Shown here: positions 1 to 64,000 of the stretch, piece after piece
Layout: each line of letters begins with the position of its first letter
Position numbering within the stretch: the stretch's first letter is position 1
Assembly: GCA_964652135.1 (NCBI GenBank)
Contig: CAZZAF010000003.1
Span: 4,371 to 68,370, forward strand
Length of the DNA stretch: 64,000 bases
Reading direction: 5' to 3'
Origin: an uncultured archaeon
GTDB taxonomy: Archaea; Halobacteriota; Archaeoglobi; Archaeoglobales; Archaeoglobaceae
Program-made: the position numbers and the translations under genes
Notes under the pieces: generated by a model
Databases searched by the model: none
Seen by the model: only the letters and a program-made list of their open reading frames with translations
Told to the model about the DNA's origin: nothing

Positions 1-105
1 ACTGCACAAGAATGGTATTGTTTCAAAGACGCTTGTGGAGTGGTTGAACAAGCTGAGTTATTTGCTCTACCTAATGATTTTAAAGGAAATGGGTGGAAAC
101 TATAA
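1..105 (+). CDS. 3' end of an upstream gene (partial, product unknown)
   Basis: Frame 1 is open from the window edge to TAA at 103-105 (TAQEWYCFKDACGVVEQAELFALPNDFKGNGWKL*). No start in window and no recognisable motif. Confidence 0.3.
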   Translation, partial: TAQEWYCFKDACGVVEQAELFALPNDFKGNGWKL

Positions 106-129
106 AAAGGCTAAAGTGGAGGAGAAAAA

Positions 130-876
130 ATGATTGCTGCAATTGCACAGCTCAGAACAACTCCTGATAGAGATCTGAACCTTATGAATGCTTTGAGTTT
201 GATAAAGAGGGCCATACAGGTCAGGGCAGATATTGTTGTTCTCCCTGAAGTATTCAATACAGGTTTCTTTGAAGATAATTACGAGCTTGTGGAGGAAAGG
301 ATTGAAGATGAACTGGAGCTGATTTTAAAGCTATCAGAGAGGAATAATATTGTTATCGTTGGTGGAGTAGCGGAGAAGGAAGGAGACAAGTTATATAACA
401 CGGCTGTCGTTATCCACAGGGGCAAGATACTCGAAAAATATAGGAAAATGCTTCTTTTTCCCCTTACCGAAGAGAGAAAGTACTTCGTACCCGGTAGCGA
501 GTTAAAGGTCGTTGAAACGCCTGTTGGAAAGATCGGGCTGATGATATGCTATGAAGTTAGATTTCCGGAGATTGCGAGAAAACTGATGTTCATGGGAGCT
601 GAAATCATTGCAGTTCCGGCGCAGTTTCCATCTGAAAGGGTGGATCACTGGGTCACACTGTTAAAAGCCAGAGCAATAGAAAATCAGGTTTATGTGATTG
701 GAGCAAACACTGGTGGGGAGAGATGGGGAGATTCGCTAATTGTTGATCCATGGGGTGAAGTTGTAGCGAGAGCAGGCAAGCAGTCTGAGATAATTATGGC
801 GGAAATTGACCTGAACAGGGTTAAAGAAGTCAGGGAGAAGTATCCATTCCTCAAGGATTTAGAGCGTCTGGTTTAA
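130..876 (+). CDS. carbon-nitrogen hydrolase (nitrilase superfamily) protein
   Basis: 248 aa with GGAGGAG upstream of the ATG. Glu-Lys-Cys triad contexts are LPEVFNTGF, YRKMLLF and GLMICYEVRFPE. Confidence 0.85.
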   Translation: MIAAIAQLRTTPDRDLNLMNALSLIKRAIQVRADIVVLPEVFNTGFFEDNYELVEERIEDELELILKLSERNNIVIVGGVAEKEGDKLYNTAVVIHRGKILEKYRKMLLFPLTEERKYFVPGSELKVVETPVGKIGLMICYEVRFPEIARKLMFMGAEIIAVPAQFPSERVDHWVTLLKARAIENQVYVIGANTGGERWGDSLIVDPWGEVVARAGKQSEIIMAEIDLNRVKEVREKYPFLKDLERLV

Positions 877-910
877 CCATTCCTTTTACTTTTTTGCAGT
901 GATAGGCGGA

Positions 911-2389
911 TCATTTCATATCCATAATCACGCTATATTCCTTGATCAGTCTGCTCTTCTTATAGCCGTGATTTATGAAATCCCACGGCAATTCAGCATC
1001 AACAGGTAACTCTCCAAGATACTTTTCAAGATCCTGCTTGAAGGCGCGTAAAGTTGGCTTGCCTTTTCTCAGAATCTCTCCGACTTTCTCATCCCCACGA
1101 GATAGAATGGTCTGTAAAGCAAAAGCTTCCGCACTGCTGGTGTCTGCATCAACACTCATCTTTGCGAGCTCCTTCTTTAGGAATTTCAACTTTGAATTCA
1201 GATCTTTCAAGTTCTCCTTGGCAGTTTTGGAAGGATCTCCTCCGTAGGGTATCCACTGCAGGGGTGTGTGAGGCTTTGGGACGAGCGGGTTAATTGAAAC
1301 GGCAACTCTCGGAATCTTTCTTTTGACTTCTTCCACCATTCTCACGATCTCTTCTATGTCCTTCTGCGTTTCGTGGGGCAAACCGACCATGAAATACAGT
1401 TTTACTTTCTCTATGCCTCTTTCAGCAGCAAGCTCAACTGCTCTATGCACATCCTCCTCGTCAATCCCTTTTCTAAGAATATCTCTCATCATTTCGCTTC
1501 CCGCTTCCGGTGCAACGGTTATACTCTTCAGACCACCTTTAACAAGCAAATCCATCAGCTCTTCGTCGAGGGTGTCGGCTCTTACAGATGAGGGAGAAAC
1601 CAAATAGCCCATTTCGATTAATCTTGCTATGATTTCCTTTATTTTTGGATGATCCGTAACTGAGGGGGCTATAAGGGCAACTTTTTCGGCATATTTTCTG
1701 CCCTCCTCTGCAACCTCGAGAAGTAGCTTGACGTCTCTCCATCGAGGAGGGAAGTAAATCTGTCTCACGATGCAAAACCTGCATCTCCTTATACATCCCC
1801 TGCCAACCTCAAGAAGAAAGCATCTGCCGTAAGCCCCTTCACCAATTATCTGGTTTACAATATGATCTTCGAGTCTTTCGGGTTTTACCCTTTTCACTTC
1901 TTTTTCCTTGCCCGTGTAGATTCCGGGAATTGAGCTTAAATCTCCAGATTCGATAGTCTCGAGAATCTTCCTGATGATACTTCCTTCAACCTCTCCAACA
2001 ACGAATATATCGAATATACCTTTCAGAGGTATGAGATTCTCCATCACACACGGCCCGCCAGCAACTTTCAATCCCTTAAATCCACTTTCCTCTATGATTT
2101 TAATCGCTTTGAAGTAATCTTCCTCGTACTGGAGTGAAAATAATGCGATATCAAATTCTCCGAGAGGTGTTCCGCTTTCAACACTTCTCAGACCATGAAA
2201 AACGTCCCAGTAAAACCGTTCACAGATATAATCATCTAACGAATTTATTTCAGCATAGATATATTGCAATCCTATATTAGCAATACCACCTACGTATCTG
2301 TTTGGGTATACCAGAGCCACTCTTTTCAGACCTCTCCTCCATCTCTTCGTGATTGGATTTATTTCGCGCACGGTTTTATTGGCTACCAT
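911..2389 (-). CDS. B12-binding-domain radical SAM protein
   Basis: 492 aa. N-terminal Rossmann-like domain (RVALVYPN...GLQYIYA) followed by GRGCIRRCRFCIV (CxxxCxxC). Confidence 0.8.
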   Translation of the reverse strand: MVANKTVREINPITKRWRRGLKRVALVYPNRYVGGIANIGLQYIYAEINSLDDYICERFYWDVFHGLRSVESGTPLGEFDIALFSLQYEEDYFKAIKIIEESGFKGLKVAGGPCVMENLIPLKGIFDIFVVGEVEGSIIRKILETIESGDLSSIPGIYTGKEKEVKRVKPERLEDHIVNQIIGEGAYGRCFLLEVGRGCIRRCRFCIVRQIYFPPRWRDVKLLLEVAEEGRKYAEKVALIAPSVTDHPKIKEIIARLIEMGYLVSPSSVRADTLDEELMDLLVKGGLKSITVAPEAGSEMMRDILRKGIDEEDVHRAVELAAERGIEKVKLYFMVGLPHETQKDIEEIVRMVEEVKRKIPRVAVSINPLVPKPHTPLQWIPYGGDPSKTAKENLKDLNSKLKFLKKELAKMSVDADTSSAEAFALQTILSRGDEKVGEILRKGKPTLRAFKQDLEKYLGELPVDAELPWDFINHGYKKSRLIKEYSVIMDMK

Positions 2390-2535
2390 TTAATTTCACC
2401 AGATATTAGTAATTGAAAAAATGAGGCAGCATATAAAAACTTGTGCTACCAACTTCTTTATTTCACTGCGTAGAATTCTCTAAAGCGTCAACTCTTCTCT
2501 TAGTTTACGTTAACAACGTTTCTTCAGCATTTAAA

Positions 2536-3501
2536 TCATTTGTGCGGGCTCTTATTTCTCCGATTGCGTGAAATGCTCTCTTTTGCTTTTATCAGGTGTG
2601 TGATGAGTGTGTTTGCAGGTGTAGGAATGCCAAGTTCTTCGCCATAGCGGGAAATAGCTCCGCAGAGTGCATCTATTTCAGTTCTCCTTCCCTTCTTTAT
2701 GTCCTGAAGCATTGAAGCGTGATGCTCCGCTGTAAGGGGTATAAGACGGGAGTAAAATAATTGCTTGTACTCTTCAGCCGTTTCCGGTTCGAACTTTACT
2801 CCCATTCTTTTTCCAACTTCGTATATCTCCTCAATTATCTGATCCATGATTTTTCGGGTATTCGGGTTTTCTGCCAGAACACCGTATGGGACTTCGAGAA
2901 GAGAAGCCAGCGGGTTGAGAGCACAGTTGTAAAGAACCTTTGCCCACAGGTATTTCTCAATTTCATTTGTGGCTCTTGCAGGAATACCAGCCTGATTGAA
3001 AATCTCAGCAATCTCTTTTACCTTTGACTCGGAAACATTTCCAATTGAGCCCAAGACGGTTTTATCTGCGCTAACGGTAACCTTTACCTTTCCGGGTTCT
3101 ACTATTTCTGCTCCAAAAATAACTATGCCTGTGATGAGCTTATCTTCGGGTATGTATTTCAGGAGGGTTTCAGCGTTCCCCAAACCATTTTGGAGATGAA
3201 CGACAACTGTATGTGGTTTAAACATATTCTTTATCTCTCTTGCTGCCGATTCCGTGTCATAGGACTTTACAGTCAGGATTATCAGATCAAAGGACTTGTT
3301 TTTAAGCTGAGAAACGTCTGTGTAAACATTTAGATCCTTTATTAGATGTTCACCCCATATTCCGGTAATAAAAAGCCCATCACTTCTTATTTTCTCCATG
3401 TGCCATGGTCTGCCGAGAAAAGAAACCTCATGTCCTGCCTTTGCAAGAAATCCACCTATTACTGATCCTATTGCTCCTGCCCCATAGACAAGGATATTCA
3501 T
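2536..3501 (-). CDS. panE: 2-dehydropantoate 2-reductase (ketopantoate reductase, ApbA/PanE family)
   Basis: 321 aa. N-terminal MNILVYGAGAIGSVIGGFLAKAGHEV dinucleotide fold and a C-terminal helical domain with a SMLQDIKKGRRTEID-type motif. Confidence 0.75.
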   Translation of the reverse strand: MNILVYGAGAIGSVIGGFLAKAGHEVSFLGRPWHMEKIRSDGLFITGIWGEHLIKDLNVYTDVSQLKNKSFDLIILTVKSYDTESAAREIKNMFKPHTVVVHLQNGLGNAETLLKYIPEDKLITGIVIFGAEIVEPGKVKVTVSADKTVLGSIGNVSESKVKEIAEIFNQAGIPARATNEIEKYLWAKVLYNCALNPLASLLEVPYGVLAENPNTRKIMDQIIEEIYEVGKRMGVKFEPETAEEYKQLFYSRLIPLTAEHHASMLQDIKKGRRTEIDALCGAISRYGEELGIPTPANTLITHLIKAKESISRNRRNKSPHK

Positions 3502-3636
3502 CCTCAGTCTGTTATGTCAGATGGAAGATCAATTTTTCGAGGAGTATGCTGTATAGTCAATTGTGCTTAGAATACCTGTGACCTCCCATCTTTCTTGTTG
3601 TATTCTAGTGCCCAGATAGTTCGGAATAGATTTGAA

Positions 3637-3668
3637 TTAAAAAAGGTTAACAAAAAAGTTAACAAAAA
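3637..3668 (-). terminator. oligo-T terminator candidate downstream of ilvN
   Basis: The - strand reads TTTTTGTTAACTTTTTTGTTAACCTTTTTT directly after the ilvN stop. Three T5-T6 tracts fit archaeal intrinsic termination. Confidence 0.5.
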
Positions 3669-4163
3669 TCAATCAGAAATTTGAGTAACTTTGCTCCCTC
3701 TCGCCATTGCTATTTTTCCGGTTCTGACCATCTCCTTGATTCCGTAGTTTCTCATCAAATCCACAAATGCGTTTATTTTATCCTCATCGCCCGTAATCTC
3801 TATTACAAGACTATCTCTTGCAACATCAACTATTCTTGCTCTGAATATGTTTGCGATTTCTATAATTTCTCCTCGATTGGCTGTTGTGGCGGCAACTTTA
3901 ACCAATGCGAGCTCTCTTTCAACACTGTTGTGCGATAGATCACTTATTTTTATCACTTCTACGAGTTTGTTTAGCTGCTTCATCACCTGCTCGATAGTTC
4001 TTTCATCGCCACTAACGACGATTGTCATTCTTGAGATGTCATCTCTCTCGGTAGTTCCGACAGCGAGACTCTCTATGTTGAATCCTCTTCTTCTGAATAA
4101 CGATGCGACTCTTGCAAGGACACCTGGCTTATTTTCGACAAGAACCGCGATGGTACACCTCAT
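3669..4163 (-). CDS. ilvN: acetolactate synthase small (regulatory) subunit
   Basis: 164 aa. ACT domain start MRCTIAVLVENKPGVLARVASLFRRRGFNIESL. Lies 3 nt downstream of ilvB. Confidence 0.9.
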   Translation of the reverse strand: MRCTIAVLVENKPGVLARVASLFRRRGFNIESLAVGTTERDDISRMTIVVSGDERTIEQVMKQLNKLVEVIKISDLSHNSVERELALVKVAATTANRGEIIEIANIFRARIVDVARDSLVIEITGDEDKINAFVDLMRNYGIKEMVRTGKIAMARGSKVTQISD

Positions 4164-4166
4164 CCA

Positions 4167-5837
4167 TTACACCTCCTCGTCGAGAATCTCATTCAGCGCT
4201 GCCCCTACTGGAACCATTGGGTAGACATTCTCCAGTCTTTCAACTCTGAAATCTATGACAACCGGCAGGTCATTGATCTCAAAGGCCTCCTTGAGCGCAT
4301 CCTCGACCTCACTCGGTTTCTCCACGGTCATACCCACTGCACCGAATCCCTCTGCGATTTTCTCGAAACTCATTTCCTTGTATCTGAGGCATGTTGCCGA
4401 ATAGCGTTCATCATAGAAGAGTTCCTGCCACTGCCTCACCATTCCAAGGAACATGTTGTTTAGGATGCAGACTTTGACGGGTATACGATAATCAACACAT
4501 GTTGCAAGCTCCTGAATATTCATCAAGAAGCTACCATCTCCTGCAATATCAACGACAGTTTTTTCCGGAAAAGCAACCTGAGCTCCCATCGCTGCTGGGA
4601 AGCCAAAACCCATCGTTCCCAGACCACCGCTTGAAATGAACTGTCTTGGATATTTCACCTTGAAGTACTGGGCAGCCCACATCTGATTCTGCCCGACCTC
4701 GGTGGTAACAATGGCATCTGGTTTAAGCTCGTATATTTTCTCTATGACATACTGCGGCTTCAGCTTACCCTCTTCTTTCTTGTACCTTAGCGGATACTCT
4801 TTCCTCCATCTCTCGACTTTATCCTGCCATTCTTTCCTCTGCTTGTATTTGATGTACTTTATCAGACTTGAGAGGACCTGCTTTGCATCACCAACAATCG
4901 GAACGTCAACATCTATGTTCTTACCTATTTCCGCGGGATCGACATCTATGTGTATTATTTTCGCGTTAGGGGCAAAGCTTGAGACTTTACTGGTCGTTCT
5001 ATCGCTGAAGCGAGTTCCAACGGCAATTATTAGATCTGAATCCATAATGGCATAATTTGCATATTTCAGACCATGCATCCCGATGAAACCTAGGGATAGT
5101 GGGTGAGTTTCAGGAATTGCACCCTTACCCATTAGAGTCGTTACAACAAAAGCCGGAATTGTTTCTGCTAACTTGACAAGTTCTTCGCTCGCATTGGAAA
5201 GGATAACACCTCCGCCTGCAAGAATAATCGGTCTTTCAGACTTCATTATCAGTTCTGCAGCCCTTTTAATTTGTCTTGGATGTCCTTTCGTTTTTGGTTT
5301 ATATCCTCTCAGCTCAACCTTTTTTGGATATTTGAACTCTATATCTGCCGTTGTAATATCTTTGGGCAGATCGATTAACACCGGTCCGGGTCTTCCAGTT
5401 GAAGCGATGTAAAAAGCCTCTTTAACTGTTGGCAGCAGAGTTGACGGATCGGTCACGAGGTAATTGTGCTTTGTAATTGGCATTGTTATTCCGGTAATAT
5501 CTGCTTCCTGGAAAGCATCATTACCTATGAAGCTTCTCGGCACCTGTCCTGTCATGACGACAATCGGTGAGGAGTCCATATAGGCTGTTGCTATACCAGT
5601 AACCGTGTTTGTTGCTCCTGGCCCCGATGTTGCAAAAGCAACTCCTGTTTTTCCGCTGGCCCTTGCATATCCGTCTGCAGCATGAACTGCAGCCTGTTCG
5701 TGTCTTGTTAGAATATGAACTATGTCGGAGTCGTAGAGAGCGTCGTATACTTCAATTATTGCACCGCCCGGTATGCCGAAGACGTGTTTAACACCTTCCA
5801 TCTCCAGAGCCTTAACAAGCGCGTCTGCAGCCCGCAT
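4167..5837 (-). CDS. ilvB: acetolactate synthase large subunit (ThDP-dependent)
   Basis: Motifs [30 protein letters not shown] and the ThDP motif [15 protein letters not shown] at 5837 with AGGTGG upstream is preferred over the GTG at 5846 in the ORF track. Confidence 0.92.
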
Positions 5838-5867
5838 AAAAACCACCTATATATTTAAACACAAAAT

Positions 5868-5951
5868 TTAGTGTACTACTACAATCAAAGCTACTACAAT
5901 CAAAATACCAGAAAAGATCTTGGCAATTTCAACACTATTTTTAGCGAACAT
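5868..5951 (-). CDS. 27-codon Ile/Leu/Val-rich mini-ORF (candidate ilvBN leader peptide; alternatively a tiny TM peptide)
   Basis: MFAKNSVEIAKIFSGILIVVALIVVVH*. This is the C-terminal part of the 63-aa ORF in the track. Its ATG sits about 26 nt downstream of a TATA-like element, and its stop is 30 nt upstream of the ilvB ATG. Confidence 0.3.
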   Translation of the reverse strand: MFAKNSVEIAKIFSGILIVVALIVVVH

Positions 5952-5972
5952 TACTGCGCCTGCCTCTAAAGG

Positions 5973-5982
5973 TTTTAAATAA
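5973..5982 (-). promoter_or_regulatory. TATA-box candidate for a leaderless mini-ORF/ilvBN transcript
   Basis: The - strand reads accAAAAATTATTTAAAAcc. The TATA centre is about 26 nt upstream of the ATG at 5951, which is typical archaeal leaderless geometry. Confidence 0.35.
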
Positions 5983-6054
5983 TTTTTGGTTAAAAAGTAG
6001 AAGATGAAAGATATCGGGGATAGTCTATATAGAACCTGGAAATTACGGACTACA

Positions 6055-6078
6055 CTCAAAAATAAAAATTAAACAAGA
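6055..6078 (-). terminator. oligo-T terminator candidate after the cimA/leuA stop
   Basis: The - strand reads TCTTGTTTAATTTTTATTTTTGAG immediately after the TAA at 6079-6081. Confidence 0.45.
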
Positions 6079-7551
6079 TTAAACGAGCATATTCAAGCCT
6101 TCAAGTACGGCTTCTACTGAGGCCATTATTATATCTGTTCTTGCACCTCTTGCAGTGACGATCTTGTCACCTCTTCTTAGCTGGACGACGACGTCCACAA
6201 GAGCATCTGTTCCACCGGTAATCGCGTCGACGTGGTAGCTCACGAGCTCGATGTCGCCGAGCTCCGTTACAGCTTTCTTTATCGCATTTATTGCTGCGTC
6301 AACTGGACCCAATCCCACGGCAGCCTCAATCTTTTCTTTTCCATTTATTCTTATCTTGACGCTTGCAGTTGGCATTATGTTAATTCCACTCACTATTGAA
6401 AGATCTTCAAGCTTGATCTTCTTCTCTCTCTTAATCTGTAGAACAGTCTCTATAATTGTTCTTATATCTGCATCTGTAATTCTCTTACCTTTATCTCCGA
6501 TCTCCTTGATCCTCGTAAGTATTTCTTTCATCTGCTCTGGTGTTGCCTTATATCCGAGTTCTTTCATTATTGCTTCAACACTGGCTCTTCCAGCATGCTT
6601 TCCTAGGACGATATGCCTTGTCCTTCCAACCATTTCAGGTGTTATGGGTTCGTAGGTGGAAGTGTTTCTGAGAATTGCTGAGGTGTGGATTCCACTTTCG
6701 TGGGTGAATGCATTCTCTCCCACTATTGCCTTGTTTGGAGGGATGGATACTTTAGTGAGCTTTTCAACAAGTTTGGATGTGTTGTATATATTTTTCTTAT
6801 TAATCTTGGTTTTGATATTGTACAGAACTTCAAGTGCTATTGCTACCTCTTCAAGAGCGGCATTTCCAGCTCTTTCACCAATTCCGTTGACGGTTGCATG
6901 AAACTCTGATGCTCCACCCTTTACAGCAAATACGGTATTGACTGTTGCAAAACCGAAATCATCATGGCAGTGGATCGCGATAGGAATGCTGAACTCAGAT
7001 GTTAGCTCTTTCATTATATTTTCTGCTTTCTCGGGAGTTAAGACTCCAACAGTGTCTGCGAAGGTCAGTCTGTCCGCTCCAGCTTCCATCACAGCCCTGA
7101 AAAGTCGTTTTATGAATTCCAAATCTGCTCGTGAAGCATCTTCAGCCCCAAACTCGACTATGAGCCCTCTTTCTTTGGCATATTCAACGGCTTCAACGGA
7201 CATTTCAATAACATCATCCTCACTCTTTCTAGGAAACTTGCTTGAAATGTGAATTTTAGATGATGGGGCTACCATAAATATTGAATCTGCATCAGCATCG
7301 GCAGCAGCATCAATATCAATCTTCTTAATTCTTGCAAAGCTGCAAATCTCGGCATTCAACCCGGCATTTGAAATCTCCTTAATGGCCTTAAAATCTCCTT
7401 CTGATGCAATAGCTGTCCCGGCCTCAATAATATCTACTCCAAGCTTGTCCAAAGCCTCAGCTATCAACAACTTCTGCTCAACACTTAACGAAACTCCTGG
7501 AGTTTGTTCGCCATCTCTAAGGGTGGTGTCAAGAACCATTGGCTCCTTCAT
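6079..7551 (-). CDS. cimA: (R)-citramalate synthase / 2-isopropylmalate synthase family (LeuA/CimA; length and C-terminus look CimA-like)
   Basis: 490 aa with LDTTLRDGEQTPGV, HCHDDFG and a C-terminal LeuA-dimer regulatory domain. The 490-aa length and the ...EGLNMLV end resemble methanogen CimA from memory. LeuA versus CimA cannot be settled without a search. Confidence 0.85.
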   Translation of the reverse strand: MKEPMVLDTTLRDGEQTPGVSLSVEQKLLIAEALDKLGVDIIEAGTAIASEGDFKAIKEISNAGLNAEICSFARIKKIDIDAAADADADSIFMVAPSSKIHISSKFPRKSEDDVIEMSVEAVEYAKERGLIVEFGAEDASRADLEFIKRLFRAVMEAGADRLTFADTVGVLTPEKAENIMKELTSEFSIPIAIHCHDDFGFATVNTVFAVKGGASEFHATVNGIGERAGNAALEEVAIALEVLYNIKTKINKKNIYNTSKLVEKLTKVSIPPNKAIVGENAFTHESGIHTSAILRNTSTYEPITPEMVGRTRHIVLGKHAGRASVEAIMKELGYKATPEQMKEILTRIKEIGDKGKRITDADIRTIIETVLQIKREKKIKLEDLSIVSGINIMPTASVKIRINGKEKIEAAVGLGPVDAAINAIKKAVTELGDIELVSYHVDAITGGTDALVDVVVQLRRGDKIVTARGARTDIIMASVEAVLEGLNMLV

Positions 7552-7611
7552 ATGTATCCCTGAAGAGTTGGGAATGAAGAATCATTTTAAATCTTTTTTG
7601 GTGAGAGTTTC

Positions 7612-9252
7612 CTACAGAATTGTAATTCCAAGAACAATCGACATGATGAGCTGAAGAATGAAAATTATTGCTAAAAGATACAGTGCCTTCTCTCCGAGAA
7701 TGATGAATGCCTTCTCTACTTTTTCAAAAAATTCTCTTCCCATCACTTTTATTTTGACATCGCTTTTAGAATATCCAACACTTGCCTCCTCAAATTTTAC
7801 ATTATCCAGCCATTTACTCAGAAATTCAAAAATTACATCTCTGTCTTCACTACCAACGGGCTCATATCCGACTTTTGGTGAAACACCTGTCCTCGAATGA
7901 TTATCTGTTGATACGACAGTTAAGGTAATTCCTTTCTCTCTTCCAAACTTCTCAAGTTCATCTCTAAGACTCTTTTCGATGTTGTTCCCATCGAGCATCA
8001 GTATGCCGTAAACGCCGTTTGAGTATTTCAGAAGTAGAAGAGCTATGTATCCACAGATATTTTTTGTTTCGACTTTTTCTCTGAAAAACGAATACTGTAA
8101 TGGGCTTTCAGGTGTTGAGATTGATGAAGCATTTCTTATCAAACACTCCAGCTCGTAGAACTCCTCAGCCGAAACTTCAAAATCCTCGCGATGTGCGTTG
8201 TGCGCTTCTACAAGCATGACTTCTCCAAAGTGCCGTTCTGCAATCTCGTTGAGAATTACCGGAATATCATCTGTCGCATCTTTGCCACTGATTATCAGCA
8301 TTGTTACGCCTTCAAACGGGAAGACTCTTAGGGTATAGCTTTCACCCTCCAGCTCGTATGGTAAGAAGGCTTTTAGGTTCCCGCTTGTGCATTTCACACT
8401 TTCTACTATTTTTTTGACTTCTTCATTGCTCACCGGGTTGTTTTCATGTTTGGCAGCAGAATGCAGATACATGGAGTTGTCTATTCTGTTCAGAATTTCG
8501 GGAACGAGTGCAGCACCTCCGATATTTCTTATTGGCCCGGGATGAAAGGAAGTTGAAATTAGCTTAGCCTTTCCAATTGTGAGACATTTAACCCAGCCTT
8601 TTTGCCATATACTTATTTTCTCCAGTTCTCTTTCAAAGTATTCTGGCACTGCGGTCAGCCAGAATAAAACAAATGACTTGAGCAGATATTTTGTGTTGAA
8701 CAGGCCGAAATCTCTGTCGAGGTATTTAATATACATCAACCCGAGCATGATGCCTAGAATTGTTGTGGCCATATAGCTTGTGAATCTGTGAGGTGCTTGA
8801 AAGGAGTAGTAGTGATTCACTGGATAGAGTGCAAGGAATAACAGGATTACAGCAATAGCAACCTTCTTCTCCGATGATTCGGAGGTAAAGTAGAGAGTCA
8901 TGGTGAGAACTGTAACTGCTGATGCAGGAGCTATGGCGATAAGGTTGAATCTATCGAGGATGTGTATCACAATAAAATCGAAAATCTCGATTGAGATGAG
9001 AACAAGTAGAGCAAGGAAGAAAACTCTTCTGCTGTTGAATGCAAGTTTGAGAAATCTTCCGGCGATAAGCAAATAGGCTATGATAAACAAGCCAAGAAAG
9101 AAGTATCTCTGCGCGAAGAAGGATTTGCTTACAGTTCCATTGAGTATGGAGGCGAGTATAATTGTTGTTAATCCCATGGCGACAGTTATTTTCTTTTTGG
9201 GGATTGTGAATATTTTTGAATAGAATTTCTCGATGATCTTTTTGTCTATCAT
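7612..9252 (-). CDS. polytopic archaeal membrane protein with a large soluble domain (DUF2070-like)
   Basis: 546 aa: about 7 N-terminal TM helices, a soluble domain of about 330 aa, and one C-terminal TM helix. The family name is from memory only. Confidence 0.5.
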   Translation of the reverse strand: MIDKKIIEKFYSKIFTIPKKKITVAMGLTTIILASILNGTVSKSFFAQRYFFLGLFIIAYLLIAGRFLKLAFNSRRVFFLALLVLISIEIFDFIVIHILDRFNLIAIAPASAVTVLTMTLYFTSESSEKKVAIAVILLFLALYPVNHYYSFQAPHRFTSYMATTILGIMLGLMYIKYLDRDFGLFNTKYLLKSFVLFWLTAVPEYFERELEKISIWQKGWVKCLTIGKAKLISTSFHPGPIRNIGGAALVPEILNRIDNSMYLHSAAKHENNPVSNEEVKKIVESVKCTSGNLKAFLPYELEGESYTLRVFPFEGVTMLIISGKDATDDIPVILNEIAERHFGEVMLVEAHNAHREDFEVSAEEFYELECLIRNASSISTPESPLQYSFFREKVETKNICGYIALLLLKYSNGVYGILMLDGNNIEKSLRDELEKFGREKGITLTVVSTDNHSRTGVSPKVGYEPVGSEDRDVIFEFLSKWLDNVKFEEASVGYSKSDVKIKVMGREFFEKVEKAFIILGEKALYLLAIIFILQLIMSIVLGITIL

Positions 9253-9492
9253 CCCATTTAGAACAACTCGTTTGGATTTATTTTTTTGGTGGTTGGTATG
9301 TGTATGAACTTTGTGATAGTTAATGTGTCTGGCTATTTACGTCTGAAAGTGGGTATGGTTGCCGTGGATAGTTTTAATGACTTCTGAGAATTAATTTAAC
9401 AATGTATTATAAATGGCTACTTGTAAAACTAAAAATGCGTTTTTGACCACTCGGTCAGTCGAACGTTAAATGGCTAGAGGCAGTATTCGGGA

Positions 9493-9565
9493 TACGAGTG
9501 ATGACACTGTAAGCCTAATCTGCTAAAAAATCCCAAGAATAGATAAAAAAGAGTGCTGAAACGTA
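9493..9565 (+). ncRNA. weak C/D-box sRNA candidate
   Basis: UACG-ag-UGAUGA (9499-9504) ... gaauaga (degenerate C') - 12 nt - CUGA (9556-9559) - aa - CGUA. The terminal 4-bp stem and the 12-nt C'-D spacing fit. D' is degenerate (CUGC) with 15-nt spacing, and the guide is A-rich. Confidence 0.2.
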
Positions 9566-9705
9566 GCGGAGTGCCTCATTGTGGGACTGTGGTTGTTTAC
9601 ACTTTGCACTCGCTCATAGCAGGGGTTTAAGCGACGATAAACGAGCATGTTTTACTACGAAAGAATTTTATTTCTGAAATATAATTGTATGTGGAGGTGA
9701 TACGA

Positions 9706-10698
9706 ATGGATAAAATTACTGCTTTGTTCATTGCATTTATTGGAGCCATAATCGCTATCGCTGCTGCAATTGTGCACTATTTCGGCTTCATGTTTCTAGT
9801 GAGACTTGTATTCGGACTTGGTTATGCAGGATTGGCAGTGCTTTTTGCCGTTATGGCTGGTGTGCTTATCTATGCACGATCCTTCAAGTATGCCCTACTT
9901 TCGCTTGTTGGCCTTGCAACGTCAGCATACGCAGCCTACCAGTGCTATGTGTGGCAGGAGCCAGTGCACGTTGGTTACATAACGGCTCTTTACATAGCAG
10001 CTGCCATTGGTGGACTGTGGTGGTTGATGGAGCCAGATATGAGCCTTACGGAAAGGCTGAGGAGTGCAGAATCTCTAGAGAAATCCGGTAATTACAGAAC
10101 GGCTGCGAGGAAATATGAGAAGAAAGGAAACTATGAAAAAGCTGCTGAATGCTACATTAAGGCAGAAATGCTTGAATCGGCAGCATGGTGCTATGAGAAA
10201 GCAGAGAAGTACGAAAAAGCTGCTGAGCTATACATGATGCTTGCAGAGAGTAAGAAAGAAGGATATTACTGGAAAGAAGCCTACGAGTTCTGGAAGAAGG
10301 CTGGAAAGAAGGAAAAGGCTGCCGAATGCCTTGAAAAGTATGCTGAGGATGAACCATGGTACTGGGAGGATGTAGCAAAGCTCTGGGAGGAGGCTGGAAA
10401 CAAAGAGAAAGCAGAGAACGCATGGAAGAAAGCACTGGAATACTATCTCAAAGAAGCAGAGGAGGAAGGAGTTTTCTGGGAGGATGTAGCAAAGATCTAC
10501 GAAAAGCTCGGAGATGCTGAAAATGCAAAGCAGGCAATGATGAAGTACGCAGAGTACTGCGAGAAAGAAGCTGAGAAGGATGAAGCTTGGTGGAAGCACG
10601 TCGCAGAGGCTTACGAGAAGCTAGGAATGGAAGAGAAAGCAAAGGAAGCCAGGGAAAGATACGAGGAATACCAGAAGAGGATAAGGAGTAAATCTTGA
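9706..10698 (+). CDS. membrane-anchored protein with six Trp/Glu/Lys-rich TPR-like repeats
   Basis: GGAGGTGA lies 6 nt upstream of the ATG at 9706; the track start at 9685 is TTG. About 4 TM helices, then repeats of the type W.E.A..YEK.G..EKA.E. Confidence 0.7.
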   Translation: MDKITALFIAFIGAIIAIAAAIVHYFGFMFLVRLVFGLGYAGLAVLFAVMAGVLIYARSFKYALLSLVGLATSAYAAYQCYVWQEPVHVGYITALYIAAAIGGLWWLMEPDMSLTERLRSAESLEKSGNYRTAARKYEKKGNYEKAAECYIKAEMLESAAWCYEKAEKYEKAAELYMMLAESKKEGYYWKEAYEFWKKAGKKEKAAECLEKYAEDEPWYWEDVAKLWEEAGNKEKAENAWKKALEYYLKEAEEEGVFWEDVAKIYEKLGDAENAKQAMMKYAEYCEKEAEKDEAWWKHVAEAYEKLGMEEKAKEARERYEEYQKRIRSKS

Positions 10699-10784
10699 TT
10701 TTCTATTTTTATCATTTATCTACCATTCGTAAGGTAGAATCACACAGCAAAAACACAAGATAGCATAGAAATAAAAAGAAAGAA

Positions 10785-12227
10785 TTAACCCTTGGCAACA
10801 CCCAGCGGCAGCAATCTCGCAACCAGTTTAGAAATTCCAGCTCTGTGCACCACTTCTACAACATCGTCACTGAGCTTGTACGCTTCAGGTGCCTCCTCAG
10901 CTAGCAATGCTCCATGTGTAGCTCTGACATAGATACCTCTTTTCTGGAGATTCGACCTCACGACGTTTCCTCTGAGCTTTCTCTTGGCTGCCGCTCTGCT
11001 CATAACTCTTCCACTGCCGTGGCATGTAGAGCCAAAAGTCTCCTCCATTGCCTTCTCGGTTCCAACGAGCACATAGCTTGGTGTACCCATACTGCCCGGA
11101 ATCAGTACAGGCTGTCCGATGTCTCTGTAATCTTCTGGGATATCTTTGCTTCCGGGCCCGAATGCTCTTGTGGCTCCCTTTCTGTGCACACACACTTTCA
11201 TCTTCTTTCCATCAACTTTGTGCTCCTCGAACTTGGCGATATTGTGTGCAACATCGTAAACGAGATTCATACCAAGGTCTTCTTCGCTCATATTGAAGAA
11301 TTTCTCAAAGGTCTCTCTTACCCAGTGGGTTATAATCTGCCTGTTACACCACGCGTAGTTGGCACTTGCCGCCATTCCGGCGAAGTAGTCCTGTCCCTCT
11401 TTGCTGTTTATTGGTGCACAGGCAAGCTGCCTATCTGGCAGGCTGATCTTGTATTTTCTGACTGCTCTGTCTAACACTTCAAGAAAGTCTGTACATACCT
11501 GGTGACCGAGACCACGGCTACCACAGTGGATCATTACGGTAATCATACCTTCCTCAAGACCCATAGCCTTTGCAGCCTCTTCATCGTAGATCTTGTCAAC
11601 GTACTGCACCTCGAGGAAGTGGTTTCCACTGCCGAGCGTTCCGAGCTGCGGTTTACCTCTGTCTCTTGCCCTTTTACTTACAACTTCTGGTCTTGCTCCA
11701 TCGAGCGCTCCATGCTCCTCGCAATGCTCCAGGTCTCTCTCATATCCGTATCCGTTCTCCACAGCCCACTTTGCTCCTTCAACGAAAATTTCGTCCAGCT
11801 CTCTGTCTGAAACTTTAAGCTTGCCCTCACTTCCAACACCAGATGGAACCGCAACGAACAGCCTGTCCACCAGCTCTTTTATTCTTGGCCTGACCTCATC
11901 AACTTTCAAGTTGCTGCGAAGTAATCTTACACCGCAGTTAATATCGAATCCAACTCCACCAGGAGAGACTACACCCTCATTAACATCGAAGGCAGCAACA
12001 CCACCGATTGGAAAACCGTAACCGACATGCACATCGGGCATTACAAGTGATGCCTTCTGTATGCCGGGCATTGTGGCGACATTCGCAGCCTGCTCAACTG
12101 CACCTTTCTCTAGGAGATTCATCAGCTTTCTGTTTATGTAGAAGTAAGCTGGAACCTTCATTCCTGGCTTGTAATTCTTAGGTAGCTCCCACTTATAATC
12201 TGTAATCTTCTTTAATATGTTTTCCAT
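10785..12227 (-). CDS. rtcB: RNA-splicing ligase RtcB (3'-phosphate/5'-hydroxy RNA ligase)
   Basis: 480 aa with [42 protein letters not shown] and GSTCHGSGR. Confidence 0.95.
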
Positions 12228-12578
12228 TTTCTACCACCTCCAACAAAGGTGGTTGAATGACTATTCACATGGTTATTAAACCTTCGTTCATTTGCAGCAT
12301 GGTTGATTTTAAAAAATTAAAGACTTATGTTGGAAATTGAAAGTAAGGATTGATTTTTATAATTTTTTATTTTTTTGCTTTCCCCTTGCTTGTGGGATTC
12401 GGATTCAATAACTGTGTATTTTTTCTGATTGTATTCTTACTATCCACGGTGAGGTTTGATGGAAAAGTGATAATTAGCTCTTATTCGAATGAGTCTCTGG
12501 CTAATAGGAATTTCTGAAAAGACTTGTCAAAATTGTATTAATGGTTATTAATTTGTATTTTTTGGAGTGCAATTTAAA

Positions 12579-13163
12579 ATGAGGAAATATTTATACTTGA
12601 AACACGTAGGGAAGTCTATGAATGGTTTGAGGGTTGTTGTTGTTGCTTTTATATTAGTTCTCTTGCTGGTCCCACAGCTTTCACAGACAGCTTTTGCTAG
12701 TTACGATGATGAAGAGGATGAATATGGCGGAAGAGAGGTAGACGAGGGAGAAGAAATTGAGAATGGAGTGAATGAAGAAGATGAGGTGGGGAGAGAGAAA
12801 TACGGAAAACTTGCAGCGACACTACTTTTTATAGGATTGATGCATCCTGCATTCAAGTATTTGGCACCCTTCTTTATAGAGAGGAAGAGAGTAGTAGAGT
12901 TTAGAAGAAAATACAGTCTCCATCATGGTATCGTTATGATAGCTTCAACCCTCCTTGCATTTCTTCACCATTTCAGTTCAGAAAGAGAAGTGCTTGGTTA
13001 TCCAGCACTTATACTTATGGGATGGCTCTCAATTACCGGTGCCTTGATGAAATTCTCAATCCATCCTAAAACCAAGAGATACGCCGCGAGAATGCATTCC
13101 CAAAAGATCCTTACAGTGATTCTTCTGGTTTCGCTCTATCTCCACGTTACAATAGGCGATTGA
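12579..13163 (+). CDS. secreted/membrane protein: signal peptide, acidic linker, 4-TM His-rich domain
   Basis: Signal-like LRVVVVAFILVLLLVPQLSQTAFA and an acidic stretch YDDEEDEYGGREVDEGEEIENGVNEEDE. TM helices carry H, HH and HH. Start is uncertain (12567 GTG, 12579 ATG or 12618 ATG). Confidence 0.5.
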   Translation: MRKYLYLKHVGKSMNGLRVVVVAFILVLLLVPQLSQTAFASYDDEEDEYGGREVDEGEEIENGVNEEDEVGREKYGKLAATLLFIGLMHPAFKYLAPFFIERKRVVEFRRKYSLHHGIVMIASTLLAFLHHFSSEREVLGYPALILMGWLSITGALMKFSIHPKTKRYAARMHSQKILTVILLVSLYLHVTIGD

Positions 13164-13287
13164 TCTTTGCCTTCAAATGCTCCCACTACCAACTCTAATT
13201 TTTTGTGAATTGATAATGCTTTGAGAATTTTCAGCAATATGTGGAACTCATTATATCCTTTCTTTGTCTGGGTCAGTAACGAGTTTA

Positions 13288-14124
13288 TTATGTTTCGTTT
13301 GAACTGGATAGCGAGACGAGTATAACTGCAAAGACTATCAAGAATGCTCCGATATACTGCTGCAAGCTCAGACTTTCTCCAAGCATGATCACAGCACACA
13401 GATGAGCGAAAACACCCTCCATGGAAAAAATCACGGCGGCATCAGATGGTTTGGTGTATTTCTGTAACCAGTTTTGCAGGAGTTTGGCAATAACGGTTGC
13501 AAAAACTGCGGTAATTACCAGGGCATAGACGACATCCGTATTCAGAGCAAATCTGGTAGTGGATATGGCCGATAGAGGCGCAGAAAATACTGCAACTGCA
13601 ACAATTTGCCCGAATGCAAGCATTGTTGGGTTGCTGATTTTTGAATAGTGAGATATCATGGCGATTTCGAAGGCGAATGCTATCGCACATAGGAGAGCAA
13701 GTACATCGCCAGGATTTACGTCGCCGTTGAAGCCTGATAAGAGGTATAGTCCTGAAAATGCAAGAATAATACTGGCAATCTCTCTCGCCCCTATTTTAAC
13801 TCTGTAGAGCAGGGCAGCTATTGCAGGAGTAAAAACGACATACATTGAAGTGATGAAGCCTGTATTTGTTGCGGTGGTATATTCAAGCCCGACAGTTTGA
13901 AATGCATAGCCAAGAAATACAGCAATCCCAATTTTAATGCCTGTAGCAAAATCTTCTCTGCTGAATTTTATGAATGGTAAAAAGAGAAGCGCAGCCAATG
14001 AAAATCTCAAAGTGTTGAATGCAAAGGGAGATATGCTTTCCAGAGCCATTTTTACGACTGGAAACGTAACTCCCCAGATAAATGCAACAGATAGCAGTCC
14101 GATATCTGCGTAAAGCCTTTTCAT
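13288..14124 (-). CDS. EamA/DMT-superfamily transporter
   Basis: 278 aa with 10 predicted TM helices as two EamA-like halves. Its ATG overlaps the upstream stop (ATGA). Confidence 0.8.
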   Translation of the reverse strand: MKRLYADIGLLSVAFIWGVTFPVVKMALESISPFAFNTLRFSLAALLFLPFIKFSREDFATGIKIGIAVFLGYAFQTVGLEYTTATNTGFITSMYVVFTPAIAALLYRVKIGAREIASIILAFSGLYLLSGFNGDVNPGDVLALLCAIAFAFEIAMISHYSKISNPTMLAFGQIVAVAVFSAPLSAISTTRFALNTDVVYALVITAVFATVIAKLLQNWLQKYTKPSDAAVIFSMEGVFAHLCAVIMLGESLSLQQYIGAFLIVFAVILVSLSSSNET

Positions 14125-14978
14125 ATGTTTTCTTCCTGGTAGACACCGTTGTATGGCTGCGTTTCTTCTGTCAGCTTTATGAATACAAGCTGCATGATTC
14201 TTGCATTTCTTTTAAGCCATACACCCTCTTCATTATGAACAACCAGTCCAACCTCACTTCTCCCTCTGTAGCCAGCATCCCAGACTGCCGTGATAAGTCC
14301 AACGCCAGCCCTTGCGAGTGTGGAGCGAGGTCTGCCAAAAGCCATCAGATCTCTGCTAAGATTCACGATCTCGTTTAGGTAGGCTCTGTAGACACCCTTT
14401 GGCAGGAAAACCCAGTCATCTTCGAAGGGTATCTCTTCAACCTCTGGCAGCCTCCTCTCACTATTATCGAAGTCTATTCTTGCTGCTCCTTTCAGCTTTG
14501 CAATACTTCTCAGCGTACAGTCAAATCCGTTGGGCTGAAGCTGAACGTCAAGGTCTATGTAGTCGGATATGAGCTCATCATTCAGTATTCTCTTCTTAAT
14601 CTCTTCCTTGCTCAAAACGCTACCGTATGGCAAATCAAACACCTCTGCATAAGGCTTTATGTCAACAACTGGAGAGCCTGGTAATGCATCAAGTCCCCTC
14701 ACAAAAAGTTTTCTATCTTCAATTTTTACAAGCCTCACAGCAGTCATTCCCAGTCTGTTTGGTCTGCTGGGCGCTCTAGTTGAGAACGCACCCTTCAACG
14801 GCTTGCTCACATCGCCATGCGGATGTACGAGCAACTTCTCATCAGCAAGATGAAAAATGTAGAAAACCCAGAGGTATGATACCTTCTCAAGTCCCAGAAT
14901 CGCTTTTGCATATTCAGGCAAAATCTCAATGACGTTTTCCTCAATAACGTATCCTATGGGCTTGAAGATTATCTCCAA
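14121..14978 (-). CDS. fusion protein: TsaA/YaeB-like (UPF0066) N-domain + dCTP deaminase/dUTPase-fold C-domain
   Basis: N-domain has PIGYV, STRAPSRPNRLGMTAV and GSPVVDIKPY. C-domain has GRPRSTLARAGV...AVWDAGYRGRSEVGLV...ARIMQLVF. TTG start. Confidence 0.6.
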   Translation of the reverse strand: MEIIFKPIGYVIEENVIEILPEYAKAILGLEKVSYLWVFYIFHLADEKLLVHPHGDVSKPLKGAFSTRAPSRPNRLGMTAVRLVKIEDRKLFVRGLDALPGSPVVDIKPYAEVFDLPYGSVLSKEEIKKRILNDELISDYIDLDVQLQPNGFDCTLRSIAKLKGAARIDFDNSERRLPEVEEIPFEDDWVFLPKGVYRAYLNEIVNLSRDLMAFGRPRSTLARAGVGLITAVWDAGYRGRSEVGLVVHNEEGVWLKRNARIMQLVFIKLTEETQPYNGVYQEENI

Positions 14979-15331
14979 GACCTTCCCCTCTTTAACGTCA
15001 TATCCATAAAGTCAACGTAGTATACATCAAATTCATCGTATAGCTTCATTAATTTTGCTACTTCGACAGCAAGGATGTGGGCACACGGCTTCTGTGCCTT
15101 CAGGTTTATCTGGAAATCTTTACATGTGCAGAAGCTTTCATCAACGACGTACTCTTCCCTGCCCACAACAACAAAGAAATCTTTGTACTTTTTGACTCTG
15201 TTCTCTCTCAAGTAGAAAAAAGCCTTCTCGCCTCTTTTTCCGTAGTTGAGGAGTAGAGCCCTGTAAAGTTCAAAACCCAGCTTACCCTTTTTTGCTGCTT
15301 CTTTTACATCTTTAACAAGATAAAAAGACAT
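14969..15331 (-). CDS. SWIM zinc-finger protein
   Basis: 120 aa with a CxCx14CxH signature (CTCKDFQINLKAQKPCAH). Confidence 0.7.
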   Translation of the reverse strand: MSFYLVKDVKEAAKKGKLGFELYRALLLNYGKRGEKAFFYLRENRVKKYKDFFVVVGREEYVVDESFCTCKDFQINLKAQKPCAHILAVEVAKLMKLYDEFDVYYVDFMDMTLKRGRSWR

Positions 15332-15345
15332 AGGACTATCTTTTG

Positions 15346-15924
15346 CTATTCTTCATCGTCAGATTCCTCTGTCGGAACATCTATCTCACTAAGAATCATC
15401 ACTGTATTTATCACGTCAACACCGTCAAGCCAGTTCAGAACCATTCCGTCCTCTGGCATTTCCAGATCGTCTGGTAGCTTTTCTCCATTGAATATTTTCG
15501 CTCCCATTCTGGCAACAACTTTCATCGCTTCTTCGAAGTTACCTTCCTTCTCCTTTTTAATCGCCTCTTTGAGCAGGGCATCGAAGTCTTTCTTGCTTAT
15601 CTTTCTCTCTAAGTAGTATCTCGTTGACCAGACGACAACTTTCAGGCTCTCTCTTACGAACTCAAAGAAATCGTTTTTTAGCGGGTCGCTGAAGTCAACC
15701 TCCGAAAGTAGGATTTTTTCCATGTTGTCAAGTTCTTCCATTGCCTGCTTCTTCGTCAGCTCTCTCTCCCTAACAGCTCTTATTACGTTCAGGCATGCAA
15801 CCACGAAGTCTTCCATCATCTGGTCGAATACTGCAAGCGAATCGGCATCCTCAATATCTATGTTGGACTCCTTTATTCTATTCACCCAGTTGTTGAACCT
15901 AGCCTCACTGTAGTAGCTGCTCAT
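15346..15924 (-). CDS. conserved-looking acidic helical protein (possibly DUF2150-like)
   Basis: ATG at 15924 (MSSYYSEARFNNWVNRIK...), acidic C-terminal tail PTEESDDEE. The family name is tentative. Confidence 0.5.
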   Translation of the reverse strand: MSSYYSEARFNNWVNRIKESNIDIEDADSLAVFDQMMEDFVVACLNVIRAVRERELTKKQAMEELDNMEKILLSEVDFSDPLKNDFFEFVRESLKVVVWSTRYYLERKISKKDFDALLKEAIKKEKEGNFEEAMKVVARMGAKIFNGEKLPDDLEMPEDGMVLNWLDGVDVINTVMILSEIDVPTEESDDEE

Positions 15925-16129
15925 GTTCTCCCCAACTTGGAACTTGACATTCAAGTTATAATACTTTTGTATTTCTCAGGCCAACTCCTCTTTGACTATG
16001 TGGTTACTCATCTGGCAAATTTGTTAGTTTTTTGGTTGCAAGTAATGTCTACTTTTTTCCAGCTTTTCTTTAAATCCTTGAAAGATATCACTAAAAAAGT
16101 TTATATTGTATGTCTGATAACTAATATGC

Positions 16130-16444
16130 ATGGGAGAAAACGCTGTAGTTCTAATTGGCGTCCTGATAGGATTTTTATTCGGGATGAGTGGTATTGCTAC
16201 ACTTTTCAACTTTATGGGTGAGGCGATAACTGATACGGCTATCCAGATCTCCCAGATGAGTGCTCTGTCCACTATAGCACTTCTCGTAATTGCATTAATA
16301 CTGATAATTAAAATCAGGATTATATCTGCTCTGATTGTAGGGGCCATTGTGGGAGCAGTGTTGAATATAATATTCGAGATGAATGGAATCCATATAATGA
16401 ATGACGTTTATTCGGTTATTCTCGAGTTCGTAAAAACCACATAG
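16130..16444 (+). CDS. small membrane protein (3 TM)
   Basis: 104 aa, hydrophobic. The opposite-strand ORF 16024-16347 looks like its shadow. Confidence 0.5.
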   Translation: MGENAVVLIGVLIGFLFGMSGIATLFNFMGEAITDTAIQISQMSALSTIALLVIALILIIKIRIISALIVGAIVGAVLNIIFEMNGIHIMNDVYSVILEFVKTT

Positions 16445-16490
16445 AGCAGAACAATATCTTTTTATAGCGTATTATCTTCGCAAGCTCCGA

Positions 16491-16937
16491 ATGAAAGTAG
16501 CGCTGGGCGGTACTTTTGAACCACTGCACGAAGGACACAAAAAGCTAATTGATGTAGCTGTTAAACTTGGAGGTAAAGATCTTACGATTGGAATAACAAG
16601 CGACGAGATGGCAAGAAAGAAGATACGATCAGTACTGCCTTTTGAGATCAGGGCTGAAAACGTCAGACGTTATATTAAGAAAAAGTACGGTTTTGAACCC
16701 GAAATTGTTAAGATTACTGACCCTTATGGTAAAACACTTGAAGTTGATTTTGAGTATATTGTCGTTTCACCTGAAACCTGTAAAATGGCACATCTTATTA
16801 ATAAAAAACGAAGGGAACTTGGAAAGAAAGAAATAAAAATCGTGAAGGTTGATTTTGTTCTTGCTGAAGATGGTAAGCCAATCTCTGCCACGAGGATAAA
16901 AAAGGGTGAAATAGATCGTTATGGCAGGTTAATATGA
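16491..16937 (+). CDS. coaD: phosphopantetheine adenylyltransferase, archaeal type (cytidylyltransferase fold)
   Basis: 148 aa starting MKVALGGTFEPLHEGHKKLI (HxGH), with ISATRIKKGEI near the C-terminus. Confidence 0.85.
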   Translation: MKVALGGTFEPLHEGHKKLIDVAVKLGGKDLTIGITSDEMARKKIRSVLPFEIRAENVRRYIKKKYGFEPEIVKITDPYGKTLEVDFEYIVVSPETCKMAHLINKKRRELGKKEIKIVKVDFVLAEDGKPISATRIKKGEIDRYGRLI

Positions 16938-17458
16938 AGGTCGTAGTTGGATCACTAAATCCAACCAAAATTGAGGGGGTAAAGAGAGCATTTGAACAGT
17001 ACTTTGATCAGGTAACTGTAGAAGGTAAGAGTGTAGATTCTGGCGTTCCGGATCAGCCATTCAACTCTGATACTGTCAAGGGTGCCATAAATAGAGCCAT
17101 AAATGCTTATTCGCCGGACTACGATTTCAGCGTTGGAGTTGAAGCAGGGCTATTCTCACTTAAAAATACTCTCACCGGCTACCTTGACTTCCAGGTTGTG
17201 GCTATCTACAATGGCTCCCGCATCACCATTGGCTTTGGCCCTGGTTTTGAGTATCCGCCTGTTGTAATCGATGAAGTCCTGAAAGGCAGGGAGGTAGGAG
17301 ATGTAATGGATGAAATTACAGGGATCGAGAGACTGGGAGAGAAGACCGGAGCAATTCACTACCTTACCAAGGGGGTTATCTCGAGGAGTGAGCTGACGAG
17401 GATAGCCGTTACCATGGCTTTAATTCCCTGGATAAACTCAGGTCTTTATGAGCTTTGA
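16934..17458 (+). CDS. non-canonical purine NTP phosphatase (inosine/xanthosine triphosphatase, YjjX/DUF84 family)
   Basis: 174 aa starting MKVVVGSLNPTKIEGVKRAF, with SGVPDQPF. Overlaps coaD by 4 nt. Confidence 0.8.
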   Translation: MKVVVGSLNPTKIEGVKRAFEQYFDQVTVEGKSVDSGVPDQPFNSDTVKGAINRAINAYSPDYDFSVGVEAGLFSLKNTLTGYLDFQVVAIYNGSRITIGFGPGFEYPPVVIDEVLKGREVGDVMDEITGIERLGEKTGAIHYLTKGVISRSELTRIAVTMALIPWINSGLYEL

Positions 17459-18299
17459 TCTGGTTAAACCGTTTGATCCGTGGAGATCCAGAATCTGTAC
17501 ATGTGGTGATAAATTCTCGTTTAATCCGTACACTGGCTGTGCCCATGGCTGTCTTTACTGCTATGCAACCTACATACCTAAATTCAGCCATTTGAGAGTG
17601 AAACAGCGGTTATTACCGAGACTTGAAAAGGACCTGAAAAAATTGCCAAGGGATGCACTGATATCAATGTCGAACAGCTCCGATCCATACCCTCCAGTAG
17701 AGCGTGAGCTTGAGCTAACGAGGCAATGTCTTTCCCTGATTAAAGAACGAAACTTTAGGCTTCTTGTAATAACCAAAAGCGACATCGTTGCGAGAGATGC
17801 CGATATACTGTCTGAAATGAGATGTGCCGTAAGCATAACAGTAACCACGCTAAATGCGGAGAAGGCAGCTATCATTGAGCCGCAGGCTCCAGAACCACAG
17901 AAGAGGGTTGAAGCTCTCAAAAAGCTGAAAGATGCTGGAATTCCCGTTGTTTTGAGACTTGATCCTGTAATACCATTTCTGACTGAAAATGATGCTCTGG
18001 ATGTGCTTGAGGCGTGTGATTTCGTTGATCATGTTGTGACATCAACGCTCAAACTGAGGAGTGACTCATTCAAAAAAATCACGACTGCGTTTCCGGAGTT
18101 GAGGGAGAAATATAGAGACTTGTATTTTGGAAAGGGAGAGAAAATTCAGAATTCTTGGTATCTTCCTGCCGAGATGAGAAAAAGATTGCTTGACACGGTT
18201 GCAGAGAAGTGTGATGAGTTGGGAATCAGCTACGCTTTTTGCAGAGAGGGTTTTAATTTTAAGGCAAAAAGCTGCGATGGTAGCCACCTGATTCCTTGA
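17448..18299 (+). CDS. radical SAM protein, SplB/COG1533-like
   Basis: FNPYTGCAHGCLYCYATY motif. Overlaps the previous gene by 11 nt. Confidence 0.75.
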   Translation: MSFDLVKPFDPWRSRICTCGDKFSFNPYTGCAHGCLYCYATYIPKFSHLRVKQRLLPRLEKDLKKLPRDALISMSNSSDPYPPVERELELTRQCLSLIKERNFRLLVITKSDIVARDADILSEMRCAVSITVTTLNAEKAAIIEPQAPEPQKRVEALKKLKDAGIPVVLRLDPVIPFLTENDALDVLEACDFVDHVVTSTLKLRSDSFKKITTAFPELREKYRDLYFGKGEKIQNSWYLPAEMRKRLLDTVAEKCDELGISYAFCREGFNFKAKSCDGSHLIP

Positions 18300-18319
18300 A
18301 TCTGTCTTAATCAGCGATA

Positions 18320-19195
18320 TTATTTGCGAGTCAACGTTAAAATATATGAATAATATAGAAAGAGAAGGACATCGAAGAGAATGCAGATTGCCGATGGTAG
18401 GGATGCTCTTTCACCAAATAATATCAGGGCAACAGTCGCGGAAAAGCCCAGATTTTTATAAGAACCAAACAGTGCTTTTACGATGGCGCTCTCAATCCTC
18501 ATTTTAGATTTAGCAAGCATCAAAATTGCTGTTCCAGAAACGAAGGTTCGCATGAAGCATATCAGTGCAATTACGGAAATTAGAGTCGGATCATGGAAGA
18601 ATGAGTCTCTATTGAGACCCACAACCGTGTAAATTACAACACTGAAACAGAGATTTACTATTTCCTTTGTATGCTTTATTTCGAATTTTCCGAGGTATCT
18701 TGAAACTGCAAGTGGAATTAAAATCAGTAAGATCAGGACCTTCAGCAGTCTAATGGGATCTGTCTGGTTTTGTGTTAGTAATGTCATCAGGGCGGGCATG
18801 AGAAAAATTGAAATGAGGTATATGGCTGTGTTTGAGATTAAAGCTTCTTCAACATCTCCCTTAAGCAGATATGCAAATGGTACGATTGCGATAGCTGGCG
18901 GAACAGCGGCCATAACCACAAAACCCAGGCGGATGGCTTCGTCATCTATTAAGGTAAACGCTAGAATCAGAATGAGCCCCGTCAGAATTACGTAGTTTAT
19001 CAGGAAGTTTATTGCAATATCTGGCAGACTTTTTCTCGATATCTTGGAGAAATCGAGGTTTATCAAAGAAAAACACATTACAACAGCCAAGGCTATGATC
19101 ACGAATTCCTTTGTTACTGGTGATAGCTGGGGGAACAGGAGCCCAAGGATGGCGGATACCATGAATACAAAGTTTGTGTTTTGCAGTAGCTTCAC
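18320..19195 (-). CDS. secondary transporter, bile acid:Na+ symporter/ACR3-like fold
   Basis: 291 aa with about 9-10 TM helices. The family call is tentative. Confidence 0.5.
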   Translation of the reverse strand: MKLLQNTNFVFMVSAILGLLFPQLSPVTKEFVIIALAVVMCFSLINLDFSKISRKSLPDIAINFLINYVILTGLILILAFTLIDDEAIRLGFVVMAAVPPAIAIVPFAYLLKGDVEEALISNTAIYLISIFLMPALMTLLTQNQTDPIRLLKVLILLILIPLAVSRYLGKFEIKHTKEIVNLCFSVVIYTVVGLNRDSFFHDPTLISVIALICFMRTFVSGTAILMLAKSKMRIESAIVKALFGSYKNLGFSATVALILFGERASLPSAICILFDVLLFLYYSYILTLTRK

Positions 19196-19344
19196 CTCGT
19201 TACCTCCACTGTTTTTGGGTTATGGGGGCGATTTCACACTCTGTTATAAAGGAGTTAGGTTCGGGCTGGGGTGGGAAGACCGCTGTCTGGGGAAAAACTA
19301 TCGTGTTCCAAAACAGTTAAAAGTTGAAAGTCCAAGGCTATGCG

Positions 19345-21192
19345 ATGATCGATTACGATGCTCTTGGGCTGAAGGTTGGTATTGAAATTCACCAGCAGCT
19401 TGACACCAAACACAAGCTGTTCTGTTACTGTCCCACAATTCAGCGTGATGTCAGCGAATCCAACTTTGAGTTCTTTCGCTATTTGAGGTTAAAGAAGAGT
19501 GAGATTGGCGAAGAAGATCGAGCAGCCAAAGAGGAAGTTGCTAGGAGCAAGAAATTCATTTACAAGGCATACGACACCACATGCCTCGTTGAGGCTGACG
19601 AGGAACCACCAAGAGAGTTAAACCTTGAAGCGTTGAAGATCGCAATTCAGATCGCGAAGATGCTCAATATGGAATTTGTTGATGAAGTACATGTGATGCG
19701 TAAAATTGTCATTGATGGAAGCAACACAACCGGTTTTCAGAGAACTGCACTTGTTGCATTCGATGGCTACATAGATGCTGGAGATCGCGTAAGAATTGCA
19801 ACTCTCTGTCTTGAGGAGGAGGCGTGCAGAAAAATAGAGGACAGGGGCGACTCGGTCATATACTCTCTCGACAGACTTGGTATTCCCCTCGTTGAGATTG
19901 GCACATATCCGGACATAAAAACGCCGCAGCAGGCAAAGGAAGTTGCGGCAAAGCTTGGAATGATTCTCCGCTCTACTGGAAAGGTCAAGAGAGGATTGGG
20001 TACAATAAGGCAGGATGTGAACATCTCCATCAGGGATGGTGCTAGGGTTGAGATAAAGGGTGTTCAGACCCTCGACATTCTTGACAAGATAGTTGAGTAT
20101 GAGGTAATCAGACAGATTAACCTGCTCAAAATTAGGGATGAGCTGAAGGAAAGAAATGCGTCGGTTGTAAAGAAGGTTGTTGATGTTACGGATGTGTTCA
20201 AGAACACAAAGTCGAAGGTAATAAAGAGGGCCAAGTGTGTTAAAGCTATTCTGCTGAAAGGGTTCGCCGGGCTGGTTGGAAGGGAAATCCAGCCTGGCAG
20301 AAGACTTGGCACAGAATTTGCGGATATAGCAAAAATGTTTGGGCTGGGGGGCATATTCCACACAGACGAACTTCCAGCATACGGAATTTCAGAGCAGGAA
20401 GTTGAAATGCTGAGAAATGCTGTTGGAGCTGAAGAGAACGATGCGGTTGTTATGGCTGCTGGAGATGCCGTTAGGGTTGAGAGAGCATTGCAAAGAATAG
20501 CTGAAAGAGCGGAGTACTGCCTGATAGGAGTTCCCGAAGAGACGAGGAAAGCCAACGAAGATGGAACAACATCTTATATGCGTCCATTACCTGGAGCAGC
20601 AAGAATGTATCCTGAAACAGATGTTCCGGCTGTAAAAATCACTGAAGAAATGCTGGACGTGGAAATTCCTGAGTTGATAGAGGATAGAGCAAAGAGATAC
20701 TCCGAAAAGTATGGGCTTTCGTATGATCTTGCATATGTAATGGCTGACTCAGAATTCTGTACACTCTTCGAAGAGTATGCAGAAAAACTTTCGCCAACAA
20801 TCACGGCAAGAGTTCTACATATCATCCCATCGGAGCTCAAGAAAGAAGGTCTGGATACAGAAATTCTCAATGAAAAGCACTTCAGAATTGTGCTGGAGCT
20901 GATTGAGGAAGGCAAAATCGCAAAAGAGGGTGCAGAGGAAGCACTCAAAATACTGTGCCAGAACCCACAAGCAACTAAGGAGGAAATAGTAGAGCGGATG
21001 GGTAAGGCAGAAGACCTGGATGCATTCATAGCAAAGCTCGTTGAGGAGAAAAGAGATTTCATCATGGAGAGGGGCGAACATGCCTTCAAACCACTCATGG
21101 GTCTCGTGATGAAGGAATTCAGAGGAAAGGTTGACGGTAAAGTGATTGCAGAGAAATTGAAGAATGCAATTGGTGAAGTGCTTAAGCAGTGA
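19345..21192 (+). CDS. gatE: Glu-tRNA(Gln) amidotransferase subunit E
   Basis: MIDYDALGLKVGIEIHQQL start, GatB/E core, inserted AspRS-like domain and a C-terminal YqeY-like tail. ATG at 19345 is preferred over 19324. Confidence 0.93.
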   Translation: MIDYDALGLKVGIEIHQQLDTKHKLFCYCPTIQRDVSESNFEFFRYLRLKKSEIGEEDRAAKEEVARSKKFIYKAYDTTCLVEADEEPPRELNLEALKIAIQIAKMLNMEFVDEVHVMRKIVIDGSNTTGFQRTALVAFDGYIDAGDRVRIATLCLEEEACRKIEDRGDSVIYSLDRLGIPLVEIGTYPDIKTPQQAKEVAAKLGMILRSTGKVKRGLGTIRQDVNISIRDGARVEIKGVQTLDILDKIVEYEVIRQINLLKIRDELKERNASVVKKVVDVTDVFKNTKSKVIKRAKCVKAILLKGFAGLVGREIQPGRRLGTEFADIAKMFGLGGIFHTDELPAYGISEQEVEMLRNAVGAEENDAVVMAAGDAVRVERALQRIAERAEYCLIGVPEETRKANEDGTTSYMRPLPGAARMYPETDVPAVKITEEMLDVEIPELIEDRAKRYSEKYGLSYDLAYVMADSEFCTLFEEYAEKLSPTITARVLHIIPSELKKEGLDTEILNEKHFRIVLELIEEGKIAKEGAEEALKILCQNPQATKEEIVERMGKAEDLDAFIAKLVEEKRDFIMERGEHAFKPLMGLVMKEFRGKVDGKVIAEKLKNAIGEVLKQ

Positions 21193-21398
21193 GGAAAAGC
21201 GAAAATATCCATTTTTCAAATTTTTCTTCTGGTTTAGGTTTGCTGAAAAACCTAATAAACCTATTTGTCCTGAATTAAGCGGAGATTTTAAAAACATACC
21301 ACGTTTCTTTTGGTATACTGAATTTCACAGGCCTGAATGTTTATGGCAATTAAACTCAAATCTAAAATGCTTAAACTCAAAATAGAGGGTGTTTCCAG

Positions 21399-22337
21399 AT
21401 GAATGCGAGGGAAATCAGAGAGGACTTTCAGCAGATAAATCCGAGATTTGTGGAGAGATACAGGCAGATAGATGACTCAGACGAGTTTTACATCTATACA
21501 GCTAAACCGCTGAGAACGAGCATAAGGGTAAACACGCTCAAGGCAGAAGTTGATGACGTTGTGGAAAATCTGGCTCGACGTTACAAGCTTGAGCAAATCC
21601 CGTGGTGTAAAGAAGGATTCTTTATTGAAGGTGTTGAAAAGATTGGTTCGATCTTTGAGCATCAGCTTGGCTTAATATTTGCTCAGGAAGCTTCATCCAT
21701 GATTCCGCCCATTGCTCTTGATGTAAAGCCTGGAATGCTTGTTCTCGACATGGCTGCATCCCCTGGAGCAAAAACCACTCAGATTGCACAGTATATGCAG
21801 AATGAGGGGTGTATTATTGCAAATGATGTTAAAATAAGCAGAATGAACATTCTCATCTCCAATCTTCAGCGCTGCGGTGTTCTTATAGCAAAGGTTACAA
21901 TGAAAGATGGGAGATTCTTCAAGAGATTTGCAAATACATTTGATCGGGTTTTGCTTGATGCTCCTTGCAGCAATGTTGGAATGATCAGAAAGAACTTCAA
22001 GTATCTGAAGATATGGAAGCAGAGGGATGTTGAAGCCCTCTCAAGGCTACAGAAGCAGTTAATCATGGCTGCATACACAGCCTTAAAGCCAGGCGGCATT
22101 CTTGTTTATTCAACATGCACACTTGATCCTGCGGAAAATGAAGAAGTAATAGATCATCTGATCTCAAACACAGATGCAAAGCTCGAAAGGATAGATTTGC
22201 CATTGAAGAGCCATGAGCCAATTCTCGAGTTTGATGGAAAGCAGTTCGATGAGGAGGTTAGGAAATGTCTCCGCATTCACCCGCAGGATAACGACACGGA
22301 AGGGTTCTTCATCGCGAAGGTGATCAAGCATGATTGA
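21399..22337 (+). CDS. tRNA/rRNA cytosine-C5 methyltransferase (NOL1/NOP2/Sun family)
   Basis: DMAASPGAKT SAM motif, DAPCS (motif IV Cys) and YSTCTL (motif VI Cys). Confidence 0.85.
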   Translation: MNAREIREDFQQINPRFVERYRQIDDSDEFYIYTAKPLRTSIRVNTLKAEVDDVVENLARRYKLEQIPWCKEGFFIEGVEKIGSIFEHQLGLIFAQEASSMIPPIALDVKPGMLVLDMAASPGAKTTQIAQYMQNEGCIIANDVKISRMNILISNLQRCGVLIAKVTMKDGRFFKRFANTFDRVLLDAPCSNVGMIRKNFKYLKIWKQRDVEALSRLQKQLIMAAYTALKPGGILVYSTCTLDPAENEEVIDHLISNTDAKLERIDLPLKSHEPILEFDGKQFDEEVRKCLRIHPQDNDTEGFFIAKVIKHD

Positions 22338-22731
22338 AAAGGTTCGTGAATTGCTGAAAGAGCAGTTTGGATTTGAGCCAGACTTCGAGCTTAAGGAGAT
22401 GGGAAAGAGAAAAATCTATGCATATAAGGCGTGTGGCATTGATGTCGATGAATTTCATTCGGGAATTTACTTTGGCAAGCTGGAGAAAGACGGCCTCCGT
22501 TTATCCATCGAAGGTAGCTATCTCGTTGGCAGAAAAGCAAAGAAGGGAGTTGTTGAGATAAGCGAAGAGCAGGCGATTAGATGGATGAAGGGTGAGGACA
22601 TAGAGGGTGATGTAAAGGGCTATGTTATTCTAAAATGGAAAAATTTCTTTCTTGGATGTGGGAAAGGGAATGGCAAAATTATAAGAAATTATGTCCCGAA
22701 GGATAGGCGGATAGATGGTCATCACGTTTAA
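22330..22731 (+). CDS. small RNA-binding-like protein resembling the RsmF/Trm4 C-terminal (pre-PUA/PUA-like) module
   Basis: 133 aa. Overlaps the methyltransferase stop by 8 nt. Motifs GIYFGKLEKDGLRLSIEG and GYVILKWKNFFLGCGKG. Confidence 0.45.
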   Translation: MIEKVRELLKEQFGFEPDFELKEMGKRKIYAYKACGIDVDEFHSGIYFGKLEKDGLRLSIEGSYLVGRKAKKGVVEISEEQAIRWMKGEDIEGDVKGYVILKWKNFFLGCGKGNGKIIRNYVPKDRRIDGHHV

Positions 22732-22785
22732 TGTTTTGTAGATTCGAGGGCGAAGGCAATTTGAGATGAGCCGAGAACACAGGTT

Positions 22786-23397
22786 TTAGCCATCGCCATC
22801 TTTCTCCTTGATACGATCCATTATCTCTTTTCCGGAGGAAAATCCATTTCCAAGTTTTTTACCGAGACTCCAGTACTTTCTAACCTCTGCACAGTAAACG
22901 AGGGGGTTTACTTTTAATATGTTGATATTTGCTCTGTTTGATGGATCAACTTTATCTTCATCGAGATGAGTCTCTACTATTTCTGCCAGAATAAGTACCC
23001 AGTCACCAAGCACAATCTCCTGTTTCACCACACATTCCATGTTGTAGGGGCATTCTTTGATTATGGGAGCGCTAACTTTCGTTCCATCTACTGGTGTAAG
23101 ATTCAAATCCTTGAATTTGTCGTGTTTTCTGCCTGAAACCAAGCCACAGTAATCTACTTCTCTAAAAAGGTCGGCTGAAGGTATGTTGGTGGTAAATTCC
23201 TTGCTCTTCCTGATTAACTCAAGAGAATAGCGATCTTTTCTCAGTGAAATTCCTATCATGGGGGGTGTCTGGCCAACAATTCCGATCCATGAAACTGTTA
23301 TGATGTTTATCTTGTCTCCTGCTCTGCTTGCAATTAAAGCTGCGGGAATCGGGAAAAATGCTGTAGTAGGTCCCAGTTTCTTTTTCACTTCAAGCAC
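22786..23397 (-). CDS. flavin reductase-like FMN-binding protein (flavoredoxin-like)
   Basis: 203 aa with NIITVSWIG...PPMIGISL and split-barrel features. Confidence 0.75.
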   Translation of the reverse strand: MLEVKKKLGPTTAFFPIPAALIASRAGDKINIITVSWIGIVGQTPPMIGISLRKDRYSLELIRKSKEFTTNIPSADLFREVDYCGLVSGRKHDKFKDLNLTPVDGTKVSAPIIKECPYNMECVVKQEIVLGDWVLILAEIVETHLDEDKVDPSNRANINILKVNPLVYCAEVRKYWSLGKKLGNGFSSGKEIMDRIKEKDGDG

Positions 23398-23584
23398 TCC
23401 TTATGATTTAAGCTTCCTTTTGATCTTTTTGACTTTTTCCATACTTCTTAAAATTTCTTTATGTCATATAATCAACCAAATATTCTGTCCGTAGCAAGTG
23501 GGTATTACTTGACCCAGCTAACTTCTAGGGAATCCTAAATACAAAAATTATTAATATTGCCTTTGCAAAACAATTTCAGTAGTT

Positions 23585-24028
23585 ATGGTGTTAGTTGCAG
23601 AAGTGTTTGGTGTGTTTGCAGCTCCAAGCGTGTTTGGCTTATCTCCTGTGGTCGTGCTCAGAGCTGAAGATGGGCGTATTCTACCCATATACATAGGAAT
23701 TTCTGAAGCGATAGCCATCAATTCTGCCCTGAAACATCAAACCCCGCCAAGACCTATGACTCATGATTTGCTTGTTGAGATACTCACTAGGTTGAGTGCG
23801 AGGGTTGAAAAGGTTATTATCGACGATCTCATTGATAACACATTCTATGCGAGGTTAATACTTAGACAGAACGATCACGAACTCGAAATCGATGCCCGTC
23901 CGAGCGACAGTATTGCAATTGCTGTAAGAATTGCATGCCCAATTTATATAGATGAAAAAGTTCTTGATGAAGCTGGGCAGCATGAGGATTTACCCGAAGA
24001 CTATGTCGAGTTTGATCAGGTTCTGTAG
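23585..24028 (+). CDS. bifunctional nuclease (BFN/DUF151) domain protein
   Basis: PVVVLRAEDGRILPIYIG, RPMTHDLL and DARPSDSIAIAVR. Confidence 0.8.
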   Translation: MVLVAEVFGVFAAPSVFGLSPVVVLRAEDGRILPIYIGISEAIAINSALKHQTPPRPMTHDLLVEILTRLSARVEKVIIDDLIDNTFYARLILRQNDHELEIDARPSDSIAIAVRIACPIYIDEKVLDEAGQHEDLPEDYVEFDQVL

Positions 24029-24078
24029 TAGGTTAGGTTTTTAAATCAATTCTTCCATCCATTGGGGAGGTGGTTTGT

Positions 24079-25242
24079 GTGGATGTAGAGTCGTTAAAAG
24101 GGCTGATTAGGGAGGATTTTGAGGTCGTTGATGCAAACGAGACCATATCGAAGGTCGTTCCATTGCTTGATAAATTTGATCCGGATAAGGCGAATGCGAT
24201 TCTCGTTGAAGAAAATGGTGAGATCATTGGAGTAATAAGAGAGAAAGATCTCATGCGCGGATGTGTGATGGTCAATCCACATGAAACGAAGATCAAGAAC
24301 TTTGTTGTTAAGACGGGAGTTTTAAACCTTGATGATCTGACTCCTGAAAAGGTTGCAAGAAGGTTTGTTGAAGATTCAACTCCGTTTGTGCTTGTAAGAC
24401 TTAACGGTAAATATGGTGTCATTTACGTCAATGATTTCCTCGAACTGGCAAAGCCTGAATTTGAGAAAGTAAAGGTCAGAGAAATCATGAACCCTGAAGT
24501 AATAACGGTAAATGAACATGACACTGTTGCAAAAGCCCTTGCCACCATGAGAAATCATGGAATTGACAGGGTCGTTGTTGTCGATGACAACCACCGCGTT
24601 GTGGGAATTGTTACTGGCAAGGATATCATTGACAGGATTATAGCACCCAGAAAGAAGGCGACCCTTGGTGATGAGAGCGGTGAAAAGGAGAAAACTCTTT
24701 CAATTATGGTTGAAAGCATTATGAGTTATCCAGTCATAACAGCCGACAGAAACGATAGTGTTGCGAAAGTCATCGATCTAATGCTGGAAAACAAGATATC
24801 CAGTGTTGTAGTTGCAAGAGATGGAATTCCGGAGGGTATAGTTATCAAGAAAGACATTCTCGAGACGTTAATAAGGAAAGAAGCTCCGAAGAAGTATCAG
24901 GTGCAGCTTATATTGAAGGATGTGCTGCTCGACGACTTTGACAGGCAGAATATACTCGAAGATCTTGAAAAGTTCATGCAGAGATTTAGTAATTTCCTAG
25001 GCGAGTCGGTACTTTTCGTTTACATCAAAAAGCACAAGGAAGTTTTTAGAGGATTGCCACTGATCCATGTGAGGCTCAAGCTTACAAGCGAGAGAGGTAC
25101 GTTCTTTGTCACCGGTGAGAGCTGGGGTGTTGAATACGCATTGCACGCGACGCTGAAGAAGCTAGAAAGGATGGTTCTACAGGAGAAAGAGCTCCTGCTT
25201 GATCAGAGGATGGCAAAGAAATTCTACGAGGAGGTCTTCTAA
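24079..25242 (+). CDS. CBS-domain protein (two CBS pairs) with a C-terminal domain of unknown function
   Basis: Repeated CBS hallmarks (ILVEENGEIIGVIREKDL; VVVVDDNHRVVGIVTGKDI; VVVARDGIPEGIVIKKDI). GTG at 24079 lies 6 nt after GGAGGTG; the track start 24070 overlaps that SD. Confidence 0.8.
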   Translation: MDVESLKGLIREDFEVVDANETISKVVPLLDKFDPDKANAILVEENGEIIGVIREKDLMRGCVMVNPHETKIKNFVVKTGVLNLDDLTPEKVARRFVEDSTPFVLVRLNGKYGVIYVNDFLELAKPEFEKVKVREIMNPEVITVNEHDTVAKALATMRNHGIDRVVVVDDNHRVVGIVTGKDIIDRIIAPRKKATLGDESGEKEKTLSIMVESIMSYPVITADRNDSVAKVIDLMLENKISSVVVARDGIPEGIVIKKDILETLIRKEAPKKYQVQLILKDVLLDDFDRQNILEDLEKFMQRFSNFLGESVLFVYIKKHKEVFRGLPLIHVRLKLTSERGTFFVTGESWGVEYALHATLKKLERMVLQEKELLLDQRMAKKFYEEVF

Positions 25243-25357
25243 CTTACTTCTTTTTTGTTTTTGTTTGGGTATTCACGATTTACAAGCATGCTCCAGAAGC
25301 ACTAAAAACGACGATACGATTACTATTAAAGCATGAACTATTCTCGCTTTTCCCTGT

Positions 25358-25936
25358 TCATGCTACCATTTTCTGAACAATTTTCAGAACGTTGTCGTCG
25401 AGAGGGATCTTTATTGTATGGTTCCTTTTGAACGTGAGCCTGTTACCGTCCAGAACTACTTCGTTCCATTTGTGGAAAGCCATACCATATTTAACACCCT
25501 TTTCATAGACTTCTATTATTTTTCTTTCTTTGAAAAACACGACATAGTAAACAATCAACAGGATAATTGAGTAGGGCAGCTGCGTAACTGGCTTGCCGTC
25601 GTATACAGATATTGCAACCCCGGAAATAAACACAAGCACAAGTCCTGACACCACAAGATACATCGCGTATTTCAGATCTTTTTTGTAACATTCTATTGGT
25701 CTGCACCTGACTTCAGCAAGCTTCTTACCTTTGTCAATCTTGTCTGCTTTCTTTTTTCCTCTCCATATAACCACCATCAACAGCGTAAAACCTGATCCTG
25801 CAAGAATTGCTGCAAGTATTATGAGTTTGTCGAGGGATCCAATGGGAATTTTGCTAGCAGTAATAGCGAATGCTACAATGCTGCCAGCAACCATTCCAGC
25901 GATTATCAGCGCAGCAATCCAATCCCGGCTTTTCAT
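25358..25936 (-). CDS. membrane protein (4 TM) with a small C-terminal soluble domain
   Basis: GGTGGT lies 5 nt upstream of the ATG at 25936. No recognisable catalytic motif. Confidence 0.5.
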   Translation of the reverse strand: MKSRDWIAALIIAGMVAGSIVAFAITASKIPIGSLDKLIILAAILAGSGFTLLMVVIWRGKKKADKIDKGKKLAEVRCRPIECYKKDLKYAMYLVVSGLVLVFISGVAISVYDGKPVTQLPYSIILLIVYYVVFFKERKIIEVYEKGVKYGMAFHKWNEVVLDGNRLTFKRNHTIKIPLDDNVLKIVQKMVA

Positions 25937-26164
25937 TATAACCACCTTTCCATTAGTTGTTATCAGTCGTCTGTTGCTTTCATCACAGGAAGATGATAAA
26001 CTCTATAATCCCAAACAGAAATTCCAGAACTGGTTCCAAAGGGTTGTTGCCTACGCCATCATCTGAAATGCGTTTTTCTACCACATACTCTCATCCAATT
26101 CAGTATATTATAATTTTTCTGATCGTCTGTACTGAGTTAGTGCATGTACTGTAGTCATATATAT

Positions 26165-27613
26165 CTATAGCCGTTTATTTTCGCTGTATATTCCAAAGTT
26201 AAGATCTTTATCCTGCGTGTAGTTCTTTCCGAGCATTGCTGCGATTTCAGCCTTCTTTAGCTCTCTTCCAAGATAGGCCGCATGATCAAGGCGTGAAACA
26301 AGATCATTTGCCAGAACGGTATCTATGATACTCTTTGCATCGTTTCCAACAACAACGAGCTTTTCATGACTGCACACTATCTTATCACCCTCAACCCAGA
26401 TTCTAAAATCGCCCTTCGGATCACGATGGAATTCTTTGCTTGCTGTGGCCTCTACAGCGCCATTTGGGACTCCACAGCTTTCATACCTTATCTTTTCCTT
26501 AATAACAAGTAAATTCAATCCCAGATCTTTTGGTGGGCTGTTCCTAAGTTTGGCAGCTTTTGCCATGTAGCTTGCAACCCTCAACTCTCTAATACTTCCC
26601 CTTGTTTTGGCGCTTGCCTCTGTCGTGAAAAGCAGATTTGCTCCTATTTCCTCTGATATAAACGCGAGCAGCGCATTTATACCAATTGAATCTGCATCGC
26701 TCAACTCGGTCACATTACCAACACCGATAAGCAAAGGAGTTTCTGGATCCATTCTTCTAAACTGCATATAACGTTCAATAGAAGACGCTACCTGTAATGG
26801 TGGGTCGAGAACAGGATCTGCAATCACTTTATCGGTTTTTGTTTTTACCTTTTCAAGTAGCTTGATGAGTTTTGGGACATCCCTTTCAACAACAACCACT
26901 GCTGCATCTCCAATAACGTCCAGAGCATCCAAATTCGAGCTGGAGATGCTCATTATCATATCCGCCCCAGCTTTGACACCTGCAGCTATTGCATGTCGAT
27001 TGAAAGTGTCAATGCTGACGGGAACATTGCAGGAGTTTACAGCAATTTTTACAGCCCGTCTTACTTCATCAGCATCACATTCAAGTGGAATGCCAAGATC
27101 AATTATGTCTGCTCCGCTTTCGATATAGTATTCGATTTTCTCCACAAGTTTGTCTTTTTTCATTTGGGGTGCATCAATAATTTCAGCTACAATTTTCATT
27201 CTGCTGTTTCCACCGACTCTCACATTCCCTATCTTGAATGCATAGCTTTCATCTACTTCATCTACAAGCCTCATATTTTCTTCAGCCTTTACAAGATTAA
27301 GCAGTCTGCATGCAGGTATTTCATGTGAAAGGTCTATCTTGTCTATGTTTTCAAGAATAGCTTTTAGATCGTATGCGTGAATTGGACCCAGCCTGATCTT
27401 CACACCTTTTTCTTTCTCAAGACCCTTCCAATCTCCCCTAGCAAGTCCTGGGACGAGAACGAGATCGTATTTGCTGAGGTCTATTTTTCTAAGATGTGAA
27501 GGAGTTATAAATGCTGCAATATCAATATCAACAACATAAACATCTGCATTTTTAGCGTACTTCTTCACTTCTCTTTCAGCCAGTTTTCCTGTAACAGCCA
27601 GAATTCTCATCAA
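26165..27613 (-). CDS. dihydropteroate synthase-like pterin-binding protein (probable methanopterin/folate-branch enzyme)
   Basis: 482 aa. Central TIM-barrel pterin-binding-like region (GADIIDLG...SIDT...GADMI) with extra N- and C-terminal domains. Confidence 0.65.
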   Translation of the reverse strand: MMRILAVTGKLAEREVKKYAKNADVYVVDIDIAAFITPSHLRKIDLSKYDLVLVPGLARGDWKGLEKEKGVKIRLGPIHAYDLKAILENIDKIDLSHEIPACRLLNLVKAEENMRLVDEVDESYAFKIGNVRVGGNSRMKIVAEIIDAPQMKKDKLVEKIEYYIESGADIIDLGIPLECDADEVRRAVKIAVNSCNVPVSIDTFNRHAIAAGVKAGADMIMSISSSNLDALDVIGDAAVVVVERDVPKLIKLLEKVKTKTDKVIADPVLDPPLQVASSIERYMQFRRMDPETPLLIGVGNVTELSDADSIGINALLAFISEEIGANLLFTTEASAKTRGSIRELRVASYMAKAAKLRNSPPKDLGLNLLVIKEKIRYESCGVPNGAVEATASKEFHRDPKGDFRIWVEGDKIVCSHEKLVVVGNDAKSIIDTVLANDLVSRLDHAAYLGRELKKAEIAAMLGKNYTQDKDLNFGIYSENKRL

Positions 27614-27699
27614 TCCTTTATTTTCATCAATTTTGAAAACAGTTTCGATCCGGATGTTATGGAAACTCTCTTATTAATTAATTCACACTCAAAAAAGCA

Positions 27700-28374
27700 A
27701 TGACGCTGAGAGCAGACCTTCATATACATTCAAGCTATAGTGATGGTATTGACAGCGTGAAAAAAATTCTCAGAGCTGCGTTGGAGAAAAAACTAGATGC
27801 TATTTCTATAACAGACCATGATACAGTAAATGGTTCGCTTGAGGCCATGGAAATTGTTGAGGAGGAGAAACTACCGCTAGTAGTCATTCCTGGCGTTGAG
27901 ATCTCTACAAGTGATGGGCATTTACTGGCCTACGGAGTTTATGAAGATTTAGAACCCGGGCGAAGTATGAGGGAGACTGCTCTTGAAGTGAAAAGGATAG
28001 GAGGTATTTCTGCAATAGCACATCCATTTCAATTTTACAGACATGGGATTATAAATATAACAAAAGCTATTGATGTAGTTGACGCCATTGAAGTGTTCAA
28101 CGCAAAATTTTATATAGGATTATGTAACGCTTTATCTGCGATAATTAGCAGACGGTATGACAAGCCTGTAATTGCCGGTAGTGATGCACATAGCAGCCAG
28201 ACAATTGGTTATGGAATTACCATATTGCATGGTGCGGGAAACAGCCAGTCTGCAATTCAAAGTATAAGGTTGGGAAAAACTGGAATTGAAGGCAGGAGAA
28301 TACCTCTTACATTACAATTGAGAACATCGTTAACTAGGACCCAGAGGTGGGTCGATTGGAGATCGAAAGAATAA
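27700..28374 (+). CDS. PHP-domain metal-dependent phosphoesterase (TrpH/YciV-like)
   Basis: LHIHSSYSDG, ISITDHDT, IAHPF and AGSDAHS. Confidence 0.85.
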   Translation: MTLRADLHIHSSYSDGIDSVKKILRAALEKKLDAISITDHDTVNGSLEAMEIVEEEKLPLVVIPGVEISTSDGHLLAYGVYEDLEPGRSMRETALEVKRIGGISAIAHPFQFYRHGIINITKAIDVVDAIEVFNAKFYIGLCNALSAIISRRYDKPVIAGSDAHSSQTIGYGITILHGAGNSQSAIQSIRLGKTGIEGRRIPLTLQLRTSLTRTQRWVDWRSKE

Positions 28375-29081
28375 GTACAGGAATACCAAAACTTGACGAG
28401 TTCTTATCAGGGGGTATCCCTAAGGGTTTAGATGCTGTCTTACATGGTGATCCCGGCAGTGGGAAAACAACTTTTGCCATTCAATTTATCAAAGAGGGTT
28501 TGAAAAGAGGAGAAAACTGTATTTTTGTAGAATTAGATATTCTTCCAAAGGATTTGAGAACGAAGATGAGGCTTCTTGGCTTGAACCCTCGGAAGTATGA
28601 AGAGAAGGGAAAACTGGTAATTATTGACGGTGTGAGTGGGAAAAGAGTTGGTGGTGCAAGCAGAGAGAGATTTACGATAAAAGATCCACGCGATCTGAAT
28701 TCCATCGCAAAGACCATAAGCGACGCAAGGCAGACTCTTGGGGAAGGAGGGAGGATTGTTATAGATTCATGGGCCTCAATTGCTCTCAACTATACGTCAG
28801 AATATAGAGGGCTGGTGAGGTTCACCGAAGCTTTCATCGTTGAATCCAGAAATTTAGGATATACAACGCTTTTAATCACTGATTTTTCGGTTGAGGAAAG
28901 ACTTCTTAAAATACTTCGTCATATCACTTCTGGCTTCATTGAACTGATGACTAAGTTTGAAAAGGATAGAAAAAGGAGGTATATTCTTATTCATAATTTG
29001 CAGTTTACACCTCATCGTGAATCGCTCATTCCATACACGATCGGCAAGGATGGCATTCAGATCGTGGAAAGCAAGTTATGA
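28347..29081 (+). CDS. KaiC/RadA-like single-domain RecA-superfamily ATPase
   Basis: ISTGIPKLDEFLSGGIPKG and Walker A GDPGSGKTTF. The GTG at 28347 or the TTG at 28356 (GAGGTG upstream) both overlap the PHP stop at 28372-28374. Confidence 0.85.
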   Translation: MGRLEIERISTGIPKLDEFLSGGIPKGLDAVLHGDPGSGKTTFAIQFIKEGLKRGENCIFVELDILPKDLRTKMRLLGLNPRKYEEKGKLVIIDGVSGKRVGGASRERFTIKDPRDLNSIAKTISDARQTLGEGGRIVIDSWASIALNYTSEYRGLVRFTEAFIVESRNLGYTTLLITDFSVEERLLKILRHITSGFIELMTKFEKDRKRRYILIHNLQFTPHRESLIPYTIGKDGIQIVESKL

Positions 29082-30116
29082 GTAGCTTACAATATATCTG
29101 TTCTTTCGTTCATCCTTAACAGCGTTTTCCAGCAACTTCTCAAGCATTTCATCTTCCATTACAAAGAATCCAAGCTGCCTGCAAGCCTCAAAAAAGTCCT
29201 TTGGCTGAATGTTGAGCCATCCGAACTCATTAAAGAGAGATTTCTTAACAATACGGAAAGGTCTGCCATTTATGTCTACTCTGGTAGAGTACTTTGGCAA
29301 CTCCTTTTTCAGCCTCCATCTAGCTACAAGTGGGCTCTGAACCTCTCTTATGGCTTCTTCTACTTCTTTACCATCTAGTATGACTTTAAGAAGCAGCTCG
29401 GTAATGGAATTTATTCTGTCTGGCACACCTATAACATCCCCTCTTAGCAATATTTTCTTGGACTCGAACGGAATACCATTTGCCTTTAGCATTTCTCCAA
29501 TTTTTGAAGTCAGCCCTGTTTTGTCACCGGATTTATCTACAATTCCTCCAATGATGTAGCAGTCGGCCTTATCACCCTCAAATACGTCTTCTGCATTTGG
29601 ATCGAGAAGAATAACTCTCTTGATTTCTCCGGACTCCATTTTCTCCTTGAGAAAATCAACCGTCGAGGGATAAAAAACAGCGGGGACTTCTGGCGGTCTT
29701 ATACCAGTAACAACGAGTCTCTCATCCCACATATAGTCTCTAACAACACCCAGGGTACACTTTATCTGGAAAAGAACTTTCTTTTTCTCTTTTTCACTGT
29801 GGAGGTCAAAGAAGGAACAGTCAATAACTATATACGGGAATCCTTGAGCTTTTTCCACAAGCTCCTCACGGGTGAAAATGATGTTGTTGCAGTCGCCAAC
29901 ATATGCTTGTGGAGGTTCTTCAACAAGTTTGCCATCTAGTGTAAAGGATTTCTTTAAACCTCCTGTGGCAAAACAGACGTTGGCTCTCCCGATAGCCACA
30001 TAAACAGCCAGCGTTTGAATTGGATCTCTACTTTTGGCTATTTTGAGTATTGATGTTCCTATTCTTTCAATACCTCTCTGTCTGAGCAGTTCCACGAACA
30101 CGTCCCTAAGTCTCAC
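29076..30116 (-). CDS. trm10: tRNA (guanine/adenine-9-N1)-methyltransferase Trm10 (SPOUT)
   Basis: 346 aa with YIIGGIVDKSGDK, LRGDVIGVPDRIN and ARWRLKKELPK. These closely recall the Thermococcus Trm10 sequence from memory. Confidence 0.7.
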   Translation of the reverse strand: MRLRDVFVELLRQRGIERIGTSILKIAKSRDPIQTLAVYVAIGRANVCFATGGLKKSFTLDGKLVEEPPQAYVGDCNNIIFTREELVEKAQGFPYIVIDCSFFDLHSEKEKKKVLFQIKCTLGVVRDYMWDERLVVTGIRPPEVPAVFYPSTVDFLKEKMESGEIKRVILLDPNAEDVFEGDKADCYIIGGIVDKSGDKTGLTSKIGEMLKANGIPFESKKILLRGDVIGVPDRINSITELLLKVILDGKEVEEAIREVQSPLVARWRLKKELPKYSTRVDINGRPFRIVKKSLFNEFGWLNIQPKDFFEACRQLGFFVMEDEMLEKLLENAVKDERKNRYIVSYS

Positions 30117-30274
30117 AGGATAGCTTTGGAGATCTCTTTTTAAATCTGTGTCGGTGTATATTAAATCAGGCCAGCCATTTTCTTCTTATAAACACACTCA
30201 AATAACGACTTCTTGTCAGCCAGCAAATTCGTTTGGCCATTCAATATGTTACCTTTGAGTGAAACAGTTTCAAC

Positions 30275-31885
30275 TTACTTCAGACCGAGCATCCTCATCG
30301 CTTTTTCTGGATCGGCCTGGTATGCGTAGATTATGTTTGAGACTTCTCTAAGGGAAACGATGTTATTTTCGACCATATATTCGAGAATCATCTTTCTCCT
30401 GTCAAGTTCTTCCTGTAGCTCTTTATTACTCCATCCTCTCGCTTTTCTAATATCTTCAAGAGCCTTTGAGGAACCGATCATAACATGCTTGTCATTTACT
30501 CCATCCCACTGGAAAACAGTTGAGGTTCGCAGCATCTTGGAGTGCGGATCCAGTCCTACAATCTCAGCAATCTCAACGTTTCTCCTGACTCTTCTGTCGT
30601 TTACGTATGTTTGTGCCTGAACACTGATTATGTCAAGAGCTTCGATCATGGGACGGGGAACGTTTATTGGAGGGTTCTCAAGTCTGTGTATCACTCCATC
30701 AACACTATCTGCGTGGATTGTTGAGTAGGTTGTGTGTCCGGTGGCCATTGCCTGGAAAAGAGTCAAAGCCTCTTTACCTCTAACCTCACCGACTATTATA
30801 TACTCAGGTCTCTGTCTTAGCGCTGCTTTGAGCAGATCGTACATATCAATGTCTGCTGCTCCAGCCTGAAATCCACTTCTCGTTACTGCAGGAATCCAAT
30901 TTTTATGCGGGAGCATGAGTTCCCTGGTATCTTCAATTGTAACGATCTTTGCTTTTCTTGGTATGAATAGAGCTACCGCATTTGTTGAAGTGGTCTTTCC
31001 ACTTGCTGTTCCACCAGCGAAAATCAGACTCTTCCTGTTTTCAATACACAGCCAGAGATAGGCCATTTGTTCTGCTGAGAATGTTCTCCACTTGATGAGG
31101 TTGATTGGAGTTATTGGTTCCTGTCTGAACTTTCTTATGGTGAACGTGGAACCATGGTCGGTTACTTCCTTCCCGAGCGTCATTTGAATTCTGCTACCAT
31201 CTGGCATCGATGCATCAACCATTGGTTCTGCAATCGATATATGTTTTCCACATTGCTGTGCAAGTTTAATCACAAATCTGTCAAGAACGTCTGGGTTCTC
31301 GAAGGTAATATTGGTCTTTATATTCGCATAATTTCTGTGGAAAACGTAGACCGGTTTGTAGTAACCGTTGCAGGATATATCTTCGATATATGGGTCATAC
31401 ATCAGTGGAGTAATTCTCTCGTAATACAGCGTGTTTCTGAGAATGTAGTATAACACCCTAAAATAATTCCGATATTCAAGTTTTATTCTAAAATCTTTCA
31501 GAGTTTTATCTACTTTTTCTTTTAGAATTTCATCCTTTGATTTGCCTCTAATCTCTTCCGGCTCGACAACGACGTATTCAATCTTGTTGACTATTTCATT
31601 TACAAGATTAAATTCCTTGTCGCTCAGAGAGGGCTCGTTTAGATAGTACAAGACTATATTTTCCTCTTCATTGTGGAGAATATGGACACTTGCAAAAACG
31701 TATTTTCCATAAAGGGGATAACTTTCCAGCAGTCTCCAGTTTTCTGGGACCTGAAATTCTTTTTCTATCTCTTCAGCAAGTTTTTTGAATGTTTCTTCAT
31801 TAATCTCCAATTCTTTATCCTTATTGCCCAAAATTATCTCCTCGTCTTCTTCTACCCTTCTCTTGAGGGAAACTTTAAATGCCAT
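30275..31885 (-). CDS. archaeal type IV pilus/archaellum-type secretion ATPase (FlaI/PilB/VirB11 superfamily)
   Basis: 536 aa with YYLNEPSLSDKE, Walker A GGTASGKTT, Asp/His boxes and VGEVRG. Confidence 0.85.
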   Translation of the reverse strand: MAFKVSLKRRVEEDEEIILGNKDKELEINEETFKKLAEEIEKEFQVPENWRLLESYPLYGKYVFASVHILHNEEENIVLYYLNEPSLSDKEFNLVNEIVNKIEYVVVEPEEIRGKSKDEILKEKVDKTLKDFRIKLEYRNYFRVLYYILRNTLYYERITPLMYDPYIEDISCNGYYKPVYVFHRNYANIKTNITFENPDVLDRFVIKLAQQCGKHISIAEPMVDASMPDGSRIQMTLGKEVTDHGSTFTIRKFRQEPITPINLIKWRTFSAEQMAYLWLCIENRKSLIFAGGTASGKTTSTNAVALFIPRKAKIVTIEDTRELMLPHKNWIPAVTRSGFQAGAADIDMYDLLKAALRQRPEYIIVGEVRGKEALTLFQAMATGHTTYSTIHADSVDGVIHRLENPPINVPRPMIEALDIISVQAQTYVNDRRVRRNVEIAEIVGLDPHSKMLRTSTVFQWDGVNDKHVMIGSSKALEDIRKARGWSNKELQEELDRRKMILEYMVENNIVSLREVSNIIYAYQADPEKAMRMLGLK

Positions 31886-32045
31886 TTTAATTATGTTTTT
31901 CAGTTTTGTTATTGAAAAACCTTTTGATAACTTCGTGATGATGACCTATCTAGCGATTACCGCTTGCTTGGAATCTCTGCTTGGAGTTTGTGGCGATGAG
32001 AGATCGATGAAAGATGATTGAGAAATAAAATAACAGGAAATATGC

Positions 32046-32309
32046 TCATTCTATATTGATTTTTGTGATATTTTTACTTTTAAATTCGATTTTTATTTTC
32101 AGCTTCTTTTTCCCATTTCCTTCAAAATCTATTTTAAGTTTCAATGGTTCCTGGAACTCAAATGGAATCTCCCAGTCTGTTGAGGATATTTTCAGCCTAC
32201 TCTCCTTGGATATCTGGTCGGCGAGGTCTCTCAACACATCAGCAAGTTCATTTCTGGATAAAAGAAGCTCGTATTCAAACTCCCCATTTTCTATAATTCT
32301 CTTTTCCAT
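32046..32309 (-). CDS. small charged protein, amphi-Trp-domain-like
   Basis: ATG at 32309 (MEKRIIENGEFEYELLLSRNELADVLRDLADQI...DWEIPF...KLKIKIEFK). Acidic N-half, central Trp, basic C-half. The family name is tentative. Confidence 0.4.
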   Translation of the reverse strand: MEKRIIENGEFEYELLLSRNELADVLRDLADQISKESRLKISSTDWEIPFEFQEPLKLKIDFEGNGKKKLKIKIEFKSKNITKINIE

Positions 32310-32399
32310 ACAAATTCCCTCAATAATTGTTTGTTTACTTAACAATTAAAAAACTTGTGTCATCGTTATCTACAAATAATAGCAAAATGAGGAAAGTGT

Positions 32400-33065
32400 A
32401 TGGATCTTGAGGAGCTAAAGAGAATCCAGATGGAGCTTGCAGGAAAAATAGTTCTCAGGGATCTTGTTAACATTAAAGATGTAAAGTATGTGATTGGGGT
32501 GGATCAGTCATTCCTGCCAGATGAGAGGGTAATTTCCGCATGTGCTCTTCTAACATTTCCATCACTGGATTTGGTGAAAAGCAGCGTGAGAGTTGAGAAA
32601 GTAAATTTCCCATATATTCCAACCTTTCTAATGTTCAGAGAAGGCGATCCGGCTGTAAATGCTGTTAGAGATATCGTTAATGATCTCGGGGAAGATAAAA
32701 ACAGGACAATAATCGTTGTTGATGGGAGCGGAATAGCACATCCAAGGAGATGTGGGCTTGCAAGCTATATCGCGATTAAACTTGGGATGCCTTCAATAGG
32801 AATCACAAAAAGAAAGCTTTATGGTAAAGTAGCTGAGCCTGAAAGGGAAATGCAGAGTATGCCGATTTATGATGGGAATGAAATTATCGGCTACGCTCTA
32901 AAGTCGTGCAAAAGATGTAAGCCCATATACATCTCTCCCGGTAGCTATATTTCTCCGCAGACAGCTCTTGAGCTCATTAAAAAATGTCTGAGGAAGTATA
33001 AGCTTCCTGAACCGGTAAGAATCGCCCATAACCTCGCAACCAAGGCTAAGTTGGAGATGAGATAA
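32400..33065 (+). CDS. nfi: endonuclease V (deoxyinosine 3' endonuclease)
   Basis: GVDQSF, YIPTFLMFREG and VDGSGIAHPRRCGLASYI. Confidence 0.9.
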   Translation: MDLEELKRIQMELAGKIVLRDLVNIKDVKYVIGVDQSFLPDERVISACALLTFPSLDLVKSSVRVEKVNFPYIPTFLMFREGDPAVNAVRDIVNDLGEDKNRTIIVVDGSGIAHPRRCGLASYIAIKLGMPSIGITKRKLYGKVAEPEREMQSMPIYDGNEIIGYALKSCKRCKPIYISPGSYISPQTALELIKKCLRKYKLPEPVRIAHNLATKAKLEMR

Positions 33066-33120
33066 AAAGCAAGCCTGAAACGACAAATTTTTTAAAGTCC
33101 TTTTAGTTATTTCATTTCCG

Positions 33121-33801
33121 ATGGAGGTTGTACCTATAAGCGAAACACTTGAAATTGCAAAAGAAAAACAAATAATGCTTGTAATAAATTGCACCGCCAC
33201 GCACATGATGTGTACTCCTGAGAATCTTGAAGAACTTGCTTTAGGCTTTCTTGTTTCTGAAGGATTGGTTTCGCCCAGCGAAAGTATCGATGTTAGGGTC
33301 GATGGGGACACAATATTTGTAAAAGCGGATATAGATCCGGTTTTCAAGCTTAGATCCTCAGGCTGTGTGGGGGTGTTAAGGGAAAAAGAAGAACTTCCAA
33401 AAGTTTTTGCAGAAGAGAAGTTCAGCATAGATGAGGCTCGCAATTCGCTCGTCTATCTGGAAACGGAGGAGTATAAAAGAACAAGGGCTTATCATACTGC
33501 TGCTCTTGTTGGTAAAGAGGGTATGATCGTTAGAGCATACGACGTTGGAAGGCATAATGCAATTGACAAAGCCATCGGAATGGGGATCAAGAGGGGTGTA
33601 AACTTCAGGAAGGTTTTCCTTTTAATATCTGGCAGAATATCGCAGGGTATTGTGGCAAAATGCGTTAGGGCTGGCATACCCCTTGTAGTATCCAAAGCAG
33701 CCATACTCGATTCTGCTATAGAGACTTGTAAATTAACAGGCCTGTCTGCGGTTTCATTTGCAACCGGAATTGTGGTTAAAGGTGATGCTATCACACTCTA
33801 A
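33121..33801 (+). CDS. fdhD: formate dehydrogenase accessory sulfurtransferase FdhD
   Basis: MCTPENLEELALGFLVSEGLV, SSGCVG and GRHNAIDKAIG. Confidence 0.85.
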   Translation: MEVVPISETLEIAKEKQIMLVINCTATHMMCTPENLEELALGFLVSEGLVSPSESIDVRVDGDTIFVKADIDPVFKLRSSGCVGVLREKEELPKVFAEEKFSIDEARNSLVYLETEEYKRTRAYHTAALVGKEGMIVRAYDVGRHNAIDKAIGMGIKRGVNFRKVFLLISGRISQGIVAKCVRAGIPLVVSKAAILDSAIETCKLTGLSAVSFATGIVVKGDAITL

Positions 33802-34439
33802 TCTCTAATCTTTTCCAAGAAAATCCTGGATGCGAGTTTTTGAGAAATCATTAGGTCTTCTCCATCTACTTCGACAACACCATTTTCTTTAACTGTAATT
33901 ATCTTTCCCGGGATAATTCCCAGTGAGGATGTGCTGGCAGGAGTGGCTATTACCTCGTATTTTCCTGCTTTGGCCTCATCAAGACGAACTAGCCCAAAAT
34001 CACAGCTCTCACATATTTTGCATGTGTTTGCAATTATTTCGCAGACCTTCTCTGCAACCTCGTCGGTGACATGGTGTTCAAGCTCACAGCTCAGCTTATG
34101 TGCTTCCTCGCTATCTATTCCGAGAAAATCACTGAAGAATGTTTCAAAGATCTTGTGATATCTCTTTATTCTTTTTGCCAATTCCTCACCCTTCTGAGTG
34201 AGAACTGCCCCATAATATGGCTGGTATTCAATATATCCTTTTTCACTGAGCTTGGCTAGCATCTCAGTTACACTTGAAGGTTTGACGTTAAGCTTCTTTG
34301 CGAGATCGTTAGTTTTGACTACTCTTTTTTCACCCATCTGTATGTCGTAGATCGCCTCAAGGTATTCCTCAACTCTCTCCACGTGGGTTATTTTAACCAG
34401 ATTTCTTAAAAAGGTTTTGAAAGACTCAATCGTTGGCAA
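33798..34439 (-). CDS. DtxR/MntR-family metal-dependent transcriptional regulator with C-terminal FeoA-like domain
   Basis: wHTH VKPSSVTEMLAKLSEKGYIEYQPYYGAVLTQKGEELA, a metal/dimerisation domain, and a C-terminal SH3-like domain. Confidence 0.85.
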   Translation of the reverse strand: MPTIESFKTFLRNLVKITHVERVEEYLEAIYDIQMGEKRVVKTNDLAKKLNVKPSSVTEMLAKLSEKGYIEYQPYYGAVLTQKGEELAKRIKRYHKIFETFFSDFLGIDSEEAHKLSCELEHHVTDEVAEKVCEIIANTCKICESCDFGLVRLDEAKAGKYEVIATPASTSSLGIIPGKIITVKENGVVEVDGEDLMISQKLASRIFLEKIRD

Positions 34440-35001
34440 CCCTTTTCAGGAAATCTGCAACGGATCTAGCGAGAACATCGAATTTCCCGAAGTAAAAATG
34501 GTCGGTTTCTAGTTTCAGAACTTCTTTTGGAGGAGAAAGAAAATCAAATATCTCCTTTGACTCTCCCACTGAAACAAAGTTGTCTTTCGTTGCAAACACG
34601 ATAAGTTTGGGAACTTTTGAATCTTTCAGTTCAATGTCATCTATTTTCTTAATTGGTGAGATCAGAACCAGAGCATTGCATTCTTCTGCGATATTTGAAG
34701 CAACAACACTTCCGAAAGAGTAGCCGATGACAGCAATGAAGGAGTAGCTCTCTTTCAGATATTCAAGACATGTCTTTGCATCCTCTATCTCTTCAATTCC
34801 TGACCTAAAAGGCTGTCGATAGTCAAACCGAAGTGTAGAAAATCCGATTTTATGCAGTTCGTTGGCTATCCTCTCAAGTCTAACGTCAAATCTATTTCCA
34901 CCCATTAGTGGGTGTGGTGGACATAATAGAGCTGCTTTATCTCCTTTTACTTCGTATGTTCCCTTTATTACTCCCTTAATAATTACCTCAGTCATAGGCA
35001 T
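34426..35001 (-). CDS. alpha/beta hydrolase
   Basis: 191 aa with the nucleophile elbow IGYSFGS and a late Asp/His (ETDHFY). Confidence 0.7.
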   Translation of the reverse strand: MPMTEVIIKGVIKGTYEVKGDKAALLCPPHPLMGGNRFDVRLERIANELHKIGFSTLRFDYRQPFRSGIEEIEDAKTCLEYLKESYSFIAVIGYSFGSVVASNIAEECNALVLISPIKKIDDIELKDSKVPKLIVFATKDNFVSVGESKEIFDFLSPPKEVLKLETDHFYFGKFDVLARSVADFLKRVAND

Positions 35002-35990
35002 CAGGATTCCTTTATTCTTGATTCTATTTCTTCTATGGCTTCCTTTGCAGCATCTTTTACTTCTTCATTTTCACTTTCGAGTAATTTTTCTAAGAAAGGG
35101 ATATCGCTGGAATCCCCAATTTTTCCGAGTATAAGCGCTGCATCCTGCTTAACGTTGGAATTACTATCGTAGAGAAGCTCTCTGATCTTCAGTTTCACTC
35201 TTTCGACGCTCTCTGGTTTCTTCTTAAACAGCCTCTCTAGAAGAACCATTGCTCCAACTTTTGCCATAATTTCTGATCTTTTCAGAACTTCTCCAAGTAC
35301 TTCAATGTCTTCTGGATTCTCTACAAGTATAGCTTCTACCTCATCAATTCGTCCGTCATTCAGAAGTTTTACGAAGTAATCCAGCCTGTAGTCTGTATTG
35401 GATTTTATCAACCATTCAACTAGCTCGTTTTCTGGTATGTCTCCAACTAACTTTATCTTTTTATTTATCAGAACTGTTGGTGCTGACATCACTTCGTATT
35501 TCTGGGCAAATTCCGGGAAGAGAGATACGTCTATGATATAGGATTTTATACTGGGGTTTGCGATGGCAATTCCATTTACTTTTTCGACAACCTTTGCACA
35601 GTGTGGACAGAATTGCGCTACAAAAGTAATTATTTCGCCTTCAATCTTATTAATTCGAGTTAGATTCTCTTTGCTTAGATTTGTCTCTCCCTTCGAGAGT
35701 CTCACGATCGTCTTGATAAATGGTTCAAATTCAAGTTTTACAGGAAGGGTGTGGTATACTATGTTCTCTTGGTCGCCCTTCTTTAATACAATTCCTGGAT
35801 AAGCGAGCAATTCTCTTTTCTCGAAAGCAACATCAATTTTCTCGCTGAGGTTTGAAATAATTTCTACAAACTCCTCAAAATCTTTGCTCAGATCACTGGA
35901 ATCTCTTACGACAATAAGGGTTACATGGTCTTCAATATCCTCAAGCATCTCTCGAGCCTTTTTAATCTCCAATTCGCTCAAGAGGCTCAT
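35001..35990 (-). CDS. thioredoxin-fold (CPHC) protein fused to HEAT/PBS-lyase repeats
   Basis: FCPHCAKV active-site motif. C-terminal ALILGKIGDSSDIPFLEKLLESENEEVKDAAKEAI HEAT repeats. Confidence 0.65.
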   Translation of the reverse strand: MSLLSELEIKKAREMLEDIEDHVTLIVVRDSSDLSKDFEEFVEIISNLSEKIDVAFEKRELLAYPGIVLKKGDQENIVYHTLPVKLEFEPFIKTIVRLSKGETNLSKENLTRINKIEGEIITFVAQFCPHCAKVVEKVNGIAIANPSIKSYIIDVSLFPEFAQKYEVMSAPTVLINKKIKLVGDIPENELVEWLIKSNTDYRLDYFVKLLNDGRIDEVEAILVENPEDIEVLGEVLKRSEIMAKVGAMVLLERLFKKKPESVERVKLKIRELLYDSNSNVKQDAALILGKIGDSSDIPFLEKLLESENEEVKDAAKEAIEEIESRIKES

Positions 35991-36070
35991 ACCTCATCAC
36001 TCTGGAATACTTTTTAAAGTGTTAATGCTGTGAAAATATATAAAAATATAAGGGTGAATATTGAAGATTA

Positions 36071-36751
36071 TTATTTTTCACTACTAAGTTTTTCCAGGAC
36101 TATTTCCTTGTTGTGAAGGGCTGAGTCATTGTATGGGTCTATCTCTAAAACTCTTTCGAAGCATTTAAGGGATTCTTCATACCTTTCTAGCTTGCCAAGC
36201 GCGATACCCTTGTTATTCCAAGCATCTACATAGTCTGGAACGAGTTCTATCGTCTTATCGTAGCATTCTGTGGCTTCCTCATATCTTCCCAGATCGTATA
36301 ATGTGATTCCCTTGTTATACCATGCGAGCATGTGGTGAGGGTCTATTTCAAGACACCTGTCGTAGCATTCCATAGCTTCTTCGTATCTTCCAAGCTCATA
36401 CAGTGCCAGACCCTTGTTATTCCATGCAGCAGCATCGTTTGGATTGATCTCGATAGCGTTTTCATAACAGGTTATTGCTTCATCATACATCTCCAAGTCT
36501 GATAAGACTATCCCCTTATTATACCATGCATCGTTATAGTCGGGATTGACATCCAAAGCTTTATCAAAGCACTGTAAGGCCTCATCAAACTTACCCAGAT
36601 CGTATAGGGCTATCCCCATGTTGTTCCATGCAAATATATTGTCCGGTTCAATTTCAAGACATTTGGAAAAGCAAAGAACTTCTTCTTCCGGATCCTTTGC
36701 TTTCATCCCCATTTCAAACCATTCTTGGGCTGTTTTTTCGTCTTTTGGCAT
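36071..36751 (-). CDS. TPR-repeat protein
   Basis: Six or more canonical 34-aa TPRs (AWNNKGIALYDLGRYEEAxECYDKxLEIDP). ATG at 36751 is preferred over the longer track ORF. Confidence 0.85.
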   Translation of the reverse strand: MPKDEKTAQEWFEMGMKAKDPEEEVLCFSKCLEIEPDNIFAWNNMGIALYDLGKFDEALQCFDKALDVNPDYNDAWYNKGIVLSDLEMYDEAITCYENAIEINPNDAAAWNNKGLALYELGRYEEAMECYDRCLEIDPHHMLAWYNKGITLYDLGRYEEATECYDKTIELVPDYVDAWNNKGIALGKLERYEESLKCFERVLEIDPYNDSALHNKEIVLEKLSSEK

Positions 36752-36860
36752 ACACTCACATCCTTTACGCCTATTAGGAATGAGCGTTATTAAACTTTGC
36801 GTAAATTTGAACAAGCAGGTAAAAGATTTGGAATTGCAGGACAGGCAATTACCGGCAGCG

Positions 36861-36870
36861 ATTTATTTTA
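36861..36870 (+). promoter_or_regulatory. TATA-box candidate, leaderless geometry
   Basis: ATTTATTTTA is centred about 24-25 nt upstream of the ATG at 36890. Confidence 0.35.
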
Positions 36871-36889
36871 CCTGTTGAATCTGGTTTCT

Positions 36890-37378
36890 ATGCGAGCACT
36901 CATATCGGTGAGCAGTAAGGAAGGTGTTGCGGAATTTGCAGCAAAGCTCGAAGAAATGGGAATTGAAATACTTGCAACTGAGGGGACGGCTAAGCATCTT
37001 GAGGAGAGAGGGGTAAAAGTAAAACGTATGTCTGAATTGACCGGGCTGAAGGAAACACATCTGCTTAAGACACTCCATCCTGCTGTCTATGAAGCCATAT
37101 TTTCCGGTGAGATTGGTATGGTCGTGGTTGATCTTTATCCGTTTGAAGAAAATCCATGCATAGAGAATATAGATATAGGAGGCGTTACCCTTTTGAGGGC
37201 TGCAGCTAAAAACTACAGACAGGTTTTGGTAATTTCGAGTCCGGAGCAGTACAGGGAAGTTATAGTGAATCTGTTAAAGGGTGTTACAGAGGAGTTCAGG
37301 CTGAAACTTGCATGCAAAGCCTTTGAACGCATTGCAAGGTATGATGCAGCCATATCAGAATGGTTCTGTTCGCTTTAG
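36890..37378 (+). CDS. stand-alone MGS-like / IMP cyclohydrolase (PurH N-terminal) domain protein
   Basis: MRALISVSSKEGVAEFAAKLEEMGIEILATEGTAKHL, KTLHP, VVDLYPF, ENIDIGGVTLLRAAAKN and KAFERIARYDAAI. No AICAR transformylase domain follows. Confidence 0.65.
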   Translation: MRALISVSSKEGVAEFAAKLEEMGIEILATEGTAKHLEERGVKVKRMSELTGLKETHLLKTLHPAVYEAIFSGEIGMVVVDLYPFEENPCIENIDIGGVTLLRAAAKNYRQVLVISSPEQYREVIVNLLKGVTEEFRLKLACKAFERIARYDAAISEWFCSL

Positions 37379-37514
37379 CCTTTTGTTGATTGCTTTCAGC
37401 TCCCAATATTTGCTGCTTTAGTGGTAAGTCTTCTTTGAGGAGCATATTTCCTGCCAGGATATAGAAACACGCCAACTTTTTTAAACAGTGCATAAAGAAA
37501 AATGCTCGATTACT

Positions 37515-38873
37515 ATGTGGAGCATACTGAAGGCTCTTCGTGAAAATCCAGAAATCCTGATTGAGTCGCAGAAAAAGAGGGGCGAAGACGTTTCCATAGT
37601 TGAGAATGCTATTGAGTTGGATAAGAAGTGGAGAGAAAAGCTCTCCCAGCTCAATAAGCTCAGACATGAGAGAAACAAGCTTTCTCATGAAATCAAATCC
37701 GCGCCAAAAGAGGAAAGGGAGAAACTCATTCTCAAAGCCAAGGAACTCTCAGAAAAAATTAAGTCTGAAGAAAACGAACTCAAAAAACTTGAAGAGGAAC
37801 TGAATAGCGTCCTTCTATCGATCCCCAACATCATTCATGAAAGTGTTCCTGTTGGAAAAGACGATAGCGAGAATGTCCCGATCAGGTTCTGGGGTAAACC
37901 AAAGGTTTACAGGGAGCATGTCGATGCTTTCGTCCAGCAAACTGGTGGAAAGGTTGATTACGAGGTTATAGACAGTTTACCTGTTCCACATGCGGATGCT
38001 GTAGAGATTTTTGGGTGGGCTGACATTGGAAGGGCTGCAAAAGTTGCCGGCTCCCGCTTCTACTACTTGATTGACGATCTTGTGTGGCTGGACATGGCTC
38101 TCATTCAGTACGCACTGGACTACTTATCCAGAACTGGGTTCAGGATAGTAAATCCACCGTATATGATGAAGAGACAGGCTTATGAAGGTGTCACAGCGTT
38201 CAGCGATTTCGAGGAGGTAATTTACAAGGTTGAGGATGAGGATCTTTATCTCATAGCAACATCCGAACACCCAATCGCTGCAATGCACATGAATGAGGTC
38301 TTAGAAGAGAAAGAATTGCCTTTGCTTTATGCGGGCGTGAGCCCATGCTTTAGAAAAGAAGCGGGGGCTCATGGCAAGGATACCAAAGGAATATTCCGTG
38401 TACATCAATTCAACAAGGTTGAGCAGTTCGTTTTCTGTTTGCCAGAGGAAAGCTGGAAATGGCATGAAAAACTGCTTGAAAATGCTGAGAAGCTCTGGCA
38501 GGGACTAGGCATTCCATACAGAGTCGTTAACATCTGTACTGGAGATCTTGGCATAGTTGCAGCCAAGAAATACGATATTGAAGCCTGGATGCCATCTCAG
38601 GGCAAGTATAGGGAGATGGTTTCCTGCAGCAACTGTACAGACTGGCAGAGCTACAGGCTTAACATAAGATATGCAGAGGAAAGAGGCAAGCCATCAAAAG
38701 GCTTTGTTCACACGTTGAACTCCACAGCAATAGCTACAACGAGAGCGATAACAGCCATAATTGAGAACTTCCAGCTCGAAGACGGAAGAGTAGAAATTCC
38801 AAAAGTGCTGCGTAAATATCTTGAACCGATTGAAGCAGCACCGAAGGAGTATCTAATTCCAAAGAAGGAGTAA
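37515..38873 (+). CDS. serS: seryl-tRNA synthetase
   Basis: N-terminal coiled-coil arm and class II motifs (FRKEAGAHGKDTKGIFRVHQFNKVEQF; GKYREMVSCSNCTDWQSYRL; LNSTAIAT). Confidence 0.95.
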   Translation: MWSILKALRENPEILIESQKKRGEDVSIVENAIELDKKWREKLSQLNKLRHERNKLSHEIKSAPKEEREKLILKAKELSEKIKSEENELKKLEEELNSVLLSIPNIIHESVPVGKDDSENVPIRFWGKPKVYREHVDAFVQQTGGKVDYEVIDSLPVPHADAVEIFGWADIGRAAKVAGSRFYYLIDDLVWLDMALIQYALDYLSRTGFRIVNPPYMMKRQAYEGVTAFSDFEEVIYKVEDEDLYLIATSEHPIAAMHMNEVLEEKELPLLYAGVSPCFRKEAGAHGKDTKGIFRVHQFNKVEQFVFCLPEESWKWHEKLLENAEKLWQGLGIPYRVVNICTGDLGIVAAKKYDIEAWMPSQGKYREMVSCSNCTDWQSYRLNIRYAEERGKPSKGFVHTLNSTAIATTRAITAIIENFQLEDGRVEIPKVLRKYLEPIEAAPKEYLIPKKE

Positions 38874-38978
38874 TCTCAATATTTTTTATTGATTAATGGG
38901 ATATGGTTGTAGCATATTCAAAGGAGATGCATATGGGTCTGTAATATCTTCAATGGAAGTTCCCCAAATACCGATATG

Positions 38979-38989
38979 TTTTTATATGG
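38979..38989 (+). promoter_or_regulatory. TATA-box candidate, leaderless geometry for ilvE
   Basis: TTTTTATATGG is centred about 25 nt upstream of the ATG at 39009. Confidence 0.35.
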
Positions 38990-39008
38990 ATTTTTCGATG
39001 CAAATTCG

Positions 39009-39899
39009 ATGCTTGGGGATAATGAAGATTTGCTTGTGTACATTGATGGTGAATTTGTTCCTGCAAGTCAGGCAAAGATAAGCGTGTTCGATCACGGATT
39101 TCTGTATGGCGATGGAGTTTTTGAGGGGATAAGGGCTTATAATGGTAAGGTTTTCAAGCTGAAGGAGCACATCGACAGGCTTTATGATTGTGCAAAGGTT
39201 ATTGATCTGCAGATACCTGTTTCTAAGGAGGAGTTCGCAGAGATTATTCTCGAAACACTGAGAAGAAATAATTTGAAAAATGCATATATTAGACCAATAG
39301 TTACGAGAGGTATTGGAGATCTTGGTTTAGATCCGAGGATATGTAAAAAACCGAGCATAATTGTCATAGCTGTTGAATGGGGTAAACTTTATGGTGATCT
39401 TTACGAGAAAGGTCTGAGGGCTGTTACCGTCACTATTAGAAGAAATGCCATTGATTCTTTGCCACCAAACATCAAGTCTCTCAACTATCTCAATAACGTT
39501 CTTGCAAAAATAGAAGCAAATGCAAAAGGTGGCGATGAGGCGATTTTCCTCGACCATAACGGCTACATTTCAGAGGGGAGTGGGGATAACATCTTCATTG
39601 TTAAGAATGGAGTGGTGGTCACTCCGCCAACCCTTAACAACCTGCGTGGTATAACAAGAGCTGTAACAATCGAGCTAATCTATAAACTTGGAATACCTTT
39701 CAAGGAAGCAAACATTGGGCTATTTGACCTTTATTCGGCAGATGAGATATTCGTCACAGGAACTGCTGCCGAGATAGCGCCCATCACCTATATTGACGGT
39801 AGGGTTGTTGGGGATGGTAAGCCTGGAAAGATAACGAGGTTGCTTATGGAAGAATTCCGAAAGTTAACTGAAGAAGAAGGGGTTCCCATATACCCGTGA
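39009..39899 (+). CDS. ilvE: branched-chain amino acid aminotransferase (fold type IV PLP)
   Basis: [35 protein letters not shown], a PLP Lys context, and GITR. An alternative ATG at 38976 is possible. Confidence 0.9.
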
Positions 39900-39905
39900 T
39901 CGAAT

Positions 39906-40415
39906 ATGGCCATAGTATCAATATCTGTGGAGTTGAAAGATCAACCTGGCCAGCTACTGAAGGTTCTGGAGCCCATATCGCGGTATGGTGGGAACATAAT
40001 AAGCATCCTACACCAGCGAGACAAAATGACTCCTCTTAAAAGGATACCAGTGGAGATTTCACTGCAAATCGATGAACAGAGAATACCCGATTTAATAAAT
40101 GCAATAAAGAAGAATGGGGTTATCGTAAAAGGATACAACGAGGTCAGACTTATTGCCACAACATCAGTCATGCTTGTTGGACACATAATCCACACCGATC
40201 TCAGTGACACGATAAACCAGATTGATTCAACAGGCTTTGCCGAGGTTGTGGATATGCACATCAGCATGCCCCAGCTCAACCACCCATCAACGGCAATGGT
40301 TACGATTTCTGCAACAGGTAAAGATGAATTGAGGAAGGCTTTGAATCTGCTTAATGAGATATGTAAAAAGAAGGACATACTTGTGATAGAGCCGCTGAAT
40401 GAGGAATTCGTATGA
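39906..40415 (+). CDS. stand-alone ACT-domain protein
   Basis: SISVELKDQPGQLLKVLEPISRYGGNIISI. Overlaps hom by 4 nt. Confidence 0.75.
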   Translation: MAIVSISVELKDQPGQLLKVLEPISRYGGNIISILHQRDKMTPLKRIPVEISLQIDEQRIPDLINAIKKNGVIVKGYNEVRLIATTSVMLVGHIIHTDLSDTINQIDSTGFAEVVDMHISMPQLNHPSTAMVTISATGKDELRKALNLLNEICKKKDILVIEPLNEEFV

Positions 40416-41404
40416 TAAGGATTGCAATTTTTGGGTTTGGGGCTGTGGGACAGGGTGTAGCGGAGATTCTCGCAGAGAAAAAGGATGAAATCGAGCGAAT
40501 GATCGGCAAATTCAGGGTTGTTGCGGTAACCGATTCTAGGGGATCTGTTTTTGACGAAAACGGAGTGAAGCTCACTGAAGTCCTCAATTTAAAGCAAAAG
40601 GGAAGTTTGCCTGAGGGGTTGACCACCCTTGATATCATTGAAAAAATGGATTTTGACGTTGCAATAGAGGCAACACCGACGAACATTGAGCATGGTGAAC
40701 CGGGGCTGACACACATAAAGAAGTGTCTTGAAAAAGGAACCCATGTTGTAACATCTAATAAGGGTCCCCTAGTTGTAGCTTATAATGAACTTTCGGAGCT
40801 TGCTGAAAAGAAAGGCGTCAAACTGATGTTTGAGGCTACTGTGGGCGGAGCAATGCCTTTAATAAAGCTTGTAAAGAATAATCTCGCTGGAAATGAGATC
40901 TTTTCAATAAAGGGAATTTTGAATGGAACTTGTAACTATATTCTTTCAAGGATGGAGATGGAAAAATTACCCTATAATCAAATTCTTGCTGAAGCCCAGG
41001 AGCTCAAGATTGCGGAAGCTGATCCAACCTACGATGTGGAAGGTATTGATTCTGCTGCCAAGCTTGTCATACTTGCAAATGCTCTGCTTGGCATGAACGT
41101 ACGTTTCGAGGATGTGGAGATAACGGGAATAACGAGCATAACACCCGAAGCGTTTGAGGTTGCAATGGAGAGGGATTACACAATCAGGCTTATAGCTGAG
41201 GTAAATAAGATCACAGGAACTCTGAAAGTTTCGCCGAGACTTGTACCCCTGCACCACCCACTTGCCGTTACGGGCACACTCAATGCCATCCTGATCCAGA
41301 CAGATCTTGCTGGGGAAGTAGTTGTTATGGGTAGGGGTGCAGGTAAGAAGGAAACTGCGAGCGCAATAGTTTCAGACCTCATTGAGATATTCAGGTGCAG
41401 GTAA
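40412..41404 (+). CDS. hom: homoserine dehydrogenase
   Basis: IRIAIFGFGAVGQGV, SNKGPL, EATVGGAMPLI and GILNGTCNYILS. Confidence 0.9.
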   Translation: MIRIAIFGFGAVGQGVAEILAEKKDEIERMIGKFRVVAVTDSRGSVFDENGVKLTEVLNLKQKGSLPEGLTTLDIIEKMDFDVAIEATPTNIEHGEPGLTHIKKCLEKGTHVVTSNKGPLVVAYNELSELAEKKGVKLMFEATVGGAMPLIKLVKNNLAGNEIFSIKGILNGTCNYILSRMEMEKLPYNQILAEAQELKIAEADPTYDVEGIDSAAKLVILANALLGMNVRFEDVEITGITSITPEAFEVAMERDYTIRLIAEVNKITGTLKVSPRLVPLHHPLAVTGTLNAILIQTDLAGEVVVMGRGAGKKETASAIVSDLIEIFRCR

Positions 41405-41405
41405 A

Positions 41406-42140
41406 ATGCTTTCGGATGTTTTTTATCTTGTAAAAATTGTTATCGCCACCCTTTTTCTGATATATGCTTGCAAGCTAGATTTGAGGGAGAGACGCGTTCC
41501 AAACAGATTGTGGAAATGGATGCTTGCAATTTTTATCCCGTTGGATGTAGTGGAGTACTTCCTATTTGGCTATGATCTGGTTTTTGCCCTGGTTCAGTTT
41601 GCCATAATGTTCGCCTTTTCGTATTTCCTTTATATTATTGGAGCATATGGTGGAGCAGATGCAAAGGCATTCATCGTTCTGGCTATTGCGTTTCCTGTTT
41701 ATCCTGAGATTTGGATCTTACCTCTGGTAAACAAGGGGTTTGGTATATTCTCTTTCTCAACGCTTTCGAATTCTGTTATCTTCTCGCCGGTAATTCTACT
41801 CTACATGTTCGTGAGGAACATCTTGAAAGAAGGGCTGAAAGCCATCAGAGGGAATTTCTTTTACTATTTCATCGGATACAGAGTAGATGCTGCAAACATT
41901 CCACGGTTTCATAACTTGCTGGAGTATGTCGATGAGAATGGTAGGCTGGCAAGATTGAGGAGGGGCGTTGAACCAGATGATAAAATGCTCCAGAGGTTAA
42001 AAAAGGCAAGGGAGAATGGAAAGCTGGAAAAAATATGGGTAACTCCTGGCTTACCATTTCTTGTGTTTGTTACAATTGGGTTTTTTGTATCTGTTGTCCT
42101 GGGAGATATGTTGTTTGAGATAATTTCGCGTTTGCTTTAA
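41406..42140 (+). CDS. A24-family prepilin/preflagellin peptidase (FlaK/PibD-like)
   Basis: Two catalytic Asp contexts, CKLDLRERRVPN and GAYGGADAKAF, in a polytopic protein. The ATG lies 2 nt after the hom stop. Confidence 0.8.
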   Translation: MLSDVFYLVKIVIATLFLIYACKLDLRERRVPNRLWKWMLAIFIPLDVVEYFLFGYDLVFALVQFAIMFAFSYFLYIIGAYGGADAKAFIVLAIAFPVYPEIWILPLVNKGFGIFSFSTLSNSVIFSPVILLYMFVRNILKEGLKAIRGNFFYYFIGYRVDAANIPRFHNLLEYVDENGRLARLRRGVEPDDKMLQRLKKARENGKLEKIWVTPGLPFLVFVTIGFFVSVVLGDMLFEIISRLL

Positions 42141-42482
42141 TGAAATGAATCTTGATGATCTCTACTTTTTTGACGTATTTGTGAGATTTGAGATAATCTA
42201 ACATTGGGGGAAGATGTATGCAAACTCCACCGCCAAGAACTAGTGCTATAAATACTAACTGCTCTTACTGGGGATTTTCGGTGTCTTTATTTGTTCAACG
42301 TCAACTCCTTCGAGACTGTCGAATTCAAAATCGTGCATAATCAGGTGAATTTGTACACCATCAGTCCTGCATCCCCCTCCTAAAAGCGTCTAATGAGTTT
42401 GATATATCATCATACTTTGTAGGATCAAGTCAAAAAATAATGGAAAAGGACATTATGGTATATCTTTAGAATCACTCTGGAA

Positions 42483-42689
42483 TCAGCCCATTCTGAAAGC
42501 CAGTTTGATGTCTTCTGCTTTGACAGTCTTTCTTCCGCTGTGTCTTGCAATCTCTACAGCTTTCTTTGCAATTTCCATTGCTTTTTCTTCAAGGATTTCT
42601 GCCATCTTTTTCTTTGCTTCTTCACTCACTCTTTCAGCTCCGGCCTGTCTTATCAATCTCTCTACTGGAGCAAGGGGTAGCTCGGACAC
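42483..42689 (-). CDS. archaeal histone (HMf family)
   Basis: 68 aa: [33 protein letters not shown]...[18 protein letters not shown] start with GGAGGTGGT upstream. Confidence 0.95.
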
Positions 42690-42733
42690 ATTACCACCTC
42701 CATTTTGATGTATCAGGTGTAAAGTGTAGTATC

Positions 42734-42748
42734 TTTTAATATATATAG
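42734..42748 (-). promoter_or_regulatory. TATA-box candidate for the histone gene
   Basis: The - strand reads CTATATATATTAAAA, about 50 nt upstream of the start. This leaves a leader of about 25 nt containing the SD. Confidence 0.45.
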
Positions 42749-42961
42749 TTTGCGCTGAAAAAACATTACACCGTACTGTACCTGGAATAAATGCGAGTGG
42801 TGTGGTAATACATTCATAGTAGATATGTCTTATGTAGTTCTCTCAAGCAGAGTGATATCAGGTTTTTAATCTGGTTAATTACTTGTTTGATGCAAACACC
42901 TCACGAAGCCCTATCTGTAAGTCCTAATAAAAAATAGGAATTTGCATATAGTATAGCTATG

Positions 42962-43240
42962 TTATTTGGCAAATGAATATGATACAAGCAGGAACCCTGA
43001 TACAAAAATGCTGATAATTAGAGGCATGACTATCCCTGGCATAACAATTAATTCCAGTGCTGATGCCATGAGCAATGAGATCCCGCTGAGAGAAATTAGT
43101 ATAAAGCCTGCTAACAGGTAAAGCATGTCTGTTCTACCTGTAGTCATATGCGCTTTTAGAATTACACCGATAACCAGCAGACATGATGCTATAAATACGA
43201 AGCTAAATAAGAAATAAAGAATTAAAAAATGGGAATTCAA
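42962..43240 (-). CDS. small membrane protein (3 TM)
   Basis: 92 aa, hydrophobic, starting 22 nt downstream of the archaellin stop. Confidence 0.4.
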   Translation of the reverse strand: MNSHFLILYFLFSFVFIASCLLVIGVILKAHMTTGRTDMLYLLAGFILISLSGISLLMASALELIVMPGIVMPLIISIFVSGFLLVSYSFAK

Positions 43241-43262
43241 TTCTTTGCCTCCTTTTGTGGGC

Positions 43263-43880
43263 TTATGATAGATCTACTACGCTCTTTCCTGCAAGAGACT
43301 GTGGAATTATGGCTTGCCATGTTGTAGTTGCACCGGTTGGTGGCACTATCTTTATAGTTGCCGTCGCACCTTCTGGCAGTCCATCATCATTACGAATATC
43401 TTTGACATTTATTGTTATTACAAAGACGTCTTCAGGATCATCCATAACTGGGAACGAGTTGTCATCATCTTTTACAGCATAAGCTATGTATTTAGATGAT
43501 GTCGCTCCTGCGAGGTTATAGTTAGCACCGGAATTAGTTTTATCAAAAGTCAATTCTTTAGAGGCTTTTGCATCAATATATTGAACCACTGTATCGGTTA
43601 GGTCGATATTCATACTTCCGGGCCTGAGTTTCAAAGTTACATTTATTCTATCAACATATTTTGTGCCACTAACTTCAGTTACATTACCTACAACGCCAAC
43701 AACATTAACACCAGTACTCGTCTGCTCAGTCGCTTCTTTCCCTGTGGACTGTGCTCTCTGCTGCAGCAACCCGGCGGTGTTAATCAGTACTGCTGCTGCA
43801 ATTGCTGCCACTAGTACCATCGCTATGAACACTATTAGGGTACCAATACCCACCTGACCTTTCTCGTCTTTTCTAAACAT
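43263..43880 (-). CDS. flaB: archaellin (archaeal flagellin, FlaB/ArlB family)
   Basis: [43 protein letters not shown] is a class III signal peptide plus the conserved hydrophobic N-terminus. GGTGGTGA lies upstream of the ATG at 43880. Confidence 0.9.
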
Positions 43881-43965
43881 GCTTTTCACCACCACTATCA
43901 TGGTGATAATAATAACTTAATAAGCCTTTTTTCCAGATTATCAAATTTGAGAATAATGATAATTG

Positions 43966-43977
43966 TGATCTAGATCA
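43966..43977. promoter_or_regulatory. perfect 12-bp palindrome upstream of the archaellin gene
   Basis: TGATCTAGATCA, with an extra half-site TGATCTA at 43996-44002. Lies 86-120 nt upstream of the archaellin ATG in the divergent intergenic region. Confidence 0.3.
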
Positions 43978-44210
43978 TTAAATAAGCTCGGAAAATGATC
44001 TATTATTCTAGTAAAGCTCTATTGACTTTTGGTAGTACCAAAAATATGTTTGAAGTTGCAGAATGGGGTGAATATGCGGGTCTGATTTAAGCTATTGAAA
44101 GTAGGGAGGTTGGGGGAAGATTGGCTTGGCTGGATGATATTTCCATACTAACTCGTTAACTGAGGACTTAAGTAGAAAATAATTAATACTCACCAAAGCC
44201 ACTCTGCGTA

Positions 44211-45032
44211 GTGAAAGCCTGTGATGTTTGTGGTAAGGAAGAACCACTACCATTTCGCTGTAAATACTGTGGAGGAACATTTTGTGCAGAACACAGGCTG
44301 CCGGAGAAACATAACTGTGAAGAATTCAGAAAAAGTGACGATTACTGGAATGTTCCCGTTAAAGTTAAAAAGGAGCCAAAGGTAAAGATACGAATGCCAA
44401 AATTTGAAACCGAATTTCCAGACCTCCCACCACCAAGAAGAGGTATTGCAGCATACGGCTACAACAATCTTATTCTTGCCACCTGTACGATTCTGTTCTT
44501 CCTCTCGATAATATTTCGCCCCATAGAATATTATCTGGCCCTACACCCTGCACTCATTTTACACATGCCCTGGCAGATTGTTACTAGCATATTCTTGCAC
44601 ACGGCATTTGATCATTACTTTGTTAACATGATGGTTCTCTTCTTCTTTGGTACTGAGCTTGAAAGAAGGGTTGGTAGCAAGACTTTTCTGAAAATATTTC
44701 TACTTTCGGGACTTGCCGGTAACCTTGCGTATCTTGTATATGCATATTCAACCGGTGATCTGTTTCCAGCCCTTGGTGCAAGCGGGGCAATTTTTGGAGT
44801 GATGGGTGCACTTGCAATAATCGCGCCAGAAATTAGGGTTCTGCTCTTCTTCATCATTCCCTTGGACATAAGAACAGTTATTCTACTCTTTGCAGCTTGG
44901 AATCTAATTATGCTACCATACAGCCTTCAGACAGGTATTGCATATATCGCACATCTGGCGGGTTTATTGGTTGGGCTGTATTATGGAAAGAAACTGAAGA
45001 TAATCCGAAGACTTCATGGATGGGTGTGGTAG
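44211..45032 (+). CDS. AN1 zinc finger - rhomboid intramembrane serine protease fusion
   Basis: CDVCGKEEPLPFRCKYCGGTFCAEHRLPEKHNC (AN1), followed by rhomboid motifs HxxxxHxxxN (HTAFDHYFVN), GASGAIFG and AHLAG. Confidence 0.85.
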   Translation: MKACDVCGKEEPLPFRCKYCGGTFCAEHRLPEKHNCEEFRKSDDYWNVPVKVKKEPKVKIRMPKFETEFPDLPPPRRGIAAYGYNNLILATCTILFFLSIIFRPIEYYLALHPALILHMPWQIVTSIFLHTAFDHYFVNMMVLFFFGTELERRVGSKTFLKIFLLSGLAGNLAYLVYAYSTGDLFPALGASGAIFGVMGALAIIAPEIRVLLFFIIPLDIRTVILLFAAWNLIMLPYSLQTGIAYIAHLAGLLVGLYYGKKLKIIRRLHGWVW

Positions 45033-45035
45033 TCC

Positions 45036-46004
45036 ATGAAACGGAAAGATCCAACAAGACCGGTTTCAGTGTGGGTTGAGAAGGAAAGGTTGAACGGGGA
45101 GATTGTAGATTGTTTGACAGTTATTCTCCGCACAAAGGGCTGCTACTGGGCTCGCAAAAACGGCTGTCTGATGTGTGGTTACATTAGCGATACTGATGAG
45201 AGAGTCGGGCTTGAGGAGTTAAGAAAACAGTTTGATTATGCACTCAAAAAACATGAAAAATTTGATGTTATCAAGATATTCACTTCCGGTAGCTTTTTTG
45301 ATGATGGTGAAATTCCAGAAGAGTTCAGAAAGTATGTTTACGATAGGATTGCTGAAAGAGGGGTAAAAAAGCTCATAGTGGAAAGCAGGCCGGAGTTTAT
45401 TAATGAGAATGTTGCTGGTGTACTTTCATCGCAGGAGTTCATAACAGAAGTAGGAATAGGTCTAGAAACAGCAAATGATTTTGTCAGGCAGTATTGTATA
45501 AACAAGGGTTTTACATTTGAGCAATTCAGAAAAGCTGCGGAGATCTTGAAGAGATATGGCGTCAGGGTCAAAGTTTACCTGTTGTTAAAACCTCCTTTCC
45601 TTTCAGAGAGGGAAGCGATTGAGGATGTAGTAGAATCTGCGAAGGCTGTAAAGGATTATGCGGATGTTATATCCCTGAATCTGACAAATATACCTTCAGG
45701 CACGTACATAGAAAAATTGTGGCAGAAAGGGATGTATAGGTCTCCATGGCTCTGGAGTGCTGTTGAAGCTATTAAGAGAATAAAGGAGCTTGGTATTGAG
45801 GTAATTTCAGATCCTGTTGCTGCTGGAAAGCAGAGAAGTGTGCACAACTGCGGGAAATGCGATAGCGTTGTTGCTAGCGCAATAAGAAAGTTCTCACTAA
45901 CTCAAAATCATGAGGAACTGGATGGACTTTACTGCGATTGTGTTCATTTGTGGAGAAGGGTTGTTGAGCTGGAAGATTTTTCGAGGATTCCACTTACTTA
46001 TTGA
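45036..46004 (+). CDS. TIGR01210-type radical SAM protein (RaSEA-like, archaeosine biosynthesis partner of ArcS)
   Basis: 322 aa with a Cys cluster GCYWARKNGCLMCGY and a TIM-barrel-like core. The family assignment is from memory. Confidence 0.55.
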   Translation: MKRKDPTRPVSVWVEKERLNGEIVDCLTVILRTKGCYWARKNGCLMCGYISDTDERVGLEELRKQFDYALKKHEKFDVIKIFTSGSFFDDGEIPEEFRKYVYDRIAERGVKKLIVESRPEFINENVAGVLSSQEFITEVGIGLETANDFVRQYCINKGFTFEQFRKAAEILKRYGVRVKVYLLLKPPFLSEREAIEDVVESAKAVKDYADVISLNLTNIPSGTYIEKLWQKGMYRSPWLWSAVEAIKRIKELGIEVISDPVAAGKQRSVHNCGKCDSVVASAIRKFSLTQNHEELDGLYCDCVHLWRRVVELEDFSRIPLTY

Positions 46005-46007
46005 TGT

Positions 46008-46298
46008 TTAGATGTTTGATGAAAGGAGATTGTTCAGTAAATGGGCTATTGCAATTGCTGTGACCACTGGCACCAGTATCAGTAACCAGCTGTAGTAGAC
46101 TATGTATCCAAAATTGTAGTACTCATAGAGTCCATAAACTGGATTGAAAACAGTGACAATGGCTTTGAATATCCCTGGATCGACGTGCCCCTTGGTTATA
46201 GCAAGCAACAGGAGGACTAGTGGGTAAGGACCTCCCTTAAATGGGACTGGAAACCCAAGCACTCCATAGATGATCCCTACTTTCGTTCCAAGCTTCAT
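46008..46298 (-). CDS. small membrane protein
   Basis: 96 aa with 3 hydrophobic segments. Confidence 0.4.
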   Translation of the reverse strand: MKLGTKVGIIYGVLGFPVPFKGGPYPLVLLLLAITKGHVDPGIFKAIVTVFNPVYGLYEYYNFGYIVYYSWLLILVPVVTAIAIAHLLNNLLSSNI

Positions 46299-46412
46299 TT
46301 TTTCGGTTTTCTTTAAAGCAACATATACTTTTTCTCTGGGCAGCCATGAGAATCTTTAAATGGTATAAATTCCGTCTAAAATAGAGAAATACCTAAAATT
46401 TAAGGTGATTTT

Positions 46413-47768
46413 ATGGGAAGAGTTGGAGGCGCTGGCGAGCTTTTTGGAACAAACGGGGTTAGAGGTATAGCAAATGAAGAACTTACAGCCGATCTGGCTT
46501 TAAGCCTTGGAAAGGTGATTGGAACACTCAGAAAGGGCAGAATTGCGGTTGCAATGGATGCCCGAATATCAAGCGCGATGTTGAAAAGTGCCGTTCTGGC
46601 TGGAATAATGTCAACGGGAAGCGATGCTGTGGATGTTGGCATCGCACCAACTCCTGCTTTGCAGTATTATGTTAAAACCAGGAAGGAGGTTACTGGAGGA
46701 GTTATTGTAACAGCAAGCCACAATCCAAGAGAGTATAATGGTATAAAGTTCGTTCACAGCGATGGAACGGAATTCACGAGAGAAATGGACGAGGAAAGTG
46801 AAAGGACGTATAAGAGCAAGCGTTTCGATAGGGCGGACTGGAGTGGTGTTGGGCAACTTTACTACGATGAATGCAACCAGCTTTATATCGACGGAATACT
46901 AGATAAGGTTGACGTTGATGCCATCAGTGAAGCGAAGTTCCGTGTTGCGGTTGATTGTGGCAATGGAGCTGGTTGTCTGACAACTCCTCCGCTACTCAAA
47001 AAACTTGGATGTGATGTTATAAGCATAAATGCGCATCTGGACGGACGTTTTCCAGCCAGAAATCCTGAACCAGTTGATGAAACGCTGGGTTTGCTTAAGA
47101 AACTGGTCATTGAGGCCAATGCAAATCTTGGTATTGCTCACGATGGTGATGCAGACAGGGCTGTTTTCATTGATGAGAAAGGGAGGTTCATAAGCGAGGA
47201 TGTCATGCTTGCTTTGATGGCAAAATACTACGTCGAAAAGCACGGTGGTGGAATTGTTGTTACACCAGTATCCTCATCGAGATGTGTTGAGGATGCAGTC
47301 AAAGAGGCAGGTGGAGAGATCGTTTATACTGCGGTAGGTTCGCCTGTGGTTGTTAAGGTAATGAAGGAGATGAATGCCGTCTTTGGTGGAGAGGGAAATG
47401 GTGGGCTGATATTCCCAGAACACCAGCTTACGAGAGATGGTGCGATGAGTGCTGCAAAAGTCCTCGAGCTTATGGCTTTTGAAAAGAAGCCAATCTCTGA
47501 GCTTGTAAAGGATATTCCTAAATACTACACTCTCAAGGAGAAAGTACCGTGCAGGGATAAAATTGCACTGCTGAAGGGGCTGAAAAAAGAGTTCCCGGAT
47601 GCGAATTTCACCGATGGTGCGAGAATCGATTTCGAAGATGGTTGGCTGCTCATCAGACCGTCGGGAACTGAGCCAATTGCCAGAATCTTCGCAGAAGGAA
47701 AGAGTATGGAGCGCGCCAGAGAATTGCTGGAAATGGGGATGAAGGCTGTTAAGAAAATACTTGGTTAA
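46413..47768 (+). CDS. glmM: phosphoglucosamine mutase / phosphohexomutase
   Basis: FGTNGVRG, the active-site motif TASHNPREYNG, DGDADR and GEGNGG. Confidence 0.85.
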   Translation: MGRVGGAGELFGTNGVRGIANEELTADLALSLGKVIGTLRKGRIAVAMDARISSAMLKSAVLAGIMSTGSDAVDVGIAPTPALQYYVKTRKEVTGGVIVTASHNPREYNGIKFVHSDGTEFTREMDEESERTYKSKRFDRADWSGVGQLYYDECNQLYIDGILDKVDVDAISEAKFRVAVDCGNGAGCLTTPPLLKKLGCDVISINAHLDGRFPARNPEPVDETLGLLKKLVIEANANLGIAHDGDADRAVFIDEKGRFISEDVMLALMAKYYVEKHGGGIVVTPVSSSRCVEDAVKEAGGEIVYTAVGSPVVVKVMKEMNAVFGGEGNGGLIFPEHQLTRDGAMSAAKVLELMAFEKKPISELVKDIPKYYTLKEKVPCRDKIALLKGLKKEFPDANFTDGARIDFEDGWLLIRPSGTEPIARIFAEGKSMERARELLEMGMKAVKKILG

Positions 47769-47868
47769 ATCCGCTGTTAATTTAGAACTTTTATTTTATT
47801 TCTATTTCTTAAGGATCTAATTTTGGAAATTCCGGAAAACAAATAAACGGATTCGTTCAGCTATTTTC

Positions 47869-49074
47869 ATGGAAAAGAAAACAATTCGAGATCCTATCCA
47901 CGGGGCAATAGAGGTAGCAGACTGGATTATGAGGATTATCGACACCCCTATTGTTCAGAGACTCAGAAGGATAAATCAGCTTGGTTTTACAAATCTTGTA
48001 TATCCTGGGGCAAATCACACTAGATTTGAGCACAGTCTGGGAGTAATGCATATTGCAAAACTCCTTGTTGAGAAAATGGATGCGGATGAGCAGACAAAAA
48101 AGGAAATTGTTGCTGCTGCTCTACTGCATGATGTGGGTCATGCACCCTTTTCCCACAGCAGCGAGAGGATAGTCAGGAAATACCTAAGACTCGATCATGA
48201 GGACATTATACATCTGGTAAGGGGCTCTGAGGTGGAGGATATTCTCAATGACGAGGGGTTAAGGATTGGTAAAATCTTCGACCACATTAGAGGTAAGTCG
48301 CATGTTGGGATTGTTAGTGGAGACATCGATGCAGACAGAATGGATTACCTTGTCAGAGATTCATACTATACGGGCGTTGCCTATGGAGTTTTTGACATAA
48401 TGAGGTTGATTGAGAAGATTTACTTCGATGGCGGAAGACTTGTAATCGAAGCTGGCGGTTTAAGGGCTGCAGAATCGCTTCTCATTTCGAGATTCATGAT
48501 GTATCCAACAGTTTACTTTCACCATGTTTGCCGAATTGCGAGGAAGATGTATGAGAAGGCCATGGAATATTCCATCGAGGAGGGGTTAATTGAACCTGGA
48601 GATTTACTGAAAATGGACGATTATGAGGTGGTATCGTTTCTCAGATCTCAGAAAGGGTATCCGGGAGAGATAATGCGACTAATCGATACAAGGAGATTGT
48701 TCAAGAGGGCAATTTATGTAGGAAGGCAGAGGGTAGACCTCACTGAAGTCATGAATTTGAATGTAAGGAGGGCTGAGAGGGAAATCGCCGAGATGGCGGG
48801 AATTGACAGCCAGTATGTTATCGTTGATATACCTCCACTGGAGGATGCAAGGGAATTGAAAGCACTGGTTAATATGGAAGGAGAGCTAGTCAGTCTGGAG
48901 GAGGCTTCACCACTTGTCAGGGCTTTAAAGGAAGCAGATAAGGAAGTCTGGAAGATGGGTGTGTATACCAAGAAAGAGTATGTTGAAAAGGTTGCGAAAG
49001 CTGCAGCGGACTATTTTGGTATCAGGAAAATACCGCAGCAGAAGAAACTTGATGAAGTGTTGCCAATCTGGTGA
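47869..49074 (+). CDS. HD-domain phosphohydrolase (COG1078, SAMHD1/dNTPase-like)
   Basis: RFEHSLGVMHIA, LLHDVGHAPFSH and DADRMDYLVRDSYYTG. Confidence 0.85.
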   Translation: MEKKTIRDPIHGAIEVADWIMRIIDTPIVQRLRRINQLGFTNLVYPGANHTRFEHSLGVMHIAKLLVEKMDADEQTKKEIVAAALLHDVGHAPFSHSSERIVRKYLRLDHEDIIHLVRGSEVEDILNDEGLRIGKIFDHIRGKSHVGIVSGDIDADRMDYLVRDSYYTGVAYGVFDIMRLIEKIYFDGGRLVIEAGGLRAAESLLISRFMMYPTVYFHHVCRIARKMYEKAMEYSIEEGLIEPGDLLKMDDYEVVSFLRSQKGYPGEIMRLIDTRRLFKRAIYVGRQRVDLTEVMNLNVRRAEREIAEMAGIDSQYVIVDIPPLEDARELKALVNMEGELVSLEEASPLVRALKEADKEVWKMGVYTKKEYVEKVAKAAADYFGIRKIPQQKKLDEVLPIW

Positions 49075-49137
49075 CTTAATCTATTTAAGTTTTCGCCACA
49101 AAAATTTCTTATGTAATCTTAACTGAATTCATTTAAG

Positions 49138-49764
49138 ATGTATCAAAAAGAGGAATATAGCAGAAACAGAAGGGAAATACTCCTTGCTCTTTTCAGGCAA
49201 CCAATGGATTTTACAGCATTGAGGGATGAAACAAAGCTTTCTGAGCCTTCATTGTCAAGACATCTCAAGGATCTGCTGAACTCGGGCTATGTAGAGCTGA
49301 AGAAAGAGGGAAGAAGGAAAGTATACAGACTCACAGAGAAAGCCTATGAGGATGACTCCCTTTTAATGCATCTTATCGGGTTGCATTCAGCGTTTCGAAT
49401 TTTACGTTATGGTAGTGATTTCTGGGAAAAGGTGGGTGAGGAAGTGGTGAAACTTGCAGCCCTTGGCGATTATGCTTTAATGTCGTTTATATCAGTAATT
49501 TCAAGATTTGCTCCCCGTAACCCTCCAGAAAAAGTGAAGGGTAAAACTATTTTTGATGAGATTATGGCAAAAATGATCTCAGATTTTTCCTCGCTGGAGA
49601 GGATGAAGGAGACGGTGAATAGTATAGAGGAAAGAGGAGCCAATGCAGAAACTGTTCGGGAAAAGTTTCAGGACAAGCTTGACAGACTAACATCCATCTA
49701 TCTTGCTCTTGGACCACCATTCAGCTATCTGTGGAAGAAAATGGTTGAGGATCTTGAGAAGTAA
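49138..49764 (+). CDS. winged-helix (ArsR-like) transcriptional regulator with a C-terminal helical domain
   Basis: TALRDETKLSEPSLSRHLKDLLNSGYVELKKEGRRKVYRLT. Confidence 0.6.
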   Translation: MYQKEEYSRNRREILLALFRQPMDFTALRDETKLSEPSLSRHLKDLLNSGYVELKKEGRRKVYRLTEKAYEDDSLLMHLIGLHSAFRILRYGSDFWEKVGEEVVKLAALGDYALMSFISVISRFAPRNPPEKVKGKTIFDEIMAKMISDFSSLERMKETVNSIEERGANAETVREKFQDKLDRLTSIYLALGPPFSYLWKKMVEDLEK

Positions 49765-49839
49765 ATGGTGAAATTTACTGGAGTAAGCATGTAAAACTAA
49801 TCGAAGGATTTTTCTAACTGGGCAAGGTAAGGCACTCCC

Positions 49840-50955
49840 ATGCTTCACGAACTCTTCAGTAAATATAACGCTCAGTTCTTTGTTCAGTATGCAAGCAGCA
49901 AAGATGCGAACTTCTATTATGCAACCCGTTTCAAAATCCCCGATCCAGCTCTTCATGTTATTGGTAATGATGGGACTGATCTACTTATTGTGCATGAAAT
50001 GGAAAAAGAGAGGGCTGGGAGAGAAAGCAGTGTTAGGGAAATTGCCTCATTAACCGATCTGGGTTATTATGAGAATCTCAAGGAATTTAAGGATGCTAAA
50101 AAGGCTCTTGCCCATACCTATGTGGAATTACTGAAAAGCCATGGGGCAAAGAAGATTCTTATTCCTCCCAACTTTCCATCTTTTCTTTCGTTTTATTTCA
50201 AAGAATATCTGGAAGTTGAAATTGTTGAAAATCCATTTTCAAAGATTAGAGCTGTCAAGAGAAGAGATGAAATTGAGAAGATAAAAGAAACAAGTTTAGC
50301 AATCATAGATGCTTTCAACTATCTGCTGTCCCTGCTCAGGAAAAGAAAGAACATGAAATGCGAAGAGCTGAGGAATGAAGTCGAGCTTTACCTTTTTTCA
50401 AAAGGATATCTTGCTGAAGATACGATCATTGCTTCCGGTAAGCTGACGGCAGACCCGCATTTTACCGGTAGCGGAGATGTTGAAGATCATTTAATTGTAG
50501 ACGTATTTCCAAAGAGCAGAACGCATGGATACTATTCTGATTTTACAAGAACCGTGATTATTGAGGAGAACAAGGAAATCGAAGAAATGCTTGAAGCTGT
50601 TATTGAAGCAAAGGAAAAGGCTATATCGATGATCAAAGAGGGCGTGACTGCAAAAGAGGTTCATTATACTGTATGTGATGTGCTTGAAAGCAGAGGTTAC
50701 CATACGCTGAGAAACAAATCAAGGGAAGGATTTATACACTCAACAGGGCATGGAGTTGGGCTGGAAGTTCACGAAGAGCCAAGAATTTATGAGAATGAAG
50801 ATGTACTTAAGAGTGGAATGGTGTTTACCGTTGAGCCTGGACTTTATTATAGAAAATGGGGCGGTGTTAGGGTCGAAGACACGGTTGTCGTAACGAAACA
50901 CGGGTGCGAAATTCTGACACCATATCCTGGGAGGGTTGACCTGTGGAAGATATGA
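49840..50955 (+). CDS. M24-family Xaa-Pro aminopeptidase/dipeptidase
   Basis: Pita-bread metal ligands in DVFP...GYYSDFTRT, HSTGHGVGLEVHE, FTVEPG and VRVEDTV. Confidence 0.85.
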   Translation: MLHELFSKYNAQFFVQYASSKDANFYYATRFKIPDPALHVIGNDGTDLLIVHEMEKERAGRESSVREIASLTDLGYYENLKEFKDAKKALAHTYVELLKSHGAKKILIPPNFPSFLSFYFKEYLEVEIVENPFSKIRAVKRRDEIEKIKETSLAIIDAFNYLLSLLRKRKNMKCEELRNEVELYLFSKGYLAEDTIIASGKLTADPHFTGSGDVEDHLIVDVFPKSRTHGYYSDFTRTVIIEENKEIEEMLEAVIEAKEKAISMIKEGVTAKEVHYTVCDVLESRGYHTLRNKSREGFIHSTGHGVGLEVHEEPRIYENEDVLKSGMVFTVEPGLYYRKWGGVRVEDTVVVTKHGCEILTPYPGRVDLWKI

Positions 50956-51809
50956 TCATGAAGACAGTAGAAGCTGGGAAAATACTGAGACAGGTTAGGG
51001 AAGAGGCTGTAAAACTCGTTAAGCCTGGAGTAAAGTTGCTTGAAGTTGCAGAGTTTGTCGAAAACAGAATCAGAGAGCTTGGAGCTGAGCCAGCTTTTCC
51101 ATGTAACATATCCTTGAACAGCGATGCAGCTCATTCAACCCCCAAAAAGAACGATAAAAGCGTATTTAAGGAAGGAGACCTTGTCAAGCTCGATATTGGA
51201 GCACACATAGATGGTTATATTGCCGATACTGCAATAACAATTGATCTTGGCGATAACAGAGAGCTCGTTGAAGCATCCGAAGAGGCATTGAAGAAGGCTA
51301 TAGAAGTTGTGCACGCAGGCGTGGATACAGCTGAAATAGGAGCTGCAATCGAGTCAGTCATAAAGGAATTTGGTTTTAGACCGATTGTAAATCTTACTGG
51401 ACATGGGTTACTACCATATATAGCTCATGCACCTCCAACCATATTCAACTTCAAAACTGAGAGAGGCGTAAAGCTCGAAGAAGGAATGGTAATAGCGATA
51501 GAACCCTTCGTGACGAATGGAGTTGGCAAGGTTGTTGAGCGCAGTGAGGTGGAGATTTTCTCTCTGATTGATTTGAGACCTGTCAGGATGAAAATGGCAA
51601 GACAGTTGCTGGAAGAGATCTCCAAATATAAGACTTTGCCCTTCGCAAAGCGATGGCTGACCAAGGCTCCGGCTATAATTCTGAGCAAGCTTGTGAGAGA
51701 AGGAATTCTTAGAGGATATCCTGTGCTTACGGAGATGGGAGGAGGACTGGTTTCTCAGTCAGAACACACAGTAATTGTTGAAGAAGATGGTGCAAAGATA
51801 GTTACCTGA
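50952..51809 (+). CDS. map: methionine aminopeptidase, type 2 (archaeal)
   Basis: AFPCNISLNSDAAHSTP, DLVKLDIGAHIDGYIADTA, LTGHGL, IEPF and SQSEHTVIV. The start is ambiguous (50943 GTG, 50952 ATG or 50958 ATG). Confidence 0.9.
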   Translation: MIMKTVEAGKILRQVREEAVKLVKPGVKLLEVAEFVENRIRELGAEPAFPCNISLNSDAAHSTPKKNDKSVFKEGDLVKLDIGAHIDGYIADTAITIDLGDNRELVEASEEALKKAIEVVHAGVDTAEIGAAIESVIKEFGFRPIVNLTGHGLLPYIAHAPPTIFNFKTERGVKLEEGMVIAIEPFVTNGVGKVVERSEVEIFSLIDLRPVRMKMARQLLEEISKYKTLPFAKRWLTKAPAIILSKLVREGILRGYPVLTEMGGGLVSQSEHTVIVEEDGAKIVT

Positions 51810-51818
51810 ACAAAAACT

Positions 51819-52769
51819 TTAGAATCTCAACCTAGTTATTCCGGAAAAGAGCACCACTGCTGTGAGCTGGTTTGAGCGGATCGGGTAGTCGCCGTATCTA
51901 ACCTCTATATCTGGGTTAATTTTTTCGAGCATTTTTATACATGAGAATATGCCATCCATGGTTATCTCTTCAGGATCACCGGAAAATACAACTAGCGCAC
52001 TTTTAGCAGTTTCCAGATCGATTCCAATGCTGAGGTTGTTCTCTATAGCTTCTTTAAACATTTCTATCATTCTCTGTGTTCTCAATCCCTTTATTTCGTA
52101 CTCTTTTCTGCGGAAGATTTTTCTAAACCAGCTGAAGGGCAACTTCCTCTTTGAAGTTCCGATAACGGAAATTCCCTCTTTTTTCAGTGAATTCAGCACA
52201 TCAGATGTGTCAACAACTATTTCGCTGGCTTGCTTCTTCTTTAAATCTATTTCACCAACCATTGCAAGAATATTGAGTGATTCTATAATCCGGCTGTCGG
52301 TATCCTGGTTTTCCTCGAACAGTATTAGCACATCAACAACTTTCCTCAATTCTTTGATTCTATTCCTCAACTCTCCGAGATTTGAGTAGTCATTTAGAGA
52401 GGGTAGCACTCCAAGTGCGATAACAGGTTCTTCACAGACATCGCTCAATACCTTCGCAAGCTCAATACTAAGTGAAACACCAAACTCCTCACCGAGGGAT
52501 GTGGTAAGCAATATACTTTCAAACAGTTCATATTTGGAAAAAATTGTATTTACTATGCTTTTGATATCCTTCTCATTGAGTAAGCTTTCCCCCCATATAT
52601 GATATTTATTTTCATCTTTTATGCTTCTGAGCGATTTTAAGAGCTCTATATGGTCTGATATCGCATAACACTTGAATAGGGGTGCTCTGTTGACCCTCAT
52701 GCCATACTTTGCCATCAAATCTGATATTATTGCCCCCCTGTTCCCAGACCCAATTGTCAGAAGCTTCAT
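51819..52769 (-). CDS. divergent FtsZ/tubulin-superfamily protein with degenerate nucleotide-binding motifs
   Basis: By-eye alignment is collinear with archaeal FtsZ. KLLTIGSGNRG aligns with T1, and LLTTSLGEEFGVS replaces GGGTG(S/T)G. Also VIALGVLPS, VDVLILFEEN, VVDTSDV (T7-like) and AVVLFSGITRLRF at the C-terminus. ATG at 52769 with GGAGAAGGAGAGG upstream. Confidence 0.6.
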   Translation of the reverse strand: MKLLTIGSGNRGAIISDLMAKYGMRVNRAPLFKCYAISDHIELLKSLRSIKDENKYHIWGESLLNEKDIKSIVNTIFSKYELFESILLTTSLGEEFGVSLSIELAKVLSDVCEEPVIALGVLPSLNDYSNLGELRNRIKELRKVVDVLILFEENQDTDSRIIESLNILAMVGEIDLKKKQASEIVVDTSDVLNSLKKEGISVIGTSKRKLPFSWFRKIFRRKEYEIKGLRTQRMIEMFKEAIENNLSIGIDLETAKSALVVFSGDPEEITMDGIFSCIKMLEKINPDIEVRYGDYPIRSNQLTAVVLFSGITRLRF

Positions 52770-52891
52770 TTCAATGATCCTCTCCTTCTCCAATTTATTA
52801 AATGTTTGGTATCATCTAGAGGGTTTCCATGTCTATGTGCAGTTTATCTGGGGCGATTTAACTTTTTATATTGCATTTAAAATGTTTTTCA

Positions 52892-53941
52892 CTATACATT
52901 TTGCAATGTAAATGGTATCGGGGTGAAACACAGGATGGCCAGAATGAAAGTGAATATGCCGAGAATGTATCTTTTTCTATCAAGAGGTGTTGCGTCATCA
53001 ATCGGCTCTGGATGTCTTTGCATGGAAAAGAATAAGGTTATCAGTCCCCATAAAATCCAGATCGAATTGGATTCCTGGTAAAAATAGTTTATAGCGCTAC
53101 CCATCCCAATAAGAGCGAGGGGCATAATTTTCGATACTGCTTCTGCTTTTCTGCCGATCATGGCTCTCAGTATGTGCCCACCATCGAGTTGCCCGACAGG
53201 CACCAGGTTTAGAAATGTTATAAACATTCCTACCCAGCCTGCAAAGGCTATAGGATGGATAAATGCTCCATCAAAACCCGTAAGTGAAATTAAAGCCTCA
53301 AAGAGTGGTGGTGTGCCAACCATACCGACAAAGAAAGTATCCTCACTGATTTCGGGATGGAAAGGTATGTTCAGTCCGATATACGTGACAATTATTGAGG
53401 CAATGATACCGATAAGAGGTCCGGAAACTCCAACATCAAAGAGAGCTTTCCTGTTCGGAATTGGCCCTTTATGTCTTATCACTGCTCCAAGCGTTCCGAT
53501 AATCGTTGGGAATGGGATGAAATATGGTAGTGTCGTACGCATCCCCCATCTTTTTGCCGCAAAGTAGTGTCCCATTTCATGACTGCCGAGAACGAACATT
53601 ATGGCGATTGAGAAGAACACACCACCAATTATGTTGAATTCACCGTAATAGCTCGCACCTATGAGAGTCGTCGACCCAAATGTGGCTATTAAAAGCAGGA
53701 GGTTAATCCAGATTTTCTCATTTTCTCTACTTATTTTCCTGATATCTATAACGAGTTCGCCGTAATGCTGTTTAAGCTCTACTTTATACTCTGAAAGCAG
53801 GGATGCGAGCAATGGTTTGATTTTTTCAATATCTGCTTTCGGGTGAACGTAGTATCTAACTCCGTCTGGCAATTCCTCCATGTCATAGATGATAAAAACT
53901 TCTTCCAGCCTATTTTTGACCTCATCGATCATGAATCTCAA
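52892..53941 (-). CDS. site-2 protease family (M50) intramembrane metalloprotease
   Basis: HEMGHYFAAK (HExxH) and a later LDGG motif (VPVGQLDGGH). Polytopic. Confidence 0.85.
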   Translation of the reverse strand: MRFMIDEVKNRLEEVFIIYDMEELPDGVRYYVHPKADIEKIKPLLASLLSEYKVELKQHYGELVIDIRKISRENEKIWINLLLLIATFGSTTLIGASYYGEFNIIGGVFFSIAIMFVLGSHEMGHYFAAKRWGMRTTLPYFIPFPTIIGTLGAVIRHKGPIPNRKALFDVGVSGPLIGIIASIIVTYIGLNIPFHPEISEDTFFVGMVGTPPLFEALISLTGFDGAFIHPIAFAGWVGMFITFLNLVPVGQLDGGHILRAMIGRKAEAVSKIMPLALIGMGSAINYFYQESNSIWILWGLITLFFSMQRHPEPIDDATPLDRKRYILGIFTFILAILCFTPIPFTLQNV

Positions 53942-54329
53942 TCCAGCCCTCTTTCAGTGCATGTATTTTTACACAATCTCCACTCTTTATAATTTCTGTT
54001 GGATCAACCTCCGGTTTATCAAGCAGAGGTATACCTGAAATTATAGCTCCAACAGCTATTATTGGTTCTGTTTCGAGATTTATGATTGCTTTAGGAGCCG
54101 TACCAGCTTTCTTCATTCTCAGGAGAACGTAAGTTCCAACGGTTGATCCTCTTCCTGACGGGAAGATAAATATCTTGCCAGCAATGCTTTCTCCGGCTAT
54201 ATCGCTATCATTTGCAACCACAATGCCTGTATCGGGATCAACATCGCCAAGAAAAGAAAACTTCTTTTTGCTTACAATAACCTCGCCTTCAGCCTCACCC
54301 CTTGAGATCACTCTGGCTTTGATTTTCAT
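53922..54329 (-). CDS. aconitase X swivel-domain protein (DUF126): phosphomevalonate dehydratase small subunit
   Basis: MKIKARVISRGEAEGEVIVSKKKFSFLGDVDP...PSGRGSTVGTYVL. Its ATG at 54329 overlaps the large-subunit stop (ATGA). The longer track ORF is an out-of-context extension. Confidence 0.8.
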   Translation of the reverse strand: MKIKARVISRGEAEGEVIVSKKKFSFLGDVDPDTGIVVANDSDIAGESIAGKIFIFPSGRGSTVGTYVLLRMKKAGTAPKAIINLETEPIIAVGAIISGIPLLDKPEVDPTEIIKSGDCVKIHALKEGWIEIHDR

Positions 54330-55471
54330 TGTAATGCCCTCCTCACACACTCCTCCAGACTGCCAAACGCAACATTTACCTTCCTCAGTTTTGGAAGATA
54401 CGTGAGAGCTTTTCCGGAATTTACCATCACACATTCGTAAGCCTCGGTTGCAGGTGAAACGACCATACATGTGTCGTTGAAAACTTTTGCCCTGAAACTC
54501 TCTATCTTTTTCACAATTTCTTTGTTTTCCTCAGATATTTTTCTTGATGTGAACAGCCAGAGCTCTCTCTTTACTTTTTTACCCCCACTCTGCAGAATTT
54601 CGAGAACTTTGAGCAATTCTTCTTTTGATAGATGGGGGCAGCCGAGAGCGATCAAATCCGGCTCGCATTCAAACCTCATTTCTTTGATGTCAAATTCTAT
54701 TTTCTCATCTGGCATCTGGAAGTCTTTCCACTCTGGTGTTTGCCCTTCAACATGAAATATTGCTGTATTGCCGGTTGAAGCCATAGCAGCTCCAAGCAAT
54801 TTCAGCTCATCGTTCGTGAGATTTCTTGGCAATCTGAAAATCGGAATTTCGTTGTGCTTTAGCTCGTTTCCAATCTGGAAACCAAGAGCAGAAACATCTG
54901 CATCTTTGAGCTCGCCTTTAACTTCTATCAGGATATTTGGAGCTCTGTTTTCCTTTACATGCATGCCATAATACGGTGTTTTGCCGATTATTGCCGATGC
55001 TATTGCACTTATCCCACTTTCTCTGTTTGTTCTTGCTCCAATAACAGAGTTTGCGTAAATAACGGCTGAACTCTCAGCCCATGCCAGATGATCGCCATAT
55101 GAAGGAGGATAAACATAATAGGGTGTGCAGGTTAAAGTTAACTCAGCTCCAAGCTTTTCCAGAGCTTTTAGAATTCGCATCTGCTTTCTGTAAAAGCCCT
55201 CATCAATTCCCATTTCTTTCCATCTTTCGACGTCCATACCCGCTGGATTCACCATAGCTGGAACTTTCACCCTAGCATCGAGGCTTTCAAGCCACTCCAG
55301 TCCTGCATCACCGATATTCTGATATGATATTCCAGAAATCTGAGCTGATTTTACCGGAATGAGCTTTTCAGCACCGAAAATCTCTCCAAGAGCAACGAGT
55401 ATTTCCATGGATTTTGCAATTGTCGGGTTGTCGGATTCCAGCAACCTCTCCTCCTCTTTTGTCAAATACAT
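54326..55471 (-). CDS. aconitase X catalytic-domain protein (DUF521): phosphomevalonate dehydratase large subunit
   Basis: MYLTKEEERLL start, VKSAQISGISY and conserved Cys contexts (LTCTPYY; ALGCPHLS). ATG at 55471; the GTG at 55483 would overlap the UbiD stop. Confidence 0.85.
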   Translation of the reverse strand: MYLTKEEERLLESDNPTIAKSMEILVALGEIFGAEKLIPVKSAQISGISYQNIGDAGLEWLESLDARVKVPAMVNPAGMDVERWKEMGIDEGFYRKQMRILKALEKLGAELTLTCTPYYVYPPSYGDHLAWAESSAVIYANSVIGARTNRESGISAIASAIIGKTPYYGMHVKENRAPNILIEVKGELKDADVSALGFQIGNELKHNEIPIFRLPRNLTNDELKLLGAAMASTGNTAIFHVEGQTPEWKDFQMPDEKIEFDIKEMRFECEPDLIALGCPHLSKEELLKVLEILQSGGKKVKRELWLFTSRKISEENKEIVKKIESFRAKVFNDTCMVVSPATEAYECVMVNSGKALTYLPKLRKVNVAFGSLEECVRRALQ

Positions 55472-55479
55472 AGTATCAA

Positions 55480-56739
55480 TCACTCCGTAACCCTTTCGAA
55501 ATCATCTTTCCTGGTGAGATACTTTGTTGCATCAATACCCCACTTCGCAGTTGTACCATCTTCATTTGCTGAGGGGTCGAGACTGCTGCCTCTCGCATTT
55601 TTGATGATTACCAGATCTCTATCAGCCTGAAATCTCGTTGCAATCGCATATTCAACATCCTCGTGGTCGTATATGTTGATATCATCGTCAACTACAACAA
55701 CGTGTTTCATGCTTGGATGAGCAGCAAATGCTGCCAGAATTGCGTTCTTTCCATCTCCTTCGGTTTTCTTCTGAATCTGAACTATTGCATGCAGGTAGTG
55801 TTTGCCGCCGGCAGTCATAATGACATTTTTAACTCTGCAAACTCCTGCAACGCTTTTGAAGATAACAGGCTCGTATGGAATCCCCATCAGAACCTGATGC
55901 TCGTAGCTTGCCGGTGTTATGGAATAATAGATTGGATCTTCCTTGGTGTATATTGCATCTATCTCTATTACGGGTTCGTCTCTTATTTTGTCGTATGTGC
56001 CAGTGATATCGACAAATGGACCCTCTTTAGCAGTATTGCTGGTAATTCTGCCTGAGAGAACTATTTCAGCATCGGGTGTTAACATACCGTCGACAGAGTA
56101 AACGTCCAGCCCTTTCATGAGCGAGGCAGCATACCCAAACTCCTTACCTTCTGGTACGCGTGTTGCGGCTGCAAAGAGGAAAAGTGGGTGGACGCCAATG
56201 GCTATAAGCACGGGCAAATCTTCCCCTCTCTCTATTGCATCCCTCCACATAAGATAGGTGTGGCGTGGAGCAACAAGCCTGGCTGCAAAACGCTTCTCAT
56301 CAAGAAGCATTAGTCTGTGTATGCAAGCATTGTAGGATTGCGGATCGTCAGGATCGGAATCCAGCCTTCTTGCAATTACAACCCCGGCTGTGACGTATCT
56401 TCCACCATCTTTCTTAAAATATCTTAAAATTGGAAGGGAAAAGAGGTTGGTTTCTCTCTTCTTGAGCATGAAATCATCTCTTATTTTTATCTCACCATCA
56501 AAAGAAACCTTTGATAAATATTCAGCCAGATTTTCCCTGTTTATTCTAAGATATTCGCAGAGCATTTCGCGTGTTGCAATGAAGTTAGTGGCAACCTTCT
56601 TACCCTCAACATTGAGTATGAGAGGTGTTTTTTCGTATCCGTGTTTGTGTATGAAATTAACAACTTCATCGTGTCTCAATTCCTCGTTGTGGTAAATGAC
56701 TCTATTGCCAAGCATTGAAATAGCATCTCTGAGGTTCAT
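55480..56739 (-). CDS. UbiD-family decarboxylase: probable anhydromevalonate phosphate decarboxylase
   Basis: 419 aa with a UbiD fold (GGRYVTAGVVIA, HRLMLLD, GPFVDITGTY). Sits directly upstream of the AcnX pair. Confidence 0.8.
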   Translation of the reverse strand: MNLRDAISMLGNRVIYHNEELRHDEVVNFIHKHGYEKTPLILNVEGKKVATNFIATREMLCEYLRINRENLAEYLSKVSFDGEIKIRDDFMLKKRETNLFSLPILRYFKKDGGRYVTAGVVIARRLDSDPDDPQSYNACIHRLMLLDEKRFAARLVAPRHTYLMWRDAIERGEDLPVLIAIGVHPLFLFAAATRVPEGKEFGYAASLMKGLDVYSVDGMLTPDAEIVLSGRITSNTAKEGPFVDITGTYDKIRDEPVIEIDAIYTKEDPIYYSITPASYEHQVLMGIPYEPVIFKSVAGVCRVKNVIMTAGGKHYLHAIVQIQKKTEGDGKNAILAAFAAHPSMKHVVVVDDDINIYDHEDVEYAIATRFQADRDLVIIKNARGSSLDPSANEDGTTAKWGIDATKYLTRKDDFERVTE

Positions 56740-56934
56740 ACTTTTACACCAGATTGTCTTGTATTTATTGTTTTATCCAAAGTTTGAGCCCTGAAGTGGA
56801 AAGGTAATGATCTCGATACTATGCTATGCCTTTCAAAGAGAGTATGTAATCATCTCGAGAACAGGGTAGCCACTTTATCCACGGTTCCTCTAAAACCCAA
56901 AAGTATATAATAAAAGTCAGAGTTCTGCGAGCAG

Positions 56935-58077
56935 ATGAAGTATCTCCTCCTCATCCCGGACGGGATGGCTGACTGGGAAATACCAGAGATTGGTAATAAG
57001 ACACCTCTTGAAGTAGCTGACACTCCAAACATGGATTTTCTTGCAAGGGAGGGTTCATGCGGGATAGCGAAGACGGTTCCAGAAGGATTTGAACCTGGAA
57101 GCGATATTGCAAATATGACGATTCTTGGAGTTGATCCCCGCAAATACTATACTGGCAGGGGTCCAATCGAGGCTCTGGCTAAGGGTGTTGATGGTAAATT
57201 CATTTTCAGATGTAATCTTGTTTACGTTGAGAATGGCATAATGGTTGATTACAGCGCAGGCAGGATAAGTGACGAGGAGGCTAAAAAAGCCATTGATGCC
57301 TTGAATAAAGCAGTTGAACTGGATTTTGTGAAGTTTTATGCCGGAAGGAGTTATAGAAACTTGCTTGTATTAAACAAGGATTTTGAAGACGAAGTCATTA
57401 CTACGCCTCCTCACGATATCCAGGGTAAACCTATTGCCCGCTACTTGCCAAGAGATGGCGAACTTGCGTCTTTGCTTGTCAACTTGATGAAGTGGTCTCA
57501 GGGTATTCTGCGTAATATCACAGACAAGGCCAACATGATCTGGCCCTGGAGTGGTGGCAGAAAGCCTGCTTTTCCGAAATTTGAGGAAAGGTGGGGTAAA
57601 AGCGGAGTAATGATTTCTGAGGTTGATCTCTTGCAGGGGATTGGTAAGGGATTGGGGCTTGAAGTTGTGGAGGTTGAAGGAGTTACAGGTTACATCGATA
57701 CAAACTACAAAGGACTAGCAAAAGCAACCCTGAAGGGGCTTAAGAATAAGGACTTTGTTGTTTTGCACACTGAAGGAATTGATGAAGCAGGCCACGAGGG
57801 AGATCTGGATAAGAAGATAGAAGGTATTTCGATATATGATGAGAAGATCGTCGGATATTTGCTTGACAGGTTGGATCTCGAAGAAACAAGAATTATGCTC
57901 ATGCCTGATCATCCTACACCTATTAAAGTCAAAACGCATGTTGCTGAACCGGTTCCATTTGTTTTGTACGGGTGGAAGAGGGATGATGTGAGAATCTACT
58001 CTGAGAAAAGCTGCAGAAAAGGGAAGTTTGGATTGATGGATGGGTTGAATCTTATGAAAATTTTGTTTGGTAGATGA
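56935..58077 (+). CDS. apgM: 2,3-bisphosphoglycerate-independent phosphoglycerate mutase, archaeal type
   Basis: [26 protein letters not shown] and MPDHPTP. Confidence 0.9.
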
Positions 58078-58300
58078 TTTAATACTCTTTTTTACTCTAA
58101 CATGGTTTGAATATGGTATCGGTTTCCATCTTGGTTAAGTGTTAGGTGGGATGGTGAAAGTGCAGTCGTTTTCCTACTCTATCCGAATTTGAAACACTGT
58201 GTATATAAGCAAATAATAGTTTGTTCATACTCTACACAGGCTATTTCCCCCTATCTTACAAATATCTTCAAATTTTGGCTCCAAAAAATAAGAGTAGAAA

Positions 58301-59092
58301 TCATTTATAAACTAAAACGGCCCTGTTTGAACGCCTTATAACATAATCTGCTACGCTACCAACGTCTCCTTCTCCAGAACCTATTGCAACAAGGGTTGCT
58401 TTTGTCTCTTTAGCGACTTTGAGTATGGTCTTGCCCGGCTTCCCCATCTTTAAGAGAATGTTTGCATTCGGCAGCTCTTTTTTGACACTTTCGATGAATT
58501 CAAAGTCTACTTCATTCTCTACGACATGGAGTGCTACTATCTCTTTTATGGGCAACTTCTTTAGGAATGAAAGTAATTCCTTGGACTTCTCAGATTGGTC
58601 GAAGGCATACAGGACTTTGTCGAATAATCCACCATCAATCTTGAATGTCTTTCCTTCAATTTTGAATTTTGTGATTAAAACTGGAAGTTTTGATGATGCC
58701 ACTACACCCTCCGAAACACTGCCAAGCAAAACCTTTCTCAGCATCCCGTTACCCTTTGCACCCATGAATATCAAATCGACGTTTTCGGCTTCCGCTGCTT
58801 TTACTATTTCATTCACAGGGTCTCCTACAACAGGTTGTAAGTAATCCACTTTCATTCCGGCTTCTTTAAATAGTTTTACATTATCTTCAAGCTTCTTTAT
58901 GGCTCTTTCAGTTAGCGCTTTTACTGCATCATCAAGTGAAACACCGGCAAATGCGTCAACCATCTCTGGGTCGATCTCTATTACGTGCATCAGGATTATT
59001 TCGCAATCCGTAATTTTCTTTAGCTCATTTATTGCACATGAAATCGTTGCTTCAGAATATTTTGAAAAATCTGTGGGAATTAAAACCTTCAT
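58301..59092 (-). CDS. tandem universal stress protein (two USP domains)
   Basis: 263 aa: MKVLIPTDFS...IFMGAKGNGMLRKVLLGSVSEGVVASSKLPVLI, plus a second half ending VAIGSGEGDVGSVADYVIRRSNRAVLV. Confidence 0.8.
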   Translation of the reverse strand: MKVLIPTDFSKYSEATISCAINELKKITDCEIILMHVIEIDPEMVDAFAGVSLDDAVKALTERAIKKLEDNVKLFKEAGMKVDYLQPVVGDPVNEIVKAAEAENVDLIFMGAKGNGMLRKVLLGSVSEGVVASSKLPVLITKFKIEGKTFKIDGGLFDKVLYAFDQSEKSKELLSFLKKLPIKEIVALHVVENEVDFEFIESVKKELPNANILLKMGKPGKTILKVAKETKATLVAIGSGEGDVGSVADYVIRRSNRAVLVYK

Positions 59093-60510
59093 TCTCTATC
59101 ACCTCTTTTAACACTCTCTATCCACCTGTCTAGCCCCTCCATTCCTTCCTTGCTCAGTATCTCTGCAACATCTTTCCTCAGTGAGGTGATCTTTATCAGG
59201 TCGAGCAGGCCATGTGCGAAGGTTCCATGAATGAATGACCAGTAGATTGCCAAGGCAACAACTGCGAGGGATAAAGCTATTCTCGTAATCGGATCGGCGT
59301 GTGGGATTGAAGTTATGAACTTTGGCCATGCGCTTGGGTCTCTGAATAGCAAGTAGTAATTTACAGCCGAGATTGCACCGAATACTATCACCTTCTTAAC
59401 TGATTTCCTATCTTGTCCGGTTGAAACGAGTGCTTTTGAAAGAACTCCAGCTCTTGCAAGTCTCCTCCTCACATTCATCATTGGAATTAGGATCATTGGT
59501 GTAACGGATAGGAAGGCAATTGTCATTATTGGGAGAACTAGTGAGTTAAGTGTGGAGACCATTCTAGGATCGAGTGAGACCCATCCAAGCTTTACTAGAT
59601 AACCTGGAAGTGCACAGGCTCTGCTTACCGTAACAAGAAGCATAACTATTGCCATTGCAAGCTTTACATAGTATGGTCTTACATATGTAGTTCCCACCGC
59701 ACCTATCTGAACTCCAATGAGGGATGCTGCGAGTATCAAGGCAGTCATTCTGAAGTCAACTGCTCCAAGCAAGTAAACCCAAGTAAATGTTCCGGTTGAG
59801 CCCATTACAAATGCGATTCCCAGTTCTGTTCCACTTGCAACGAAGCTTGGTGCACCAATTATGTAAATCATCGATGGAACTCCAATAAATCCACCCACTG
59901 CAATCGTAGCAGCAAGGAAACCAGTTGCAAATCCGGTTGGAATGGTGAGCCAGAGCGATTGTGTTCTTCCAGCTACTTTAAAGCGGATCATCGGTGGAAT
60001 CCTAAACTTCTTCTCCAGCTTTTCTGCAAACTTTGGCTCGGTATCTTCGATTCCATATTTCCTTGCACTTATTGCATCTTTAAGGCAGAGTGCTGCAACT
60101 GATGGAAGGACTATTAGAAAGGCTATGGTGACGTACAGATTCGTTCCCACGGGTCCAAGCATTTCGGCAATCATCTTCTGAACCTGAATACCAACTTGGA
60201 CACCGGCTATTGCTGAAGTAGCCATCAGCAATGCCAGTTTTATATCCAGGTGACCAACTTTATATCTCCTCCAGGCTCCCATCATAGACTTCGGGAATTT
60301 GTGACACATGTTTGAAGCGACTGCAATGGCACCCGGAGCACCTATAGACATCATCCCCGGTGTAAGGACAAACGCTCCACCTGAACCTATGAAACCGCTG
60401 AGCACACCTCCAAATAAACCTAGAGCTAGCAGATATATCACTTCAAATGGACCAATATGTATAAATAAATCCGGAGTAATAGTAACATCGGTCGGTACCG
60501 CCCCCCCCAT
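59089..60510 (-). CDS. TauE/SafE (TSUP) family permease with a C-terminal membrane extension of about 200 aa
   Basis: GVLSGFIGSGGAFVLTP and a second-half repeat GFLAATIAVGGFIGVP. 473 aa, against about 250-300 aa for typical members. Confidence 0.75.
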   Translation of the reverse strand: MGGAVPTDVTITPDLFIHIGPFEVIYLLALGLFGGVLSGFIGSGGAFVLTPGMMSIGAPGAIAVASNMCHKFPKSMMGAWRRYKVGHLDIKLALLMATSAIAGVQVGIQVQKMIAEMLGPVGTNLYVTIAFLIVLPSVAALCLKDAISARKYGIEDTEPKFAEKLEKKFRIPPMIRFKVAGRTQSLWLTIPTGFATGFLAATIAVGGFIGVPSMIYIIGAPSFVASGTELGIAFVMGSTGTFTWVYLLGAVDFRMTALILAASLIGVQIGAVGTTYVRPYYVKLAMAIVMLLVTVSRACALPGYLVKLGWVSLDPRMVSTLNSLVLPIMTIAFLSVTPMILIPMMNVRRRLARAGVLSKALVSTGQDRKSVKKVIVFGAISAVNYYLLFRDPSAWPKFITSIPHADPITRIALSLAVVALAIYWSFIHGTFAHGLLDLIKITSLRKDVAEILSKEGMEGLDRWIESVKRGDRE

Positions 60511-60515
60511 TTACA

Positions 60516-60938
60516 TCACCTCACGATAAGAATTGGTGTTTCGGCTTTACAAAGCAAAGTATCGACATAATCTGTTGAAAACAACCTTCCGAGAAAAGAA
60601 CGTTTGAATTCGACCAGGATAATGTCTGGATTCAGTTGTTTTTCAAGTTTGAGAACTCTTTCGGACACTATTCCGCAGTGGACGCCAAGTATCTCGACGT
60701 TAAATCCCAGGCTCTTTGCTTTTTCTTCTAGCTTTTTGAGAATTTTCATTCCTTCTTCTCTTATTTCGCTGCATTTTCCTTCGAGTTCTATCAGTGCTTC
60801 AGCTGGGCATGGTTCGATATCCTCGACGTATATCATGTGGATAGTCCCTTTGAGTTTCCTTGAAAGTCTCTGTAGACATGCTGGAATCCCTTTCCAGTTG
60901 TCGTTAACAACTGCCAATATCTTTACGTCATCTGTCAT
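60516..60938 (-). CDS. USP-like (adenine nucleotide alpha-hydrolase fold) protein, ATP motif degenerate
   Basis: 140 aa: KILAVVND...IILVEFKRSFLGRLFSTDYVDTLLCKAETPILIV. No clear G-x2-G-x9-G(S/T). Confidence 0.6.
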   Translation of the reverse strand: MTDDVKILAVVNDNWKGIPACLQRLSRKLKGTIHMIYVEDIEPCPAEALIELEGKCSEIREEGMKILKKLEEKAKSLGFNVEILGVHCGIVSERVLKLEKQLNPDIILVEFKRSFLGRLFSTDYVDTLLCKAETPILIVR

Positions 60939-61056
60939 ATTTCTTCATACCTCCTATCTAGGAGTCCGAAGGAGTAAAAACAAAAATAAATTTTTTCATT
61001 TTTGGTTAGTAGTTATTATGATAAGTAAATAACTATTATGAAGATTTAGTATATGA

Positions 61057-61120
61057 TAGAAACTGGTAGTAAACTTCGTGTTGGCTGTAGAAATTGGTAG
61101 TACTAGTGTAAACTTCGTAG
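61057..61120 (+). repeat. operator-like direct repeats between the divergent USP/TSUP operon and the RHH gene
   Basis: TAGAAACTGGTAGTAAACTTCGTG (61057-61080) and TAGAAATTGGTAGTA-ctagt-GTAAACTTCGTAG (61088-61120), with a 31-bp register. A related TGGTTAGTA lies at 61003-61011, and an inverted repeat AGTTATT/AATAACT at 61011-61034. Confidence 0.55.
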
Positions 61121-61193
61121 TAAAATTCACTATATTTTAATATTATTTCGTAGGAAAAAAATTTATTAACCTAAGTCATTCAGCAAGAATGAG

Positions 61194-61745
61194 ATGTCAG
61201 AAAATAACAAACTAATGAGGATATCAGTAGCAGTTGATGAGGAAACACGTAGGGTTATCGAAGACCTTGCTAGAAAGGAAGATAAAACTATATCTGACGT
61301 TATAAGGCATGCGATATTATTTTACTCTAAATTAAGGGATAGAGCCAGAAATATACCTCTTGACGCTGCTGAAGAATATTTGGATATAATTCCAAGTGGC
61401 GATAATATAATCGTAGATATTGAGCTCTGGCTTACGATTCTGGATGAACTCAACAACATTACTTCTGAAGATTTTTGGAATCTGATTGAGAAAATCGGAT
61501 ATAAACACGGTTTTGAATTCAAAAACAGAGGAATAAAGGATATAGAAAAGATTCTCAAATCTCTCGAACTTAAGCATTTGTTTGAGCTGAAAGAAACGGG
61601 AGGGGGTGGATATACTCTGATTCTAACTACGAGAGGTGAAGTTAAGCTGTTGAAGAAGTATATCAAGGGTTTGTTTGAATCTGCTGGTATTGATGTCGAG
61701 ATCGTAGAGGGTATAAGAAAGCTTATAATTGTTAGGAAGGAATGA
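61194..61745 (+). CDS. ribbon-helix-helix (CopG/NikR-like N-domain) regulator with an uncharacterised C-terminal domain of about 130 aa
   Basis: MRISVAVDEETRRVIEDLARKEDKTISDVIRHAILFY is a typical RHH beta-alpha-alpha. TATA-like TATATTTTA at 61131-61139. Confidence 0.7.
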   Translation: MSENNKLMRISVAVDEETRRVIEDLARKEDKTISDVIRHAILFYSKLRDRARNIPLDAAEEYLDIIPSGDNIIVDIELWLTILDELNNITSEDFWNLIEKIGYKHGFEFKNRGIKDIEKILKSLELKHLFELKETGGGGYTLILTTRGEVKLLKKYIKGLFESAGIDVEIVEGIRKLIIVRKE

Positions 61746-61942
61746 AGAGATGGTCTAATATTGGTGTATATCGCTGGGGATCTAATTAGAGATGTCTGCA
61801 GAGGTTTTGAAGGTAGGAAGATTGGAAACTGCTGCTTTTCGTAAATATTTGGGTGGTGTATTGTATTGATTTTTCCATGGGCTGGTGACATGTAATGTTA
61901 ATTGGGTGGAATTATAATGATTAATCGTAGTTTCATACCATT

Positions 61943-61959
61943 CACTACCGTTTCGAAAC
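61943..61959. repeat. inverted copy of the GAAAC-GGTAGT motif merged with a 10-bp palindrome
   Basis: The + strand reads cactaccGTTTCGAAAC. The reverse complement of 61943-61954 is GAAACGGTAGTG. GTTTCGAAAC (61950-61959) is a perfect palindrome. Confidence 0.45.
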
Positions 61960-62010
61960 AATCACGATCTTCGATTAAAATTTATTCACATTTCGTAAAA
62001 TTTAGCAAGC

Positions 62011-62018
62011 TTTATATA
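62011..62018 (+). promoter_or_regulatory. TATA-box candidate for the second TSUP operon
   Basis: TTTATATA lies 47-54 nt upstream of the ATG at 62065. GGAGGG SD at 62051-62056. Confidence 0.45.
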
Positions 62019-62064
62019 CGTTGCTTTGTAGAGAGTTTAGCACATAATACGGAGGGAAAAATAT

Positions 62065-62940
62065 ATGTCGGCTGAATACACATGGTGGTTCTGGCCATTG
62101 GTACTGTTCGTACTGACATTTGTACTAGGGATATTGGCAGTGATGGCAGGAGTTGGCGGTGGTGTATTGTTTGTGCCGATTGTTGGAACGTACTTCCCGT
62201 TTCACATCGACTTTGTAAGAGGTGCTGGTTTAATAGTGGCTCTAACCGGTGCTCTGGCAGCCGGACCCGGTCTTTTACGGTGTAATTTAGCAAACCTCCG
62301 CCTTGCAATGCCATGTGCGCTAATAGCATCAACATTTGCGATAATCGGTGGTATAATTGGTTTGATGCTCTCTAAGGATTATGCGTGGCTTATCAGATTG
62401 TTACTTGGTATTACGGTAATACTCATAGCTATTGTAATATTGAAGGCGAAGAGAGCCGAATTCCCAGAAGTGAAAGAGCCAGACTCACTCTCAAAGGCTC
62501 TGGGAATTATGGGAATCTACTATGATGAAGCATTGGGTAAAGAGGTGGAATGGAAAATCCACAGAACACCACAGTCCCTAGCGATATTCGCGCTTATCGG
62601 TATTATCGCCGGAATGTTTGGGCTCGGCGCTGGCTGGGCGAACGTTCCGGTTTTGAACCTTAGTATGGGTGCACCATTGAAGATCGCTACTGGAACGAGT
62701 AAATTCCTGCTGTCCATCACCGATACATCTGCGGCATGGGTTTACATTAACGGTGGAAGGGTGTTGCCATTGATTACAGTACCATCAGTGCTAGGAATAA
62801 TGCTTGGCTCCTTTGTAGGAGTAAGGGTGCTTGCTAAAGCAAAGCCAAGTTTCGTTAAAATTGTTGTAGTGGCTATGCTGATCCTGGCTGGGCTGAGCTC
62901 GATTTACAAAGGACTAGCTCAGGGAGGATTTTTGGGGTGA
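62065..62940 (+). CDS. TauE/SafE (TSUP) family permease
   Basis: 291 aa with MAGVGGGVLFVPIVG and a second-half GLGAGWANVPVL. Confidence 0.85.
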   Translation: MSAEYTWWFWPLVLFVLTFVLGILAVMAGVGGGVLFVPIVGTYFPFHIDFVRGAGLIVALTGALAAGPGLLRCNLANLRLAMPCALIASTFAIIGGIIGLMLSKDYAWLIRLLLGITVILIAIVILKAKRAEFPEVKEPDSLSKALGIMGIYYDEALGKEVEWKIHRTPQSLAIFALIGIIAGMFGLGAGWANVPVLNLSMGAPLKIATGTSKFLLSITDTSAAWVYINGGRVLPLITVPSVLGIMLGSFVGVRVLAKAKPSFVKIVVVAMLILAGLSSIYKGLAQGGFLG

Positions 62941-62946
62941 TGCCTA

Positions 62947-63360
62947 ATGGCGGTTGAAGTGCCTAAAGAGCAGAAGCTGTATGCAACCCTTCTTTACTGG
63001 GGCTCAATTCTTGGAATTGTAATGCTCGTAGCGACATTCGCTGTCTACGTAATGGGTGTTGTACCGGCATACATCGAACCATCGGAGCTTCCAAAACTCT
63101 GGGAAATATCAATTTACGAGTGGGAACATGTAACAGGAAAGGAGGTTCCAATGGGCTGGGAATGGATCTCAATGCTTGGATACAGTGACTATCTTTGCTA
63201 CATTGGTATAGCATTCCTCGCAGCATTGACCATAATCTGCTACATGGCAATTATCCCGGTATTACTGGCAAAGAAAGATATGGCCTTCGCGGCAATAGCA
63301 GTGATACAGGTTCTAGTCCTATTGCTTGCAATGAGCGGTGTTATCTCAGCCGGACACTAG
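62947..63360 (+). CDS. small membrane protein (DUF1634-like partner of TSUP permeases)
   Basis: 137 aa with 3-4 TM helices. Lies 6 nt after the permease stop. The family name is tentative. Confidence 0.45.
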   Translation: MAVEVPKEQKLYATLLYWGSILGIVMLVATFAVYVMGVVPAYIEPSELPKLWEISIYEWEHVTGKEVPMGWEWISMLGYSDYLCYIGIAFLAALTIICYMAIIPVLLAKKDMAFAAIAVIQVLVLLLAMSGVISAGH

Positions 63361-63398
63361 ATTTTTATTATTTTTTGAGTTTAAATTTCTGTTAAGCT

Positions 63399-63995
63399 TT
63401 ATACTTTGATTTCTTCTACATCATCCAGGATTTGTTTAACATCTACGTCTTTTCTGATGTATTCTATTCTCGCTCTAGTTACAGGATTTTTTGGAACGGC
63501 AGAACAACCCTCATCTTTCATTATTGAAATATCGTACGTTCCAGCTTCTTTGGCAAATTCAATTATTTCCTCCTTGTCAAGACCTATCAATGGTCTCAAA
63601 ATTGGTATTTTTACTGCAGAATCCTCAACGTAGAGATTTGGAACTGTTTGACTTGCCACCTGCCCGAGGCTATCCCCCATTAAAAGTGCATCGCAGCCAA
63701 GTTTTTCTGCAAGCAGTTCTGCTGTTTTAAGCATCGTTCTTTTGCAGTATATGCATGTATATCTCTCATCAATTCCAAGGTTTGTTATGTGTCTAATCAT
63801 TTTTCGGTGAGGAGTCATGAAAAATCTGTTTGATCCATCAAATTCCATTAACTTTGAAACAAGCAGTTTAGTTTTCTCAATCGATTTTGGTCCAAGCGTA
63901 AAGTGAAGATACTCTACATTAAATCCTCTTTTAAGCATGAGGTAACTTGCTACCGGAGAGTCTATTCCTCCGGAAAGTAGAGCAAGAAGTTTCAT
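63399..63995 (-). CDS. ThiI-like PP-loop ATP pyrophosphatase/sulfurtransferase domain protein (no THUMP domain)
   Basis: The protein starts directly with the PP-loop, MKLLALLSGGIDSPVASYLM. It has a CIYCK (CxxC) motif. At 198 aa it lacks the N-terminal ferredoxin-like/THUMP and rhodanese parts. Confidence 0.75.
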   Translation of the reverse strand: MKLLALLSGGIDSPVASYLMLKRGFNVEYLHFTLGPKSIEKTKLLVSKLMEFDGSNRFFMTPHRKMIRHITNLGIDERYTCIYCKRTMLKTAELLAEKLGCDALLMGDSLGQVASQTVPNLYVEDSAVKIPILRPLIGLDKEEIIEFAKEAGTYDISIMKDEGCSAVPKNPVTRARIEYIRKDVDVKQILDDVEEIKV

Positions 63996-64000
63996 GATTC

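Follow-up and report, generated by a model that had tools for sequence, protein, structure and literature searches.

The ilvBN locus and its upstream mini-ORF

The window, by which is meant the whole 64-kb stretch of DNA that was analysed, carries the two genes of a biosynthetic acetolactate synthase on its minus strand. The large subunit is encoded by ilvB (4167-5837; profiles NF004710 and TIGR00118) and the small subunit by ilvN (3669-4163; NF008864 and TIGR00119), with all four profiles scoring above the NCBIfam cut-off. The upstream gene on the same strand (6079-7551) encodes an isopropylmalate/citramalate synthase family protein, and directly 3' of its stop is the T-rich tract tcttgtttaatttttatttttgag (6055..6078, minus strand). 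Archaeal termination takes place at U-rich tracts without hairpins, and such tracts are recognised by aCPSF1; by these rules, it is plausible that the tract is an oligo-U terminator that sets the ilvBN unit apart from its upstream neighbour (PMC7515710).

Between this tract and ilvB, also on the minus strand, is a mini-ORF (5951..5868) of 27 codons and a TAA stop (5868-5870), encoding the peptide MFAKNSVEIAKIFSGILIVVALIVVVH* and ending 30 nt before the ilvB ATG. Codons 1-14 are atg ttc gct aaa aat agt gtt gaa att gcc aag atc ttt tct, and codons 15-27 with the stop are ggt att ttg att gta gta gct ttg att gta gta gta cac taa. Ile, Leu and Val (ILV) make up 13 of the 27 residues, and are concentrated in a candidate regulatory codon run at codons 16-26 (5874..5906, minus strand; ILIVVALIVVV), where they account for 10 of 11 residues. 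All five Val codons of the run are GTA, with the remaining ILV positions taken by ATT (three) and TTG (two). The run contains two copies of the 14-nt direct repeat ctactacaatcaaa (5876-5889 and 5891-5904, coordinates and sequence given on the plus strand for a feature of the minus strand) with a period of 15 nt, and so amounts to a tandem duplication of five codons, LIVVA/LIVVV. The duplication is present in the window and in the related locus L168 and is missing from that of Archaeoglobus veneficus (L161); read from these loci, it is this duplication that made the ILV run longer in the window lineage.

Upstream of the mini-ORF is a BRE/TATA promoter, ACCAAAAATTATTTAAAA (5973..5990, minus strand), in a block that is conserved across the aligned Archaeoglobaceae loci. 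Its TATA-like part, TTATTTAAAA, occupies 5973-5982, the first T of the TTTAAA core being 28 nt upstream of the A in the mini-ORF start codon. Transcription is predicted to start at this A or 1 nt earlier (5951..5952, minus strand), giving a predicted leaderless mRNA that begins at the mini-ORF ATG. This class of TATA-to-start distance (28-31 nt) recurs at eight more of the gene starts predicted in the window, and a second class is found at 48-55 nt. The context of the ATG is conserved across loci as (t)caATG, and is gtaATG in the window.

Downstream of the mini-ORF, a first U-tract (TTTT, 5863..5866, minus strand) lies one nt past the stop, and its start is 10 nt downstream of the opening base of the final Val codon. 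It is followed by the ilvB Shine-Dalgarno (SD) sequence AGGTGG (5843..5848, minus strand), whose G-rich core, as GGTGG or a one-base variant, is kept in all loci in two alignments. A second U-tract (TTTTT, 5838..5842, minus strand) lies between the SD and the ilvB ATG, abutting the latter. Much of this had been noted in a preliminary description of the DNA, and on rereading, the 27-codon ORF, its 13 ILV residues, the ten among the eleven residues before the final His, the 14-bp repeat encoding LIVV twice and the exclusive use of GTA for Val in the run were all found to be correct. Likewise, the TATA-like box at a leaderless distance, the oligo-T at 6055-6078 and the TTTT and TTTTT tracts were located where that description had placed them.

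Whether an ORF this short is more than a product of chance can be asked of the window itself. An AT- and T-rich spacer favours ILV codons, and a comparable ORF was obtained in ~1.2% of shuffles of the 150-nt region upstream of ilvB, i.e. about one in a hundred. Against chance, the mini-ORF is the sole outlier in ILV density among the 124 ORFs of 8-60 aa that start with ATG in intergenic parts of the window, with 9/10 ILV in its best 10-residue stretch vs 7 in the runner-up. The probability of at least 13 ILV in 26 residues, given a proteome frequency of 0.265, is 0.009. No other ORF of leader type with a cognate-codon run was found in the window, and there is no conserved antisense ORF at the leader.

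Conservation and codon usage of the leader ORF in Archaeoglobaceae

An equivalent ORF of 12-46 codons is present in 17/17 other Archaeoglobaceae ilvB loci, a count that overstates independence because the loci share descent, and which in our judgement represents ~10 distinct lineages. A comparison with relatives had been put forward as a check in the preliminary description, and this is what it yields, with an ILV-rich ORF before ilvB throughout while the peptide sequence drifts. The full set comprises 18 loci including the window, with 17 distinct leaders, from A. veneficus, A. profundus, A. sulfaticallidus, Geoglobus acetivorans, G. ahangari, Ferroglobus sp. and MAGs. At least two of the Archaeoglobaceae loci came from a metagenome scan, and the remainder from a protein search and contigs. 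The IlvB proteins of the loci compared are 76-96% identical, and the gene upstream of the leader differs among them.

The BRE/TATA block is conserved, with its first 17 nt identical in the window, L168, L161, L001, L002 and L081 and the rest closely similar, and the TATA core lies 27-31 nt from the leader ATG in 18/18 sequences. That ATG is always in frame with the ILV run (18/18 loci), no more than two codons (0-2) separate the last ILV codon from the stop, and from there to the ilvB ATG the distance is 17-40 nt. The N-terminal residues of the leaders are not conserved; the C-terminal ILV run is common to all loci, and at nearly all of them the C-terminus carries VVV, VV or a longer ILV string. 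Across the 17 leaders, ILV make up 71% of the last 8 residues, vs 33% of the remainder of the peptides and 23% of IlvB.

By shuffling, a leader-type ORF would be expected at about 0.006 per locus. A fixed criterion picked out such an ORF at 13/14 of the first-tested Archaeoglobaceae loci vs 1/71 non-Archaeoglobaceae loci. A blind rule that took account of position only (a TATA core 27-31 nt before the ATG of an 8-50 aa ORF, with the start of a long ORF within 65 nt) found the leader in 17/17 sources, and returned just two further matches in the window, of which one was an 8-aa ORF preceding rtcB and the other lay at the 3' end of a longer gene. No leader-type ORF was found before ilvB in Methanosarcinales, Methanocellales, Methanotrichaceae or Methanoculleus, where a citramalate/isopropylmalate synthase-type gene often sits immediately before ilvB. 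The ORF was left uncalled by gene callers in every genome, and none of ten leader peptides, including that of the window, was present in an exact-sequence lookup in a collection of 15 billion proteins.

Codon usage in the leaders differs from that of the genes they precede. Val is encoded by GTA in 59/74 leader Val codons (80%, 17 leaders) vs 10% in the adjacent ilvB genes, and GTA, the rarest Val codon of those genes, is the majority Val codon in 17/17 leaders. The same tendency is seen for ATT (65% vs 26%) and TTG (36% vs 12%). Selection on the ORF is suggested further by the window and L168, between which it is unchanged in DNA although ilvB has diverged, by the long open frame of L169, and by the three closest pairs of loci, where conservation of the ORF is at least that of ilvB and higher than that of the flanking spacers.

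These comparisons bear on both of the fallback explanations that the preliminary description had offered. With a leader at 18/18 Archaeoglobaceae loci vs 1/71 others, and with start geometry and spacing conserved, the reading as a chance ORF in an AT-rich spacer is effectively refuted. A functional small hydrophobic or membrane peptide could be imagined from the hydrophobic runs of 12, 17 and 15 residues in the window, L163 and L003, respectively. The longest uninterrupted hydrophobic run is, on the other hand, 4-9 residues in 12/17 leaders and no more than 12 in 14/17, and Pro, Arg, Asn or Ser interrupt the hydrophobic stretches in cases such as MQTKLSLPSIVVVC, MHEFVVIVVVLF and MRGISLPVRTSILNVVRLVLLF. 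Additionally, peptides that range from 12 to 46 aa show no residue-level conservation beyond the ILV class, the window peptide has no match among Pfam and NCBIfam profiles, and the rare-codon bias is the reverse of what is expected for an expressed protein. A membrane peptide is therefore very unlikely.

A further alternative is that the conserved entity is a nucleic-acid motif and the ORF incidental. The motif, TGTAGTAGTA or a set of (U)GUA repeats, would reside in the DNA or in the 5' part of the ilvBN mRNA, and might be bound by a regulatory protein in the manner of TRAP in Bacillus or an Lrp-type regulator. The window and L168 speak for this most directly. Their ilvB genes are 88% identical in DNA, a divergence of 12% with 174/557 third positions differing, but not one position differs in the 84-nt ORF (100% identity). 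Similarity between the two loci begins at the BRE/TATA block, with none upstream of it. Such identity exceeds what selection on peptide or codons needs, and could reflect a function at the nucleic-acid level or recent recombination. TGTAGTAGTA also recurs at many loci, GTAGTAGTA is found once in the 64-kb window, and the preference for GTA codons is equally readable as a preference for a motif.

Several features are nonetheless those of a reading frame and not of a motif. The ATG stands at the leaderless start position in 18/18 sequences, in frame with a run that is closed by a stop within two codons, and in L169 the frame stays open through 46 codons of AT-rich sequence (P=0.012). The leaders of L166, L170, L002, L081 and L164 lack GTAGTAGTA and still end in ILV, written in unrelated Leu/Ile-codon sequences, and the replacements between close relatives within the run remain I/L/V (V12L and V18I in L002/L081; L7I in L162/L165). 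For these reasons, a motif with an incidental ORF is considered unlikely.

Spacing, RNA structure and a possible mode of control

The distance from the last ILV codon to the ilvB ATG is 35±4.9 nt (CV 0.14, range 26-49, median 35), whereas that from the last ILV codon to the 5' end varies from 30 to 132 nt (CV 0.37). The strong SD and AUG of ilvB follow the leader stop by 17-40 nt, a distance that would allow reinitiation, and reinitiation at leader peptides has been proposed for bacteria (PMC4833913). The ORF could thus be a constitutive uORF with no sensing role, one that loads ribosomes at the leaderless 5' end for termination-reinitiation to ilvB or for protection of the transcript. This would leave unexplained the C-terminal ILV in every lineage (71% vs 23-33%), the 80% use of the rarest Val codon of the adjacent genes and the pairing with the first enzyme of the ILV pathway, and is quite unlikely.

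What the spacing does not come with is a conserved RNA fold. For an alignment of 17 segments, each reaching from the ILV run to ilvB, RNAalifold predicted 0 pairs, and fold z-scores were ~0 across the leaders (+0.6 to +0.8 for that of the window, whose MFE is 0.0 kcal/mol at 75 C). On the minus strand, no terminator-like site was found between 5600 and 6300, where there are only bare T4 and T5 runs. Rfam gave 0 matches at the gathering score over the whole window, and chance-level matches only (E about 5) at 5780-6100. Fold z-scores, the window MFE, the terminator scan and RNAalifold together put a classical alternative-hairpin attenuator out of consideration, in agreement with the preliminary description, in which no convincing one had been found. 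Archaeoglobaceae are typically hyperthermophiles, and weak hairpins melt at the temperatures at which they live. Strong 5' hairpins, in which the 5' end is paired with the Val codons, do occur in two lineages only (L002/L081 and L163/L003), and show that the leader element is not mechanistically uniform.

Taken together, the ORF's conservation, composition, codon bias and placement suggest that it is probably an ILV-sensing regulatory leader ORF for ilvBN, and leader-peptide control of these genes is, as far as comparative sequence data go, strongly supported. The preliminary description had proposed the leaderless ILV-rich ORF as a candidate for such control, and the same geometry and spacing in 17/17 relatives lend weight to that proposal. 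Roughly half of the probability that we attach to a sensing role goes to an output in which termination is shielded, and the remainder to a translational or mRNA-stability output.

In the latter case, the leader ORF would sense ILV as before, with the output coming after transcription. A stalled ribosome could open up the SD or keep it accessible, as in ermC, cat and the mycobacterial poly-Cys sORFs; it could also prevent occlusion of the SD by terminating ribosomes, or keep 5'-3' exonucleases off the 5' portion of the mRNA. The spacing of 35±5 nt would set the leading edge of the stalled ribosome a few nt before the SD, and the closest characterised analogue operates post-transcriptionally (10.1101/834739). 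A suggestive anti-SD segment lies in or near the stall footprint in L167 (z=-2.8), L166 (z=-1.6) and L001 (in the MFE fold). Over all 17 loci, however, the anti-SD duplex has a mean z of 0.0 relative to shuffles (+0.8 for the window), and SD sequestration beneath the stall footprint is out as a family-wide feature, although it may hold in those three; the lack of conserved pairs and of any stable window fold counts against it also. Plain termination-reinitiation coupling would reduce translation of ilvB in starvation, which is the wrong sign, and the variable distance between the 5' end and the stall site (30-132 nt) speaks against 5'-end protection. A post-transcriptional output is a possible, though less than likely, form of the sensing reading.

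For a termination-shielding output, the relevant features are the U-tracts. The segment from the last ILV codon to the ilvB ATG contains a T4+ run at 17/17 loci (product of shuffle probabilities 1.4e-5); 15/64 other window genes have such a run. The first such run begins 1-36 nt past the last ILV codon, and within 18 nt in 12/17 loci. The tracts are short (T4-T6) and variable in position relative to the stall site, with an SD-proximal tract only in 5/17 loci. A tract at the SD-ATG position is found in 11/17 ilvB loci, and a T4+ run no more than 10 nt from the start at 7/66 predicted starts in the window.

Under the mechanism proposed, of which we infer each step, from the transcription start through translation of the ORF and stalling to the entire output, the ilvBN mRNA would be leaderless and would open with the mini-ORF as its first cistron, which would sense charged tRNA-Val, tRNA-Leu and tRNA-Ile. 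Transcription would begin 27-31 nt past the BRE/TATA element, on the A of the start codon or one nt earlier, so that a ribosome could load on the 5'-terminal AUG once this had emerged. The ribosome would then translate the short ORF, the final ~8 codons of which are mainly Val, Leu and Ile and use GTA, TTG and ATT, codons that are rare elsewhere in these genomes. With ample branched-chain amino acids, it would reach the stop and depart; when they are short, it would stall on the run, 26-49 nt (median 35) before the ilvB AUG.

Since there is no conserved hairpin, and U-tracts together with aCPSF1/FttA are all that archaeal termination requires, the stalled ribosome would be expected to act sterically. 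It would sit over the U-tract near the stop and over the nascent leader RNA directly behind an RNA polymerase slowed at the U-tracts before ilvB, blocking the termination factor or intrinsic release and allowing ilvBN to be transcribed. Normal release at the stop would, on the other hand, leave the leader RNA naked, and transcription would end ahead of ilvB. Besides the shortness and variable position of the tracts, two considerations tell against shielding. The T-rich stretch between the SD and the start codon could instead serve translation initiation, and a stalled ribosome uncouples from RNA polymerase, in which case a simple polarity model would give more termination, not less. It is only tentatively that we put forward, as one possibility, an amino-acid-sensing leader peptide, the first in Archaea, that works without an RNA switch and in which a stalled ribosome shields U-tracts from aCPSF1/FttA-assisted termination.

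Significance and comparison with known systems

Ribosome-mediated attenuation is a paradigm of bacterial gene control that depends on the coupling of transcription and translation, and Archaea couple both too. We know of no leader-peptide attenuator described for Archaea, and a full-text literature search did not find one; to our knowledge, the control of archaeal branched-chain amino acid biosynthesis is largely uncharted. The Archaeoglobaceae ilvBN leader looks like the first amino-acid-sensing leader-peptide switch seen in this domain. If this is true, it would be a hairpin-free attenuator based on archaeal transcription-translation coupling, and it offers a concrete, family-conserved case in which archaeal attenuation can be tested, in cultivable Archaeoglobus fulgidus-type strains, A. 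veneficus, A. profundus and Geoglobus. As conserved RNA structure is absent and the hosts are typically hyperthermophiles, the leader may reveal a direct readout of ribosome position, for which the archaeal transcription-termination or translation-initiation machinery may be responsible. Additionally, gene callers systematically miss such ORFs, and scans upstream of archaeal his, trp, leu, thr and phe operons may therefore pay off.

In classical ribosome-mediated transcription attenuation, the leaders are those of trpL, hisL and leuL, and, for the branched-chain pathway, the enterobacterial ilvL (ilvGMEDA) and ivbL (ilvBN). The Archaeoglobaceae leader resembles ilvL and ivbL in being a short ORF before the first enzyme of the ILV pathway, with its Ile, Leu and Val codons clustered C-terminally and its stop just before the structural gene, and it shares the multivalent codon content of ilvL. 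Rare codons for the regulatory residues are also a feature of classical leaders, CUA serving as rare regulatory codons in the leu leader of Salmonella. Unlike the ilvL/trpL type, it is archaeal, with a BRE/TATA promoter, a predicted leaderless mRNA and an ORF without an SD, and it has no terminator or antiterminator hairpins, only short U-tracts, and no match to an Rfam leader family. Further bacterial examples come from Corynebacterium ilvBNC and S. aureus (PMC11857589, PMC10272879, PMC5794164).

Within Archaea, small ORFs in 5'-UTRs have been revealed by ribosome profiling in Haloferax volcanii (PMC10117724) and Methanosarcina mazei (PMC11456600). Their authors call these only potential uORFs, described in the Haloferax paper as 'reminiscent of' uORFs or leader peptide genes (PMC10117724). 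The Archaeoglobaceae leader is likewise a short ORF directly upstream of a longer archaeal gene, and those of Haloferax and Methanosarcina are translated; it differs in its amino-acid-specific codon run, its cognate pathway and the attenuation mechanism proposed for it, none of which is reported for them.

Mycobacterial leaderless polycysteine sORFs with cognate codons, the 'Cys ribulon', act as attenuators (Canestrari et al., bioRxiv 10.1101/834739). In both cases, a biosynthetic operon opens with a short ORF that had escaped annotation, leaderless in mycobacteria and predicted to be so in Archaeoglobaceae. A string of codons for what the pathway makes senses tRNA charging in the former and would do so in the latter, and the architecture is kept while the peptide sequence is not. 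The mycobacterial case, unlike that of Archaeoglobaceae, needs an RNA duplex that hides the downstream SD, and none is conserved in the latter. The two also belong to different domains of life and concern different amino acids, and the Archaeoglobaceae element is found at one operon only.

The proposed output has its nearest parallel elsewhere. The E. coli tnaC leader peptide is said, in work by Konan and Yanofsky (cited in PMC2965389), to govern Rho-dependent attenuation. The logic proposed here is alike in that a ribosome detained where the leader ORF ends would sterically bar an RNA-dependent termination factor from the RNA beside the stop codon, letting transcription go on with no need of alternative hairpins. 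It is unlike it in that TnaC stalls on free tryptophan acting via the nascent peptide, not on uncharged tRNA, and in that the factor there is Rho, at rut/boxA, whereas in Archaeoglobaceae it would by analogy be aCPSF1/FttA at U-tracts. The mode of control suggested for ilvBN would thus be closer to that of tnaC and Rho than to that of trpL.

The mini-ORF and its counterparts in Archaeoglobaceae

The mini-ORF given in the preliminary description is confirmed on the minus strand, with its ATG at 5951, a TAA at 5870-5868 and 27 codons encoding MFAKNSVEIAKIFSGILIVVALIVVVH, of which 13 residues are Ile, Leu or Val (ILV), residues 16-26 reading ILIVVALIVVV. It lies downstream of an isopropylmalate/citramalate synthase family gene (6079-7551) and upstream of the genes for the large (ilvB, 4167-5837) and small (ilvN, 3669-4163) subunits of biosynthetic acetolactate synthase, all three assigned by NCBIfam, after which comes a 2-dehydropantoate reductase-like gene. 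The surroundings (window G+C, 41.7%) also agree with the earlier reading, which listed a TATA-like TTATTTAAAA (5973-5982), a T-rich tract past the stop of the upstream gene, TTTT one base past the mini-ORF stop and TTTTT abutting the ilvB ATG, the last being preceded by AGGTGG. All five Val codons of the run are indeed GTA, and the 14-nt direct repeat noted before (5876-5889 and 5891-5904) amounts to a tandem 15-nt (5-codon) duplication at 5876-5904 on the minus strand (LIVVA/LIVVV), which lengthened the ILV run of this lineage. The duplication is common to the window and its nearest relative (locus L168) and absent from A. veneficus, suggesting growth of regulatory codon runs through slippage.

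The closest IlvB proteins were all from Archaeoglobaceae, with identities to the window protein of 96% (one assembly), 89% (Archaeoglobus veneficus), 84–85% (Ferroglobus and Geoglobus), 82% (A. sulfaticallidus) and 78% (A. profundus). The DNA 5' of ilvB was compared from 17 further sources of this family, obtained from a genome scan (L001-L004), from among the metagenome-scan matches listed (L081-L082) and from contig look-ups of IlvB homologues (L161-L171). The preliminary description had named a comparable ORF in relatives as a test, and a same-strand ATG ORF of 12–46 codons is present at every one of the 17 loci, its stop lying 17–40 nt 5' of the ilvB ATG in every Archaeoglobaceae locus of the set. 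The encoded peptides include MLANCGIRNLELFSVIIVVVQ in A. veneficus, MRKCSRLAELCNLFLSVVVC in G. acetivorans, MQTKLSLPSIVVVC in Ferroglobus sp., MSATLELNNFGVVLGVVLIVVVVLLL in A. sulfaticallidus, MHTHYVNSIIISVSLVVLLVE in A. profundus, and MHEFVVIVVVLF, MKSWTLSLPVSVLLF and MDYSMNLLVLVSVVLF in MAGs. Their N-terminal parts are not alignable between lineages and their C-terminal ILV character is retained, with ILV fractions of 71% in the last eight residues, 33% in the remainder and 23% in the IlvB proteins. Replacements in the run between close relatives stay within ILV (V12L and V18I between L002 and L081, L7I between L162 and L165). The gene 5' of the spacer varies by genome (leuA-like, proton antiporter subunit, CCG/Fer4 oxidoreductase or divergent Asp/Glu racemase, with enoyl-CoA hydratase, RecA-like ATPase, diacylglycerol-kinase-like and acyl-CoA dehydrogenase genes as further upstream neighbours), and the leader element therefore travels with ilvBN.

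Gene callers left the short ORF uncalled in every genome, a 53-residue gene call at the contig edge of the L168 assembly covers the leader frame, and none of ten leader peptides looked up by exact sequence was present in a collection of 15 billion proteins. No such ORF was found 5' of ilvB in the Methanosarcinales, Methanocellales, Methanotrichaceae and Methanoculleus scanned, and in many of these archaea the gene immediately before ilvB is of the citramalate/isopropylmalate synthase type.

When each 150-nt upstream region was shuffled, an ATG ORF of 12 or more codons ending 15–45 nt from ilvB, with at least six ILV in its last ten residues, arose in ~0.6% of trials. Of the first 14 distinct Archaeoglobaceae loci, 13 have such an ORF and the remaining one (G. 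acetivorans) has 5/10 ILV plus VVV; among 71 other loci there is a single case, probably a bacterial leader. Shared ancestry means that the loci are not 17 independent trials; counted by peptide dissimilarity, they comprise about ten lineages. Among the window's 124 small intergenic ORFs the leader alone stands out for ILV density, and the L169 frame stays open for 46 codons of AT-rich sequence (P = 0.012).

Tiny ILV-rich ORFs were also seen 33–44 nt upstream of the ilvB match in Desulfobacterales-type, deltaproteobacterial and Thermodesulfatator loci (L042, L045, L056 and L074: MLLIHLKF, MVLVHLKF, MLIIHLKILLLR and MLLLHFKIMSLR), probably representing a bacterial ilvB leader-peptide family. 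Elsewhere in the window, a 12-codon ORF with four consecutive Ile codons, MKLRLIIIIPPN (61898-61936, minus strand), ends 6 nt before a 189-aa ORF without a Pfam match and has no TATA at leaderless distance. The ~820 nt at 42141-42961 hold no ORF of at least 90 aa and no Rfam match, and are flanked by a type IV prepilin/preflagellin peptidase-like gene and by a 92-aa ORF (no Pfam match) that precedes an archaellin gene.

Promoter, spacing and RNA structure

Alignment of the Archaeoglobaceae loci revealed a conserved BRE/TATA promoter block 5' of the leader, ACCAAAAATTATTTAAA and close variants, and a conserved start context, (t)caATG. From the first T of the TATA core to the A of the leader ATG there are 27–31 nt in 18 of 18 sequences, the bases between being unconserved. 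Across the window, predicted gene starts lie at two classes of distance from TATA-like hexamers, 28–31 nt (eight genes) and 48–55 nt, and the leader falls in the former. This is the geometry of leaderless mRNA, the transcription start being predicted from sequence. The leader-to-ilvB spacers, when read, contained no other promoter-like element able to give a productive ilvB transcript, in which case the ilvBN mRNA would begin with the mini-ORF. A blind rule (TATA core 27–31 nt 5' of an ATG, ORF of 8–50 aa, long ORF starting at most 65 nt on) recovers the leader in 17 of 17 sources and has just two other matches in the whole 64-kb window, namely the 3' end of a longer gene and an 8-codon ORF, MNEGLITM (12265-12291, minus strand). 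The latter has a TATA-like hexamer at leaderless distance and ends 37 nt 5' of an RtcB tRNA-ligase gene. The promoter of the upstream synthase-family gene (6079-7551), ACCAAAAAAGATTTAAA (7586-7602, minus strand), matches the leader promoter at all but 2 of 17 positions, a likeness that could reflect a common BRE consensus or a regulator site present in both; this gene has its TATA core ~40 nt from the ATG and no leader ORF.

The last ILV codon lies 30–132 nt from the 5' end (CV 0.37) and 26–49 nt from the ilvB ATG (median 35, SD 4.9, CV 0.14), so the place of the run is fixed with respect to ilvB and not the 5' end. Between the last ILV codon and the ilvB ATG, one or more T4-T6 runs are present at every locus (product of shuffle probabilities 1.4e-5), and TTTT occurs within 35 nt before the start of just 15 of 64 other window genes. 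A tract starts at most 18 nt after the last ILV codon at 12 of 17 loci and lies between the Shine-Dalgarno sequence (SD) and the ATG at 11 of 17, with the window carrying both (5863-5866 and 5838-5842).

The earlier failure to find a convincing alternative hairpin is borne out, the window leader having z of +0.6 to +0.8 against shuffles and being unstructured at 75 °C, and most relatives' leaders likewise fold no better than shuffles. No bacterial-type terminator was found on the relevant strand at the window leader, no Rfam family matches the leader, and RNAalifold predicted 0 base pairs for the 17-locus alignment that spans the ILV run through to ilvB. The best duplex of any upstream segment with the ilvB SD/AUG is at shuffle level (mean z 0.0, 17 loci), L167 (z −2.8) being an exception and L166 and L163 weaker ones. 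A strong 5' hairpin of ~10–14 bp is present in two lineages, in which AUG-GCUACC at the 5' terminus pairs with a segment of Val codons within the leader ORF, GGUAGC or GGGGUAG (L002:2897-2945 and L081:59-107, z at 75 °C −3.9 and −5.2; L163:2391-2446 and L003:2884-2941, −1.8 and −2.3). Its arms differ between the two lineages yet remain complementary, and it would sequester the 5'-terminal start codon once the first ribosome is past; the window is without it. In L001 (2961-3003), an SD-plus-T4 unit is duplicated in the leader-to-ilvB spacer (gtaggtggttttGTG ... agaggtgggttttATG), creating a possible GTG ORF of six codons, the TGA stop of which shares bases with the ilvB ATG (ATGA), and in the MFE fold the true SD is paired to the post-stop segment.

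Selection, codon choice and ALTERNATIVES

Between the window and L168, ilvB differs at 12% of nucleotides (174 of 557 third positions), and the 84-nt leader ORF is identical (0.88^84 = ~2e-5). The ~155-nt block from the BRE to the ilvB ATG differs by two substitutions and a single 1-nt indel, with similarity lost immediately 5' of the BRE. In the three closest pairs, ORF versus ilvB identities are 1.00 vs 0.88, 0.88 vs 0.81 and 0.89 vs 0.81, the ORF being clearly better conserved than the TATA-to-ATG spacer in two of them; in more distant pairs its divergence outpaces that of ilvB (0.53–0.70 vs 0.75–0.83). Such a pattern would be expected under selection on composition, not on sequence. Because of the nucleotide identity with L168, a protein-binding (U)GUA-repeat motif in place of a coding ORF is ranked as the most serious non-coding rival, but it leaves unexplained the invariant ATG at the start site, the open frame, the stop directly past the run, and ILV endings built from unrelated Leu/Ile codons in lineages without GTAGTAGTA.

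GTA accounts for 59 of 74 leader Val codons (80%), forming the majority in each of the 17 leaders, and has a share of 10% in the neighbouring ilvB genes and of 23% in the long ORFs of the window; Val itself is dominant, with 53 of the 136 last-eight residues. Ile is encoded by ATT in 65% of cases in the leaders vs 26% in ilvB, ATA, the commonest Ile codon of ilvB (55%), is avoided (15%), and Leu is TTG in 36% vs 12%. Simple base-composition bias is no explanation, because the preferred Val codon ends in A and the preferred Ile codon in T. Rare regulatory codons are known in bacterial leaders, the leu leader with its CUA codons being an example; as the source of the bias, preference for a motif at the nucleic-acid level keeps some residual probability. 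A constitutive ribosome-loading uORF explains neither the composition nor the codon bias of the leaders. A membrane peptide is unlikely, as the longest uninterrupted hydrophobic run is 4–9 residues in 12 of 17 peptides and several of the 17 total just 12–16 aa, and no conserved antisense ORF covers the leader region.

Proposed mechanism and comparison with known systems

Control of ilvBN by a leader peptide, as first proposed, is supported as far as sequence analysis reaches, and we consider it somewhat probable that the ORF senses ILV supply. The sensor would work as in bacteria, the speed of the ribosome over rare cognate codons reporting the charging of tRNA-Val, tRNA-Leu and tRNA-Ile. A hairpin switch cannot provide the output. 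If a ribosome stalls while the last ILV codons occupy its A site, it would cover the stop-proximal U-tract, and the ~35 nt that separate it from the ilvB ATG would place it immediately behind an RNAP that the SD-proximal U-tract has slowed. Collided or coupled ribosome-RNAP complexes in E. coli have a similar spacing. The preferred output is shaped by the rules of archaeal termination, in which U-rich tracts suffice, often two in succession, and slow RNAP, being recognised and cut by aCPSF1/FttA (PMC7515710). The stalled ribosome would deny aCPSF1/FttA access and ilvBN would be transcribed, while normal release at the stop would leave the ~115-nt leader naked and transcription would end. The logic is that of tnaC/Rho, and this shielding from termination is proposed tentatively, receiving about half of the confidence placed in sensing. 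The chief rival is an output through translation or stability, modelled on mycobacterial polycysteine sORFs (10.1101/834739) and also resembling ermC, and the lineage-specific anti-SD segments hint at its use in some relatives. Every output model is weakened by a problem of sign: stalling also breaks the coupling of the ribosome to RNAP, and under simple reinitiation coupling starvation would reduce translation of ilvB.

A literature search that included exact phrases, with incomplete coverage such that a report in a subscription journal is possible, found no amino-acid-sensing leader peptide described in Archaea. Archaeal Ribo-seq papers note some 5'-UTR sORFs just as possible uORFs (PMC10117724, PMC11456600), the Haloferax paper calling them 'reminiscent of' uORFs or leader peptide genes (PMC10117724), and one tool paper names archaea generically among the domains with regulatory uORFs. 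The leader is functionally like ilvL/ivbL but is without their alternative hairpins. Its closest likeness is to mycobacterial leaderless cognate-codon sORFs, although it is without a conserved SD-sequestering duplex. Since it does not pass the structural tests that define the two systems, the leader is assigned to neither, and what it would share with them is the sensing principle.

What the first reader, a model, noticed from the sequence alone, without database searches (positions are those of the whole stretch)
51819..52769. FtsZ-fold paralogue that has lost the GGGTGxG tubulin signature but keeps a T7-like DxxD
The 316-aa product aligns collinearly, by eye, with archaeal FtsZ from N- to C-terminus. 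Matches are KLLTIGSGNRGAIISDL (T1 region), AISDHIELL, VIALGVLPS, VDVLILFEEN, VVDTSDVLNSLKKEGISVIG, ALVVFSGDPEEITMDG and AVVLFSGITRLRF.

The phosphate-binding T4 signature GGGTG(S/T)G is replaced by SLGEEFGVS, and T1 is degenerate. The position matching the T7 synergy loop (N-x-D-x-x-D in FtsZ) retains D-x-x-D (VVDTSDV). A protein that probably cannot bind GTP normally but can still present a T7 loop could cap or modulate filaments of canonical FtsZ/CetZ, or act nucleotide-independently.

The gene sits about 100 nt downstream of, and co-oriented with, an S2P intramembrane protease and the AcnX/UbiD lipid-precursor genes. That placement hints at an envelope or membrane-remodelling context.
Basis: partly seen in the sequence, partly recalled or inferred. 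Interest (0 to 1): 0.6.

Follow-up and report, generated by a model that had tools for sequence, protein, structure and literature searches.

The report
CetZ tubulin paralogue without GTP pocket
This gene encodes an Archaeoglobi-specific relative of the archaeal tubulin-like protein CetZ that has lost nearly all of its own GTP-binding loops but keeps, unchanged in 102 relatives, the loop that triggers GTP hydrolysis in a neighbouring subunit, so it probably caps or regulates filaments of the cell's normal CetZ rather than polymerising on its own.

Summary
Window 51819-52769 (minus strand) encodes a 316-aa protein with a confident tubulin/FtsZ fold (AF2 pLDDT 89). Its closest structures are Haloferax CetZ1 and CetZ2, not FtsZ. 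Pfam scores CetZ_C at 96 bits, but the Tubulin GTPase domain is below threshold.

Compared with canonical Archaeoglobi CetZ:
- the T3 loop is truncated and has no glycines;
- T4 GGGTGSG is replaced by a conserved acidic (D/E)(D/E)(F/Y)(G/S);
- the T5 'EG' is lost and the T6 segment is deleted;
- the C-terminal helix and tail are absent.

In contrast, the T7 block GEVVVDTSD is the most conserved part of 102 homologues. D190 aligns with the catalytic E218 of CetZ1. Both domains are under strong purifying selection.

The family was found only in Archaeoglobi (70 loci in species-representative genomes) and coexists with a canonical CetZ. It is already listed as a "non-haloarchaeal CetZ" by Brown & Duggin (2023). 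No paper I could search mentions the pocket loss.

The best reading, which is inferred, is a pseudo-GTPase that donates its T7 loop to GTP-bound canonical CetZ and ends or regulates the filament. The proposed envelope context is not supported, because gene neighbours vary between genomes. I rate it a new variant of a known kind, of moderate interest.

The parts
51819..52769 (-). Gene for the 316-aa GTP-pocket-less CetZ paralogue (P0001), stop codon included
   Evidence: ORF and translation. 105 homologues of 300-328 aa, all carrying only PF21011. AF2 pLDDT 89.4. dN/dS about 0.03 against an 89%-identical orthologue.
52305..52769 (-). N-terminal domain (res 1-155): a degenerate GTPase domain
   Evidence: Pfam Tubulin PF00091 scores only 17.9 bits against a cutoff of 33. 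Alignments with canonical CetZ. Still under purifying selection, with dN/dS about 0.035.
52731..52757 (-). T1 remnant TIGSGNRGA (res 5-13)
   Evidence: G7 and G9 are invariant and G12 is present in 86 of 102. Canonical CetZ has IGFGQAGGK here.
52572..52598 (-). Truncated T3 region IWGESLLNE (res 58-66). The canonical 'GQTVVKGHGVGTDNKLG' gamma-phosphate loop is missing.
   Evidence: MAFFT alignments with same-order canonical CetZ show a gap of about 15-20 residues and no GxGxG.
52476..52502 (-). Former T4 signature: TSLGEEFGV (res 90-98) in place of GLGGGTGSG
   Evidence: HMMER alignment to 4b46. In the family, position 94 is acidic in 93 of 102 and position 95 in 92 of 102. I checked the codons by hand.
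52191..52226 (-). T7 loop and start of H8: SEIVVDTSDVLN (res 182-193). D187 and D190 correspond to CetZ1 D215 and E218.
   Evidence: E183, V185, D187, T188, S189 and D190 are invariant in 102 sequences. Block 181-190 has the lowest entropy in the protein, 0.29 bits. Alignment to 4b46.
52104..52151 (-). Cationic amphipathic segment KRKLPFSWFRKIFRRK (res 207-222), at the position of the CetZ1 M-loop tip
   Evidence: Highest helical hydrophobic moment in the protein (0.79, net +4). The family median net charge of the segment is +5. It aligns to CetZ1 'GGLLSRLTGG'. pLDDT is low here, 58-71.
51831..52301 (-). CetZ_C domain (res 157-313), including FSGDPEEITMDG and RYGDYP. The protein ends right after S10, with no H11 helix or C-terminal tail.
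   Evidence: PF21011 at 2.8e-27, 95.7 bits. R291, G293 and D294 are invariant. The tail is absent relative to canonical CetZ.
52793..52802 (-). TATA-like TTTAATAAAT, 23 nt upstream of the ATG: a possible own promoter with leaderless or short-leader geometry
   Evidence: Read directly from the sequence. By eye only, with no transcript data.
52892..53941 (-). Upstream co-oriented S2P/Peptidase_M50 gene: a neighbour, not shown to be functionally linked
   Evidence: PF02163 at 80 bits. Found upstream in only about 15-18 of 74 loci, often with a NUDIX gene in between.
50943..51809 (+). Convergent methionine-aminopeptidase-type M24 gene, the most frequently conserved neighbour
   Evidence: PF00557. 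Convergent downstream in 25 of 74 loci.

Best explanation
The gene encodes a divergent member of the CetZ branch of the tubulin/FtsZ superfamily. It was found only in Archaeoglobi and has become a pseudo-GTPase.

Shown at the level of sequence and predicted structure:
- The two-domain tubulin fold is intact.
- The loops that hold GTP on the 'top' face are truncated, replaced or deleted: T3, T4, T5 and T6.
- The 'bottom' face elements are kept, and the T7 loop is invariant. These elements are T7 GEVVVDTSD, H8, FSGxPxEITMDG and RYGDYP.
- The C-terminal tail is missing.
- The gene is under strong purifying selection and coexists with a canonical CetZ.

Inferred mechanism:
- The protein docks with its bottom face onto the GTP-bearing top face of a canonical CetZ subunit.
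- It inserts D187 and D190 as the catalytic T7 residues, which triggers or tunes hydrolysis of the partner's GTP.
- Its own top face offers no nucleotide, so no further subunit can add.
- It therefore acts as an end-cap, a length or turnover regulator, or an obligate hetero-partner of CetZ filaments.
- The conserved acidic pair at the former T4 loop may stand in for phosphate and stabilise the empty pocket.
- The cationic amphipathic M-loop segment may give lateral or membrane contacts.
For: Fold: AF2 pLDDT 89.4 and pTM 0.89. Foldseek top hits are CetZ1 4b46 (TM 0.82) and CetZ2 4b45 (TM 0.77).

Family: CetZ_C scores 95.7 bits, and Tubulin scores 17.9 bits, below its cutoff of 33.

Pocket loss: the T4 alignment and alignments with same-order canonical CetZ. 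None of the own-family representatives contains a GGGTG-type motif.

The acidic T4 replacement is itself conserved, in 92-93 of 102 sequences.

T7: the six positions E183, V185, D187, T188, S189 and D190 are invariant, and this block has the lowest entropy in the protein. D190 aligns with CetZ1 E218. The E218A mutation gives hyperstable CetZ1 polymers, and the T4 mutation G108S abolishes function (bioRxiv 10.1101/2024.04.08.588506).

Selection: dN/dS is about 0.03 in both domains. Intact ORFs are present in 70 loci from species-representative genomes.

Partner availability: a canonical CetZ is present in A. profundus, G. acetivorans and G. ahangari, which also carry the degenerate paralogue. 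The literature counts FtsZ1, FtsZ2 and two CetZ per Archaeoglobales genome.

The T7-H8 motif matches canonical CetZ (GEMVVDSSEVINTL) rather than the FtsZ type.

Precedent: ARC3, a protein with an FtsZ-like domain, directly inhibits Z-ring assembly and is reported to enhance FtsZ2 GTPase activity (PMC12232670).
Against: - There is no biochemical, structural-complex or expression evidence. No RNA runs exist for this organism.
- A hetero-complex could not be modelled with the tools available.
- The T1 glycines are invariant and a T2-like Asn is common, so a remodelled ligand site cannot be excluded.
- The top-face loss was judged from motifs and alignments, not from a coordinate superposition.
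- The gene is not linked to the canonical cetZ gene, and no neighbour is conserved.
- The window's own genome could not be searched for its canonical CetZ.
- The earlier agent's identical reading of the F. placidus orthologue is not independent evidence.
Confidence: 0.5

Rival explanations
1. It is a nucleotide-independent structural protein. It self-assembles, or binds the membrane or the sides of filaments, through its remodelled surfaces: the cationic amphipathic M-loop segment and the conserved H1-S2 motif RVNxxxLFKCYA. On this view T7 is conserved for a structural rather than a catalytic reason.
For: - The M-loop segment has the highest hydrophobic moment in the protein and a family median charge of +5.
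- The hydrophobic tip of the CetZ1 M-loop is essential for assembly.
- Family-specific invariant residues N27, L31 and F32 lie in the H1-S2 region. In tubulin this region makes lateral contacts (my background knowledge).
Against: - In a homopolymer, the acidic T7 residues (D187, D190) would face the acidic former T4 residues (D/E94, D/E95) with no nucleotide or Mg between them, which should be repulsive.
- This view does not explain why T7 is the single most conserved block (0.29 bits).
Confidence: 0.2
2. The pocket is remodelled rather than dead. It binds a different ligand, such as a divalent cation through the acidic pair or another nucleotide or cofactor, which controls assembly.
For: - T1 residues G7 and G9 are invariant and G12 is largely kept.
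- The acidic pair at T4 is conserved rather than random.
- The N-terminal domain is under purifying selection as strong as that on the C-terminal domain.
Against: Four of the six nucleotide-contacting loops are truncated, deleted or replaced. Acidic residues at the phosphate loop argue against any phosphate-bearing ligand.
Confidence: 0.1
3. The partner is FtsZ1 or FtsZ2 rather than CetZ. The protein would then be a cell-division regulator, a natural FtsZ capper analogous to ARC3.
For: NCBI names many members 'cell division protein', but this is only an automatic name. Archaeoglobales carry FtsZ1 and FtsZ2. ARC3 provides a precedent.
Against: - The bottom-face motifs are of CetZ type: VVD(S/T)S(D/E)xxN(S/T)L and R(Y/A)GDYP.
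- The C-terminal domain matches CetZ_C and gives no FtsZ_C hit.
- The nearest structures are CetZ1 and CetZ2.
Confidence: 0.1
4. It is a decaying, functionless remnant of a duplicated cetZ gene.
For: The canonical motifs are lost. Branch lengths are about seven times those of the canonical CetZ in the same genomes: 0.47 versus 0.064 for the Geoglobus pair.
Against: - Full-length intact ORFs are present in 70 loci from species-representative genomes across the class.
- dN/dS is about 0.03, and pN/pS about 0.08-0.1 even allowing for dS saturation.
- Twenty columns are invariant in 102 sequences.
- The AF2 model is confident.
Confidence: 0.02

Closest known systems
CetZ1 / CetZ2 of Haloferax volcanii (PDB 4B46, 4B45), the canonical CetZ family
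   Same: - Same two-domain tubulin fold (TM 0.82 and 0.77).
- Same CetZ_C domain.
- Same T7-H8 motif, with an acidic residue at the CetZ1 E218 position.
- An amphipathic M-loop segment at the same position.
- The shared motifs 'GPPExL..G' and 'R.GDYP'.
   Different: - No GGGTGSG signature.
- T3 is truncated, the T5 'EG' is lost and the T6 segment is deleted.
- Pfam Tubulin domain scores below threshold.
- No H11 helix or C-terminal tail; the CetZ1 tail LESLF is needed for function.
- About 70 residues shorter.
- GTP-dependent polymerisation is therefore unlikely.
'Non-Halobacteria-like CetZ' cluster of Archaeoglobales (Brown & Duggin 2023, PMC9856176)
   Same: These are the same proteins. F2KRD9 (A. 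veneficus) and D3S2A9 (F. placidus) in their table are P0013 and P0053, at 60% and 47% identity to the window protein.
   Different: That paper classifies them by phylogeny and AF2 shape (short M-loop) and proposes that they pair functionally with the Halobacteria-like CetZ. It does not report the loss of the GTP-binding loops or the invariant T7; the terms 'GTP-binding' and 'nucleotide-binding' do not occur in it.
Methanomicrobiales 500-950-aa CetZ-like proteins (e.g. P0126, P0127; Methanoregulaceae)
   Same: They are the sister group in my tree (SH-aLRT 96). They also lack the T3 GxGxG loop and have a non-canonical T4. They keep D..E in T7 (VVLDAGEILNT).
   Different: - They keep a T1 GGAG and a half T4 (GLGG-T/N/S-x).
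- They score above the Pfam Tubulin cutoff (41-50 bits).
- They keep the H11 helix and carry long C-terminal extensions.
- Their degeneration is much milder.
ARC3 of plant chloroplasts (FtsZ-like domain plus MORN)
   Same: It is an FtsZ-derived protein that does not build the ring itself. It acts directly on FtsZ filaments, inhibiting assembly, and is reported to enhance FtsZ2 GTPase activity (PMC12232670). That ARC3 lacks GTP binding is from my memory.
   Different: ARC3 is eukaryotic and FtsZ-derived rather than CetZ-derived, and it is a multidomain protein. The two are independent evolutionary events. No role for an ARC3 T7 loop is known to me.
Engineered one-faced FtsZ 'capper' mutants, and the alpha/beta-tubulin division of labour (background knowledge)
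   Same: In both cases a subunit has only one competent longitudinal face, so it terminates or polarises a protofilament. In alpha/beta-tubulin, only one partner's T7 residue is catalytic and one nucleotide site is non-exchangeable.
   Different: The capper mutants are laboratory constructs, and alpha/beta-tubulin subunits both still bind GTP. Here the asymmetry is natural, conserved across a class, and involves complete loss of one pocket.

Membership tests
Tubulin/FtsZ superfamily | Two-domain fold: a Rossmann-like N-domain, the core helix H7 and a C-terminal domain | tested here: met
   AF2 pLDDT 89.4 and pTM 0.89. Foldseek gives 863 PDB hits at E<=1e-3. The top hits are 4b46 at TM 0.82 and FtsZ structures at about TM 0.7.
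Tubulin/FtsZ superfamily | Tubulin signature motif GGGTG(S/T)G in loop T4 | tested here: not met
   The window protein has SLGEEFGVS at that position. The family consensus is (D/E)(D/E)(F/Y)(G/S). No GGGTG-type motif occurs in any own-family representative.
Tubulin/FtsZ superfamily | Pfam PF00091 GTPase domain above the gathering score | tested here: not met
   17.9 bits against a cutoff of 33, covering only residues 67-152.
Tubulin/FtsZ superfamily | GTP binding and GTP-dependent polymerisation | not testable with these tools
   This needs purified protein. Loss of T3, T4, T5 and T6 predicts that it does not bind GTP.
CetZ family | CetZ_C domain (PF21011) above the gathering score | tested here: met
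   95.7 bits against a cutoff of 21.6, residues 157-313. All 105 homologues carry PF21011.
CetZ family | Placement inside the CetZ clade in phylogeny | tested here: inconclusive
   Orthologues are listed as CetZ by Brown & Duggin. In my unrooted tree the family, together with the Methanomicrobiales long group, sits on one side of a branch (SH-aLRT 96) and all canonical CetZ on the other. No FtsZ outgroup was available, and the long stem (0.84) invites long-branch artefacts.
CetZ family | Acidic catalytic residue in T7 (CetZ1 E218) within VVD(S/A)SE | tested here: met
   VVDTSD, with D190 aligned to E218. It is invariant in 102 of 102 sequences.
CetZ family | C-terminal helix H11 plus a conserved hydrophobic C-terminal tail | tested here: not met
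   The protein ends at ...FSGITRLRF, directly after S10. Canonical Archaeoglobi CetZ continues for about 40 aa, ending in EDIEPLI/F.
CetZ family | CetZ-specific residues around the GTP pocket (Brown & Duggin 2023, Fig. 2) | not testable with these tools
   The residue list is in a figure that is not held. Because the pocket loops are replaced or deleted, many of these positions cannot be met.
FtsZ family | FtsZ_C domain and T7 motif N-x-D-x-x-D | tested here: not met
   There is no FtsZ_C hit even at E<=10. The T7 sequence is V-V-D-T-S-D, with no Asn. The structural hits to FtsZ are weaker than those to CetZ.
FtsZL1 / Tubulin_2 (PF13809) families | Match to the Tubulin_2 profile | tested here: not met
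   No hit at E<=10.

The most novel reading that the evidence does not exclude
Archaeoglobi carry a natural, dedicated 'T7-only' tubulin-superfamily subunit. It is a pseudo-GTPase that forms a polar heterodimer or end-cap with canonical CetZ. It supplies the catalytic loop for the partner's GTP but offers no nucleotide face of its own. This would be a prokaryotic, more extreme counterpart of the alpha/beta-tubulin division of labour. It would also be the first natural protein-encoded end-capper or GTPase activator derived from the filament subunit itself in archaea.
Probability: 0.35. Interest if true: 0.75.

Novelty: new variant of a known kind. Interest (0 to 1): 0.55.

Why it matters
How CetZ filaments are nucleated, limited and turned over is unknown. 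No CetZ regulator has been described in the literature I could search.

A conserved paralogue that keeps only the hydrolysis-triggering face would be a built-in regulator. It would also be a ready-made tool, as a natural capper, for determining the kinetic polarity and dynamics of CetZ polymers.

The family also shows how a tubulin-fold GTPase can become a pseudo-enzyme while staying under strong selection. That bears on how heterodimeric tubulins with unequal nucleotide sites could evolve.

If the protein turns out to be a nucleotide-independent scaffold instead, it would still be a rare tubulin-fold protein working without GTP.

Tried and rejected
- **Own genome.** I therefore could not show the canonical CetZ, FtsZ1 or FtsZ2 of this very organism. 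I relied on named relatives and the literature.
- **Expression.** No RNA run holds the gene. Only subsurface and groundwater DNA metagenomes do.
- **Literature.** The Duggin et al. 2015 Nature paper is not held. The list of CetZ-defining residues sits in a figure that is not held. Searches for 'pseudo-GTPase', 'degenerate' or 'inactivated' CetZ found nothing relevant.
- **Genome context as a functional clue.** I clustered the ORFs of 74 loci. The neighbours are housekeeping genes (MetAP, Xaa-Pro peptidase, NUDIX, TruA, IPMDH, GAPDH, LeuD) and vary between clades, so I rejected the envelope or S2P link.
- **NCBIfam.** No meaningful hit.
- **Weak Pfam hits.** Imm30, Pro_dh and RNase_HII all scored below their cutoffs, and I dismissed them.
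- **Longer TTG start at 52793.** Rejected on the N-termini of the homologues.
- **Pseudogene reading.** Rejected on dN/dS and conservation.
- **Hetero-complex modelling.** Not possible, because the structure tool takes single natural chains only and returns no coordinates. The pocket was therefore judged from alignments, not from a superposition.
Full report
**1. The observation**

Window 51819-52769 holds an ATG-initiated ORF of 316 aa on the minus strand. An in-frame TTG 24 nt upstream is possible, but all homologues begin M(K/R)LLTIG, so the ATG at 52769 is the start.

The gene lies 122 nt downstream of, and co-oriented with, a Peptidase_M50 (S2P) gene at 52892-53941. That gene follows AcnX-swivel, AcnX and UbiD genes. 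Downstream, a methionine-aminopeptidase-type M24 gene converges on it. A TATA-like TTTAATAAAT lies 23 nt upstream of the ATG. This suggests the gene has its own promoter, but that reading is by eye only.

**2. What the protein is**

- Pfam gives CetZ_C (PF21011) at 95.7 bits over residues 157-313. The Tubulin GTPase domain reaches only 17.9 bits against a cutoff of 33. There is no FtsZ_C or Tubulin_2 hit.
- phmmer against PDB finds only H. volcanii CetZ1 (4b46, 2e-16) and CetZ2 (4b45, 2e-13).
- An AlphaFold2 model built on 102 homologues is confident: pLDDT 89.4, pTM 0.89. The low-confidence parts are residues 171-190 and 211-230.
- Foldseek puts CetZ1 (TM 0.82, E 1.8e-22) and CetZ2 (TM 0.77) first, followed by dozens of FtsZ structures at TM about 0.7 and the Methanosaeta CetZ 3zid at 0.75.

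So the tubulin/FtsZ fold is real, and the nearest family is CetZ, not FtsZ.

**3. The nucleotide pocket**

The HMMER alignment with 4b46 places SLGEEFGVS on GLGGGTGSG (T4) and VVDTSDV on VVDSSEI (CetZ1 D215...E218). I then aligned the protein with canonical CetZ, including those of A. profundus, G. acetivorans and G. ahangari, which also carry the degenerate paralogue. These alignments show the following.

| Element | Canonical CetZ | This family |
|---|---|---|
| T1 | IGFGQAGGK | TIGxGx(R/K)G; G7 and G9 invariant |
| T3 (gamma-phosphate loop) | GQTVVKGHGVGTDNKLG | 5-9 residues, no glycine motif |
| T4 | GGGTGSG | (D/E)(D/E)(F/Y)(G/S) |
| T5 | LPAPEEG | LPxL.., no EG |
| S5-H7 stretch including T6 | VDNGAWKFEG...INEEI | about 13 residues shorter, Asn lost |
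| H11 helix and C-terminal tail (about 40 aa) | present | absent |

The T4 replacement is not random decay. Position 94 is acidic in 93 of 102 sequences and position 95 in 92 of 102.

In CetZ1, a single T4 substitution (G108S) abolishes function, and the tail motif is also required (bioRxiv 10.1101/2024.04.08.588506). Canonical GTP binding and GTP-driven homopolymerisation are therefore very unlikely. This is an inference from motifs. I had no coordinates to superpose.

**4. What is kept**

Twenty columns are invariant in the 102-sequence alignment. Six of them lie in the T7 loop (E183, V185, D187, T188, S189, D190) and three just before it (G172, E173, D175). The others include R291, G293 and D294 (RYGDYP) and G273 (ITMDG).

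The block 181-190 has the lowest entropy in the protein, 0.29 bits against a mean of 1.5-1.8. D190 corresponds to CetZ1 E218, the catalytic T7 residue whose mutation gives hyperstable polymers.

The T7-H8 motif is of CetZ type: GEMVVDSSEVINTL in canonical Archaeoglobi CetZ against SEIVVDTSDVLNSL here.

Residues 207-222 (KRKLPFSWFRKIFRRK) lie where CetZ1 has its amphipathic M-loop tip. This segment has the highest helical hydrophobic moment in the protein and a family median net charge of +5.

**5. Distribution, selection and phylogeny**

- The word-indexed protein search returned 105 homologues of about 300-328 aa. All carry PF21011 only, and all named ones come from Archaeoglobus, Ferroglobus or Geoglobus.
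- A scan of one genome per prokaryotic species returned 70 loci, all labelled Archaeoglobi. One 2.9-kb contig is binned as Arcobacter, which is probably mis-binning. That scan was seeded on the motif GEVVVDTSD, so it is biased toward sequences with an intact T7.
- The unbiased HMMER scan of 1.84 billion representatives also found only a handful of own-family clusters, then a sharp drop to other groups.
- dN/dS against an 89%-identical orthologue is about 0.03 in both the N-terminal and the C-terminal domain. dS is saturated, but pN/pS is still about 0.08-0.1. The degenerate GTPase domain is therefore functionally constrained.
- In an unrooted ML tree the family is monophyletic (SH-aLRT 100). 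It groups (96) with a large set of 500-950-aa Methanomicrobiales proteins, against all canonical CetZ.
- The family evolves about seven times faster than the canonical CetZ of the same genomes: 0.47 against 0.064 for the Geoglobus pair.

**6. Relation to what is known**

The A. veneficus and F. placidus orthologues are UniProt F2KRD9 and D3S2A9. Brown & Duggin (2023, PMC9856176) list exactly these as 'CetZ - Non-haloarchaea'. They report four tubulin-superfamily proteins per Archaeoglobales genome: FtsZ1, FtsZ2, a Halobacteria-like CetZ and this one. They also suggest the two CetZs may be a functional pair.

The family is therefore catalogued. That paper does not mention the GTP-binding loops of this group. 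My other searches found no description of a pocket-less CetZ.

An earlier agent of this scan reached the same reading for the F. placidus orthologue. That agrees with my result but is not independent support.

**7. Context**

I clustered all ORFs of 74 loci. The results were:
- a convergent M24 aminopeptidase in 25 loci;
- a co-oriented NUDIX gene immediately upstream in 20, which is absent in this window;
- a convergent TruA in 22;
- S2P upstream in about 15-18;
- otherwise IPMDH, GAPDH, LeuD and similar genes.

No neighbour is universal and none is cytoskeletal. The S2P/AcnX/UbiD neighbourhood is clade-specific synteny and does not indicate an envelope role.

**8. Mechanism (inferred)**

In tubulin-superfamily protofilaments, the T7 loop on the bottom face of one subunit completes the GTPase site on the top face of the next. 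This is established knowledge. A subunit with an intact, invariant bottom face and no nucleotide-bearing top face can dock on a GTP-bound canonical subunit and trigger or tune its hydrolysis. It cannot be extended.

The most economical reading is therefore a filament end-cap, turnover regulator or obligate hetero-partner of the canonical CetZ. I give this about 0.5.

The conserved acidic pair at T4 may mimic phosphate and stabilise the empty pocket. The cationic amphipathic M-loop may provide lateral or membrane contacts.

ARC3 of chloroplasts is a functional precedent. It has an FtsZ-like domain, inhibits Z-ring assembly and is reported to enhance FtsZ2 GTPase activity (PMC12232670).

Rival readings and my probabilities:
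- a nucleotide-independent scaffold (0.2);
- a remodelled ligand site (0.1);
- FtsZ rather than CetZ as the partner (0.1);
- a dead relic (0.02, contradicted by the selection data).

**9. Verdict**

It is a new variant of a known kind, a class-wide pseudo-GTPase branch of CetZ. Interest is moderate (0.55). It would be higher if the capper or hetero-partner role were shown.

**Limits**
- The window's own genome could not be searched.
- There are no transcript data.
- No complex could be modelled.

Noticed in passing
P0126-P0167 and P0387-P0500 (no window coordinates); Methanomicrobiales / Methanoregulaceae proteins: This is a large sister family of CetZ-like proteins, with 819 proteins at E<=1e-20, 500-950 aa long and carrying long C-terminal extensions. 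They also lack the T3 GxGxG loop. Their T4 is GLGG(T/N/S)x instead of GGGTGSG, and they keep D..E in T7 (VVLDAGEILNT). Partial pocket degeneration may therefore predate the split from the Archaeoglobi family.
   Followed up: partly
window 52770-52891, compared with L003, L004, L041 and others: In 20 related loci a 185-aa NUDIX hydrolase gene sits co-oriented directly upstream of the cetZ-like gene, between it and S2P. In this window that gene is absent and only a 122-nt spacer remains.
   Followed up: partly
window 51949-52389 (+): A 146-aa antisense ORF lies inside the gene. It recurs in 40 of 74 loci. This is most simply a shadow of the conserved sense frame, not a gene.
   Followed up: partly
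L071 (DQSS01000174.1, 2.9 kb): A contig carrying this Archaeoglobi-specific gene is filed under a bacterial 'Arcobacter sp.' MAG. This is probably a binning error in the public record.
   Followed up: no
tree; P0347, P0357, P0361, P0383: The canonical CetZ of Archaeoglobi is extremely conserved, with end branches of 0.02-0.1. The pocket-less paralogue in the same genomes evolves about seven times faster, except in its T7 block.
   Followed up: partly
window 52793-52802 and 52771-52790 (-): A TATA-like TTTAATAAAT lies 23 nt upstream of the ATG, which would give a leaderless or very short-leader mRNA. In that case the purine-rich GGAGAAGGAGAGG just before the ATG would lie upstream of the transcript start rather than act as a ribosome-binding site.
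   Followed up: no
window 53922-54470 (-) and 52892-53941 (-): The listed ORF for the AcnX small subunit extends about 50 codons upstream of the Pfam-matched part, so the real start is probably the ATG at 54317. The listed TTG start of S2P overlaps its stop by 20 nt. Both starts are uncertain.
   Followed up: no
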